64,000 bases of DNA from assembly GCA_030704615.1 (NCBI GenBank), contig CM060732.1, positions 70,742,001-70,806,000 on the forward strand. Reading direction: 5' to 3'. The notes under the pieces are model-generated. The model had not been told where the DNA came from. It saw nothing but the letters and a program-made list of their open reading frames with translations, and ran no database searches. Made by a program: the position numbers and the translations under genes. This DNA is from Takakia lepidozioides (taxonomy: Eukaryota > Plantae > Bryophyta). Below are positions 1 through 64,000 of the stretch, in pieces. Each line of letters opens with the position of its first letter. The stretch's first letter is position 1.

Positions 1-1800
1 AACTCTGAACCTCGAGCACCTCCCACGTGTGCCATGGATGCGGCCTGCACCTCGTGGTCCTCACCTGTTTGCCCCCACTCGCTGCCTGTACCGTCTCGGT
101 AGGCAGAGAAACTATGAAGGGAAGTGTACTCGCTGCTCGTGGGTGACCCACCCTATTGACCATTGCCAAAGGTGATCGATCATCGTGTCTCACATGTTAA
201 GACTGCCTCCCTTTGTCCAAAATGCTATCCACCGTCAGGTTTGGTGGCCACTGCACCCCATCAAATGCACGCTTGAGCAGTGCAGGTGGCATCAAATTGG
301 TCCACCATAGTCGTGGGCGATGAGCCCGTGACCCCATTGCAGCTGCATCTAGCAACACTGCTAACCCAAGCCAAGACCGTACTTGATGCACACTGGCCAT
401 CACCTTGGCCCGAGAATCACCCATCAATGGCACATTCTCCAAGATATATGTCGGAGAGTCTGTCTGCTGAAGCTGTAAATAGCGCATGACCCTCAACATC
501 TCCCAAAACAGGCGTGACCTTGAGTCTTGTAGCCCGTTGCCATGCCCGGCTGATGAATGCCCTTGGCAAGGCCAACCTGCTGCAAATCCTTGCTCGTACC
601 CTACAATGGAGTGTGAGGAACCATGGCAGGCAACTCCGCCGTACCATGCATGTCATCCTGCTCTGCTGGAGGTGGCACATCCTCTGCATGGGCATTGTCC
701 TCTAGCAACTCTCCAGGCCAACTAACTGCAGTTGTGAAGGCTGCTAGTATTGGCATCTTGCCCCGCTGGGCAGCAACAACAGCCCCAGTAAATGTCACAG
801 GGAGCTGTATACGACGACCATCCCCTGACTGCCATCCAGGGCTATAGGATGCTGACTCCTCCCAAAAATCTAGGGTGAAGCCCATGGGATACAACACTGC
901 CCCACCAACAAGGACATCGTAAGAGACTGCGTCTGTCACAATGGCCTTGCCTCGCATCACTGAGCCATCTATAGGATGATCCGGCTGTAGTCTAATGGCC
1001 AACTCACGCCGTGTTATGCCCCGAGCTTGCTCTGATCCTCCCAGAGATGTCTGTATCTGGAAAGGACAAGGCTCTATATCCGCTCCATGAGGCCCAAACC
1101 TGCAATAGCGGCTCTGCCCAACATCAGTGGCTGAGCTCCCGAGTCCAACAAGACCCGCCTCTTGCCTGCCGGTCCACTCAAAGAAAAAATGCCATCCTGG
1201 TTGTCTAACAAGACAACTCCAGGTGTCACCATGGCGCGCTCAAAGGCTAGCCTAGCTGGCAGCTCCGTCAACCTAGCAGCTGCAGCTTCTTATGGCGCAG
1301 CCGTGGCAGTCTTGACCCTCAAATCCGAGGATCCCTCTGCCACTACACCTTCCACTAACTCCGCAGAAGATGAAGTGACCTCCCCATTCTCGCAAAGTGT
1401 TGCTGCTAGTCTGAACATTGCAGCTGGTTTTACCCCCGGCGTCGCAATCATGGTTGCCGAGAACAAAGGGGCCTGACACACAGAGGTGGCCGCCCCCAAC
1501 AACACACTGGCTGCACTAGCCTTGGCAGCAGGTGTCAGTGCTGCACGTGTAGCTCTCCCCAATGGCACAATAACCTTCGCCTTGGTATCCGTGGGGCGAG
1601 AATTAGGTACCATGGATGTCGTCGACACTGTCTCTGCCAAGATGAATGATTGAGGCAACCTAGCCTGACGGCTTGCCTCCCCACGCTGTGGATCCAACTC
1701 CACCTCTGCACCTCGTGGCTCAGGAACTCGTGCTGCTCCTCGAGTGACGGCTGTAGCAGTCTCCACCTACACTAATGGTAGTGTTGCCCCACACATAAAT
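1..1800 (-). mobile_element. Degenerate retrotransposon fragment: low-complexity gag-like region, retropepsin aspartic protease, C5 DNA methyltransferase domain
   Basis: Minus strand: RRVLLDSGAQPLMLG (retropepsin D-S-G, ~1110-1160) and DAVSYDVLVGGAVLYPMGF (C-terminal protease motif, ~880-935), followed by a methyltransferase core. Frameshifts and stops present; continues off the left edge. Confidence 0.75.
60..610 (-). pseudogene. C5 cytosine DNA methyltransferase catalytic domain (DNMT3/DRM-like), disrupted
   Basis: Extending ORF 197..499 upstream in frame gives AGWPCQGHSSAGHGNGLQDSRSRLFWEMLRVMRY...YILENV...LDAAAMGSRAHRPRLWWTNL: motif IV (PCQ), motif VI (ENV), motif VIII (RxRxxWxN). Stop at 197-199; motif I (FxGxG) not found, probably deleted. 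Confidence 0.85.
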
Positions 1801-1801
1801 C

Positions 1802-4800
1802 CCAACGACGCAATGGCGTGAATCTTGCGCGTGAGCGCGCGAGCGTACGCTCACGCAAGAGTGACGTGGCGTGAGCGTACGCTCATGCCAGCTAACGTGG
1901 CGTGAGCCTGCACCCACACTGACGTGGCGTGAGCATCATATCAGCAGGATGATGTGGCGGCAAATGATGAAGTGGCACTGCGCCGTCATCAGCCACGTCA
2001 GCACTAACATGCATCGCCTTAACCGAGGATGGTCCTATGACCGTGGGATTAATGCAGGGAATCCTTGGTTGAATACAATCAAGACTACCATGAGGCCTAC
2101 AATTGTAGCATCCAACATTGTGCAATTACAAATGTTTCTTTCACTTTTACAATTACGAGGACGAGAAAATATCCTCACAAAGTGTGCGCCATAGAGGCTG
2201 CCACGAGAAGACTAGAGTCCCTCCCCAAATAACAATGAGAGTTAGGATCATCTTCAAAAGATGATTGCAGTGCATAGCGACAGGAAGACATGTAGACTTC
2301 GAACGGTGCAATGATGCCTGTGCTTATAAAAGTTGTCACTTAGAGCTCACTCAGTATAGTTGGAAGCATAATGGAGGGATAAGGGACGTCATATCATTGC
2401 ATCGCCGACGATGTTGCAAACGAATTGATTTGAATTGAATTTCCATGACAATGTTGCAAATTGGACATTTCATAGCATGGTCGTCCACATACCACATTGC
2501 ATAGTTGATGCTACCTATGTGTTGTATCCCGCTGCAATAGAGTATTGACCTCGTTGAAACTTAGAGTGGCCTGGTGAACGAAGTTGTCACGTTTGGGATC
2601 GCAAACCATCTTCTTCAAAAATTTGAAATACAAATGTTTGCAGGGTATGAATTTACCTCTCTTGCCCAAACTGGTTGATAGCTCACAAAATCAGGACATG
2701 TGCAATTGGAGAAATTAGAAACCGTGATGTCGTAGGCCCTGTCATGAACAGCAGATGCGGAAGTGATCATTGTGTACACCCGACCATATCCGGGATCGGG
2801 CACTTCCATGGTGCTTGCAACACGAGCTTGGAGCATTCATGCAGAGTCCACTTTGCCAAAGTGTTCAGCGGTTGGAGGGAAACGCCGAACGAGCTTTCCA
2901 TCTCGTTTGGTTGGCCACAAGTGAGGATTTGCCGGAGGTACCCGAGAGGACGCAGAAGTAGTAGCACATGCATGCAGTTGGGGTTGTCTCGCAAGGGAAA
3001 AACCTGCCTCCTCTAGCATTGCAATCTCCTGACTTGTGAGATGTGTTCCCACCTTGACGGGCCAAACGGTTGGAGGAGCTGGCTTCATCACCACGGAAGG
3101 ACGCACAATTCCATGCACACATCTGCCACAATCATCTGCGCAGAACCAGAACTTGTGATTATTGGCTTCTGGTTGACCGTATGGACGCATCAAACCCGTG
3201 AAAGTCGGAGCAGGAGTCTGGGCACCGCCTCTGGATATAGATGAAGTGCACTTCTCGAAATTAGTTGCCCTGATCGTTGTACATTTCACACGAGACCCTG
3301 CACTTGTGCGTTCTATGTGCCAAACGTGGTCCGGGCATGCGGACTCAAGCACATCAAGGGGGTTGTTTCTCTCCTGCACCATTCCAGTGGCACTGTTTGA
3401 TGTTGGAGCCTGCCGTCGTGTTGGAGGTTCCTCCAGAATGGAGGTTCTGGACATGGATCTGTCATGCAAAGGAACACGAGGCTTCGAAGAAGTTATCACG
3501 GTCTGCCCTGTGCAAATCGGAATCCGAACCAGGTGGAGTGTTCAATTTCCTCTTACACGAGCCAAATCTCTCCTCCCCTTCAAAATGTGGAACTCTTGAA
3601 ACAAGTGGCATTCCCTGGGCATACATGCTCACCGCCTGTGCTATCTTGCTTGGATCCCCAGATCTGTTTGCAACACGCAACATCAACTCCAATTTGTCCG
3701 GACCCTTGCCACCAACCCCACATCGTAAGAAATCATGGTATCGGGTTTGTTGTTGCAAGGCACGTATCAAATCATCTGTACTGCTTTGTACTCCTCTGTT
3801 TATGGTTTTCCACACCTGCAGTTTGTGACTGGTGGTACCGCCATTCACTATGAAGCCATCTTGATTTGCTTTGTACTCCTCTGTTTATGGTTTTCCACAC
3901 CTGCATGAGCGGGAAAAAAAAAAGCATGAGCGGACCATTGTGTGTCCACGGAAATAGGGTTAGGAGGCACGGAAATAGGGTCATATGAAGTTGGAATTTG
4001 GCACCAGTGGACTCGTCATAGCAATGAAATGCAACATTTTATTGCAAATTTTGTGGCAAGCCACATCTCTACAAGTGTGTCGTAACTGTCATAGCCGGAA
4101 TGGGCACTACTCTCCTACACCCTCCGAGGAACTTGCCCCGCCTTCCTCCTCATCCCCCTCATCCCCCCCATCCTCCGAGCTCTGTGATGCATCAGTTCCA
4201 CTATGCCTCTCAAAAATTCCGTCCTCTCCTTGGGGGACTGTCCACCTCACCTCCTGGGAATCTTCTGCCTCTTCTCCCCCACTTTCCTCAGCAGAATCCA
4301 AGACAAATCTACAAGCCTGACGGGCTCTAATAGTTGCTGCCTCCTCCCTCATCTTCATTTTCTTGAGGCTTGCCTCGTCTAAAATCTGTTGTACACGACT
4401 AGGTTCGGAAGACCTCCTAATGGACACCGAAGCAAGCCGGGCAGCATAAAGTAGGAAGGATGTAGTCCCTTTCTGGACTAGGCATGAAATCCCCCCTGGC
4501 AAATAAAGGCACGTTCCTCCTGCCCATGAACTGCGGTGTAGACGTCCCTCCTGCAATACTTGGCATCCTGCAGTAAGAACAAATCCACTTTAAGAATGTC
4601 AATACCAGCAGAAGCAAAAAAGGGTCTTTCAATGAAATAAGAGAGCGAAGGGAGGTGCCTCACGAAATCAGGATGCAACTTACAATGCGACCACTCACTT
4701 GTAAACTGGGGGCTCCTCGGCTTCGATCCCAACTTAACGTGACAACTTCATTCACTAGGCCACTATGAGTTTCAACGAGGTCGATACTCTATTGCAGCGG

Positions 4801-5454
4801 GATACAACACATGGGTAGCATCAACTATGCAATGTGGTATGTGGACGACCATGATTTGAAATGTGTAATTCACATCAATTCGTCGGCGGTGCAATGATAT
4901 GGCCTCCAACTATACTGAGTGAGCTCTGAGTGACAACTTTTAAAAGCACATTTGGCATTGCATCGTTCGAAGTCTACATGTCTTGCTATCGCTATGCACT
5001 ACAATCATCTTTTGAAGATGATCTTAACTCTCATTGTTATTTGAGGAGGGAGGAAGGTCTTCCCGTGGCAGCCTCTATGGCACACACTTTGTGAGGATAT
5101 TTTCTCGTCCTCGTAATTGTAAAAATGAAACAAGCATTTGTAATTGCACAATGTTGGATGCTACAATTGTAGGCCTCATGGTAGTCTTGATTCTATTTAG
5201 GTAAGATTCTCTGCATTAATTCCACGGTCATAGGACCATCCTCGGTTATAGGCGGCGCATGTTAATGCTGACGTGGCAGATGACGGACAGTGCCACATCA
5301 TCATTGCCGCCACATCAGTATGCTGACATGACGCTCACGCCACGTCAGCGTGGGTGCAGGCTCACGCCACGTCAGCTGGCGTGAGCGTACGTCACTCCTG
5401 CATGAGCGTACGCTCGCGCACTCACACGCAACGCTCACGCCATTGCGTCGTTGG
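1802..5454. mobile_element. Long inverted-repeat (foldback/MULE-like) element with SWIM-protein remnant
   Basis: 1802-~2600 is a diverged reverse complement of ~4725-5454 (ccaacgacgcaatggcgtga ... tcacgccattgcgtcgttgg); no TSD recognised. Confidence 0.75.
2510..3820 (-). pseudogene. SWIM zinc-finger MULE-related protein, C-terminal part, frameshifted
   Basis: YDITVSNFSNCTCPDFV...CKHLYF (SWIM CxC..CxH across a frameshift); upstream pieces in ORFs 2837..3499 and 3462..3848 lie in different frames. Confidence 0.65.
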
Positions 5455-6349
5455 TGGTAGAGATCTCCCTCCCGAGCCAATCGACTTCCTAACACCTCAA
5501 TGTTTTTTTGATAGCAACCTGGTTTGGATGATAAAGTTCCTAAATATGAAAAAGGTGGCCGCAGAGGAGGGCAAAAGGGTGCCTGCAGAGGAGGATGATA
5601 ATCAAAAGGGTGGCAGAGGGTTAAAAAACGGAATGAGAATGTCATTAATTCATTGTTTTTGGGATGAAAGGACACATGTCAGCAAGTTTATGACCTAAAA
5701 AACAAAAAAACCTAAAACACACATATTCTTTCTTCTTTCATTTTTTTCCTCCCATAAAACACAAAACTAAACATAGTGACATATAATCTTCATTACTGTT
5801 TACAAGCTTTGTGAGCCAAGTTACTTGGTAATTTTATTTGTATTTCCAAGAGCCTTGCAAACATTGATACTTCTATGTGCCATGTAGCATTAGGCAGGGT
5901 CTTTTTGTGCCGGAGTTCAAATATGCCACTTAGTGTAGATTGACTGAAATGCAATATAAGCCAATTTAAGGTTTTCTACTTATGAATGGTGGTTTAAATT
6001 TTTTTGGTGGTGAGTGCTTTCTCCGGCCTCTTGGTTGGAGCGAAGTGGATAAAGGGTCGGACCCAGAAATAGAAGCGGAAGGCTTAAGGAAAAAAATCAT
6101 ACCAAAAATAATAATTTGGCATAATTTCTGCCTAGTCTCCAATGATGCCTAAACCCTCCAATTTGCTATGTCAATTCTAGGTTATTCGCCTCAACAAGTC
6201 CACTAGGTTTTAGGTTCACTCGCCCAATACCCATTCAAAATCTCATATTATCGCCAGCCATTTCCACTCCGCATTTTGTACAAGCGCCAGACATGCTCCT
6301 CTAAGGTTCTAATGGATGCCACTTGTGCTACAATGTAAATACCTTAAGA

Positions 6350-6790
6350 GAAACGCTGGCTCTGGTTCTCTAGTATTTCTGCAGATCGCATAACATTCTT
6401 GTCGTGGCAATCCTTTGGTTTTGCCTTCTTCCTCTTCTGCTAGTATCTAGAATCTCGCAAAAAGAAAACGTTTTCCAAGGCAGTTATCAGTCTGCGGAGC
6501 ACCGCAGCTTTCGATGGCGTATTTTTCGTCTCCAAGGTTTGTGTGGCATCAATATTATTCCCTTCCAATTTTAGCAGCTCTGGTTACTCTAGTACGGTAT
6601 TTCTGAAGATATCATTGCAGAACATTCTTGTCGTGGCAAACCTTTGGTTTTGTCTTCTTCCTCTTCTGCTCGTAAGTATCTAGAATCTCGCAAAACGTGG
6701 TTTTGTCTTCTTCCTCTTCTGCTCGTAAGTATCTAGAATCTCGCAAAACGTGGTTTTGTCTTCTTCCTCTTCAATTTTGCAGCACTTCTG
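6350..6790 (+). repeat. Local tandem duplications of a segment that is also found just upstream of the P450
   Basis: gtatctagaatctcgcaaaa and ggttttg(c/t)cttcttcctcttc recur three or more times; ccaattttagcagct at ~6566 recurs at ~10826. Confidence 0.6.
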
Positions 6791-7240
6791 TTACCGTAGT
6801 GGGATCGCCGGTTAGGCACAAATTAATTCGAAAAAATTGTGCCTAATTTAATAAATTATTTTTTACAAGAGTGCCTAATTTAAAAACATTATCTTCAAAC
6901 AGTGCCTATTTTTCAGAAATTTCTCTAATAGGTACTGTAGTAGGCTATGGTATAAAAACTTTGAATTTAAATTAAAAACAAATATAAAATAGAAAACAGA
7001 TCTAGAAATGATATTCACTTAAAACGTCATCCATGGACTCAGTTTTCAATTCTCATCCATGGCAGCGGCTGTATATTTATATTTTTGTGTTTTTTTTCTT
7101 TTGTTTTTGTTAATTAAAAAAGGGGAGGAAGCCCTTGGAGTGTGTTTTCGTTTTGTGATAATTACTTTTAGTTGCAAAAAACTTTAAGAAAAAAACTTTT
7201 TCAAGGCATGTTAGTAGTTTTTTTTTAATAAATTTTAAAA

Positions 7241-7456
7241 GGGAAACACCTGGGAGCGACAGCTCACAAATCAGGCCCCTTGATAGAGAGGAGAAAATAA
7301 CCTCTCAGTAACCTCGCCCTAAGGCTTTCCGGATGGGTTCGCTCTTCTCCCCCTTGCCTGCGCAGTGTCGACACCCATCAAATAGCAGGATTTGACCCCA
7401 GGGTCATCCGGATGGCACTCAGCGCACTTTACCAACCGAGCTACTGAGTGTTGGTG
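7241..7456 (-). mobile_element. tRNA-derived SINE family A (tRNA-Gly(GCC)-like head)
   Basis: Minus strand: A box tagctcggttggtaaagtgcg, GCC in the loop, B box ggggtcaaatcc. Tail gaggttattttctcctc...ggggcctgatttgtgagctgtcgctcccaggtgtttccc shared with copies at ~10730, ~39260 and ~55460. Confidence 0.75.
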
Positions 7457-8179
7457 TTGGTAGATTGTAGTGACTAGATGTTGGCCTGCGGAAAGCTGAT
7501 AAAGGTGAGATTTCTTAGTTTAGTTTGTTGCAAGAGAGAGTAATTAGGGTGATGATGCAATGATTGTGTGAGGTGTTTGGTGGTGCACAGTCCAACAGTG
7601 AGGCCCACATTTTTTTTTATCTTGCCCACTTTTTGAGAAACTTTTAGGATTTACAAAATGGGACCGTTGACTACATTCTACATTCCCTACCTGGGGCAAC
7701 GGGCAGGGCATCTTCATAACTTCTTGACATGTGGCCTGATGGGCCTCTGGCAGGTGTTATTTGACGGCGAGGGTTCTAGTTTGATTGGCTCCTCCTTGCC
7801 GGAGGATATTGCCAAAATCAGTTTGATCCTCGTTGCCTTCCCCAGGTGAACCTGTAATGTAGATTAGGGCCTGGACAAATGATGAAAACTTATAAGTGCA
7901 TAGATGATTGTTATACACTTTTATTTAATTTTTAATTTTTTTAAGGGAAACCTGGGATGAAAATTTATAAGTGCAAAAATGATTGTTATATTTTTTAAAT
8001 AGGAAACCTGGGAGCGACTTCTATTTCTTTAAGAAAATTAACATTAATGCTTGTGTAAATCCTACCCTTGCATCTAAATTTCGTTTTGAGTAAGCTCACT
8101 TTTGTAGTACATTTCACACCCTCACTACATGGGCTGAGTAGAAGAGAAGTGAAGTGGGCGCTTGTTGTTGCTGAAGCAA

Positions 8180-8325
8180 GCGTAACTTATGGTGTCAATT
8201 GACCCAGAAGGGCTATTGCCTTCCGGTAGGAAGGTGGACACCTTTTGTAACAACCAAGAGGGTGGTTTGAACCCACAACCACTCATAAGAGGGTATATGC
8301 CCTTACCAATGGGCTACATGTTGGT
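8180..8325 (-). mobile_element. tRNA-derived SINE family B
   Basis: Homologous to 8865-9010; minus strand tagcccattggtaagggca...gggttcaaacc (A/B boxes). Confidence 0.6.
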
Positions 8326-8696
8326 TGTTCATGGGTTGAGTAAAACATCTTACCGTCAATGGGTCAATTTTTGGAAAAAAAAAAAAAAAAAACAAAAAGT
8401 TGCCTAATTTGAAAAGATTACACATCCAAGATGCCTAATTTAATTTTTTTTTTTCTCAAAAGTGCCTAACTGCCACATGGCTACAAAAATAATTATTAGG
8501 CAGGCAACTAGCTATCCCACTACGGTATCTAAAATCTCGCACAAGAAAATGTTTTCCATTGGTGATCAGTCTACCACTTCAAACGAAGATGCCTTATCCG
8601 GACCCTTCAACATGTCCAAAATGTAATACATGGCCGACGGTGGTGTCTAATGTTTCTTTTTCCAAAGTGGAAAAAGTTGACTGGTCCTTTAAGGAT

Positions 8697-8835
8697 TAAT
8701 GGGCACATACCACCTTGGAAGTGGTTGTGGGTTCAATCCACCGACTGGTGTCCCAAGGGTTACTCCCTTCCGCTAAGGCAGTAACCCTTGGGCTTCAAGA
8801 GACACCATATTTGAAGCTTCCTTCTTGGAGGCATC
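8697..8835 (+). mobile_element. tRNA-derived SINE family B, 5'-truncated
   Basis: taatgggcacataccaccttggaagtggttgtgggttcaatccaccg matches the reverse complement of 8945-8992. Confidence 0.6.
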
Positions 8836-8849
8836 AAAAAAGAAAGTAT

Positions 8850-9010
8850 GAGCCTCCCGAAGGGAGCGTAACTTATGGTGTCACTTGATCCCAAAAAGGG
8901 CTACTGCATTCCAACACAAGTGGACACCTTCATGACACAGGAGACGGTGGTTTGAACCCACAACCACATCCAACGTGGTATGTGCCCATTACCACTGGGC
9001 TACATGTTGT
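8850..9010 (-). mobile_element. tRNA-derived SINE family B
   Basis: Minus strand tagcccagtggtaatgggcac (A box) ... gggttcaaacc (B box). Confidence 0.65.
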
Positions 9011-9801
9011 CGGAGGCATCATGAATACTGTGTTAATGTGCTTTTGTCACCTCCCTTTCAAAAAACGTAAAAACCTGACCTAATTTTTGCTTTGTATTTG
9101 GAGGTACCTTCCCCAGCAGAGCTCTCCTGTTTTTGGAGGTACCTTACAAATTTGTAAGGCCCTACTAGCTACGGTTTTCACGTTGAAAGCCCCGGGTAGC
9201 TACGGTTTTCACGTTGGGGAGGGGGAAGGCCCCTCGTGTGGGGCCTTCTTGGATTTTCGGGCCCTCGCCTTGAGCTTGCGCCCTAAATCCAGGAAGGCCC
9301 TCCACTGGGGCCTTCCCGTACACAAAAAGTCCCCAAAAAGGCCCAAGTGACACCTGACTTCGTCAAACTGTCCCAATATAGTGGGGCGATTATTTTGTAT
9401 GTGGAGGGGTTTGAGTGGCGCACCTTCCATCCACTCTCGCTAAGGGCTATAATAATTAGTATGGAGTATTGTCAATGCTTAGAGGGAGCTACAGCTGGGC
9501 CTCCGTATCTGTGACCTCCATAAGTGTTAAAAAAACTATATGTGTTAGCACAATTCTTACTCCCTACTTGGGTGAACTAAGCAAGTGTTTAAGTGTTTAA
9601 CTGTTAAACACTGGTTACTCCCCTCTTTGTATAATGACCATGTGTATGTGTTAACGTGCTCTTATTCACTCAAGTTACATTCACATCAGACCCCTCATAG
9701 AATCTTTCTTCCAACCTACGGTGCATGTAACTCATCAGCCGTGATGGCAATTTTTTTATCAATGTGAACTTTTTTTAGGGCTACCATGTAGGAGTGAACT
9801 T

Positions 9802-10795
9802 TAGTTAGTAGCTCAGTTGGTTAAGTGCACTGGGTGCCACCCAGACGATTTTGGGGTCAAAACCAGTGTTGGACCGGTATCATCAATATTTCATACCAAC
9901 CAGTGTATGGTATTGTCGGTGAAGAGGCCTCCCTCATACTTGGCAGGTAATGGTATCAAGGTAGGTATTAAGCTTTTAATGTACCAGTCTGGTATGTATA
10001 TTGTTTTTGTTTGGCCTGGTATGGTATGGTATCAGTATTTCAAATTTCAAAACTTATACTAGGGGTATATCAATACTGGTATCAATACAGATTTTTTTTA
10101 TTTTAAATTAAAAAATAAAAATCTGTCCAAATTATACCTTCACTTCAGTAGCTGAAGTGATCACCTCAGCGGCTGAGTGCCGCAATTCATAATAACAAGG
10201 AGCTGGATCTCACCTTAGGTAATTTGAGGTCACCTTATAAGAGCCATATTACAGGCTGATAAATGAGACAATGCTCCAAGCCTAAGCAGATTTTTGAATG
10301 GCAAAATCAGAGCCCCCAAAATCGCCATTCAGATCGTCTCAATCAAAGAGCCGCAACTCTCCATTGCTGCACCCTAAATCCCTAACGCTCCACATATTGA
10401 TACCTAGGGTTCAAGTGACAGCGGAAGACATAGTACTGGTATCAACAAAATTGCGTTCCTTGTGATACCCAGGCTGGTCTGGTAGGAGCCCAGGTATTAG
10501 CGTTATACTATATTGCCCCCAATATGTTCTACCCGGGGTATTGCCAGTTGTTTATACCCGCCTGGTCTGGTACCCTGATGCAATACCCTTACCTGTGCTG
10601 ATACCCCGCCTCACCCCCATATACCTGTCCAACACTGGTCAAAACCTGTTACTTGACGGGTGTGGTGTATCCCCCCCTCCCTTCCGGGGTGTCCCATTTC
10701 TCAGCCTCCATGGTGCGGGTACTATGAAAGAGGTTATTTTCTCCTCTCACTATCAAGGGGCCTGATTTGTGAGCTGTCACTCCCAGGTGTTTCCC
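9802..10795 (+). mobile_element. SINE family A interrupted by a hAT MITE
   Basis: Head tagctcagttggttaagtgcactgggtgccacccag...ggggtcaaaac (9808-9863) resumes at 10638 and ends in the family tail at ~10795. Confidence 0.8.
9864..10637. mobile_element. hAT-type MITE (CAGTGTTGGAC TIR, perfect 8-bp TSD GTCAAAAC)
   Basis: gtcaaaac|cagtgttggac ... gtccaacactg|gtcaaaac; many internal ggtat/atacc subterminal motifs. Confidence 0.9.
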
Positions 10796-10918
10796 TCTTA
10801 AGAAAATAATAGATATTATCCCTTTCCAATTTTAGCAGCTGTGTCGAGTATTTAAGCAGATCGCAGTGCATTGTTGTGGCAGACTGACTCCCGGAAGAGG
10901 TGATTTGAGAGCGCCAAT

Positions 10919-12516
10919 ATGGCTACTGATTATGGGCTTGGGGCTGGACTACTGCGTCTCCACCAAGAGTCGATCACAGGGAAGAAAGATGGTGTAATGT
11001 CAGCAAGGAGTGTTCTGACGGAGCGGGTTATATTCCTCTTCTCACTTGTGCTGGTAATCAAGGTTGTCTGGGATCGCTACACATCCAAGCTACCCCCGGG
11101 ACCAAAGTCATGGCCAATTCTGGGCAACCTCCCTCTGTTGTTTGCGAAGGCCCGGAAAGGTGAGCAGCTCCACAATATTCTACGCGAACTTGGCAAAACA
11201 TACGGCCCTGTAATGACGGTGTGGCTGGGAATGTTGCCTACAATTGTCATCACAGATGCGGAAGTCGCCCATGAAGCTCTCATTGTACAAGGCACAAACT
11301 TTGCTACACGGTCGTGCGCGCCGTCTCGAAATATCCTGACCTCTGGGTACAGCACCTTGTGGTCTGCAACCTATGGCCCATATTGACGTGCAATGCGGAG
11401 ACTGCTGGTAGCAAATGTACTGAACTCGTCCAAAGTGTCATCATGGAGACCGGAGCGGGAGGAGGTTGTTGACGACTTGTTGCAGAGACTTACAGCGCAG
11501 GCGGCAGACAATGCGGGTGTAGTGCCTCTAGTTTCGAACTTTCGCTTGAGTATGTTGAAACTTCTGATTCACATGGTGTTCGGAAACAACTCAAGAGATT
11601 ATTTTGATGAATCCACCACCAAAGAATTGGAAAAGGCTATTCGTAAGTTGCTGGCGATAAGCCACCCGAAGCTCATGGATTTCTTCCCTCTTGTGCAGTA
11701 TCTACCAAGCAGCCATAATCGAGAATCGCTAGCTATCCGGAATGAAATCGTACGGTTGTTGGGTCCGGTGGTTGACAAGTACTCTGAGCTGCGAAGGACT
11801 GGGGAACCGGTGCTTGGCACATACCTAGACACACTACTTGCTATGAAAGCTGATGGAGAATACGAGATGTCAAGAACTACCATCGTGATGCTTTGCGCAG
11901 AGGCTTTCACTGGAGGCCTTGACAGCACAGCGTCCTTGAGTGGGGGCTTGCCCATATGATGGACAACCCCGATATTCAGCAAAAACTGTACAGAGAGATC
12001 GAGATGGTTGTTGGCTCAAGGCCAGTGACTGATGCCGACATAGACAACTTGCCATATCTGAAGGCAGTGATAAATGAGACGCTAAGAAGACGGCCGCCTG
12101 CGCCGCTTGGTTTTCATCATGGCGTGACACAGGCATGCAAACTTGCAGGCTATGACATTCCTTCAAATGCCATAGTTTTCTTTCACTTGCAGGCTATCTC
12201 TAACAATCCTGACATGTGGAGTAATCCTTCTGAGTTCAAACCAGAGCCGTTCCTTGATGCAGCCGTGGATATGACAGGTTCCAGAAAAATCACAACAATT
12301 CCTTTTGGAGCGGGCCGTCGAATTTGTCCTGGGATGGGGGTAGGCTTGCTTCATACCCAACTTTTTCTTGCAAGTCTGGTGCAAGCATTTGAATGGAGCA
12401 CACCGAATGGGGAAGCTGTGGACATGACAGAGAATTTGGAGTTTACAGACATGAAGAACACGCTGTACGCTTCCATCAAAGAGCGGCGCAAACCTGGCCT
12501 ACCTTGCAATCTTTGA
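10919..12516 (+). pseudogene. Cytochrome P450 (CYP71 clan, CYP77/CYP89-like), intronless, disrupted
   Basis: N-terminal TM helix, LPPGP hinge, I-helix GGLDST, ExxR (ETLR), heme motif FGAGRRICPG. Premature TGA at 11384-11386 in place of the conserved W (YGPY*RAMRR), a frameshift near 11935 and PERF changed to PEPF. Confidence 0.9.
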
Positions 12517-12632
12517 TGGGAGAGGTGTTTCTTGAGCTCTGCATAGTTCCTGATCAGGGATGGCATGTACGTCAGAAGCACGTACAATATATAGAGCTCA
12601 GGCTTGTAGACAATACGAGGCCAGGTATAAAC

Positions 12633-13141
12633 CCGTGTTAGACCGGTATACGTGGTCAGACCTGGGTATGTAGTAAAGGTATGAATAATGGCATACCCGA
12701 CTGTGCCGCTCAAGTGACAACCTCCTCAGGTGTCAAACTTGAGCCGCTGAAGTGGGAAACTGGTAATTGGTGAGAAAACTCAAGAACTGGTTAGCTCATA
12801 TATGTCTTTCAATGTTGTTTCATGAACCTTTCAGTGTACTATTTCTATGTGCTTTATGACATATCTCAATATGTATGAAGAGCTTGTGTAACATTTCTGA
12901 TTTGGTATGAAGAGCAGTAGAAGTATCATACCAATGTTCATATATCCCTAGTATGGATATTAAAAAATTCAAAACCAATACCATACTCATCTACAGTACA
13001 TTTTACATGTCCTCTTACCCTATTGATACCATTGATACACAGCTACTAGGTGATACCTGCCACCATACCATCACCAGGGATGGGATCCTCCATACCAGGA
13101 CCAGTCTGGTATTTAAAAATACATAACCTGGTCCAACACTG
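12633..13141. mobile_element. hAT-type MITE, same family as 9864-10637
   Basis: ccgtgttagaccggtat ... ggtccaacactg; flanks ggtataaac / ggcataaac. Confidence 0.7.
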
Positions 13142-16081
13142 GGCATAAACCCAGTATCTACTCTGTTCAAGAGTTCAGATAGTTAGCACTCACTACTTTT
13201 GCAGTCATGGAAAGGAATCTGTCAGGCAGCTTCTAATATGGGCACTAACCAGAATGATCGAGGCTATCTGATCCTTGTGAACAATTCACAAGACCCTTGC
13301 TCTTTCCTCTAGAAGGGTTGCTGTTCCAAATTATGAGCAGACACAGGTATGAATGAGCACTTTGTATAACTCAGTAATCCTCCCAAACAATCTAGTTTCA
13401 TATTATATAGCTCTGCAATCAGAATCTCACAGTTGGACCAAGCTCCATGTGTCAGATGATGCAGGCAGATTAGCATCACAGTATTGAAGACTTTTCTTAG
13501 ATGGTCAAGCTTGTTCCACACACAACACATCTACGTACCAGAGCTGGACCTCAGCTGGAGTGGGCTCTACATATCTCTTCATACGTTTGTATGATAAAAT
13601 TCTGAATATCTTTTCTCGTTGGGCAATAGCATGTATCTCTCGCTCCGTGGCCACTCCAAGGGGGTTTTCCTTAAGCCATCCATCCTCATCATACAAAGTC
13701 AAAACAGGCACTAGCAGGAGACATTGTCATTTGTTGGTCGAATTGGTGTCTCATATCCACAGCCACTTCCTCCACATCTCACTGAAGGAATATCTGCAAT
13801 ACCACTGAATAAGCAAGTAGATATCGGAGAGGTATGTAATGGGCCAACTTCTATCTGATGGTAGTCGGAAGTGAGCAACTTGTGCAAGCAAAGGTTTGAC
13901 TGAGTGGCTGATTTATTTCTGGTATTTTGGGATGTGAAGGGGACGATGACGGTGGGCAAAAATTCGAAGGCTCCACCTCAGTCCCTCCGAACAGCAGTTT
14001 TTGAAATATCCACAAGAAAGATGGCTCAGCTAATGCCACCACATTCGTCGGCTTATTGGACTCTCTCGCGGACGCGGGGATGGGGACCCACAGACACCAT
14101 GGAAATGAAGGGTTGTGCAGAACCCAAGCGCGGGGTTAGAATTGGAGTGCACTGATTGCCGTTGTCCGATGTGTGGGCACAGATCTCTGTGAGCAGGTTG
14201 GCCACTCTAACCATGGTGGGTTACATTGGGGAACCTTTACTGGAGCGCTTGCTGATGCAAGAGAATCACAAGGAAGCATAAAGGCCCGCGATTATTCCCA
14301 TTCGTCGCACGATCAAAAGGGCACCCCGTCCCTGCACATTTGTTTCATGTGCAAGTTTCATGTGCGGCTGTTAATTGATGGGGAATGAGGTAAGTCGAAT
14401 AACCTGATACCAGGTAGTTGGACGAGCAGAGCTGGAATTGCAATGTGGCAGTGTCTCCGACAGGCTTAATGTCGTCACAGGGAAGCATCCATGGGGTTGG
14501 GCGTACTGGTACTCAAGAGAGGTAGTGAACTATCGAGCATATTCATCATCTATAGACAATGCTGGTGGCGAAGAAGCTGGCCAGGGAAACAAGTTTGTGG
14601 GTTGGGAAGAGGCCGCTGCTAGGTGTCAGGTGTGTGCCATTTCAGCCTATGTTGTTATATATTCTTTATCTGTCCTTCCCTTCTACTTCTTTTCTTTCAA
14701 GCTGGGACTGGATTGACTCTGGTGTGGTGGCAGTTATTGGGGTTTTTGTAGAGAGATCTCAGGCAGTCAATGTATTTGGCTGAAGGCTTCAGCTTTGAGG
14801 ACCAGTTGTTCTTGGTTGGAAATTCCTGCGGGTTCAATTGTGCTGATGAAGTAGAAATCAGCTACCTTAAAAAGTACTTCCATTCTGTTCAGGAAGTGCT
14901 AGTTGTAATTTGTGGAATCCTGCAGGTTTCAGAATTGAGCTGTGAATGTACTCATAAGATGTTGTTTGCTGGAGCAAAATGTGTCTCAAAAGTGTTCTAG
15001 TAAGTGATTGAGCTTTGATGATCCCAAGGAAACAATCCCATCTACAATTTGCTACTAGATATTTTAGGCTGCCTCTCCAGTAGGCTTGATCTGCCACAAG
15101 ACCATTTCCGCACTATCGTGCGTCTTCAACCCACGTTCCAAATGACCAATTGAAATACGCAGTGCCAAAGACTCCCTCCATCAAAGGCCCAACAAATGGA
15201 TGATGGCAACCAACAATATTGAGACATGAAGCAGTGCACCACCCCAGGCTATGACCCTTTCCTGTTTCATGCGTTTTGTGCAATAAGCTCTTTGAGTTCT
15301 TCGTAATAAAGTATCATTTTCAAATGATAAAACAAACTAGCAGCCAACAGCCCCTGGGTTTGGGCAGACCCCAGCTTGTAAGTGGGAGGCATATCTCCCG
15401 ACATGCCAATTCACCTCCATAAGACTCAAGTCCATCTTGATTCTGCGGAGGTCAGTACAGGGAACCTACTAGTAAATCGAAAGGTGTTGAATCTTAGTGA
15501 GGAGTTGCCACTAAAGTACTGACCATCCTGCCTCACAATTTCCAGAGAGATTCCCAAGATTTTGAATGGATTTGCTCCAAATGAGTCGCCTTCTGAGTCC
15601 TATCATTCTCGTGCTCACGAGAAGTTGGAAGATTTGAGAGGAAACTCCAGCAAGTTGACTAACTTGGGTGACGGTGAGGTGGACACTAATAAAAAGACTG
15701 CACAACAGCAACCTCTAAAGACTAGTGTGGGACCTCGTTACGTCCTGCTCACGGAGGGGTGTCTCCTTTGTCAACCTACATGGTTTTTGCAGGGTTCTAA
15801 TTCCCTTGCACGTTTCTTTAATCAAAATCATGGCCTTTGTCCCCCCCCCCACGCTCCTCTCCCCCCAAAAAGAAAAAAGTGTGGGAAGCAAAGGCAAAGT
15901 GAGGGGGACAACGCAGTGCCGAACACTAACAATTGTCCGCTCACATCCACGAGAGAGTACTGACGTGCGGCCCGCTTTCTAAGAGACTGTGTTGGTCTAG
16001 ACCCAAGAGCTCCTTGTTGGACTTACTTTCCATCGCCCCTCGCTAGTTGGTTTGATTAGTTGAGTTCTTTCTGACTGAGGA

Positions 16082-18427
16082 ATGGCGCCAGCTGCTGCCT
16101 CGACGGATATTGCTCGAGTATATGGTTCAGTGAAGGAACTGTCAGGGGCGAAGCAGGTTCCCTCCATCTTCAAAAGGGAGTCGGCGCTTGAGGAGAGCTT
16201 CGTCAGTGCGGGTGAGCGGTCCATACCTGTGATAGATCTGGCAGAGCTAGAAGGTGATGGGCGTGCCTCAGTCCTGGAGGAGATTAGATGTGCGACGGAA
16301 GAATGGGGGTTTTTCCAGGTACACAATTCTACGTAAGGTGAAGATGTCCTGTCTCTTGTAGACTGTACATGGCTTGAGGATGCAAAATTTCTGAAATCCT
16401 CCACAGTACTTCACTTGAACACTCCACTCAAATATGAAATTGTCCACTATCTGAATTGACCATTCGTATTCTTCTGGGGCTAGTACAATTGCAAGATTCT
16501 CTGAAGTCCACCGGGAATTATCTTACTCCCTACTTACTAGATAGTATATAGGACGTTGTGAACGAACTTTTCCAACTGTGAAGAAGACGGGAGAATGGGC
16601 CTATGCCATTGCTCAAAGGTTGCTCGATCGTAGTTGACACATTTCCTCCAGAGAAAGTGGCAGGAGACCAGTGATTTTGACAGTGAACTTTTAGCTTTTG
16701 CCACGGTATTTTGGATCCGTGAGGTTAATTGTCCTAGCTCTGAATTTGTGTTGTTGGTTGGATCAATATGTATATATAAGGTGGTGAATCATGGTGTTCC
16801 ACTGGCAGTGCTCCATGATGTTTTGCGGGCAAATGAACAATTCTTTGAGCTGCCTCTTGAGGAAAAGCTGAAGTACTCGAATGCCGAATTCAAAGCTACC
16901 TATGGCTCTGGCAATTCCCGCAAGAGGGGTCTTCAGCCATGGAAAGATTATCTTGCGCTTGAGTGTTTCCCTGCACCAGAGGTGGAGAAGTGGCCCACGG
17001 AGCCTTCGACATTCAAGTAGGTTGTACCAACATTAGTTTCTTGTATCCTTGTTTACTTGCTGTGTTTAGGCAATATTGTTGTACATTCAAGGAAAGGCAG
17101 GTCTTACAGGTATTGTAACCAGTCCTTTCCCAAAACCTCAACCTTTGCAGCAAGTCTATGTATTGGGACTTCAATGTCCTCCTAAAATCTTGGGCCTTTG
17201 GCACAGTAGTCTTGCAATGGGGGTTGTCTATTTTGTCTTATATGATGAGTGGGGGTCTTGAAATACCTGAATTGTACAAGTTGTTCTCTCTCAAACTTCT
17301 ACATTTCTAGTACTAATCTGTGTGTCAACATTAGAAGATTGCAAAATTGTAACTCTAGATTTGATCTATTGCACATTTGTATCCATGAGTCAAGATAGGA
17401 AGCGCAGAGAGGGGCAACAGGGTTGTGAAAGGGCTGATCCAATTTTGGCAATCTGTTGCATTAACAGAGATCTCAGTTTGGAGTACAACAAGCTGGTGAA
17501 ACTTCTGAGTGATAAGCTCCTCTGCGCTCTGTCAGAGTCTCTTGGGCTACGCGCAGATTTCCTTAGCCATTCCGCGACTGGAACTCGAAGAACATTATTA
17601 AATTATTATCCACCGTGTCCACAGCCGGAAGCTGTTCATGGGATACCAGCCCATTCAGACCCTTTGCTTCTCACTATCCTATTGCAAGACGAGACAGGAG
17701 GTCTGGAAGTGCGCGACAAGCATGGTGGGTGGGTTCAGGTTCAACCTTTGCCACATGCTTTGGTGATCAACATGGGTGACCAGATGGAGGTAGACAATTT
17801 CCCCCCTTTAGAGCAACATTACATTTTAGAGATGTTATTGCTCACTTTATTGTTTTGAGATATTGATATACATATGTTGGAAAAAAGGAATACTCATGAA
17901 GGCAAGGTACCAGTGGGTATATCCAAGCACTGGTGTCTAGAAGCAAGGAGAGAACAAGGATGTCCAGAGAATGTCTTCATGAGGGTCTGACATTGTTTTC
18001 CATAGTCTTCTGATCATAGACTCCACGCCCAGATTGAGCGTGGGGACTTAGACGAAGTGGGGAAAGCAAGACATAGATCGATAATAAACAAAGTTGGGCA
18101 TCAGAGGAGAGGACAACACATGGCTCACTACAAGCTTATGCCTGAAAATAAAACATGCAGATATTGACCAACGGCAAGTACAAGAGCATCGAGCACCGAG
18201 CTGTGGTGAACTCAGAGAAGGCGCGCATGTCTTTGGCCACCTTCTTTGGTCCCTTAGCAACTGCGAGAATTGCTCCTGCTTCAAAATTAGTAGCCCGGGA
18301 TGGGGCTAACTACAAGGAAACCATCCTTGAGGATTATATGACAATGTTCAGGAGAACTGGAGCTAATGGAAAACGGCATGTGGAGAAGATGAAGATCTCC
18401 AAGCCATCTTCCCCAATGCCTGAATGA
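16082..18427 (+). CDS. 2-oxoglutarate/Fe(II)-dependent dioxygenase (DOXC class); exons 16082-16318, 16781-17016, 17468-17789, 18161-18427
   Basis: IPVIDL, EEWGFFQ|VVNHGV, LNYYPPCP, HSD iron ligands, INMGDQME|ILTNGKYKSIEHRA, RMS 2OG-binding motif. GT-AG introns preserve the frame. Confidence 0.95.
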
Positions 18428-18716
18428 AGGCATGGCTGCTCGTTGTGGAGTCAGAAAAGTTGAAGCTTTCAAAGTAGTACTTTCATAGGCCTGATTGCAA
18501 GGCCTGGTAGTCCATGATGCTGGGTCTTTTTCTTTTTTGAAAAGAGGCAAGCTTAAGGAGATTTTTTTAATTAGTAGGTCGGGCACAACTGAAAAAGATC
18601 TTTGAGACTACTTAAGCCAAATTTGGCAAAAGTTTGGAAGAAAAAAATAGGGTATGTAAGTTAGTATATAAGCTCATCCACAACAACTAGTCTCGCACAA
18701 TTCTGTTTGTCCTAGC

Positions 18717-19277
18717 GGGGGTTGGAATCCTGTGAGCACGCTCACACGTGAGCACAACCCACGGTCGTGGGGATTGTATGTTTTTACACCGCGGTCATAG
18801 GAGTTACATGTCTTGAGGCACGGTGCATTTATAGGGTGCAGTTGCACCAAAACGATAAACTATATGATCTATCTTTCAATTTCGCATTGAGAAGTTAAAA
18901 TTAAGTGGTAGTTTCGGGAGTGAGAGTTTTAATTTCGCATTGAGAAGTTGAAATTAAGTGGTAGTTTCAGGAGTGAGAGTTTCGTCTCAATAAATTATCC
19001 ATGGGACGTGACAACCTTTAAGGTCTCTTGGAGTCTCAGCGCCCTTTTCTCAAGTCTATCATGGAAAGGGCCTAGTATCGGGTGAGCATAGCGTGAGGAA
19101 ATCCCAGGCCTATAGGATAACATGTTTATCATGTCTGAGGGCCTATGTAAGAATAGTTTCGCAAAAAATTTAGTTTCTCAATTTTCATTTCGCTGAAGAA
19201 TATTTCGAAGGCATCTTAGGAATATGTGGTATATTCGTTTGTGCTCACATGAGCATGCTCACTCGCTACCCAACCTC
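18717..19277. mobile_element. MITE (Mutator-like family, also at 39380-40134)
   Basis: Imperfect TIRs ggggttggaatcctgtgagcacgctcac ... gtgctcacatgagcatgctcactcgctacccaacctc; internal ~51-bp duplication (aatttcgcattgagaagtt...). Confidence 0.7.
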
Positions 19278-20730
19278 TCTCTTACACATCTTCGGCCTTG
19301 AGCTACTTCCTATTCTCAAGTTTTTACTTGGACGTTTTTATCTCCAGCGAGTGTCTTAGTGTTTTCGTCATTAGGCACAAAGGGTCATAAACCTATACCT
19401 TTGTGGAAGAAGTCGTCCTGCAACTCATCGGATGGCTATCCCAACAAATTTTAGGAGTGAGGTGACATGGATGAAAGTGTTGCAATTTATCTTGCGAGTG
19501 GCTGCTCTTGGATTGACTACAACCGCATGAGCATGAGCCATCTGGCGTTGTTTAGCTTTCGTGAAAATACATGTTCATTTTCTCGCCGTTCAAAGACCAG
19601 TTCACCCCCACTTTCAATATAATCACATCTACTTTCAATTTGCATAGGTTGAGTTTGAGATAGCCTTTACCTTGAACCTTGGAAGAGGGAGGGAGGATGG
19701 AGATGGAGATTTGAGCATGGTCGAACTTAGGCAGTATAGATCCAGCCTTCAAACTCTACTCGCTTAATGGATAGCAATGCTATCACATAAACCAGTGTTG
19801 GTAACCAACGTGCTCTTCCTCTACAGGCCACCTGATAAATCTTTATCACTCCTTTCTCCAGACCCCACTCAGGGTCAGCATCATGCACTCTCTTAAGAAT
19901 GTTTTCTTTACAACCGTCTGGTAATTCCAAGAACCTCTTAAAGAATTGTTTGGACAATCTTTCCTTCTCGGTTTCACAAGGAATTTGATTCACATCAAAT
20001 TCTTTAATTCTCCATCCACCATGATCCCACTAGATGTCTGTCACATTTGGTTGTTCATGACCCAGTTCCCCAGTATGGTCGCCAAATGTCGCGCGGCTTT
20101 TACTCACCCATCCCTTCGCTATCCGAGGTGAGAACTCCAAGATAGAAGAGTTGGAAATCTCTAAGCACTCAGCCCGCTCAGAACAATCAGTCATGACCTA
20201 GCTAGTGTATCATGGGGGTGTTTCCTATTTGTATTCCTTCCCGTATTCATGTTAGCTAGTTACCTTATTGTTGGTATTTAAGTATCAGATTGCTTCAGCA
20301 AACTATCGGATTCCATCAACTCATCCATTCATTCCACAGCTTCACTCAGATCTCTCTACACAGTGTGAGTATGAAGTATGTATCAGATTAATATCTATCA
20401 AGTATCAGGCTGAAGCCATGGAGTCTCTAATCTGCTCTACATTATAACTCTACTGCTTGCATTCATCAAGCATCAACAGATCGTTCTCCTCCTACTCCGT
20501 GCTCTCCCTCTTTCTACTCAGAGATGCGCTCTCCGCTTCATTTCCCCCCCCCCCGTGATGCCAGAAGTCCCCCAAGAAGTAGTGATCCCCAGACGTCCCC
20601 GCTCTTCGCTTTTTCTACCTACAAGCTATTCTAACCGCTTTCCTAACTAACCGTCATCCCTGTAGTACACGTTCTTTTTTCAGATGTCGTTCCCCCACCG
20701 TCGTTCCCTGCCAATGATAACTGTTCCCCA

Positions 20731-21126
20731 GCTGTGCCGAGCTGTAACTGGCTGTATCAGGCTGTGGCGGGCTGTGACTGGCTGTGTCGGGCTGTGTAGG
20801 GCTGTGCGAAGCTGTGGCGGCTGTGTCGGGCTGTGACGGGCTGTGTTGGACTGTGATGGACTGTGTTGGGCTATGTCGGGCTGTGTCGAGCTGTGACTGG
20901 CTGTGCGACTGTGTTAAGCTGTGACTGGCTGTGTGACTGTGACGGGCTGTGTAGGGCTGTGCAAAGCTGTGGCGGGCTGTGTTGGCTGTGACTGGCTGTG
21001 ACGGGCTGTGACGGCTGTGTCGAGCTGTGACTGGTTGTGCGACTGTATTAAGCTGTGACTGGCTGTGTGACTGTGACGGGCTGTGTAGAGCTGTGTCAGG
21101 CTGTGATGGACTGTGTTGGGCTGTGT
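20731..21126. repeat. GCTGTG-core minisatellite (8-10 bp units) with a higher-order duplication
   Basis: (gctgtgncgg)n-like array; 20881-20961 repeated at ~21015-21095. Confidence 0.9.
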
Positions 21127-21299
21127 ATCTCCCCCCCCTAAAGCCTGTTGCTGTCACCCCTAAGGCTCCTGTTGGTCTTAGTCTGTGTAAAAATTAAGGG
21201 TACCCTTGGAACCCATAAAAGTGTCTAAGTCCCAGACCCCACAGAACTCATAAAAGTGCCTAAGTCCCTGGCAGTCCTCTAACATGCCCCCTACAGATA

Positions 21300-24200
21300 C
21301 GAAGAGAAGACAATACATGTTTCTCCAGGTATTTGTCGTCACCAACAATGCGAAGTATGTCTGCATGGAGGATGGTACGAGGACAGGCTCCGCATCATAG
21401 AGGAAGTCATCTGTGGAAGGGCCCTCTGTTGCATTTCCCAAACCCTCTTCGTCGCCGCCATTTGCATGAACCCTAAACACATTATGCAATCTTTCATGAA
21501 TGGTTCCCAACGCCGTGCCACAAGCGCGCACTATGAGTCCATCCTGCAAGTGTGGATGAAGCAACTTCAGGACTCGGATCTGATGCTTGCACAAATTGCC
21601 CTTCATTGCCCATGGGCAAGTGCAAGAAGCCCATTCGCATCCGGGGTTGTAAACAATGTAAATTGTGTTTGGGTGATTGGTGCTTAGAACATAGGCTGGT
21701 TGCCCAGGATGGAACGGAAGAGTGACATTGTAAGCTAGGATGTCGTGTGCCGCAAGCACAGAACTTGACATGTACTTCTCTCGTTTGTCATTCCTTATGA
21801 ATCCATGCGTCTTCAAGTGAATTGCATACCAGTAGTGTGTTAGGCACACGGCCTGTGAGTTCCCATATGAGCCAATCCACTCTACGCCCAGTCATTTTTC
21901 CTTTCCCCATCCTCAGTCTTGCTTTCAAGTTTCCATGGTATGCCTCAATGCTAGCGTTTGTGTCTTGACTGGCATGTGGAACATGACGAGCTGTTGTACA
22001 CCACATTGCTATTTTAGGATGTCATTCCTTATCGATGTAGTCCAGAATTTCATGCCCATTCAGATATTTCTTTCTCATGCGTCGAAGCGTTGTTGCTACC
22101 CACGCAAGACCTTCTTTGGTATTGTTTGGTCCACCTCTACAGTACATGAGGTCTCCCATATCTTTCAGCAAGTTTGTGGCAGTGATATGATCTTTGGTTT
22201 TTGCGCATGATTACTTCACCCAAGCCCGCCGGACATGCCAAAGGCACAGGAAAATGAGCACTCCTCGGAAAATAGCCCTGCAAAGTACACATGCCTACAT
22301 GAGAGACTTCAAAGAGGACTTTGTCGGTGGACTTGGGCACTAACCCAGTAGACTCTCTGGTGGACTGGTCTGCCCGTCTGTTCCAATGGACTTGCCCAAT
22401 AGATTCAGGCAGCAGACTCGCCCACTCTGACCTGCCATGAGTGTTGCCCTCACGAGACTGCCAGCAAACCTGACCACGTTGACCTCGCAGCGGACTTACA
22501 TAAGTGAGTCTTGCAATGGACTTGGCCAGAGGGCATCCCGAGCAGACTGGGTTGCCAGCAGACTTCCAAACAGTCCCCTCCGGCGGACTCGCCTGCCAGC
22601 GGACTTGTTGGACCAGACTGAGGTCGCAGCAGACTGACACATGTGAGTCTTGCAGCGGACTGCTTGCGAACAGTCCCCTCCGGTGGACTCGCCTGCCAGC
22701 GGACTTGCTGGACCAGACTGAGGTCGCCGCAGACTGGCGCATGTGAGTCTTATAGCGGACTGCTTGCGAACAGTCCCCTCTGGCGAACTCGCATGCCAGC
22801 GGACTTGCTGGACCAGACGGAGGTCGCAACAGACTGACGCACGTGAGTCTTGCAGCGGACGGCTTGCAAACAGTCCCCTCCGGTGGACTTGCCTGCCAAC
22901 GGACTTGCTGGACCAGACTGAGGTCGCAGCAGACTGGCGCACGTGAGTCTTGCAGCGGACGGCTTGCGAACAGTCCTCTCCAGCGGACTGGCTTGCCAGC
23001 GGACTTGCCCTTAGGAGACTGGCAACAGACTTACCCAGACTTTGGTGGCAGCACACCCGAGCAAACTGACCTTGCAGCATACTTGCACAAGTGAGTCTTC
23101 CAGCGGACTTTGCTAGAGGATATTATCAGCGGACTGGTTTGCCAGCAGACTTGCAGAAAGGAATGGGCCGGACTTGCAGCCAGGACTACGTTGTATGGCG
23201 GGGGACTTGCCGAAGAGACAAACAATGGACGCAGGCGACGGACTTGCACGCGAATGTACAGGAGGGTACGTGAAACTTACGTAATGGCGTTTATTTCGGC
23301 GTCGGCATCGTTCACAATGAAGGCATTGGGCATTTCTACGAGGAAAAAGTCCCGCAAGGCTGCCATCCACGACACCAGGTCTGTTGTCCGCTCACGCGCG
23401 CATATGATGTACGCAGCTGGTATACCGTTAAGCCACTCGTCGAAGGCCATCAACATATACAATGAGAACAGTTCAAATGCTGAATGTCAGATGCTGCCAG
23501 TGTGCGTACATCCACTAGTTTTGCAAGCGGATAAATTGTGAAAGGGATGAAGAGTACCTTGTGGTGATTTGTCCCGAAGGTTGCATCGCATGCAACGATA
23601 CGGGCATGGCCTAATTGAAGCATTCGCTTCTTTTGCCACTCAGTCTGTATGCCGATTGTGAATGTTGGCGCCAATTTCTCCTCTTGATAGAAGAAGACCG
23701 ATTTGGGTTCTGGTCTTTCCACATGCGGACACTCTCCGCATCGTTGGCATGTTTTTTGAACGTTTGTCACGTCCATTTCTCGGCGAGGTTGCGCACATCC
23801 TGCTCCAACAAAAAATCGTCTCGTGTCCATGCATCCCCCAACCCGGTGTTGTTCATGATGTGCTCTTTATGTTCTATCATGATTTGGGCGACTGACAGAC
23901 CTCGGCACAGACACTCCATGACCCATGCTTTCAATTCCTCGCTAATGTGTGGTGCATAGGCAAGTATTCCTGAACTCAGCGGACTTCCCATGACAGGCGT
24001 TCCTTTTCGCGTCTGTATGCTCCATATTGTTGTAGTACGTGAGGACACAAATGTCGGGGGCGAGATAACATTGTTGGACCTTGAAACATCATTGGCAACC
24101 ACGCTTGTAAGACTCTCCATAATCCGACTTATTTCTCTTTGGGCCTTTATGAGGGTGAGATGTTCCAGCACCCACAAGAGGTCTTCCACGTTTCAGTTTG

Positions 24201-24780
24201 GGATCCTCCACTATCGCATTGTTGGTGCGCTTGTCATCTGGACCGTAGCAGCATTGATACGTGGACATAAAAATCACAAACGATATCCATCGACTTCTGG
24301 AAGCATGAAATCACAGTACGTGGGTACGAAAAATGGTAACAGACATGTAATTTGACTACAAAAGGACGATGAGGATGGTGCACACATGAGACTATTCAGA
24401 AAACTGTTGGCTCTCGGCTCTTTTAGCATGCCGGGTTGCACTTTAGTATGGACATTCACCCAAAACTGAGTGGGGTAGTCCACCAAACTCTCTTCTGTCA
24501 TCAACTCTATCCCACGGTATGCAGGCCTTCTGAACATTCTGTCGCGCACCCATATAACCATATTGCGTGTGTCTCTTCCACTGGAGGTCCTTCGTGTTGA
24601 AGGGTCCTGGTTTGGGTGTTTGCCAACTTTGTCGAAGAGGCCGTATAATCCAACTTCCCGTTTTTAGTATATCATCGCCTTCTGCTTCCACGTCCATGCC
24701 CTGTACAATACAGAGGATACGCTTCAAGACCTGCAAGAAACGCGCCGCAGTACACTGAACACGATGGACAACGTGCAAGG
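21300..24780 (-). mobile_element. Mutator/MULE transposase gene with SWIM finger, spliced and pseudogenised
   Basis: FTIGIQTEWQ...ACDATFGTN (first catalytic D), AFIVNDADAEINAI, CLWHVRRAW, DTNASIEAYH (catalytic E) and SWIM SCTCPWAMKGNLCKH; stops and frameshifts; element ends not resolved. Confidence 0.9.
22300..23250. repeat. 100-bp-period minisatellite inside a transposase intron (intron 22278-23280)
   Basis: gtgagtctt units start at 22643, 22743, 22843 and 22943, with degenerate cagcggacttgc flanks. Minus-strand gtaagt donor at 23280 and cag acceptor at 22278 join AI-T-AIFRGVLIFLCLWH in frame. Confidence 0.85.
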
Positions 24781-25349
24781 AGCATCAGTGCGCACGTTCG
24801 CGGCTGTTGGCGAGTGGCAGGCGGCAGGGATAAGGTTTGAATTCATGCCCTAAAAATGGAGGGCTCAGATGGCATTTACGAACGGATGGTCCAGATGCGG
24901 CATCATCAGTGGACTGGAGGAAAGCGGACTCATGGGCGGCGGATTGGCGGGCAGACTGTTGGGTGGACTGGCCGGGACTGGCACAACGGACTGGCATGGA
25001 TGGCTTGGATGGCTTTCTCAGAATGGACGATCCAGATCCTTCGGCCGGCGCGGACTGGCAGACTGGGGGGCAGCAGACGGGCACAGCGGACTATTGGGTG
25101 GACTTGCGGGGACTGGCACAGCGGACTGGCGTGCACAACGGACTGGCCGGCAGACTGGCGGTTTGGCGGACTAAGGAGAACTGGACTCACGGGCAGCGGA
25201 CTGGTTGAGTACTGGCCGCGGCGGATTTGGGGGCGCGGCTGGTGGGGCGTGGCACCAGCTAGGCGACCGCGCGCAGCGGCGGGTCCGGGTGGGGGAGCCA
25301 TGCGTCCGTGCGTGGGGCCCACCGGTCAGCACGCGCGTGCGCCGTAACA

Positions 25350-25860
25350 TCCCAATTATTGTAAAATGAGAGGCTTTATCAATAGCCTCAAAGACATATA
25401 CACATCCAAGAGTTTGTTCAAATGCTAGTTGGTTGTGAACAAGCATTTGTTTGTTTGTGTAATATAAATGTGGAATGCAATTTGTCATTTACTATTGGAG
25501 AAACGTTAACATCAACATCATTAAAATTATCCATCCATATATATTGTCAGTCTTTGCCAATTCAAGAGCTTTTGATTCTAAATCGATCCAATTAGAATGA
25601 TCGTGCATGTTAGTTGGAAATTGAAATATACGCATTAATGAAATTGAAGACTCATGAACAACATATGCATCATGCCATATTTTATTATTGTTTTTGTGAT
25701 TCTTAAGGGATGAAAAAGTAATAGTTGTTCCCTATAAGAGTTTCTTGGATCTCGATGCATATTATAATGCACATATGGAAAATACGGATGTCGTATCTTC
25801 TCACGGCCTCTCACCAAGTCTATGCACATAAGACAGCCATACAAAACTCAATTTTCTGAA
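25350..25860 (-). mobile_element. Helitron Rep/helicase fragment
   Basis: YVHYNMHRDPRNSYREQLLLFHPLR resembles the DPEnyyReqLlLFxPfR segment of Helitron RepHel proteins; AT-rich and degenerate. Confidence 0.6.
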
Positions 25861-25871
25861 GTGCAAATGAG

Positions 25872-26290
25872 TGGTGGCAGAGACAAAAGTTTACCTTAAG
25901 GATAGACCTGCAGAGGAAGAAGTCATCCTCAAAGTCAATCAAGTCAGGGGGTGGGTATGAACATTTTTCCAAAGATACTAGAGATCCACAAGTGACACCA
26001 ATGTTAAAAGGCCATGGGCAGAAACTCGATTAGCCTCGAAAGACAATCCTGTTTCAGTATCCAACGTAGAACATCAATTTACAACTACCTGATGTTGATA
26101 TGCTGGCAGACACAAAGGTTGACCTTTTCTTCAAAGATAGACCTGCAGGGGAAGAAGTTTCTTCAAAGTCCCGCCTACTTTGTCAGTGCCACCTAGTCTT
26201 GCACTGGCCCTTGTGCATACTGGTTTGCAAGAAGACTTCCTCTGCAGGTCTGTCCTTGAGGAAAAGGTAAATGTTTTGTCTGCCATCACT
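25872..26290. repeat. Three copies of a ~60-bp motif, two forming an inverted pair
   Basis: tggcagac...accttttc...gatagacctgcag..gaag at 25872-25935 (+), 26102-26160 (+) and 26231-26290 (-). Confidence 0.7.
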
Positions 26291-27532
26291 AGTTTCCAAC
26301 AGAATGAACTGCACAGTGTGATGCTAGATTACTTGCCTCGGTCATGCACAGATCAGAAAATTGCATTCTTGGATGACTGTTTTGCCTGCATGACAGAGAT
26401 GTTGTGAGGCCGGTTATACATCGGAGTTGGAGTTTCGGATTGCACGTTCAACATTGTTCACAAGTGTCAAACACAGTTCCACTTTCTTGAGTACTTCCAG
26501 TAGAAATCAGTATGTCATTCATGGCTGCTGTAGTTTATGCAAGAAGTGTTTTCTCTCCCACAAATCATGGTATAGCATCAGAATCTCCATTATTTGTGAA
26601 AAATGTTTGTACCCTCTCTGAAGTTGTTCGACATTAAACTAGTCTTCCTTCCTCTTGCTTGACAGCCTTGGCTCATTAGTTCATGCATATTCCCTCATCT
26701 TTAGACTCTAAAACCTGGGTTACCTCTTGATTTTAATTGTATGATTGCCACTCCAAACAGGATATCAAACCGCCAAGTAACAGAATCTATGCTTTGTGGC
26801 TATGCCCTTTTTCTAAGTTCAGTCAGAACCTGTCGACGCTGGCCAAGAAGCGAAGTTTTGGCCAAGTTGCTGACATCCTTAAGAGCGCCTCTCTAAAAGC
26901 ACAGATTTCTTTCTCGGTGGGTGATGCTGCTGCATTTCAGAGCCTCTGTAAACCTGAAACTGCATCACTGTTGTTATTATTTCATTGGATTTGGATTTGG
27001 ATTTGCAACGTGACCAAGATGGAGCTTGGAAGATGGAGAGAGCAATGGCCCACATTGTCTCCTGCACTGTGTTTAGTCTTCTGACCACCGCTTTCGTGGA
27101 TAGCCATGCACACAGTGCCCGCATCCCCTCTTCCTCTGCCTCCCAAAACCTGTCCCATCCGTTTCGCAGACGGGTCTTATGGCGTAGGACTGATGAACAG
27201 AGTTAGCTTCTGCAAGTGTGAGAACCACGAAAAGCTGGTGGCACGTGTGGAGGGCTGCCTACATGCTGGACCGTTAATGATGGACGAGCTGTTGCTGCCA
27301 GCAGGGTGGATTGTTGTGAAGGTTGGTTGGTGGCATACACCAGCCTATACCCCGCGCGAAGACGATGCTGAATGCCAAGTAGAGAAGAGTGATCTCCGCA
27401 ATCTCAAACAATTTGGTCTCAAGTTTTATCCGGAGTGGCTAGAGAACAGAGAGCTTGTCGAGTGTGCTTGAATCGTTTGGTTGTTGAGAAGAATTGTTGT
27501 GGCGGAGGACTGAAGAGGTCGTATATAGCAGT

Positions 27533-30500
27533 ATGACGCAGGACGATGGCAACAAGGATGCGGAATGCGAAGTATGGCCACCGATGGTACTGGTTCAAGA
27601 AGCAGATAAGAGCGAGATCTCACCGGTGTGCCTTACCGACCTTAAAATGTACCTGGCGTATTTGGATTTGGAGTTTTGTCATGAAAGACTTCACGTAGTT
27701 GAAGGACAACTCAGTTGCATATCTTTGTTTTATGTGTTCCCACCTTTGGGTAGCTCATTTGTTGACGCTAAGAGATTGGAACGGAATTGGGGATGCCTCG
27801 ACTTTACGTGGGACACAACAAGTCCGGCGATTGGCACGACAATGTGTTGTTATGCAAAGGTAGCAGACATGAATGAGATTGACCCAGCCCGACAGATTGT
27901 AAAGGGATGGGCATCCCGTGAATTGCTGAGTTCAACCTCTGCTGCTGTCAACAAGGTTGTGAATATCTCTCACGCACACATGCACTTACATGCGTTCATT
28001 CCTCATACTTCGCCTTGGGCTCTAATCAGACATTGCAAAGTTTACTTTATTTTTATTCTTTGATTCTCTCTCCTTCTCTCTATGGGCGCGTTTGAGGCGA
28101 TGCTGCTCAAATGTAAACTTACTTAAAGATACGTAGGGATGACTATGGCTAACTTGTCAACTTCCAGGATCAACATGGAAATCAATTTCCAACACAACCA
28201 CACGAAGCGCAAATCAAATTACCATTCCGAATGACAGACCTGTGTACGAGAATCAAGGAAGCCCAGGTCTCAAAGCTGAAGTTTAGAGCGGCCACCGATC
28301 GCCAGGATGAGCTTCATAATAGGCGAGTGAGTAGCTATCCCTTTATGGCTTATGTGCTCTTTGGATCAAATGATCTTAATTTGAATAAATAAGCCCCAGA
28401 ATAATTTGTGAGAGAAACACACCAGAATAATATTCCCCAACTGCTTGATACGGGGCGATGTGATGTCTATGCATGTTTGAGATGACGAACCTTACAAGTG
28501 TCTTGGGCGATTTGTTAGTCTACGAATTGGAGATTGGGTAGTGGTCATTTGACTGAGGAATGATCTTGTGATTTTTATAGACCCTAGAGCACAGTCCCTG
28601 GTTTATGTAAGAAAATAATGCTTGGAATGGAAGTACAACTTCTATTGACTGTAGGTGGAGAATCTTCAGTGGGGTTTTAAGGATGCAATCAGCTCATTCC
28701 TCAAGGACGACAAGGAGCGGGTGATGTGGCTGCAGCAACTTTGGGCCCCTTGTGGCGAACTCCTTGCAAGTGAGAGTGAGGAGCGTTTTCTTAAATTGTT
28801 GCATACCTCAACGGGTGTTGAGGGAGACTTACTCTTGAAAATGTAGGTGAATGTGCGTCTGTCCTTGTACTCTTCCCCCCTTCTGTACACCTGCATTCAT
28901 AGCCGCAGCAGATGGATACGGCAAAGTCATGGTAAAGAGTTTCTTTTAGAAACCTCGGAATGACCAGTCTAGCTGAATCTCATTTTGGGGATTAGCTCAC
29001 CATTGGACTGTCCCTTTCCACTACGGCAGTGAGCCCCCCATTCTTTCTTTCCGCTGCTGTTCCCTCTCTCCACGTTTTTCTTCTGCTCTTTTCAAAGTGC
29101 GTGCAGGGTCTACAGCTAGAAGCTGTGGCAAGCAATGTCCAAGTATCAGGTTCTTTCGATATAGTAAATACCTTCTTTGTTACTTTATTGAGTTCATAAG
29201 CTCAATCTTAACCTGGTGGGTCATATACCTAGAAGCACTCAAACCCCACAACCTTCAAGATCAAAAGTAGCCCATTTTGCATGATGTTGCTCATCTTTCC
29301 TGATAAAGCTGCTGGAGACCTAGTTCTTGCAGTTCTCCTTCATGACTAGTAGATTTTCACTCTGCATGTATTGGACTTATGGTGGCCATCATGTCCTATC
29401 TACCAAGACCCAAATACTTTCAGGTCTTCACAGATTTCAAACTCTTGGGGACATGTAAGATCCTTTTCTCTATCTCTCCATCTCTCCATCTCAAGGACCC
29501 AAACCGTTTAATCCTTGAAGAGTAGTCTCCGCACTGGGACTATATCACTATAACTAGCAGGCATATTTGTGCAAGACAGAGAGAAACATTCTCTAATCTC
29601 AAGTTAAAGAGAGATCTGGCTACATGGGAAGTTCAAGATACTATGACAGATTTTGTCAATGGTATCTCGCAGGACAAGATTGGCCAGGGAGAGGGAGATG
29701 GACACACTCGACCTGATAATACAAGAGAGTGAACTTGCTACAGCCGAGCAAAAGGAACTACAAAAATGTCAAGAGGAATTCTGGTTATTGCTAAAAGCAT
29801 CTTTGTGGAAGCATCGCGAGGATGCAATGAAGGTTAGCTTTCTTTCTCTCTACCTTGCACACAGATTCCATATTTCATGCTATCTATGTGTGTTTTCCAG
29901 TCAAGAGGAATCCTGAATTTGAATTAGTGGTTGGTTCCTGTTGCTGAAAGGTATGGGTGCAACTGACAGCTCCTCCTGAATTGGCGACAAAAACGAGAGT
30001 CCATATTGGAGCGAAGGGTGAATGAAAGGATGCAGTTGGTGGAGCACAGCAAAGTCACCAAGAAAGAGACTATCATGCTTCAAAGTATGCTGTCCATTGA
30101 GGCTACTGTCGGCGTGATGAAAAAGGTGAACCTCTTTTGGAGCTCAACCACTACCAGTCACCTTTCTGTTCACCTGTCACTATGACTGAATGGTCTCTTT
30201 GGTCAGTGTTTGGGTTCCATTGCAATGACAGCCATGCAAGCTTCAGTGTGTAGCTCTGCCTCACAAGTGACTTGGGTGGCCTCTACCAAAACGCTTTTAA
30301 TGCAAGTGCCTAAAAGCATTTTGACCGCATGTGGTTGTTGGAAATCATCTTGTACAGAACACTCTAGACAATGTATGATGACAGAAATCATAGGTGATAT
30401 CTTTCCCAGTTTTATTTCATGAAACTAAGAGTGTCCGTCCATTCCGTTTGTCTTCAAAGTTTGGATTGCCCTATGGTTTTTTGATGATTTCTATACACGT

Positions 30501-31087
30501 GTGGTTCTGTTCCAGGTCGAGAATGTCACCAGATCAGAGAAAGAGGACATGGAGAAGAAGCACAAAACAGAGGGGTGAGGTTGTTGAGAGAGAAAGAGGA
30601 CATGGAGAACAAGCACAAAATGGAAGAAGCGAGGTTATTGCGAGAGAAAAAAGATATGGAGAAGAAGCACAAAATGGAAGAGGCGAGGTTATTGAGAGAG
30701 AAAGAGGACACAGAGAAGAAGCACAAAATGGAAGAGGCGAGGTTATTGAGAGAGAAAGAGGACACGGAGAAGAAGCACAAAATGAAGGAGGAGACATTAC
30801 AAAGAGAGCTTCAAGATGCAAGGGAAGCATTGCGAAAGATTGAGGAAACTGTAGAGCAAGAATCTGAGTGCGCTGTTTGTGCTCTAGAAATGGAAGGCAT
30901 CAAAGGGATTCGGAAAAGGCGGTTGAGTAACTCTGGTGTTGAGCCAACTCGAAAGAGAGAGTGTTTCAAACCATGCAACCATGCCGGGGTCTGTTATGTG
31001 TGTGCCAAGCAGATCTGGACACAGACTAAGAAATGTCCCCTATGCAACGCCCAACTCACAGAGATACCAACTGCCATTTTCTTGTGA
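27533..31087 (+). CDS. XS-domain (SGS3/IDN2-like) + coiled-coil + C-terminal C3HC4 RING protein; exons ~27533-27955, 28168-28326, 28655-28842, 29673-29832, 30516(or 30533)-31087; possible 1-nt frameshift in the last exon
   Basis: EVWPPMVLV...VFPPLGSSFVDAKRLERNW...CYAKVADMNEID matches XS hallmarks. Exons 1-4 join in frame via GT-AG introns. RING: CAVC...KPCNHAGVCYVCAKQIW....KCPLC. Start codon uncertain. Confidence 0.65.
30538..30790 (+). repeat. 54-bp coding tandem repeat (RLLREKEDMEKKHKMEEA, ~4.7 units)
   Basis: Visible in ORF 30575..31087; the first unit is 1 nt short. Confidence 0.9.
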
Positions 31088-32329
31088 CTATCACCACACT
31101 GATGCACCATCAAAGACTACATTTGGATCCAATATACAGATGGCACGCACCAGCCGGTTCCATTTGGAATTTTTGAAGTTATGAAGAGAAGATAGAGTTG
31201 GGCTTAGTAACGAGGAGCCCATCAGGCTCGATAAAATTGTGTAACTTCACGGTTGGGATTGCCATCAAAAGTAGGCAACAAACTATCAATGTGTGTAATT
31301 AGGCGTAGTTTCGCCCTGTTGGATTTGAGCTGAAACACAACTATAATCCAAAGAGCAAGGTCTATATGAAGCTGATATGCACCTTTGTGCTTCATAGGAA
31401 GCTTCCTGGTTTGTCAAGGCTCTGCAGGTGTCCTCAAGCTGGACTATGGGACCTCTTGCCAAAAACAACCAGGAGACTACAGTGGGCATTATGTTTTGGC
31501 CTGTAGGTGCATTGCTTCGTGTCTGGATCTTTTTGCTTGTCACCATCTGTCTGTTGGGCCTGTCTGAGGTCATGAGGTCATGTTTGATTCAGGGGGCATC
31601 GACACCCTGGAAGTCTCATGCACTGACTTGAAAACCATTTGGCATCTGGGTGAAAGACCAGAATGTTGGTCATGAATCTGGTTGACTTGTGATCCAGATT
31701 GCTGAGCAACCTCCGCAATATAGGAATTTGCGTGGGGGTTTGTCGGGCCTGCCAGTTAGGAGGGTCACAGATACGGACACGCTGGGTGGGGGCCTCCAGA
31801 GAATAGCGGGGCAGAGACGAGATCGTGTTTTTTCTCTAGATGCCTGGATGCATTTTCGTTCCCAAATGTTTCTATTCGTTTTCCAACTGACTTGCTGCAC
31901 TGACTATGTCCAGTTTCCACCTCTGAAACTAACTCTCCTCATTGAAGCGGATGCAGCTGCATACCAGCGCCAAAGGAAAGTAACATGGATGGTAAAACAC
32001 CGAAACGCGAAGGGCGTAGTTGTTCCAGTCTAAACACATGTGCACATCGTTGCAACAATCCGCTCGTAGTTCCCACTTCAGAAAAGCCTGCAGATAATGC
32101 TTCGTCTTGCTCATGAGAAGAAACCCCGAGCACACACAAATTGTTAAATTAATTTGCGAAGGTGATGCAATGCAGTGCAGTCTGCATGTGCTGTCTCATG
32201 GATTGCTGGTTGTCCCAACGGGTGTGGTCGCTGATCTCTTCCTTCGACCTCTTGTGGAATTTCATCCCCCCCCCACCTCCCTCTCCGCTTTTCATTCTTC
32301 TATTTAACATTCACAACTCCACTTCTTGG

Positions 32330-32640
32330 TCTCCTTGTCCAGTATGGGGGGTTCTCAGAGCTCACATTCTTGGCATCTATGGAAAACAATCTATGACTTT
32401 GAGATGTGATTTTTTCTACAATGGAAAGCCGCCCAGCATTAGACAAGTACTTTTTACTGTGTACTGCAATGTAATGACTGAGTGGCGCAAGGTTTGGCAG
32501 GGAATCATAGACATTTTGTGCAGATGTTCAGAGGGTCGAAGGACCAAGCTCCTTGAAGGGTTCGACGCCTCCTGGGGAAAAGCAGGTCGCCTCGCATCCC
32601 AGGCATCTTGGAATTCAATTCAAGCCGGGCACCATAATGA
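32330..32640 (+). mobile_element. LINE ORF2 3'-end remnant
   Basis: CPVWGVLRA...NVMTEWRKVW...FDASWGK aligns with ORF 38706..39131. Confidence 0.65.
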
Positions 32641-33559
32641 AGTCAATTGGCAGCAAAGAGAAGTTAGGAACCGAAAATCAAGGCCCACCTTAGTTTCGAG
32701 CCGCTTGTTAGATGTGGGCATCCCTTCCTGCTCTTTCACAATCTTTTTGCTCGCTTGTCTCCTCACGCTCTTTCAGTGCAATTTCGGGCTCCTTCTCCTT
32801 CTTCAAGAAACAGAATCTACATTTAAAGTTTATTGCTGCATTTAAGATACCATTGAGAAGGTATCGTTTGTAGTTTCACACGATAAGTTTCGTTGACCAC
32901 TAGTTCTTATCTGAAGGCGATTCAAATATCAAGATTTGACTCCTCTACCTCGCACGCGTGCCAAGGTGGTGGCGAGTGTGAAGGGACAAGAAACTCAAAA
33001 GGCGGCGGCACTGCTTTTGATGATGCGATGGTCTCTTGAGAAAAATTGTTGGCGGCCGAGGAGTGCAGTAGTGTGAGGCAGGCTGAACGATGTATGTGAC
33101 GCGGATCAGTAGGCCCAACAATCGTTGAAATCTTGCTGCTCGCTCAAGTACCAAAAGCACTAGACTCATGGAGGAATGATGAGCTGAAGGGATGCTGGCT
33201 GAATGCTAGGACTGGACTGCAGCTCATTACTGTGGAAACGTGTGGATCTTCATCCGTGGAGCCGTGGCGATGGACCTTAGCACTGTGCAATGATCCACTG
33301 TAGTGCTTGCATCTTCTGCCTTGGGCTTTTAGTTTGATCGCACAGTGCTCCGCACTACTTAGCTGGTCCTCTTATCTTATGTTGATCTTGTTTGAGGCTG
33401 AGATGCCGGTTGAATCGTTGGTTTGTAGTTTGATGACACATTGCGCCGCACTAGGCTGATTCCTGTTATGCTGATCTTCTTTGAGGCTGAGCAGCTGCTA
33501 AATCGCTAAAGTTTTACAAGAGTTGTTGGTGGTGGAGTAAGTGAGAGGCCTACAACACC

Positions 33560-36150
33560 ACCCCCCTGCAGTACGACGCACGATGGTGAACGAAAGTAGT
33601 GGATTTAAGAACTAAGACTCAGCCATGTGCCTTTCCTCCCTTGAGGCGACCATGAAGAATTTGGGTCTGGAGTTTGATCCCAAACGACATCAGGTAGTTG
33701 GAGAATTCGTTGGGACTGCATGTCGCTTTGTTGGGAGTCACCCACCTTTGGGTAGAGCATTTGCCTTTGCTAAGAGCTTGGAACAACAAACTATGCAAAG
33801 GTAGAAGACTTGAGTGAGATCGATCCAGCTAGACGGATTGTGAAGGGATGGGCAACATGTGAATTGCGGAATTCAACTTCTGCAGTCCCCAAGGTCTGCA
33901 CATGAAGCACACACACACACGCTTAGATGCACTCACTCTTGTGGGACATTACAAACTTTTTCTTTCATTCTTTCATTCTCTTTCTGTGGGTGCTTTACTA
34001 AGACCCTAGGGGCAATTTTGCTCAGACGTAAACGGACTTGAGATTTATCAAATGTTGTATGTGTGTATGACCAGGTTCAGGATGGAAATTATGAAATTCC
34101 AACTCAAGCGTCTGCAGACGAATTCCCCATTCCGAATGACAAATCGATGTAAGAGAATCGAGGAAGCCCAAGACTCACTGCTTTCCAGAGCTTAGAGAGA
34201 CCGCAGATCGCGACAATGAGCTTCATATTAGGGACGAGAGTAGCTATCCCTGTAGTCCCTGTATCGTATTCCCAGCTGCTTGGCACTGTGATATCTATGA
34301 ATGTTTGAGACGACGAAAGTTACCATGTAGTCAAGTGGGCGATACTAGTTAGTAGCTACGAATTGGAGACTGAGTACTGTCATTTGACACTGTAATGATC
34401 TTGATCTTGTGATTGTTGGATCACCACAGATCATGAAGTCTGAAGATCCTCTTTTTGTGTCTCTTCATTTGAAGGACCCCAACGGTTTTATCCCTGAAGA
34501 TGTAGTTTCAGCACTGGAACTATATCGATATGACCAGCTATTTATGCGAGATAGAGAGAAACATTTTCTAATCTAAAGTGAAAGAGAGATGTGCAAGGGA
34601 AGTTCAAGATACTATGACAGATCCTATCAATGGTATCTCACATGACAAGATTGGCTAGAGAGAGGGAGATGGGCAGACTGGACAGATGATTTTACAAGAG
34701 ATTATGTTGACTACAAGCGAGCAATCTTGGGGAACTACCCAGATGTCAATGAGAATTCTGGTTACTGCTAAAATCATCTCCGCTGCAGCATCACAAGGAT
34801 TCAATGCAGGTTAGCTTTTTCTCTCTCTATCTTCCACACAGATTCCATATTTGATGCTGTCTACGTGTGTTTTTCAGCCAAGAATACATGACCTTGAATC
34901 CGTCAAGTGGCAAGAAAGAGACTCATACTTCAAAGTGTGCTGTCCGTTGAGGCTACTATTAGGGGTGATGAAAAGGGTGAACTTGTTTTTGAGCTTAACC
35001 CTAAACTAAAATCACCTGTCAATCTGACTGAATGGTCTCGTTGGTCAGTGGCAGGGTTCCATTGCAGTGACAACCATGCCAGCATCACTGTGGAGCTCTG
35101 CTTGAGTGGCCTCTCCAGAAACGCTTTTAATGCGAGTGCCTAAAAGCATTTTGACCACATGTGGTTGTTGGACATCTCGTACAGAACATTCTAGACATTG
35201 TATCATGTCAGAAAATCTTAAGTGATGCTTTTTCCAGTTTTATCTCACGAAACTAAGAGTGTCCATACAGTTTGTCATCAAAGTTTCGGCCATATGATTT
35301 TCTGATAATTTCTGTACCCATGTGTAGATCTGTTCTAGGTCGGGAATGTCACGATATCGGAGGAAGAGGACGTGGAGAAGAAACACAAAATGAAGGAGGA
35401 GACACTACAAAGAGAGCTTTACAAGATGCAAGGCAAGCATTGAGCAGAAAAGGCAGTTGAGCAACTCTGGTGTTGAGCCAGCTTTCATACCGCACAACCA
35501 TGCCGGGGTGTGTGATGTGTGTGCCACCACAGATCTGGACACCCTATGAAATGTCCAATGTGCAACACCCAACTCACCTAGAAACCAACTGCCATTTTTC
35601 TTGTGACTATCACCACACTGGTGCATCATTGAATCCAAGTCGACTTTTAGAAGTTTTCAAGAGAGGGACAATCTTTGCTTTTCTCTCTTGTGGTCACATT
35701 GCACACATGTGGTAGTTGTTATTCATGCCACAAAATTGAAGTTTGGAGTTGTAGTCACGGACAGACTGCACACAGCTCTATGGCCCGCCTACAAAGCCAA
35801 AAGCAATCCAAACATCTGTGTCACCCTCCGGAAAAAATGTTCAGTCTTGGTTTTCACTCGTCCCCCTAAACTCGACGGCTGCCAATTCTGGGCAATCCCA
35901 GGCTACCAGAGAGCAAGGCATACATATTGCTGATATTCATCTGTTTTCAGGGAGGTGAAGCCAGTTTGTGTGCATCATTTTCTCCTCTTCCGTTCTGATC
36001 TATGCAACTGATGTTGCCCACAGCCAAGGAGCACTGGAAAGGCTTTGCTTGCCATCTAATAGGAAGCAGCCTGGTAGGCTAATGCAGGGATCCTCAAGTT
36101 GGATCATGGATCCTCTTGCCAAAAATAATCAGGAGACTACAGTGGCATTA
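33560..36150 (+). pseudogene. Decayed tandem duplicate of the XS-RING gene, including introns and 3' flank
   Basis: 33570-33895 ~ 27530-27960; 34075-34245 ~ 28165-28345; 34460-34880 ~ 29490-29905; 34910-35620 ~ 30060-31110; 36060-36150 ~ 31397-31490; deletions and frameshifts. Confidence 0.85.
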
Positions 36151-37551
36151 TGGTTGAAGGGGCATCCAAAACGGCTTCCTCTGAGGCCCCAGACTTACAT
36201 GGGAACAGTTCTCATGATTTTCAAAGGCAAGAGGTCGGACAGACAACAGTCATATATCATATGACACGATTATAAAGATTTATCCAACTGACTCACAATG
36301 AGGGGAGTTGTACTTGCCATCCCCAAAAACAACACACGGCCCAAATTTCCATCCAGACTCTGTCTTTCAAGCACAAAGTAGGCATTGCCTGTGTATGCGC
36401 AGTCAGTCAATGCAGATGTCTTACTTATATTGTTCATTGACATGAAGTAACATAACTAACCTCTCCCTCTACCCAAGTGTATCACTCTCTGGCCACCATT
36501 CTCTGGTGAGAACCGTCTGTAACTCTCACTCAGTCTACACATTGTCTAGCTGCAGAGCAACATCTTGGACCAATCAGTAAAAACCTAATGTGCACTGTTG
36601 CGCCCACCTGCAAAAATCCCTTCATGTTGCTTGATCTTCATCAGAAGCCAGATTAGCTAGAAACAAAGCATTCACCAAAAAAGGAATGGCATCTGCTTTT
36701 CATTAAAAAAGAGTTGGCCTTTGCACAGCACTTCCAAGGTTGACAATGTACATTCTCTCTGGGGAGTATGAACTGGACAAACTCTTAAGAGCTTGTAAAT
36801 ATGCTCCTCACCATACAGAACTGAATGTGAGGTGACAGGTCCATTTCTCAGTTTGAACTGCAGAGCCACCTACTTGATGCAACCTGTAGGATGAAATCCA
36901 ACACTGCAGTATATGGAAGGAAAAAGCTTTGCAGAAAAGCATGCATATGAGCTACCTCATGGAGTATAATACTTTGAAGCTTCATTGCCACAGACCATGG
37001 CATTATGCTTGCAAGTTCCCTTCAAATTAGGGGAAAACAGCAAGGATGTGCAGCTGCTCTTACTTCTTCACTGTGCTCAAGGGATGGAAGCTTGGCATTG
37101 GAAATATCCATTTCGAGCAGCCTGATAAGAGATCATGGTTCTACAACAGGCTCCCACCCCGTGCTGCTTAGATCATGAATTCATTCAGCTGGTATTCACC
37201 CTGGTCGTTCCACATGTTCACCAACTCCAATGAAAATTTCGCATTCATAATAAAAAATCAATTCAAAGTATTCCGCACGAAGAATACTGCCACAAACGGC
37301 TCATTCTGGCAAATCCATGGCATCTCGCTGCTGTCATGTACAGCTACAACCTCTGATGCATATGCCATGTAATCAACCCTATGTCACCTATGTTTCACAC
37401 AATATGATCCCAATGCTCCCCATAAATGAGATTCTCGGGCCATATGTGTATTCATCATTTGTGTGCTACAAAAAGAATTGAAATGTCCAGTCAACCTGAG
37501 ACTGCCAAGAGAGCAGAGGTTGACAAGAGAGGGCCTAACCGGCAATCCGCA

Positions 37552-37848
37552 CTATCTCTTCATTTGAGATTTAGCAGCCTTCTTCGCAGAAGTTTGTTGG
37601 CGCGCCTTAACCTGCCGCGAGCTTGGCGTGTCAGCATAGATCGGCTCCAGCCAATGAAGAGGATTGCGATTGAAAAACGGCCAATCTGGAACTGCCACTC
37701 CGAAGGTGATGATTACTCCCGCCAGATAGATGTAAAGCATTGTTCTGTACGACGACGTCAAATAACCCGCGAGAAAGGCGACAAGTGCCGACCCCAAGAG
37801 CATGTATTGCATCAACTGCTCTCCAAGCTTCTGCCCCTGCCAGTCCAT
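37552..37848 (-). CDS. SPCS1: Signal peptidase complex subunit 1 (SPC12)
   Basis: MDWQGQKL.EQLMQ, two TM helices, VPDWPFFNRNPLHWL, basic tail; single intact ORF of 98 aa. Confidence 0.95.
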   Translation of the reverse strand: MDWQGQKLGEQLMQYMLLGSALVAFLAGYLTSSYRTMLYIYLAGVIITFGVAVPDWPFFNRNPLHWLEPIYADTPSSRQVKARQQTSAKKAAKSQMKR

Positions 37849-38103
37849 GGCACCAAAACGGCCAAGGATTCCTAGAACTTTCCGTGCCGCTTTCTCCCCG
37901 CCCCTCGACGCGCAAGATTTTCTCTACTAAAATGTTGCAACTCTTTGCCCGAGAAAGCCCTCCCTTCACACGTTTCACACAAGCAGGTGCCTCCTCCTCC
38001 TACGACATCAAGATCTCCGACAAGCGATGCGATCGTCTCCCGCATTCGTTGCTTCAAACGATCCCACTCCTCACGCACGCGATCGCGTCTTGACCCTAAG
38101 TAC

Positions 38104-38233
38104 TCCCTCCCTCCCTCCCTCTCTGCTCTCTCTCTCCCTCTCTCCGTCTCTCTCTCGATTTCGTTACGTTCGTGAGGAGCCATATCACCCATCCCCTCAC
38201 ATCACATCACATCACATCACATCACATCACATC
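38104..38233. repeat. CT-rich microsatellite and (ATCAC)n pentamer repeat upstream of SPCS1
   Basis: ctctctctcc... at 38104-38157; atcac x ~7 at 38198-38232. Confidence 0.85.
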
Positions 38234-38380
38234 CATGTTCATTGTTACTTCTATGCTGCCATACATGGAATGGGGACATGAAGAACCATTCAATATTCTT
38301 TTTAACAATACTATGTCAGTATTCATGTAGCCAGTACATGAGACGGGGTCATGTGTTGGCTACATCAGTCCCAGAGTTCT

Positions 38381-39150
38381 ATTTTTTTTTTAATTTTTTT
38401 AATTTTAAAGCAAGAGGGACGGAGGCCTCAGAAACTTTATATCAGAGGGGACAAAATGCCCATGGGAATACACGAGGAAAAAATAACCTCACTAAAGGGT
38501 GCCATAGAGGCTGACCCAGGAACCAACTGCTTCGTCACCAAGACCTTAGTAGACAAGAAAGACAGGGAGGTGCAAGGATGTCCAGCCTGCTAAGTGAAAG
38601 AGAGTTGAGCAGCTTAATAACTATCGCGCTTTCTCTTGTAGGTTTGAAAGGAGAGCTGCGTTCTAGATCTAGTCTTCCTAAGTGATCGGCGGCGATGTCT
38701 CCAATTTACTTCAGATTCTTCCCCATCAACCGGGGAGGGGAGAGCACTATAGGAGCTCCCAGGTCGGTCGCAGGGATGGAGTCGTTCCAGCGAACTCCCG
38801 AGGATAGGTCTCTAGTGCAGATGACCTCTCCCTTGCCCCACGATTCGTCAAACTTAGAGAGTAGTTGGTCCCCTCGCCTGCTGCTACACCTGCAAACAGC
38901 TTCCCTCAACACCCGCCAAGCCTTGCGGGCCTCAGACATCAAGTCTGAGTGAACCAAACACAAAATGACTCTCACGTTACTCGGTCTCCCATCAAAGATT
39001 CGCTTGTATCTCGCTTTCCAGATGTGCCACAAGGTTAGAGCTCTGAGAGCAGCCCAAACCGGGCAATGAGACCACAATCCTCCCTCAGAATAATTAAGAA
39101 GCAGAATGGAATCACAAGGCAAGACCAGCAACTTCCACTGTTAATACTTT
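38381..39150 (-). mobile_element. 5'-truncated LINE (3' end of ORF2, 3' UTR and poly-A tail)
   Basis: WAALRALTLWHIWKARYKRIFDG (typical LINE C-terminal W.IWK.RN..IF motif); T-rich tract at 38381-38406 on the + strand. Confidence 0.75.
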
Positions 39151-39256
39151 GTTAGTCATTTGGAGGACATGGCCGGCCAGGAGGAGCATATATTAGGGCA
39201 TCTTCTTTTTCTTTTCTTTTTTCTAGAGAACAGGCGACAGTCTTTTGTTTTTTAAA

Positions 39257-40250
39257 GGAAATACCCGGGAGTGACCGCTCACAAATCAGGCCCGTTAATT
39301 ATAGTGAGAGGAGAAAATATCCTCTTTCAGATTAACCTTGCCATGCCATGAGGCGGAGAGCATGGGACATCGCCCAAGGTGGGGGTTGGTATCCTGTGAG
39401 CATAGTGTGAGCACAACCCACGGTCATGGGAGTTTCATGTTTTTAAACCTCGGTCATAGGAGTTATATGTTTTCAAAACGGAATAAAACCATAAGCGGGT
39501 ATAGAGCACCGGTGCATTTGTACAATACATCTGTGCCAATTCAGCGAGGCGAACCTTCAGTAGTGTAGCCAAAAACCCTAAACCTATAGTGGTGGCAATG
39601 AATTTCGCATTGAGAAATACTTGGTGATATGGGCACAAACTAAGCAGTGGTGAATTTCACACTGAGAAATACTTGGTGATATGAGCAAAACTAAGCAAGC
39701 GGTGGGTTTTGCATTGAGAAATCCCATCACCCAAAGATCTTACATCCAAAGAGAATGGGTGGGGGCTTGAAAAGTGACCTATTCATCTTTTTAGCCACAA
39801 TGTGATTGCTTCTCAGGCGGAATTTCGCAATGCGAAATTATCCATGGGTGATTTTTTTTCTTTTTTTTTTCCTTTTTTTCTTGTAAGCAAGGGAAATGAC
39901 CTTAAAGTTGAGGTGAAGCCTCACAGCCCACTCTCCCGCCGCTTATGGAGAAAAAGCCACGCCAATAGGGTAACATGTTCATCAAGTATAGGGGCTACTT
40001 GGTATAGGGGCTACTTGTTCTTTATGTGTTAATTTCGCATAATGGTTAATTTCGTCAATTTCATTTCGCAGTGGAAATTTCTCAGAAACTTCGGTGAATA
40101 TGCCCTTGTGCTCGCGTAAGCATGGTCACACCTCCGCCCAAGGGAAGGGGGAGAAGATTGTAAAAATACCACACCCCACAAGGTAGCGGAACTAAGAATC
40201 ACCTGGGTGGCACTGAGTTCTCTTTCCAACTTAGCTACAGACTTGTGGTG
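39257..40250 (-). mobile_element. SINE family A interrupted by a MITE
   Basis: Family tail at 39257-39330; head at 40200-40250 (minus strand tagctaagttggaaagagaactcagtgccacccagg). Confidence 0.7.
39380..40134. mobile_element. Mutator-like MITE with 9-bp TSD CGCCCAAGG
   Basis: cgcccaagg at 39371-39379 and 40135-40143; left end homologous to 18717-18830. Confidence 0.75.
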
Positions 40251-40722
40251 GCATCTTGATATGTGACTTGTGTGATGTAGCCTCTCTTATTTTTATAGTA
40301 GTAGGCACTTTTTTTTTGTTTTATTTATTTTTTCAGGCTCAGATGCAAAGCATAGATGCTAAACTGCCTGAGAGCTCTGACCAAGGGAGCTGGCATTGTA
40401 GTAGGCACATTGTCACACTCTTTCCTTTTTTTTCCTTTTTTCCTTTTTTATGGTTTACAAGGAAACACCAGCCCCAGCATTTCAATTCTTTTTACATAAA
40501 AAGGGGACGGAGGCCTTGTTTTAATTTGAGAACGAGGAAAAAATAGACTCAATAGGGCCATGAGACTATCTTATATTCAAATTCGAAATTTTTGTAGTGA
40601 TATATGCAATTAGAGTTGAACAAACCTGATTAGAACACCAAAACAAATGGATTCCATGTGAAGCACTGTATTTCAAATCTGTACACATTTCTACATGGTT
40701 GTTGGGCTATATCGGTTTTAAC

Positions 40723-41917
40723 CAGTGTTGGCCGATATTATCTTTTTATAATATCCACCGGTTCCGGGTATTAAGAACTTTAGGTTCAGATATCTACCGG
40801 TTCCAGGTATTGCCAACATGACAAACAGCAGATCCGGGTAGATGCATATCCGCCGGTTATGCCTCTATATATATATTATAAAAGTCATTTATGTGCGGAT
40901 GTGGATTGGTAGTTCAGCGCTAGAGTTGGCAAGAGGAGGTCATGGGTTTGAATATCTCGGGTTTCCGGCACAGAAATGACAAAAATAAATAAAAATTCAA
41001 CAGCCCGTTTTTTATTTAACTAACGTCCGACAGCATTGGCAGGTACGGTACCCAGGTCTGACCACATATACCGGTCCACCAAGAGTCGAGAATATCATCT
41101 TCTACAAATTTGTACTAACCTAATTATACCCTTGTAAATAGAGAGAGAGAAGACTCTGGCCAAGGCCGGCGTAACTAAGAGCCTACCCTTGTAAACTATG
41201 ACATTGTTCTAATATGTACCCAGTCCTTGGAAAATTAAAATCGACCAAAGGCGAAAGTACATGTAGGAGTTAGGGGGTAAGTTGCATCGGCCCCACATGG
41301 TTACTGCCCATATGGAGTCCATGCCCAAGGAATAGAGAACGTTCTAGAGGGACTGCCAAAAGTGCTTTGATAGTTCCTAATGTACGTACCAGGCCCATAG
41401 CAATCCGCAGTAAGGTACAAGAGGTCAGATAGAGGGTGGCTGGACAAAGACCAACACGAGGAGGGAGGTAGCGGTAGGGGCTGGCGGCAACTAGGACTAG
41501 GAGGAGGAGGGAGGTTTGGGATATTGCAAACTCAGTTCTCTAGTTCATTCCATTGCTCACATATTTATTTGTGTTGAACCGCGATGAGCGATATCTCATC
41601 GCGGTGGTTGGGCACGAACAGAAGGGTTGAGGGTCTGAAATTATGTTACACCAATTACATTTACAACGGAGTTTGTTATATGCAATTACGTCGCCGTATG
41701 AGTCTACACCGATTTTATAAAGGATTCGAGGTGAATAAGGAATAAGGACTATAATATGCCCAAAAATAAATTAGATAGCATTCTACCTTGATAGGCTCGG
41801 AGGGTACGTTAAAATTAGAAAATTCCATTAACATGCCCAGACCGGATTCCAACCGGATCCGGATACATTGATATCCTCTTGTTGATATCCTAATGACTCT
41901 ATATCCGCCCAACATTG
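40723..41917. mobile_element. hAT-type non-autonomous element (CAGTGTTGG TIR)
   Basis: gttttaac|cagtgttgg ... ccaacattg|gctttaac (7/8 TSD match). Confidence 0.75.
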
Positions 41918-42059
41918 GCTTTAACTTACCCTCCAGCTCCGGGAAGTTGGCCGCTCATTTTTAAGGATAGTAATAACTACTGAAAATACAGAAATTCCAA
42001 AAAAGACTGCCGGACCTCTTTTTTAAGAAAAAAACATTATTTCGGCATAGGCTTGACGA

Positions 42060-42697
42060 ACTGCATAGGCAAGTATGGTATATAGTAAAGGTATGAGTAA
42101 TGGTATGAAGAACCATACCCTGCTGGTATGAAAGAACATTATACCCGGTGCATAACCTAATAGGGTGGATATTGAGTCAAGGATTTGCTCGTCGATACCA
42201 GACCAGCCTGGGTTGTCGCTGTTGTTAGACTGCCTGCGATACCATTATTGAGGGTTGCAAGCAGCGATGGAGCTCAGTATAATTAGGGATATGGATAAGT
42301 AGAGTATGAATATGAGCTCTAGTGAGCACTTGAGACGTATCACAAATTGCTCAGACTCTCTGCGGGGGAAGTGGAAATCTGGTCCTAGCTACCATGACTG
42401 CGCAGAAAAATAACTGCAAGACAGTTCTGACAATTGTACTGTAAACAAAGGCTCAACATCATAACTACCAATATACCAATGTTCATATACCCCAGTATCA
42501 ATATCAAAAAAATTAATACCAATACCATACCCATATACTATCCATTTTACAAGACCTCTTACCCTATTGATACCATTAATACTCTGTCAGGTCATACCTG
42601 CCACCATACCCTTACCAGCCTGGTATGCATAAGGGATCAGATCCTTCATAACAGGACCAGTCTGGTATTTAAAAATACATATACCGGTCCAATACTA
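42060..42697. mobile_element. Partial hAT MITE of the 9864/12633 family
   Basis: 42470-42695 is homologous to 12925-13140. Confidence 0.65.
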
Positions 42698-45600
42698 CTC
42701 CATACACATACACTTGAGTTGCATCAGATAGCACTTCATAGATCTATCCCACCTTTCCGACGAATAATTCAGATTAAAACTTTACACACGATGAGGAGGA
42801 TCAGTGTTTGTTTTTTCATTTTCCAAAACGCCAGAGGGCCGACATGTGACTCATCCACCCAGCACCCATCACCTTTTTTTTCTTTTTTTTTTGAAACGGG
42901 ACAGAGGCCCTTTTAATCAAATTAAATTAAACAAAGGTTCACAAAAGGTGGAAAAAATAACCACCTAGGGAGGCCGTGGAGGCTAACAGAGGGGGAACTT
43001 CCCCATTACCCTAGCAAACCTGCTAAGCAGAAGGGGAGAGAGAGAGAGGTGTAGAAAAGGAACAGTAAGAGGAAAGTCCAGGCAGTCCAAAAGCAACCTG
43101 GAACTAAGCAAGGAGAGAGGGGGCCTTTACGCAAGGTAAGGAAGATGGACATTTAAGCAGCATTCTAAAGCGTAAATCATGGAGAATCGAAGCTGCGAAG
43201 GAGGTGAGGGAGGTGAGGCCTCGAAGCAGAGCTTAAAATCAAAACTTGAGCGGAGTTCTGGATTTAGTGTCTCTAGCTCACTTATGAGGCCAATTGAATT
43301 CTGATTCCTCCCCGTCACCAGGGGACCTCCCATTGCGGGGGGATGGATTGTTGCCAGGTAAAGCGAGTGTTGGAAACACCGGAGCCGAGCACGTTGCTTT
43401 TTCCCCATGAATCATAGAAGTCTTGAAGCAACTTCCGCCCCCGTTGCTCCGAAGTTCTGGGAAGAGCTGCAATGCGACCACTCACTCGTATGCCGGGGGC
43501 TCCTCGGCCTCGATCCCAACTTGTTCCTCCCCCTGCTCCTTCTCGGATTTTTCCTCATCCTCCGAGGATGCCTCTTCCTCTTTCGGTAGACGTTCAGTAA
43601 ACCATGCTTTCCTCCCCTCAGTAAGCAGATCATGGTAAGTATGAAATAATATTGATCTGCCTCTGGGGAGTTTCTCCTCGAAAACCCAAGCACATAAGCA
43701 GAAGCAGAGATTGGGGAGGAGGGTTTGGAAAGATGTCCCAGTGAGAGTAGAAACTGATGACCAAACTCCAGATTTTGTTTGACATATTGCAGCAGTATTC
43801 AATAATCTTCGCTGTTCCACATCAGGGTGCTGGACAGCCTCGGAAACCCCAACCCCATGCCTCCTCCGGGTTTGGAAGCTCAATGGGCTCATCAAGAAAC
43901 TCTAACCTGGTTTCTCAAATGCCCCTTGACTGATCTGCAATTTGACCCGGCGGAGTGGAGGTGGATGGATAAGAAAAAAACACCATTTTCTTCCTATTAT
44001 GTCAAGAAAGGTTATGCTCTCATCAACCCCTCGCGCTCGTTCAAAAACAGGTGGTCCAGCAAATGGGGTAGCCTGCAACTTGGCCAGAACACATGGAACA
44101 ACATCTGGAAAGACATATGGAGGAAGGACAGACCATCCAAGCTATCAGGTTTCCTTTGGAAGCTCGCACATAGGATCCTCCCTGTCAGACAGAAGACGCA
44201 TGAGGATGATCCAACATGCACTCTCTGTCATGAAAACCCAAAATCTTCATACACCATTGCCTCACTCATGAACTGACCATCCAACCGCATATTGGCAATG
44301 TGAGTGCAACCCTGGTCTCGGGGTTTGGGTAAGTAGAATTCCAGAGTCCATGTTGTAGTTGGCAGACAAAGGTTGCCGCAAGCATTCTTGCTTGTTTGCT
44401 GGCATTCTTTGTGTGAGATTGCCTCTCATGCAATGCCATGCTTTCCAGATGGACTGCCAGGGTCTGGAGCCCAATGAGACTGCGGCGTTTATGCCTTGAA
44501 CTATCCATCAGCGTAGTGATTGAGCCTAGAGATAAGGGTGATAAGCCCTATCCCTATATTTTTTTTGGAAAATGAGGGTGATAAGCCCTTGCGACATCTG
44601 TGAGGGCATCATCTTCCTCTGCAGAATGTCAATCGCCATCATTAGGAAGTCCTCACCAATAGCTAGCCACAATGCCTTGAACAGCTCAATCGGAAGTCCG
44701 TCTAGACCAGGCGATTTGTGAGAAGCCATGGAGTTCAATGCTTGTCCCAATTCCCTAGCAGTGAAAGGGGCCGCCAGGCTGGCTTTATCCGGCTGAGAGA
44801 GAGAACACGGAATGTGATGTAACAGGGTTTTAGTGGTTGCCCTCCTCTGCTTTGTTGACTGCTGCCTTTCAAACAGATTGTGAAAATAACTTGCAGCCAT
44901 TGATGCCATGATTTTTGGTCTGTCAATGGTTTGACCTGCTGAGTCTTTCAGAGCTGGAACCAGCATTGCGGCTCATCTTTGCGTTGCCTTTACAAAGAAA
45001 TACTTGGTCATCTTTTCTCCTTTAAGGGACCAATTCACCCCAGCCCTGGTCTTCATGAATTGCTCTCTGGCGTTTAGCAACATAGAGAGGTTCTTCTTAG
45101 CTGTTTTGTAAGAAACCATAGTCTGAGGGCCCTCCTGTTTGGACTGCAATTGGAACTGACATACCTGCAAGCACTTTGTCAGAGCTTTCAGCCTTCTGCC
45201 GTTTTCCACTGCTTTTTCCTTCAAGATGTGTTTACACATGTTTCTCAGCATGTCCAGCTTTTCCAGGAATCGCACTGTGGGGGAGGGGCAAGGGATAACC
45301 GCCGAGGTCCATGCCTTCTGCAGGGCTGTAACCACTTCTGGGTCTTGGAGAATAGACGGATTCATTTTGAAGAAACCTCTTCCCTTCAACCTATACCCTG
45401 GAGCACTAAGAAGCATGTGAATAGCTGCATGATCAAACTCCGATAAAAATGGTTGCAGTGGGATGCTCTTGGTCCAAGCCAGCAGAGTAGGTGAGCAATA
45501 AAATCTATCCAAGCGCGCCTGGCACAGATTAGGCGGGTCCCTGTTGTTGCTCCAAGAGAATTTCAGGTCACCCTGCCGTGGAGCAGTTGCATCAAGGAGA

Positions 45601-48600
45601 CCCACAGTGAAACACATCGCATCCCAGGAGTTCTTTTCCGCTGTGGAGAGCCCATGAGCTTACCTTCCCAGCCTATCTGTCTCCTCTCCCACCATGTTGA
45701 AGTCTCCTCCCATGAGCCAGTGTTGGATGTGCGGGTGCTGCAACATTTTGTCCCTGATCTGATTCCAAAAAAGAACTCTTTCCTCCTCCCCATTGGGGGC
45801 ATAGGTATGTAGCCCTACCTCACCAATAGAGATTGACCCAGATTCATAGCTAGAAACTGGACTCTACCCTGGATCCAGATGGCGTTGGAAGTGATGGAAT
45901 CATGGAGAGAAGAAGATACAAGAATAGTTGTGCCGCCTCTTGAATCTATCACCGTGGGGTTCCAAAATGTAGTGGCAGAGGGCCATAGGGAAGCACCTAA
46001 GGAGGCAATTTTGTGTTGATCTAACTTGTGTTCTTGCAGAAATAGCAGATTAGAACCCCTAACAAATGTGGAGGCCCAGCTCCTAACTCTGGCCCTTTTG
46101 GGGGCAGAGTGGTGGGAGCCTAGGCCCCGCACATTCCAAGAGCATAGGGATAGATTCATTTGGGGGAGATAGAAAGGCCCGTGTATTCTACACGATTTGA
46201 TGGCCAGATGGGGTCAAAGAAGAACTTAGTGCGCTTATCCAACATGGGCAGAGTGGAAACCCATTTGAAACCTTTAAGCGAGTGAGGTATAGCTGGAAGC
46301 TGCCAGGTAAACACTGTTTTGGCACGTTTCCTTTTGCTTTTGCAATTTAAAGGCATGAATTAGTTTCCACTGTCCCTGCGAACTGAGAAAAGATTTGCAG
46401 AGATGTTGCAGGATAAAGTTTGTGACAGAAAGAGGAGGGCAGAAGGGGAAGAAGGGAGGACAGAAGTATCCCACCAGCCTGGGAGAACTCGCTGGGAAGA
46501 GGGATGGCTGTCTAACATTAGGGTGCAGACCCTTTTCTAGTTGCAGCATGAGGTACGTAAAAAATGAGGGGAGAGGAGGAGCATGCGAGTCCATGCTTAC
46601 CGGGGGTGGGGAGTCGCCCTCCGGAAGCAGGAATGTGATGGAGTGATCTGCAGCTGCATTGGAGGAGAAATTGAAGTTGGTGTTGCCCACCAGCACCAAT
46701 TCTCTATTTAAATTGGTTCTTGCTGGGGTACTGCGACATCCTTCATCTTGTGCATCTGGTAGTGCTCGTCCACCAGCCCAATCCCTTCCTCGAAATTTTT
46801 TCTGCTGCGAGCCCATTCCGTGGGGTCCTTAACCCTGTAAGACAGATAATACTTACACACCCATAGCCATGAGTCATGAGCACCTGATGTGTCTAGATCC
46901 GACCCGCAAATAATCGGCAGCACATGAATTATTGCCAAATCTGCATGAGATTCATTGTTCTCCACCATGATTCCAACATGTTGTATGTGCGACAAAAAGA
47001 GATTCGGGTTAGGAAAGAATTCTTGGAGAACGCCTTTTGAAAGTGCGAGCGTGATGTCTCTTTCTTTCCCCACCCCATACTGGAGCGCCATGGCTTCAGT
47101 CACCCATGCTGATTGAAATCCTTGCTTGATACTTGGCAAAAAGAAATTCGTGTAGTCATCAATGAAGGCATACAACAAAGGGGTGATGCAAGATTGCTAC
47201 CTTTTCCCTTGCGTAATTGGATCCAGGTGCCCAACCTGTGAGTGGTCTGCTTTTGAAAGAGTGCAACTCCAAGAATGAGACTGCCAGGCTGGTACCATCC
47301 AGCTGCTGCAGGTCCGCTTCAGTGAAGGGAAATGACCCCCATGCCTCCATTATTCTCACCGGGAAGAAGCCCGATCCAGTTGGACCCTTGGGGATGATTG
47401 CAGGCGCGGGGTTTGCATGTCGCTTTCTCTTCTTTGTAGCTTATATGTCTCCAACGGCGTGCTCATTTGATTCAGTTGCAGCAGCTACCTGTGTGAACTG
47501 GTTTTGACCTCCTGTCGAGGTTTTTTCCAAGGGCTGTGAAGATGCCTCATCTTTCCTTAAGGCCCTGTTTTTTGGGCAATCTGCCTTAACATGGCCTTCC
47601 GCATTGCAAAGGAAGCAGATGATGGAGAGGGCCTCTTCTTTAACAGTACACAGATGTAAGAGTCATCGAGTGTAGGCAGTTCAATGGAAGAGCCAATGGA
47701 GGCATTCTCTGGCATGAGGACAACGATCTTTGGGACGCCATTATCAGAATTATGCTCGTGGTGTATGACCTCCGTATCCACACTAAGGATTTGGACTTGA
47801 GCTGGCTCATAGATATTGATGGCCCCAATGAAGGATCCAAAACTTGCTCCAATTTCTGGTAATGAAGTGAGGTACGTAGGCGGGAGGAAAGGGATGGCGA
47901 TCACCCTTGGTTTCCTGAGTATGCATTTTTTGTGCCCCCAGTCATGGGTCCAAGGGAAGATGACGACCTTGGTTGAGGATAGGTGGGCATTGAAATTCAG
48001 TGCTTTGTCCACGTCCGTGGAGGAGGAGAACAAGATTGCGTAGAACCCCTTGTCCATAGGAAGGCAGAAGTGATGTGCCAGACCCCCGTCCACTCCCTGG
48101 GGGGTGCACTCTTTATAAAATGTCCGTATCATGTGCGTTCGCCGCCTAATAAAAAAACCCCCTGTATACGGGTCCTTGGATCATTTATACCCCCTCTGTA
48201 CATACATTTTGAAGATTATAAAACCCCCTCCTGTAAATATATAGAAATTTGTAATTTTTAAAAAATACCCCCTTCTGTATGTATATTTCTTTTTTCAATA
48301 ATTAAAAAATACCCTCAAATATGTATATGTATGTTTTTAATATTATATCAAGTTTATTCATTTAAAAATAGAATAAAATCTAATAAATTCATTAAAAAAA
48401 TTGTTTGCCCTCGATAAAACTTGTTGTGGAATCTCACTTTGAACAATAATCAAATGCCGAGAGGAAAGGGACATTGTCAATGCCCTATGTGCAAGAGGCC
48501 TGAAGAAAGTTTCTATTTTCTGATATGCAGTCCTAGGTATTTCATCAGAGAGTGACCCTCTTGAAGACCAAGACCTAGTCACTGCACTTCTATTCATCAA

Positions 48601-49774
48601 CTAGGACAGTTTCTGAACTTGTTCTACAGTTTCAACCTTCGCAAGGTCCAATTATGTTCAAAACCTACTGTTGAGAATTCCTCTCCAAAAAGAGATTTCG
48701 TGCGCCACTGTTGGAGTCCAACCTGACTCGCAGTTGACAGAGTTCAATACATTCAATTAGATGACAAGCATTTCATTTCACCAATACTCCCCACAAGAAC
48801 AAACACCATTTTGGAAGTGGTGAAAGCGGTTTGCATCCCGTACAACAATCTCTTGCTTAGCTATCTTTGAGATGAATTTGGTGGCTGTGTGGCAATCACC
48901 ACACATCCGAAGATTCTTGATGGTCCCTAAAGACATCCCAGAGGGTGTGTTGATAAGCCCAAAAACAATGGCCAGCTTCTCATTGTGGTGGCAAAGAGAC
49001 GATTCTTTAAGCTCTTCATCAACATCATGCAATGCAAAGTGCGGGCTTCACCCCTTCGCACATCATTTGCTCATAGGTCTCCAAAGCCTCCATCCCGCGC
49101 CCTTGCTGTGCATATCCTGCAATCATAGCACTCCACAACAACACATCTCATTTAGCCATACCGTCGAACACTCCCTTCATACATGTCCACGAGGGTACTG
49201 TTCAAAATGACATTTGATACAATTGCAGACCTAACAATGTCGCCATGGACCTCTTTGCCCTTTTCCAAAGCTGACAGACTTACACACGCATTGCAAATGT
49301 ACACAAACGTGATGTGGTCGGGTTTCACCCCTTCCCCCATCATTTGATCATAGGTCTCCAAAGCCTCCATACCACATCCCTGCTGTGCATACCCTGCAAG
49401 CATCGCACTCCACGACACCACATCTCGTTCAGCCATGGAAACTCCCTTCGCATCCTTAATGCACCCACATTTGGCATACATGTCCACCAAGGGAGTGTTC
49501 AGAATGACATCTGGTACAATTCAAGCTTTGACAATGTCACCATGGACCTCTTTCCCCTTTTCCAGAGCTCCCAGGCTTGCACACGCATTGCATCCTGCTA
49601 ACATTATATTCCATGTGATCAAAGATCGTTGAGGCATTCTGTTGAACACTTGGTGAGCATCAATGATGCTCCCGCACATAACATACATGTTGACAAGGGT
49701 GTTGAGAAGAAAAACATTTGACGTGAATCCACTTTGGGTGATGTGAGTATGCACCTGTTTTCCAACTTTCAGAC

Positions 49775-50279
49775 CAGTGTTGGACTGGTATCAAGTTTTT
49801 TACATACCAAACTGGTCCTGGTACCAGGCGTATCACAAAACTTTCATACCAGTCTGGTCTCTATAATGGTGGATGTTTTTTTTCCAGATACTGGTATGAA
49901 TATGAGTATCATGACCACAATACCAGCTGGTATGAGATATCAACTCTGGTATCATTCCAAAGCCATCTTGAGTTACAAATTTGTCAAGTGGCAAGTATCA
50001 AGTGAAAACAAATAAAATATACATAAGAAGTAAATATACATAAGTACGAATATATAGGCATATGTACACATAAATTAATTCAGTATACATACCAGAGTAA
50101 ATGAGGAAGACGATGGGGGAGTACGGGTATTGTGGCTGGTATGAAAGAACTGATACCAGCCTGGTCTGGTATCTGACCAAGTATTCTCCCAAATGATACT
50201 AGACTGGTCTGGTATCTAATACTAGTGCATATACCAGTATTATGTACCAAACCTTCACCTATATACCAGTCCAACACTG
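49775..50279. mobile_element. hAT MITE inserted into a PPR motif
   Basis: tttcagac|cagtgttggactggtat ... ataccagtccaacactg|ttccagac; the joined flanks match the uninterrupted paralogous segment at 50860-50910. Confidence 0.85.
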
Positions 50280-52699
50280 TTCCAGACCTTCCATCTTAAT
50301 GCACTTAAGCAAGAGACAGACATACATATCTGAATCTGGTGAAATGCCTTGTGATGTGGTTAGGCTTAACCCCTTCCCCCATCATTTGCTCATAGGTCTC
50401 CAAAGCCTCCATCCCGTGCCCCTGTTGTGCATACCCTGCAAGCATCACGTTCCACGACACCACATCTCGTTCAGCCAGAGTGTTGAAAACTCCCCTCACA
50501 TCCTTAACGCACCCACATTTGGCAAACATGTCCACAAGGGCAGAGTTCAAGATGACATCTGGTACAATTCCAGCTTGCACCCAGGCTTTCACACGCATTG
50601 CAAACACAAACAAATGTGATGTGGTTGGGCTTCACTGCTTCACACATCATTTGCTCATATGTCTCCAAAACATTCCTACCACACCTATGCTTGGTAAATC
50701 CTTTCAACATAATATTCCACGTGATCAAAGATCATTGAGGCATTCTGTTGAACACTTGGTGAGCATCCCTGATGTTCCGGCACTTAACATACAGGTTGAC
50801 AAGGGTGTTGAGTATAAAAACATTTCGCGTGAATCCACTTTGGATAATGTGAGTGTGCACCTGCTTTCTAGCTTTGAGACCGTCCATCTTGATGCACTTA
50901 AGCAAGAGACAAACACATATTTGAATCTGCTGAAATGCCTCCTTGGTTTAGAGTCTGTAGAGCCTCTGTCAGGCTGTTGCTTAAAGTATCTTCACACGCC
51001 CAGAGGTGCCAGAAGAGGCATTGTGGACTCCCTCTCTTGATCCTCTTTCAGAAGCTGTGGTCATGGTTGAGGTGCCTGATTTTATCAACTGTGCCGCTGC
51101 AGCTACTGCCTTTAGTTGACAATCTACCCATGCAGGTTTCTTATAGCTACTGACCCCCACATGGAATCAAGGTAATCTGGAGCTTGAAGTCCAACCCTCT
51201 TGGATGAATCTGGACCCACACTCTATCCATGCTCATTCAGGAAAAAATAGGGAAAAACTCTGATAACAGGGAAAAACGGGCTGAAATGTGTTGAAGAAGG
51301 TACCTTCATTAGCAGCGCCTTATTCTATCAAATGCACCGCTGCCGCTGCTGTTTCCAGTTGACCATCTACCCACGCAGCTTTCTTGTAGCTATTGATCCG
51401 CAGGGAATCAGAAGTAATCTTGTGTTTAAAATCGACCTCTTGGATGAATCATGTTCCACGACACCACCTTGTTCAGTCATAGTGTTGAACACTCCCTCCG
51501 CATCCTCAATGCTCCCACAATGGCATACATGTCCACAAGGGTATTGTTAATAATCAGATCTGGTACAATTCCAGCTTTGGTGATGCAACCATGCACCTCT
51601 TTGCCCTTTTCCAGGGCTGCAGGCTTGCACACGCACTGCAAACGCACACAAACATGATGTGGTCGAGCTTCACCCCTTCCCCCATCATCTGCTTTCAGGT
51701 CTCCAAAGCCCCATCTCGCGCTCCTGCTCTGCACACCCTGCAAGCATCACGTTCCACGACACCACATCTCATTCAGCCATAGTGTTGAACACTCCCTTGG
51801 CATCCTCAATGCTCCCACATTTGGCATACATGGCCACCAGAGCAATGTTCAGGATGACAAATTTTGGTACAATTGCAGATTTGATGAAGTCACTAGGGAT
51901 CTCTTTGTTTTTTTCCAGGGCTGCCATACACACTGCAAACTTACACAAACGTTATGTCGGCGGCCTTCACCCCTTCCCCCATCATTTGCTCAAAGGTTGG
52001 AGCCTCCATCCCGCACCCCTGCTGTGCATACCCTGCAAGTATTGCACTCCACAACACCACATCTCGTTCAGCCATAGAGTTGAACACTGGTCCCTTATCC
52101 TCGATGCACCCACATTTGGCTACATGTCCACCAGGGCAGGGGCAGTGTTCAGAATGACATCTGGTAATCTGATAGGCATTCACCTTTTTGCCTCGGTTGT
52201 CCCACCATTGTCTGGGGTCAGAAAAATATTCATTCCACAACTTCTCCTCGTCTTTGTTACCTGTTTCTGGATACTTTCCGGTTGTCACATTGGCAGTATC
52301 ATGTCAAAGTCATTCCAAACTATCCTAGATTCACTCAACCAGCTAACTTGCATAATTCAACATGAAAATTTAGGGCCAATTCTGATAGGAGGGGAAAACA
52401 GGGTGAAATGTGTTACAGAAGGTGCCTTCATCAGCAGAGCCTGATTTTATCAATTGTGCCGCTACTGCAATCTGAAGACAATATTCATTTTCTGATACAC
52501 TGTCCGGGGTTCTCTCATTGATAACAGGTGTACGTTGAAGGTTGCAATGACCAAAAGTGCTTCTAATAGAGTCCCACATCAATTCAATCTCAAAGAAGTT
52601 CATCCCTTGACTGGCTGGAGAGCGGTCTTACACATTGGTGATTCAATGGGGCGCTCTAGGAAGACAACCAAGGGCAAGGACTTCAACTGTAGGTGACCA

Positions 52700-52861
52700 A
52701 GTGCAGTGGACTCGTGAGAAATCCCAAACCCTAAACGTTCCATTGTGGACTATATCATAATGGACAAAAATTTGTTCCCCCGGTGTGCCAATGTGTTGAT
52801 CGACAGAACTGATATTGGTACCTCTGACCACTTCCTGGTTTGGACTGAGATCAAAAGATGA
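52700..52861 (+). mobile_element. LINE AP-endonuclease fragment
   Basis: SIVDYIIMDKNLFPRCANVLIDRTDIGTSDHFLVWTEIK (DY...SDH C-terminal EN motifs). Confidence 0.7.
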
Positions 52862-55250
52862 CCTCTTGTGTGTGCATACTTGTCTGTAGCCAGGTAACGA
52901 CGGATTGGTCAGTGAGAACCACCACGGTGCAGTTGAGCACGGCCTGCTTAGAACAAGCTGACTCTCCCAAGAACCTTGTAAACATATGGAAGAATACCAA
53001 ATCAGGTACTAACAGGAGGCAAGAGCCCGCAATAGCAGGATGGAAAAAAATCTTCACATCGTACCTTAAGAAAACGCCACACCTTGCAATTGCAGTTGTC
53101 CCACCATTGTCAATCTTCTAAAAACTCATGTCAGGTCTGCACAGTGCTGCAAATTCAGGGCCGACTCTGTTGAGAGGGCAAGACAGGCTGAAATAGATCG
53201 AAGAAGAAGGTGCCCTCACCACATTGTCCTTGACCTTGTGTCATGACCCATGGAGGATTTGCCCTCCCATCAACCCAAAAGGATCACTTCCCTAAACTCT
53301 CCCCTAAACCTTGTAAACATCAGGAAGAATACCATGCCCTGTGGAGAGGAGGGGAGAGGAGAGGAGAGAAAAGAGAAAGCCCGTGGAAGGGAAGGCGAAC
53401 GCGGGAGAGGAGTGGAGAGGAGATGAGAGGAGGAGAGGGAAAAGAGAAAACGGCGGGAGGGAAGGGGAGAAAGATCGCGGAGAGAAAAAAAAAAAAAAAA
53501 AAAACAAACAAAGATTTGATCCCGCAGTGCATCGCGGCCAAAACGTCACTCTTACCACTACACTTCCCCTTAAAATACAACAACCCCCTCCTGTAAAATT
53601 ATATTTAAGGTGTTTTAAACCCCCCTCTGTATGTATAATGTTGTACATGGGGGGGTTTAAAATACCCCCTCCTGTGCACGCACGTGGCTGGTACATTTAA
53701 TGAGGAGTGCACCCCCCAGGGTCCGCTCCCACATGTTGCAGAATCCATCTTCTTATCCAGACTCTAATGTGAGGCATACCAGGAAAGTAAACCAAAATTC
53801 CCGATTTGGTCAGCTTTTGAGCTTGCGCTTGCATTTTGGCTTTGTCAAGTTTGATAACCTGCTGATCTGTCTCCGCCTGGACCACCGTGTCTTCCCAGCA
53901 AGCTTTTGTAGGCATGGGTGATGGAGGTGGGTCGTTGTACGCAGGTCCCTTGCCAAGGATGGAGGCGCCAGAGGTCTGAACGGTGGAATTCTTCTTTGTC
54001 CAGATCTGGGATTTGCTTCTGCCCGCTGAAGACGCACCTCCGCGCTTCCCCTGCTTCGAGCTACATCCCCTGGAGTCCATGAGCACTACTACATGGAGGC
54101 GAGGATTAGTGAGTGTCAACTTTAGCAGCGAGATTGGAGTAGAAGGGTAGAGAAGAAGAGGAGAGAATGTCAATTAGAGATGTAGCACTAGCTGGAGGAG
54201 CGCTTAAGAAGTTTTTTCAGTGAGAGGAGAAGCTGCAGACATTCCAAGCAGGCAATGTAAAATAGCAGCAAGAGGGGGCAGATAGTAGAGGAAGTGGGTG
54301 CTTGACGCTTGATGCAATTTGAGTATGACAGAACGCTGTAAATGACAATAGCATCACGGGAGACATAGAATGTAAATGGTTTTGATGACTTCCATGGCAA
54401 ACGAATGCGCAAAGGCGGCTACGCATCTTCGCAATATTGTCCCTCTTCTTTTCTGCTAGTGTTAATAAAGAGAAATTGCATTGCCGCAGCCTTGGGAATC
54501 AAAGTGAGCCAGCATAGAGTGTGAAGCGCCAAGATGCTAGAAGGATGTTGGCAGAGGGGGGAAATGCGCCGTAGTATGCATGTCGGCTCATTAACGATTC
54601 TTAAGGGGCGGGAGAATGGAGCGAGATGATGGGTTAGAGAACTCAGGGTCACTGGGGGAACATTCCTTGAAGAAGCGGGGGTGCTTTCAACAGAAGTAGA
54701 ATGAAAGAGATGGAGAATGATGCTGGGAAAAGATGAATGTTGTCACCCATCTGGAGTGGCAGGGTTAGAAAAAGTGGCAAGCAGCTGACCCATTTCTCAG
54801 GTCGAATTCTGGCTATTTTTTGCTAGGAAAAAAACTTCTCAGCCACTCTCACCCCCTCTTCATAAATTTAAAAAAAAAAAACACTAAGGAGGATACCTGT
54901 TAGCACTGTGGATGAAAAATGTTGGGACAATCTTCATGTCTCAAGCTGGAATGGGGTCATCCACTTCTAAGAATATTCGTTGTAGAGAAGAGCAATTAAG
55001 AGCCATAATCTTAGTTAACTTAGCAAGCAGTATATATAGGTTGTGGATGGTCATCCAAGATACCGTACTTGGCAGGCTGATCCGGCAGTGAAGTGCAACT
55101 TCTTCTTTACAACAAAACACGTCGACACAACTTAAAGAAATTTCTAGATTTTACGGCAATGCCAAGAGGAGATTTTAAGTAATTCGGCGGTGACTCCCTG
55201 CATGAACTTGCTCTATCTACTGTACCAGATGTGGTAAGAGAATTATGTAC

Positions 55251-55378
55251 CAACAGTCAGTAGCTTAGCTGGTTAAGTGCACTGAGTGCCACCCAGATGA
55301 CTCTGGGGTCAAATCTTGCTACTGACGGGTGTGGTATGGTTCCTGGGCGGTGTCCCACTCATTCGCCTCCATGGCGCA
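55251..55378 (+). mobile_element. SINE family A head and body
   Basis: tagcttagctggttaagtgcactgagtgccacccagatgactctggggtcaaatc (A box, GCC loop, B box). Confidence 0.75.
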
Positions 55379-55459
55379 TAAATTGGATGATTGACCATAT
55401 GCTCTCATGGCTCCCCACATAATTTGTCTTTTGTTTGGTTGTTTTGTTTTTGAAAAAAA

Positions 55460-55528
55460 GGAAACACCTGGTAGCGACAGCTCACAAATCAGGCCCCTTA
55501 GTGGTGTGAGGAGAAAATAACCTCTTTC
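55460..55528 (-). mobile_element. SINE family A tail fragment
   Basis: ggaaacacctggtagcgacagctcacaaatcaggcccctt...gagaaaataacctct, as at 7242-7306. Confidence 0.7.
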
Positions 55529-57684
55529 AATTTCTCAGAGCTAAGGAAAATATTTTCCTAGAGTTTTATGCCTTGAACCATGCATTTGGAGATTTGATAT
55601 TTGGAGTTTGTTTGAGATTTTAGGCATTTTCTATAAAGTTTCTGGAATTTCGGCAGTTTTTCCTAAATTTTCACTTAATTATTAGGCAGATTCATTTCTA
55701 CTTATTTAGTGCCGGATCAGCCTTCCCACTAAGGTATGATATAATTAGATTATTTTGAGGATTCATTATATTTGTCAAATTGGTGTCAATTCTCCAGCTG
55801 AGGAAGGAGTGTTGCAGTGGAACAATAGGTGAAGAATAATGGCTTATCATACATCATGCAAGATATGTCAGTCTAGTTACACCTCGGAGTAGAAAGTAAA
55901 AGTAAAATTTATTTAACGTCCAATGAATTTAGAGAGCCTTGGTGTAGAGAAAATGTAACACATATAGATATACAATACGAATCTTTCAACAATCACACTT
56001 GCAGAAGGCACTTACAGAGGGCACACTTACCCAAGGCTTGAAAACCGGAATCTAACCCTTGAAGAGTTTGAATGATCACCATGTTAAGTAAAATTAAAGA
56101 GCTGACAAGTTTAACTGATACTTGTCATGGCGACATGATCTTTGACCAAGTTGTCTTGGTATACATTGATACATATATGTATTTGAAGAAAAATAACACT
56201 TATTAATGGTCATTTAAGGAAAGAGGGAGGAAAAAGAACATCATGACACTTAACACTTGTTTAGTAAAAATCGTAGGGAGTAAGAAAAAGATAATAGATC
56301 AAGAGAGTTAACAGATATGGAGGGAACATGTATGGGCGTAAACTCTATGACTAAGGGTAAGTGCTAGACCAAAGGCCAAGAGAGAATTTTCTATGTATAT
56401 TATCACCCAACCATCATATGTAGTCCCATAAAGTCACATAGTGAGTGCAATAATTAACTTTTTTTGTTCAATGGAAAATAACCATGAAAGTTGGAGTTGA
56501 TTCAGTTAGCATACTAGTAACATGGTGCCATCACTTTGCACATTCCCACAGATGCCTCCTCTGCAGGTCTGCTGCGCCAGGGGGATGTAAAGCTTGTAAA
56601 GCTTGACTATGGATGGAATCACCCTATGAGGAATGAGAGTCTGCAGTCTGCACTGAACACTTGTCATGCTCATACATCCATTGTTTTTGTCTACTGCTCA
56701 TCTTTGAACTCTGGAGGAATCACATGCGGGCCCTGCGACCCACAACTGAAGATTTTCTGACCCGTTTCCAACAAACAGATAAGTGTACCAACAGATTCGA
56801 TGTAATAATCCAACTCACCTTTATCAGGCTTGCCTACAGAGGGCCCCTCTTGAGAACACCTGGGAATGTCTGATCTCTGAACATCTGTGTTCCACAAAAT
56901 GATTGAAAAAGATGGGTATCTGATCATTTCCGTTTCTCAGAGACAAATGAGTAAACACAATTCAACTTAGGGCAAGTGATATGATCACCTTAATTTTAAT
57001 CCCTTGCGCAGTAAACTGTGATTGTTAGACTCTAATGTTCTGGCTCTTGATGCCCATTTTGGACACACTCAGTTCTGTCCTCAGTTGTGTCCTCTCTGCA
57101 CAAGAGCAGGTAGATGGGACCCACCTCCTCCCTTGTAAGGAAGCCAAAAGCAGCATCTCGTGAAGATGTTCGCATGCGAGTTGTCTAGACCCACGGGCCA
57201 CAACTTCTCCCATTTTGTTGGAAAGTAGCCTGTGGATGGATCCCTGAAAAAGCAAAGCCTGGAAGCCAGTACAGCTTGTCTTTTGTGCTTTTTCCAACGC
57301 CTCTTTTGTTGCTTCATTCAATGTGTTTCCTCTGGCCTCTTGTATGTTGTATGCCCTCAGACTCCCTTAGGTTATCGTTTGCTAATTTGTTCAAAGGAGC
57401 CACTGCCCCCTTCAGTTCAACATATATATGTATATATATTCCCTCACCAGTCTGGGTAGAGACATGCAAATAACCACTCATTATGCCAAACAGGTGTATG
57501 TATGCAAATAATATAGGGGTGTGTTTCAATCGCAATTGCATTGCAGTTCGTCTTAACAGCTACATTTCAATGCAAGTGAGTTGCACCAAACCTCAATTGG
57601 AGATCTCAGTCCCACTTGTTACTTCATCGTTGGGTATCCGGGTGTGTCCCAAAATTGAGTTGGCAGGGCAGTATTGTCCCTTGC

Positions 57685-60600
57685 CTAGAAATATTGTGAC
57701 AAGGTTTCACCACTTAAATCTTCCAAAGTCTTGACTATCTCCTGGGTCTTGGCAACAACATTCAGATCGTCGACCTCTAAAAGCTCAGCCAGGAATGGTA
57801 TTGTCTCTGGCAACAACACCAGGTACTCCTCCTTCAATTGCTCTGCCAAAAACTTCACTACTCGCAATGCCAACAGCCGTGCCCGCACACTGTCACTCCT
57901 TGTGCACATCAAAACCTGCTCATCATCCCCCAACCACAATGATGAATTAGTCAGTCCTTCCATTTATAAGCCGGTCCAAGAATCAGTTCCACAGGTAGAG
58001 AGTAACAAGTCCACATAGACAATAACAGGTAACCCAAACAGTTCGTACACACGTCCAAGTTAAAACCTAAACTAGCACAACAGAGAGAGTGCAGTTTTGA
58101 AGTGTCTCAGACTTCATCATGTGCGGCAGTGAAAAGCTACCACTCCTGCCGACATCATCAGCTCCCGACAGTGGGTGTAGATCACATAAAATTACTATGC
58201 TCATACTGTACCAGTCCAAGTGTAAATGTTTGCGCGTGTGATCTACTTTTTTTGACTTTTTCTTCCAGCGAGCTTATGCCCTGGAACTGGTCCTACTTCA
58301 TCTGAACCTTCGATGGAGAATCTACTCAAGTCTGAGCTCCACATGCAGAAGCCGAACTCCTGAAGGGGGACTTGAGAACAAAGCCCACAGATGTTCAGAA
58401 ATCACAAGGACACGACAGTAGACACAAAAGTGTCCTAGTCCTGTGCTGATTACTCGTATAGGCTATTCATATCTGGATCTGCCCAAGCGTCAGGCAGGGT
58501 TCACAAACCACAGATGTTACAGTCAGCAGGGGATATTTAGCACGCTTGCACATACCTCATGATTCAAAGGCTTCCATAGGAGGTCATTTCCAGCTGTCAG
58601 GGCCATTTGGCCCAAGCACGAAACAAGGGCATCATCCATTTCCTTCAAAGTGACACTCTCTTCACTGCTCCTGGAGATATCATCACGTTCAACTACACTG
58701 CTAACTCCAGTCGGTGGCTCCACCAGCAGCTGTGAAACCAAGGGCCCCAACAACAGCTGCACAGCACAAGCTTGGTATAAAAATAATGGCTGTACAAGCC
58801 CTCTGCTCCAAGGGAACTTCCTCTGAACTTCCGCAAATGTGGCTAGAGCAAGCATTAAAACGTGACAAACCTAATCTTCCCCTTACTACGGAGCAGATGA
58901 ATCAGAAGTCCGCGAAAAAAGCAGCAATGGGGAAACATAAACAAGACGAAACCTCTGAAGGGGAGAATTTCAAGCTACCTGGAACTTTGGAGCATCAAGG
59001 AAGCCTACAGTGTCATAAAGGAAGCACTTGTGCAACGACAGCAGCACAAGCTGTCGCAGATGCCACTCTGCTGAGCTCAGAGGTGCCGTTGCTAGATCCT
59101 CAGTCATCCGCTGTTTCTTCTTTTTCTTGGGTTTTGGCAACGCAGTTGCCCCGATATTTTCACTGCCGGTAAGGTTTTGGACACATCCATCCAGCAAGTA
59201 ACCAAAATATGGTACAAACAATACACTGCATCAAACAAAACCATAATAAGCACTTTATCATGAGGTATACTGTTAACTTGTTTATGACCCACATCAAATG
59301 GGACTAAGTGTACAACTGCCGTTATACTGAGGACTTCATCTCAGCTTACTAGTTCATACGAGATAATTAGTTAAGCTTCACTACTTCCTGCACAGAGAGA
59401 TGGAGGGAGGGTGTACTCATAAGAGATTGTTTGATGGAGCCGACCCTGCGCCCAACTTGGGCAGAAGAGACAGAGAGAAGTGAAATGAAATGGTGCTTTA
59501 TAACGTCCACGGAAAGATCCGAGAGAGAGAGAGAGAGAGAGAGAGTACTCGTAAGACTTTGAGGCAGAGAGAGACAGACACACAGACACAGAGCACGTCC
59601 AAAGGAGGCAAAACATCATAATAAAACCACCACATCAAATACACCAAATGTCGCCCAAAGACAAAAGTGCCTACTCTGAAGTCAAAATTGGGTAAGATTA
59701 ATCACTGCACACCATGTACAAAATTGGCAACTCAAATCAACTAGCAGAGACAGTTGGATATTTAGATACCGGAGGTTTTCAGTGAGCTGATCCACAAGCT
59801 TGTACAACGAAATATTCCGATCAACAGTGTAACTCGACGAGCCAACGTCCCCATTTACAATGTTGGATTGTGCCCACTCAAGTAACTTCATAAACATGGG
59901 TTTGAATGAGCTCTCACTCAGCTTCATGACTAATGCCACAAGAGCTCTTACAACCGATGTCTCCACCTGTGCAACACACACCAAGGACTTGGGGGAATTC
60001 CTGCGCAGGTCCAGAGCTGCCAAGCAGAAGTTGAAGATTTTACTGTGGTACGAGAGTACAGAAGACCGGTCCAACTTTGCCGCCAAGGCTGCCAGCATTT
60101 CAAACAGCGCACGGGTGGGTTCTTCCCCTGTGTCTAGTGCCCTGTTGTAAGTATTCAGCAGAGGATCGAGCAAAAGTCGAGACTGCCACTCAACAAGCAA
60201 CAGCTCAGCAGAAAAATCTTAGAAAACATAAAAGTAACCTTTAAACCACACGAACAAGAAAGTTATTCTTCGTAATAAGGTTGGAAAAAGAAAAAAACGA
60301 AATATAACTCATGTGCTGGCCCCTTTACAGGACACAACAAAAGACTCACTGCCTTGAGACAATCACTTAGAAAAGGGTGCATACCGGAATCTTTTCTGGA
60401 ATTAATGAGCGCACTGCTGCAGCCCTAGAGTTAACATCACCTTCAGAAGCTGCAATAATAGAAGGATGAAGTAACACCAAAGAAATTATATCTCCCAAGT
60501 ATGGGCTCAAAAATGCACCAAGATTGTCCACGATGACTTCCATAGCTTTGAGTATAGCACTCATAAGTTGTGATCTGTCCTCCAGGCTCTTCTGTGCTTC

Positions 60601-63600
60601 TGTACTGATGATCTCTCCTCCATTTGTTTGCGAGCTTGGCAAAGTATGTTCAGCACTTACAAGCAATTGCGAGATAACATTAGGCAGGGAGGACAAAGCT
60701 TTGGGACCCAGCCTACTCAAAAGCGTTGTCACACATCGCACAGCAGCTGCAGACAGAGCCTTTCTCTTAGAGTCAAAAATGGCTATAAGAGAAGGTAAGC
60801 AAGAAACCAAAATTCCTGAGGAGGTGGTCCTTTCCAATCTTTTAGCACAAACTTCCAAGGCCTCCACTGCTGCATGTTTGGTGCTCAAGGATGCCATTTC
60901 AGCAGGGCCAGTCAGAAGTCTTGTGATCTCTGTCACCATCTTTTGTTGGAGATAATCATTTTGGTTGCCATCCGTCAAGGGCTCAGTCTTCTTCCTTCTC
61001 CCGGAGTGTTCACCAGCTTCATTCTGATTTTTCATCCGAGTGGTGTAGAGGCGTAGCACCTAGACATCCATTGTTGCCCCTTGATCATTGACAAGTCCAA
61101 AGTGCAGGGAAAATAAAACTATGTCTACACTCTGCTATCATGTCATCCTTGCAAAGCACAAACATCAGTTTCTCCTTTGAAGAAAAACTTCGGTACCACA
61201 GAGAGTTGTTACCTTGCGCCGTATGTTAGTGTCCGGATGCTGCAGCAGGGTGACAATGCCACTTAGATACGCAGCAGGTGCCATGACGATAAGCAGTCCA
61301 TCAAGAAGTGCATAGGATGCCACTTGACCTTCTTTCTTGTTCGATTGCAAATGCAGCAGAACCTGCTCCAGGAGTGCTACAAATGCTTCCTGTCATTTAC
61401 AACTATGGGAAACGTGTCAGCCATCTCCTCTTCCATACTACCACTCCAGAAAACAAGCACGGGCAGCCCACCAGTTCCTGCTGCAGGAGTGTTACATATG
61501 CTTTTATGTCATTTACAATCCTGCTGCCACTTCTCTACCCTCTCCTACTCCACACTACACTACAGAATTTGCACTGGTTTTCTAATTACTAGAATCAGTG
61601 GCCCCAGACCCAGAACCTCTATATGTCAACAGCAAACAGAGTTTTTTGAAACATCAGACCATATTCCCTGTGGCATAAACAATACCCGCATAGGCAACTA
61701 ACAGCATGAAGACAGCTTCAGCTACTGATGGGTGTGAAGAAGCATCAATGTCAGTATGTTCTCACATGGACAAATCTCATCTCACTCCAAAGACTTTCTG
61801 CCTAAAGACAAAAACAAAACCTTATCAAGGCTTCTCATCCCACCAAAACACCAGACACAGAAGCACAAATTGTTATACAGAAAATCCACCAACATGACCA
61901 TATTCTGTTGGACTTCTATGATCATCCTCAAAAACACTACCTGGAGCACATGTTGCATGCCATCATCAGAAAGAGTGTGCAGCTGAGCCGCCACAAACTG
62001 CATCACCAGTGATAACATGCATGCATCTGCACTGCGCAGCAGTTCAACTAGTGCAGGCAGCCAGACATGTGCTGCATATTGCCGGCAGAGCTGCTCTGCA
62101 AATTGGAGCTCCCACCGTCTAGAACTGGAGCGTTGATTTGCTTTCTCAGTGTTTTCCCGTTCAAGCAGTCCCTCACTCTCAGACTCCCTGACAACTCCAC
62201 GCAGAAGTAACAAAAGGAAGATAGGCAAACCGACAGCCTCCTGTGTCGCTCTGAGGACATGACATTTTTCTTCATATAAGCCAAGAGAGAAACATCCAGT
62301 ACGGACATTCAGATGGAAGTAAGAAAAGATTTATTGGTTCGAAGAAACACAACATGATTGCCCTCAAGTGAAACAACCCCTCGACCGAATCAAAGAACAA
62401 ACAAAGGGAATTGACAAAACATCACCTAAGTAAAGTTGTAACAAGAGCCATCCTCCGGTGAGCAGGGATTTGTGGTAGCGCTGTGACAAAAACCTGAAAG
62501 AAAGTGCAACATATCAATACTAGCAACAATGACTTCTCTCCCATGACAAAGAGTCCATGCACAGAAATAGATACAGAATTGAGTGTACAGTAGGTAACAC
62601 TTGCCTGTAGCAGTGCTGCAGGGTCCTGTCCACCTGTCAACCAGCAAGGAACCACTGCGACCAATATCTGCTGGGCCACTTCGTGCGAATGGCTGTCCTT
62701 CTGTTCATTGTTCCACTTAAGTCAGTTGCTAACATCACTGTCATGTCTCCCACAAAACCATCACCCGTGCACAGATTGGCTGACATGCATGGACTGCTGA
62801 TATTCCTTTAAACCCACCACGACAAGCAACACAAATTACCATTTTCATTTCTAAAGCTGGAACTGTGCAGGACACATTGACACGGTCTGAACTGAGGCCA
62901 TCTTTCCCTTGCAGTTTGTTGATGGCTTATAGACGAATCTATCCTCCTGGAAGTAGGTATCCGAAGACTAACCTTGGGCGGCTCATGAGTACTGAAAAGA
63001 GAGAAAGCAGGGTTTGGGAATGAAGGTAGGTGAGTTGAATAGGTATCCTCCCAGATCCATATTAAAAGGCTCATTCTGAAAGAGAAAAGTCACACCTGTA
63101 TAACAGTTGACATCCCAATAACAGAGAGAATGTCCAGAATGTGCTTTAGCACCCGGTCAGGATACGCTTTGGCAAAAGCTGTGAGCAAGATCAGGGCTTG
63201 ATTGCGAGTAGCTGAATCTGACACTTCAGACACACAGCGCACCACTGCGTCCACGTTGAAGGTTAAAGCTGTCACACCACCCTTGAACCATCCCCACCAC
63301 AATATGGCCTTCAGTTTCAAAAAAAGCTCCCCTCTCTTGTGTTAAGATAATTCTTAGGACAGTCATCCTCATTCCCCAATAAAATCAACCGGGCTACTTG
63401 GAGGAGAAAGAGGTTCCTTTGACTACCTTCAAGAGAAAAATTAACACCTATTTCAATCCCTTAATTTTCTCTCAAAACTAGAAATAGGAGAAGGGAACCC
63501 TGCCTTACCACTATATTCTGCCCCACATTTGAAGAAAGCGAAGTGACGACTCTCTCAAGATTCATGAGTATTAATTGTTGTACATATTCCACACTCATAT

Positions 63601-64000
63601 TCGAGCTGTGGCTCCCTCCTTCCGTGACTCCAATTTCAGATGCAGCAAAAGGCCACTTCTGACTCTGGGTACACTTTACCAGGTCAAACAGAGGTTCCAC
63701 AATCTCTTGTCTGCAAACACAAATACTACCACTGGTTAACCAGTAAAACACCAAAGAAGGGACTCGGCCACCTTGTCAACACTGCTATGTCAACATCAAT
63801 AATAAACAACATAAATACAAACAAACCAAAAAGTGCAAGCCACCGCTTTGAAAAATGTGCACACTAAAGTCCTTCACCACAACACTCCAGAAATAACATG
63901 AAAAGCTCAGAACCTCTCGTCCAAATCAGGCAGCCACAGTAGCACCTCCAGCAAGGCAGCAGCAGAGGACACCTGCCGATGAGGTACAGGCCAGGCTGCA
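57685..64000 (-). CDS. UTP10: U3 snoRNA-associated protein 10 / HEATR1, 3' portion. Approximate exons: 63914-64000, 63509-63710, 63096-63281, 62605-62700, 62426-62493, 61941-62250, 61213-61389, 60385-61059, 59770-60182, 58979-59225, 58556-58756, 57685-57915
   Basis: BP28CT segment LVMKLSESSFKPMFMKLLEWA; FVPYFGYLLDG; LWKPLNHEVLM; C-terminal YLVLLPETIPFLAELLE...LSGETLSQYF*; splice sites keep the frame. Confidence 0.95.
59521..59545. repeat. (GA)n microsatellite in a UTP10 intron
   Basis: gagagagaga... about 12 units. Confidence 0.9.

Follow-up and report, generated by a model that had tools for sequence, protein, structure and literature searches.

A probable Pack-type TIR transposon carrying dead PDF-PPR-DYW sequence within a LINE ORF1 of Takakia lepidozioides

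A 5,625-bp element (about 5.6 kb, positions 48096-53720) lies within what appears to be ORF1 of a decayed LINE in the window, which is the whole 64-kb stretch of Takakia lepidozioides DNA that was analyzed. It has short terminal inverted repeats (TIRs) flanked by a target site duplication (TSD), and its interior resembles a PPR-DYW editing factor gene. The features of the locus are as follows.

44529-46213, minus strand: decayed LINE ORF2, with an APE-type endonuclease and the start of a reverse transcriptase (profile pieces and motifs by eye)
47444-48095, minus strand: downstream half of LINE ORF1, with a CCHC zinc knuckle at its end, after a frameshift
48088-48095: left TSD copy, GTCCACTC
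48096-48111, plus strand: left TIR, 16 bp, perfect
48112-48350, plus strand: AT-rich subterminal region at the left end, with a ACCCCCTCCTGTA-like motif present 3-5 times
48361-48780, minus strand: 3'-UTR-like sequence that follows the DYW stop, with no Pfam match
48781-49047, minus strand: C-terminal part of a DYW deaminase domain, ending in EYW
49028-49790, minus strand: PPR array fragment 3, in several frames
49775-50279: nested hAT-type MITE, 505 bp, with a perfect 17-bp TIR (CAGTGTTGGACTGGTAT) and an 8-bp TSD (TTTCAGAC/TTCCAGAC)
50284-50947, minus strand: PPR array fragment 2 and a duplicate pre-PPR leader, the leader interrupted by the MITE
50984-51448, minus strand: two tandem relics of the PDF second half (VDFKHKIT..., LDFKLQIT...) and the downstream AAAQLIKSG segment
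51455-52166, minus strand: PPR array fragment 1, in which a 295-bp PLS-type unit is present 2.3 times, with the copies 78% alike
52178-52303, minus strand: PDF first half (KLWNEYFSDPRQWWDNRGKKVN), joined to a PPR motif at its middle
52361-52627, minus strand: a further copy of the post-PDF segment (…AAQLIKSG…)
53005-53283, minus strand: further decayed relics of PDF cassettes (QWWDN at 53109; WVD...EGTFF at 53283-53158), recognized by eye only
53340-53512: low-complexity GA/CT-rich sequence, together with an A run of 20 nt (plus strand)
53580-53704, plus strand: subterminal region at the right end, carrying the motif 3-4 times; two of these copies make up a 23-nt hairpin
53705-53720, minus strand: right TIR, 16 bp, perfect
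53721-53728: right TSD copy, GTCCGCTC
53721-54173, minus strand: upstream half of LINE ORF1, in the rejoined frame

The 5.6-kb block was inserted as one unit. The TIR CCTGGGGGGTGCACTC occurs exactly twice in the window, once at each end of the element and in opposite orientations, and the two ends match at 16 of 16 positions; none of 100 shuffled sequences contained two matches. Past the perfect 16 bp the ends still resemble each other, at about 80%, up to 44 nt. The TIRs are directly flanked by the two 8-bp TSD copies, which are identical at 7 of 8 positions. A subterminal motif, CCCCC(N1-2)CTGT, has six separate sites no further than about 200 bp from one or other end, against nine matches in the whole window and a chance expectation of about one. 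The motif has the same orientation (plus) at both ends and is not mirrored. Removal of the element together with one TSD copy leaves a single open minus-strand frame over the junction (...WILQHVG-[A/V]D-GGLAHHFCLPMDKGFY...). The perfect TIRs, the 7/8 TSD, the subterminal repeats at both ends and the in-frame rejoining of ORF1, all described in the initial annotation, were thus confirmed. No second copy with the same termini and no paralogous LINE copy usable as an empty site are present in the 64-kb window. A metagenome scan with a 28-nt terminal pattern gave 0 matches, and 10 ORFs of the element and its flanks are absent from a 15-billion-protein collection by exact look-up.

The evidence supports ORF1 of an old, decayed LINE as the probable insertion target. 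The two ORF1 halves were searched apart, and the joined ORF1 was checked for an open frame only. The downstream half matches zf-CCHC at 24.7 bits (cut-off 20.8 bits), and its nearest atlas clusters, a lead only, are DUF4283/zf-CCHC. In ORF2, Exo_endo_phos is represented by two collinear sub-threshold pieces of 19.8 and 12.6 bits, and the start of the reverse transcriptase is recognizable by its motifs by eye only. The LINE breaks off near position 44500.

Recognizable PDF, PPR and DYW sequence, exclusively minus-strand, makes up about 59% of the interior, and no transposase Pfam family was detected at E<=0.1 in 20 ORFs on both strands, a result with which very decayed transposase remains would be compatible. 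The interior is therefore as first described, mostly PPR, DYW and PDF sequence with no transposase. The pieces were searched separately and never read through stops. The DYW match (PF14432, 1.8e-38) covers profile positions 10-93 of 93 and keeps the HxE and CxDCH zinc ligands. This piece is fused directly to a PPR motif, and the E1/E2/PG box between them is missing. PPR_2 matches in the interior reach 7e-13. The PDF first half gave 89 matches in a full HMMER scan (best 7.6e-13), OSB3 among them; it matches a Sphagnum PDF-PPR protein at 71% and Adiantum PDF-PPR proteins as well. The PDF second half, which matches a Sphagnum PDF-PPR protein at 37% over residues 83-112 (E 1e-5), lies 750 bp from the first half, with a PPR array between them. 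A word search with the PDF first half gave no match within the length range of the search. No sister copy was reached through the DYW tail, since its closest word-search match is only 73% identical.

The cargo has the same blocks (PDF, PLS-type PPR and DYW) as the PDF-PPR-DYW editing factors of Adiantum (KAI5061374.1) and Sphagnum jensenii (CAK9868833.1). In contrast to these proteins, its blocks are disordered, truncated and filled with stops, and they do not form a gene. Duplications within the cargo, at 75-89% identity, and deletions have rearranged it. The cargo is now a mosaic in one orientation, in which three to four incomplete and diverged copies of the 5' part of the gene (PDF cassettes with PLS-type PPR units) accompany a single DYW tail. 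Illegitimate junctions link the pieces, the hAT MITE interrupts them, and stops occur throughout. No clear retained intron was found in the cargo. An 'AAG|GTGAAT' following the PDF first half was considered as a retained intron border and rejected; the stretch is coding according to the Sphagnum protein (KVNVNYPDF) and other PPR units, and it is followed by an illegitimate PDF|PPR junction. A tRNA-like stretch at 53506-53560 (minus strand) was recognized by neither ARAGORN nor Rfam. A match to snoZ163 scored 24 bits where the gathering score is 39, and this weak similarity is attributed to chance.

A functional PLS-class PPR-DYW factor has its PPR array, E1, E2 and a full DYW domain with a PG box in a single continuous frame, and the cargo has no such frame. 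Judged from its sequence, the cargo is unable to encode an editing factor and this copy is dead as a gene, because every frame holds 54-62 stops, the E1/E2/PG-box region is absent and the PDF halves are split by the PPR array. The longest recognizable sense stretch is 122 codons. It had been proposed that such an element spreads and recombines working editing factors or acts as a source of siRNAs against PPR-DYW genes. The zinc ligands retained in the DYW tail would be in keeping with such a function, and the limited retroposition features reported in a survey of Takakia PPR genes leave room for a DNA route (PMC13386178). Against it stand more than 50 stops in every frame, the missing E1/E2/PG-box region and the scrambled PDF halves, and a dead copy of this kind lends no support to the spread of working factors. 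The siRNA proposal fares no better with this copy. The element contains no long inverted duplication able to give hairpin siRNA precursors, since its longest internal inverted repeat is only 30 nt at 73%. A functional role of the element, by either means, would be highly improbable.

Based on its TIRs, its TSD, the lack of a transposase domain and its host-gene-like interior, the element fits the Pack-type description that it was first given. Pack-TYPE elements are defined by an interior homologous to host protein-coding genes, and here the DYW, PPR_2 and PDF matches provide that homology. Like known Pack-TYPE elements, it would be a non-autonomous TIR element with a TSD, no transposase and an interior of host gene fragments, which in such elements are often rearranged and non-coding (PMC8903248; PMC6379663). 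It differs from them in that its host is a seed-free plant and one copy is known here, and in that its cargo derives from just one gene family (PDF-PPR-DYW), with all pieces oriented alike and present as diverged tandem partial copies, whereas Pack-TYPE elements carry fragments of several unrelated genes. In the packFinder survey, Pack-TYPE elements were clustered by shared termini and singletons were discarded (PMC8903248). TIR-mediated gene capture and shuffling are established for Pack-MULE, Pack-CACTA and Pack-hAT elements (PMC8903248, PMC6379663). The idea of a previously unrecognized route consequently holds only in part: the presence of PPR modules as cargo of such an element stands, but capture and shuffling by TIR elements were already known. 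The type of cargo and the host lineage are the only unusual aspects.

The hAT superfamily is characterized by 8-bp TSDs, TIRs of about 10-25 bp with repeated subterminal motifs, and a BED / Dimer_Tnp_hAT transposase, and hAT TIRs usually begin with (C/T)A(A/G)NG (YARNG). The element resembles Ds-like hAT elements in its 8-bp TSD, its short 16-bp TIRs and the motifs repeated in its subterminal 200 bp, as around Ac/Ds ends. In contrast to hAT elements, its TIR starts with CCTGG, and its TSD fits the nTnnnnAn preference at position 2 only. No autonomous partner or linked hAT transposase is present in the 64-kb window. The element is thus best described as hAT-like, and its TSD length, short TIRs and subterminal repeats make it a candidate member of the superfamily. 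Mutator-like elements (Pack-MULE) have TSDs of 9-11 bp and TIRs of about 100 bp or more, unlike the 8-bp TSD and the 16-bp perfect TIRs found here, with similarity of about 80% extending only to 44 nt. As a whole, the locus is likely a non-autonomous Pack-type TIR transposon with dead PDF-PPR-DYW cargo, inserted in a LINE ORF1. In the mechanism proposed, the element would carry, in the place of a transposase gene, sequence copied from the PDF-PPR-DYW gene of an organelle RNA-editing factor; a transposase supplied in trans would recognize the 16-bp TIRs as well as the repeated subterminal motif, and the whole 5,625-bp block would then insert into LINE ORF1, producing the 8-bp target duplication.

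A different history is conceivable, in which the LINE was first hit by a small TIR element that lacked cargo and the PPR-DYW sequence entered later, by retroposition or with another mobile element, and was never moved by the TIR element. Signs of late entry named in the initial annotation, a TSD of its own or a poly-A, were looked for in this copy, and none are present at the cargo borders: the 3' end of the cargo has no poly-A (its longest A run is 6), and the 9-mers shared between the borders are at chance level only. An A run of 20 nt does exist at 53486-53505 and might recall a retroposed tail, but it is a T run on the sense strand of the cargo and lies upstream of it, so that neither its strand nor its position suits the tail of a minus-strand cargo. 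Moreover, the cargo is a rearranged mosaic rather than an mRNA-like copy. The element also contains no inner TIR pair. Late entry is therefore very unlikely. The lack of poly-A, of a cargo TSD and of an inner TIR pair suggests that the cargo most likely travelled together with the element, as judged from the internal features of one copy. Capture at the DNA level is suggested by the lack of retrocopy marks together with the rearranged layout. Composite (macro-) transposition is a further alternative, in which the outer ends of two small elements of the same family moved a decayed PPR-DYW locus lying between them. The plus orientation of the subterminal motif at both ends is as expected from two co-oriented copies, and Pack-TYPE acquisition via DNA between neighboring co-oriented elements has been proposed (PMC8903248, PMC6379663). 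However, no inner TIR copies are left in the element, and this very unlikely course would be a variant of cargo acquisition, not another kind of element.

The capture of PDF-PPR-DYW DNA by a Pack-type element would bear on how editing factors spread. Hornworts, lycophytes and Takakia have thousands of PPR-DYW editing factors, an expansion ascribed to retroposition. With PPR genes this abundant, capture may be no more than a reflection of how common they are. In Takakia, a 2026 survey counted 2,016 PPR genes; most were dispersed duplicates, and they showed 'limited retroposition features' (PMC13386178). A cut-and-paste element with 3-4 kb of PDF-PPR-DYW DNA, most likely moved along with it, points to a DNA-level route in such a genome, and a single dead copy says nothing about how often this route made working genes. 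It could be that a hAT-like, transposase-less family in this early-diverging moss copied PDF-PPR-DYW DNA many times and that some dispersed, intron-bearing genes descend from the transposon copies. This broader scenario is unlikely. If it were true, DNA transposition would be a real route for the expansion of the editing-factor family and the shuffling of its modules, and it would explain some of the dispersed, intron-bearing PPR-DYW genes that retroposition leaves unexplained in the 2026 survey (PMC13386178).

The MITE nested in the cargo has a TIR that starts with CAGTG, and its empty site is visible in an uninterrupted paralogous unit of the cargo. The window contains hAT-type MITEs with 8-bp TSDs.

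The 5,625-bp block at 48096-53720, a TIR transposon, is bounded by two exact copies of the 16-mer CCTGGGGGGTGCACTC, inverted at 48096-48111 and 53705-53720. These are the only two copies in the 64-kb window, and two matches appeared in 0 of 100 dinucleotide-preserving shuffles. The ends still match at about 80% beyond the perfect 16 bp, out to 44 nt. GTCCACTC and GTCCGCTC immediately flank the TIRs and form an 8-bp TSD with one mismatch. A subterminal motif resembling ACCCCCTCCTGTA is present at both ends; CCCCC(N1-2)CTGT has nine matches in the window against about one expected, and six distinct sites lie within about 200 bp of the element ends. All copies of the motif are on the plus strand, with one extra inverted copy close to the right end forming a hairpin of 23 nt. 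In-silico removal of 48096-53720 and one TSD copy leaves a single open minus-strand frame over the junction. The TIRs, subterminal repeats, 7/8 TSD and in-frame rejoining described in the initial annotation are thus borne out. A GA-rich stretch (53340-53512) adjoins the right subterminal region on its inner side and consists of GGAGA repeats, with two 55-nt copies 76% alike and a 20-nt A run at its end. Either plain low complexity or a small plus-oriented retroposed insert may account for it.

After a frameshift, the rejoined minus-strand frame leads to a CCHC zinc knuckle (zf-CCHC 24.7 bits, cut-off 20.8). On the same strand, 3' of the knuckle, are two collinear sub-threshold Exo_endo_phos pieces (profile 1-85, then 119-162) of an APE-type endonuclease. 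Beyond them, the sequence reads by eye as the C-terminus of the endonuclease and the beginning of an L1-type reverse transcriptase (RT). The interrupted sequence is as follows.

44529-47662 and 53721-54173, minus: decayed L1-like LINE; ORF1 with CCHC knuckle, putative APE endonuclease and RT start

The LINE sequence stops near 44500, and no second copy was found in the window. In the protein atlas, the ORF1 half is nearest to clusters of plant DUF4283/zf-CCHC proteins (0.84-0.88), a lead only. The knuckle above its cut-off, with weak endonuclease and RT signals downstream, makes LINE ORF1 a reasonable insertion target, as had been proposed.

The 8-bp TSD, short TIR and subterminal motifs of the element are shared with hAT transposons and point to a resemblance. 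hAT TIRs begin (C/T)A(A/G)NG, whereas the element TIR begins CCTGG, and for this reason the element is not assigned to the hAT superfamily. With an 8-bp TSD and without a long TIR, the element is less likely to belong to Mutator. A hAT-type MITE family is present in the window:

49775-50279: nested MITE, 505 bp, within the cargo; perfect 17-bp TIRs CAGTGTTGGACTGGTAT; 8-bp TSD TTTCAGAC/TTCCAGAC
9864-10637: relative of the nested MITE; perfect TSD GTCAAAAC
about 12633-13141: relative of the nested MITE

The family has 17-bp TIRs near CAGTGTTGGACYGGTAT, sizes of 505-774 bp, 8-bp TSDs including G[T/C]ATAAAC, and an interior rich in GGTAT/ATACC words. The empty site for the nested MITE is visible in an uninterrupted paralogous unit (50690-50950). 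Three copies with TIRs and TSDs indicate that hAT-type transposition occurred in this genome.

All recognisable coding sequence in the element is on the minus strand. The cargo pieces, analysed separately and with no translation through stops, are arranged as follows, listed 5' to 3' along the minus strand.

53283-53005, minus: decayed PDF-cassette relics
52627-52361, minus: post-PDF segment
52303-52178, minus: PDF motif, first half
52166-51455, minus: PPR array, 2.3 units of 295 bp
51448-50984, minus: PDF motif second half, two tandem relics
51047-50308, minus: pre-PPR leader and second PPR array
from 50381, minus: duplicate of the pre-PPR leader, MITE-interrupted
49790-49028, minus: third PPR array
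49047-48781, minus: DYW domain, C-terminal part

By our tally, recognisable PDF, PPR or DYW sequence makes up about 59% of the element (5,625 bp), the nested MITE 9% and the termini about 9%. No transposase family was found at E<=0.1 among 20 ORFs on both strands, and the earlier picture of a mostly PPR, DYW and PDF interior lacking a transposase therefore holds. The DYW piece matches PF14432 (1.8e-38, profile positions 10-93), keeps HxE and CxDCH, and terminates in EYW. Its direct junction with a PPR motif leaves no E1, E2 or PG-box region. Higher-order cargo copies spaced 1.05-1.3 kb apart share 84-89% identity, and adjacent PLS-type units about 77%. These repeats fit either a block of about 1.1 kb that duplicated in tandem or a donor with several cassettes, with decay afterwards. 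The C/D-box snoRNA family snoZ163 is weakly matched 3' of the DYW stop (48554-48648, minus; E 0.056, 24.1 bits against a gathering score of 39), probably by chance.

The cargo 3' end carries no poly-A (longest A run, 6), and the stretch of 20 A residues at 53486-53505 lies upstream of the cargo and on its other strand. No inner TIR pair was found within the element. Direct repeats of at least 10 bp common to both end regions are limited to the subterminal motif, and the two 9-mers that they have in common match chance expectation (about 1.5, our own estimate from the lengths of both regions). Together, these observations argue that the block, cargo included, moved as one unit, although this is a single copy and proof can come only from others; exact look-ups, a word search and a metagenome scan returned no further copies.

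Pack-TYPE elements are established for MULE, CACTA, hAT, PIF and Mariner transposons in rice and maize (PMC8903248, PMC6379663). With its TIR/TSD block, gene-derived interior and lack of a transposase, the element is an additional example of this known kind and is unusual in its host and single-family cargo. A 2026 survey counted 2,016 PPR genes in Takakia; it gives retroposition as the cause of PPR expansion, yet reports limited retroposition features in Takakia (PMC13386178). As a result, a DNA route for PPR-DYW spread would meet a real gap. Of the proposed TIR route for editing factors or siRNAs, the carriage of PPR-DYW DNA stands. Working genes and siRNAs are not supported by this dead copy, in which each of the three sense frames is broken by 54-62 stops over 1,500 codons, the longest recognisable sense stretch is 122 codons, and the longest internal inverted repeat is 30 nt at 73%. 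It shows only that such DNA can be carried.

Pfam has no PDF model, and a word search with the PDF first half gave no matches. A full HMMER scan with its 45 residues as query identified 89 matches at E<=1e-3 (best 7.6e-13), many with 2-10 repeated stretches. One is Chenopodium quinoa OSB3, in which four PDF stretches accompany an SSB domain. Other matches are PPR proteins that carry PDF motifs at the N-terminus: Adiantum KAI5061374.1, Sphagnum jensenii CAK9868833.1, and a Logan-contig ORF of 1,371 residues that has three PDF stretches together with a PPR array and E motif. The cargo first half aligns with residues 55-78 of the Sphagnum protein (71% identity, 1e-11) and a second-half relic with residues 83-112 (37%, 1e-5). 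The halves are contiguous in that protein but about 750 bp apart in the cargo, with a PPR array between them, indicating that the cargo is rearranged. The PDF/PPR junction near 52180 falls at a point where CCAGAT would be common to PDF 'YPDF' and PPR 'VPDV', and may thus be a microhomology junction. The OSB papers PMC13393729 and PMC6963530 make no mention of PPR fusions of the PDF motif. This OSB-type ssDNA-binding motif is present in one to three copies at the N-terminus of PPR proteins from a fern, a moss and the Logan-contig ORF.
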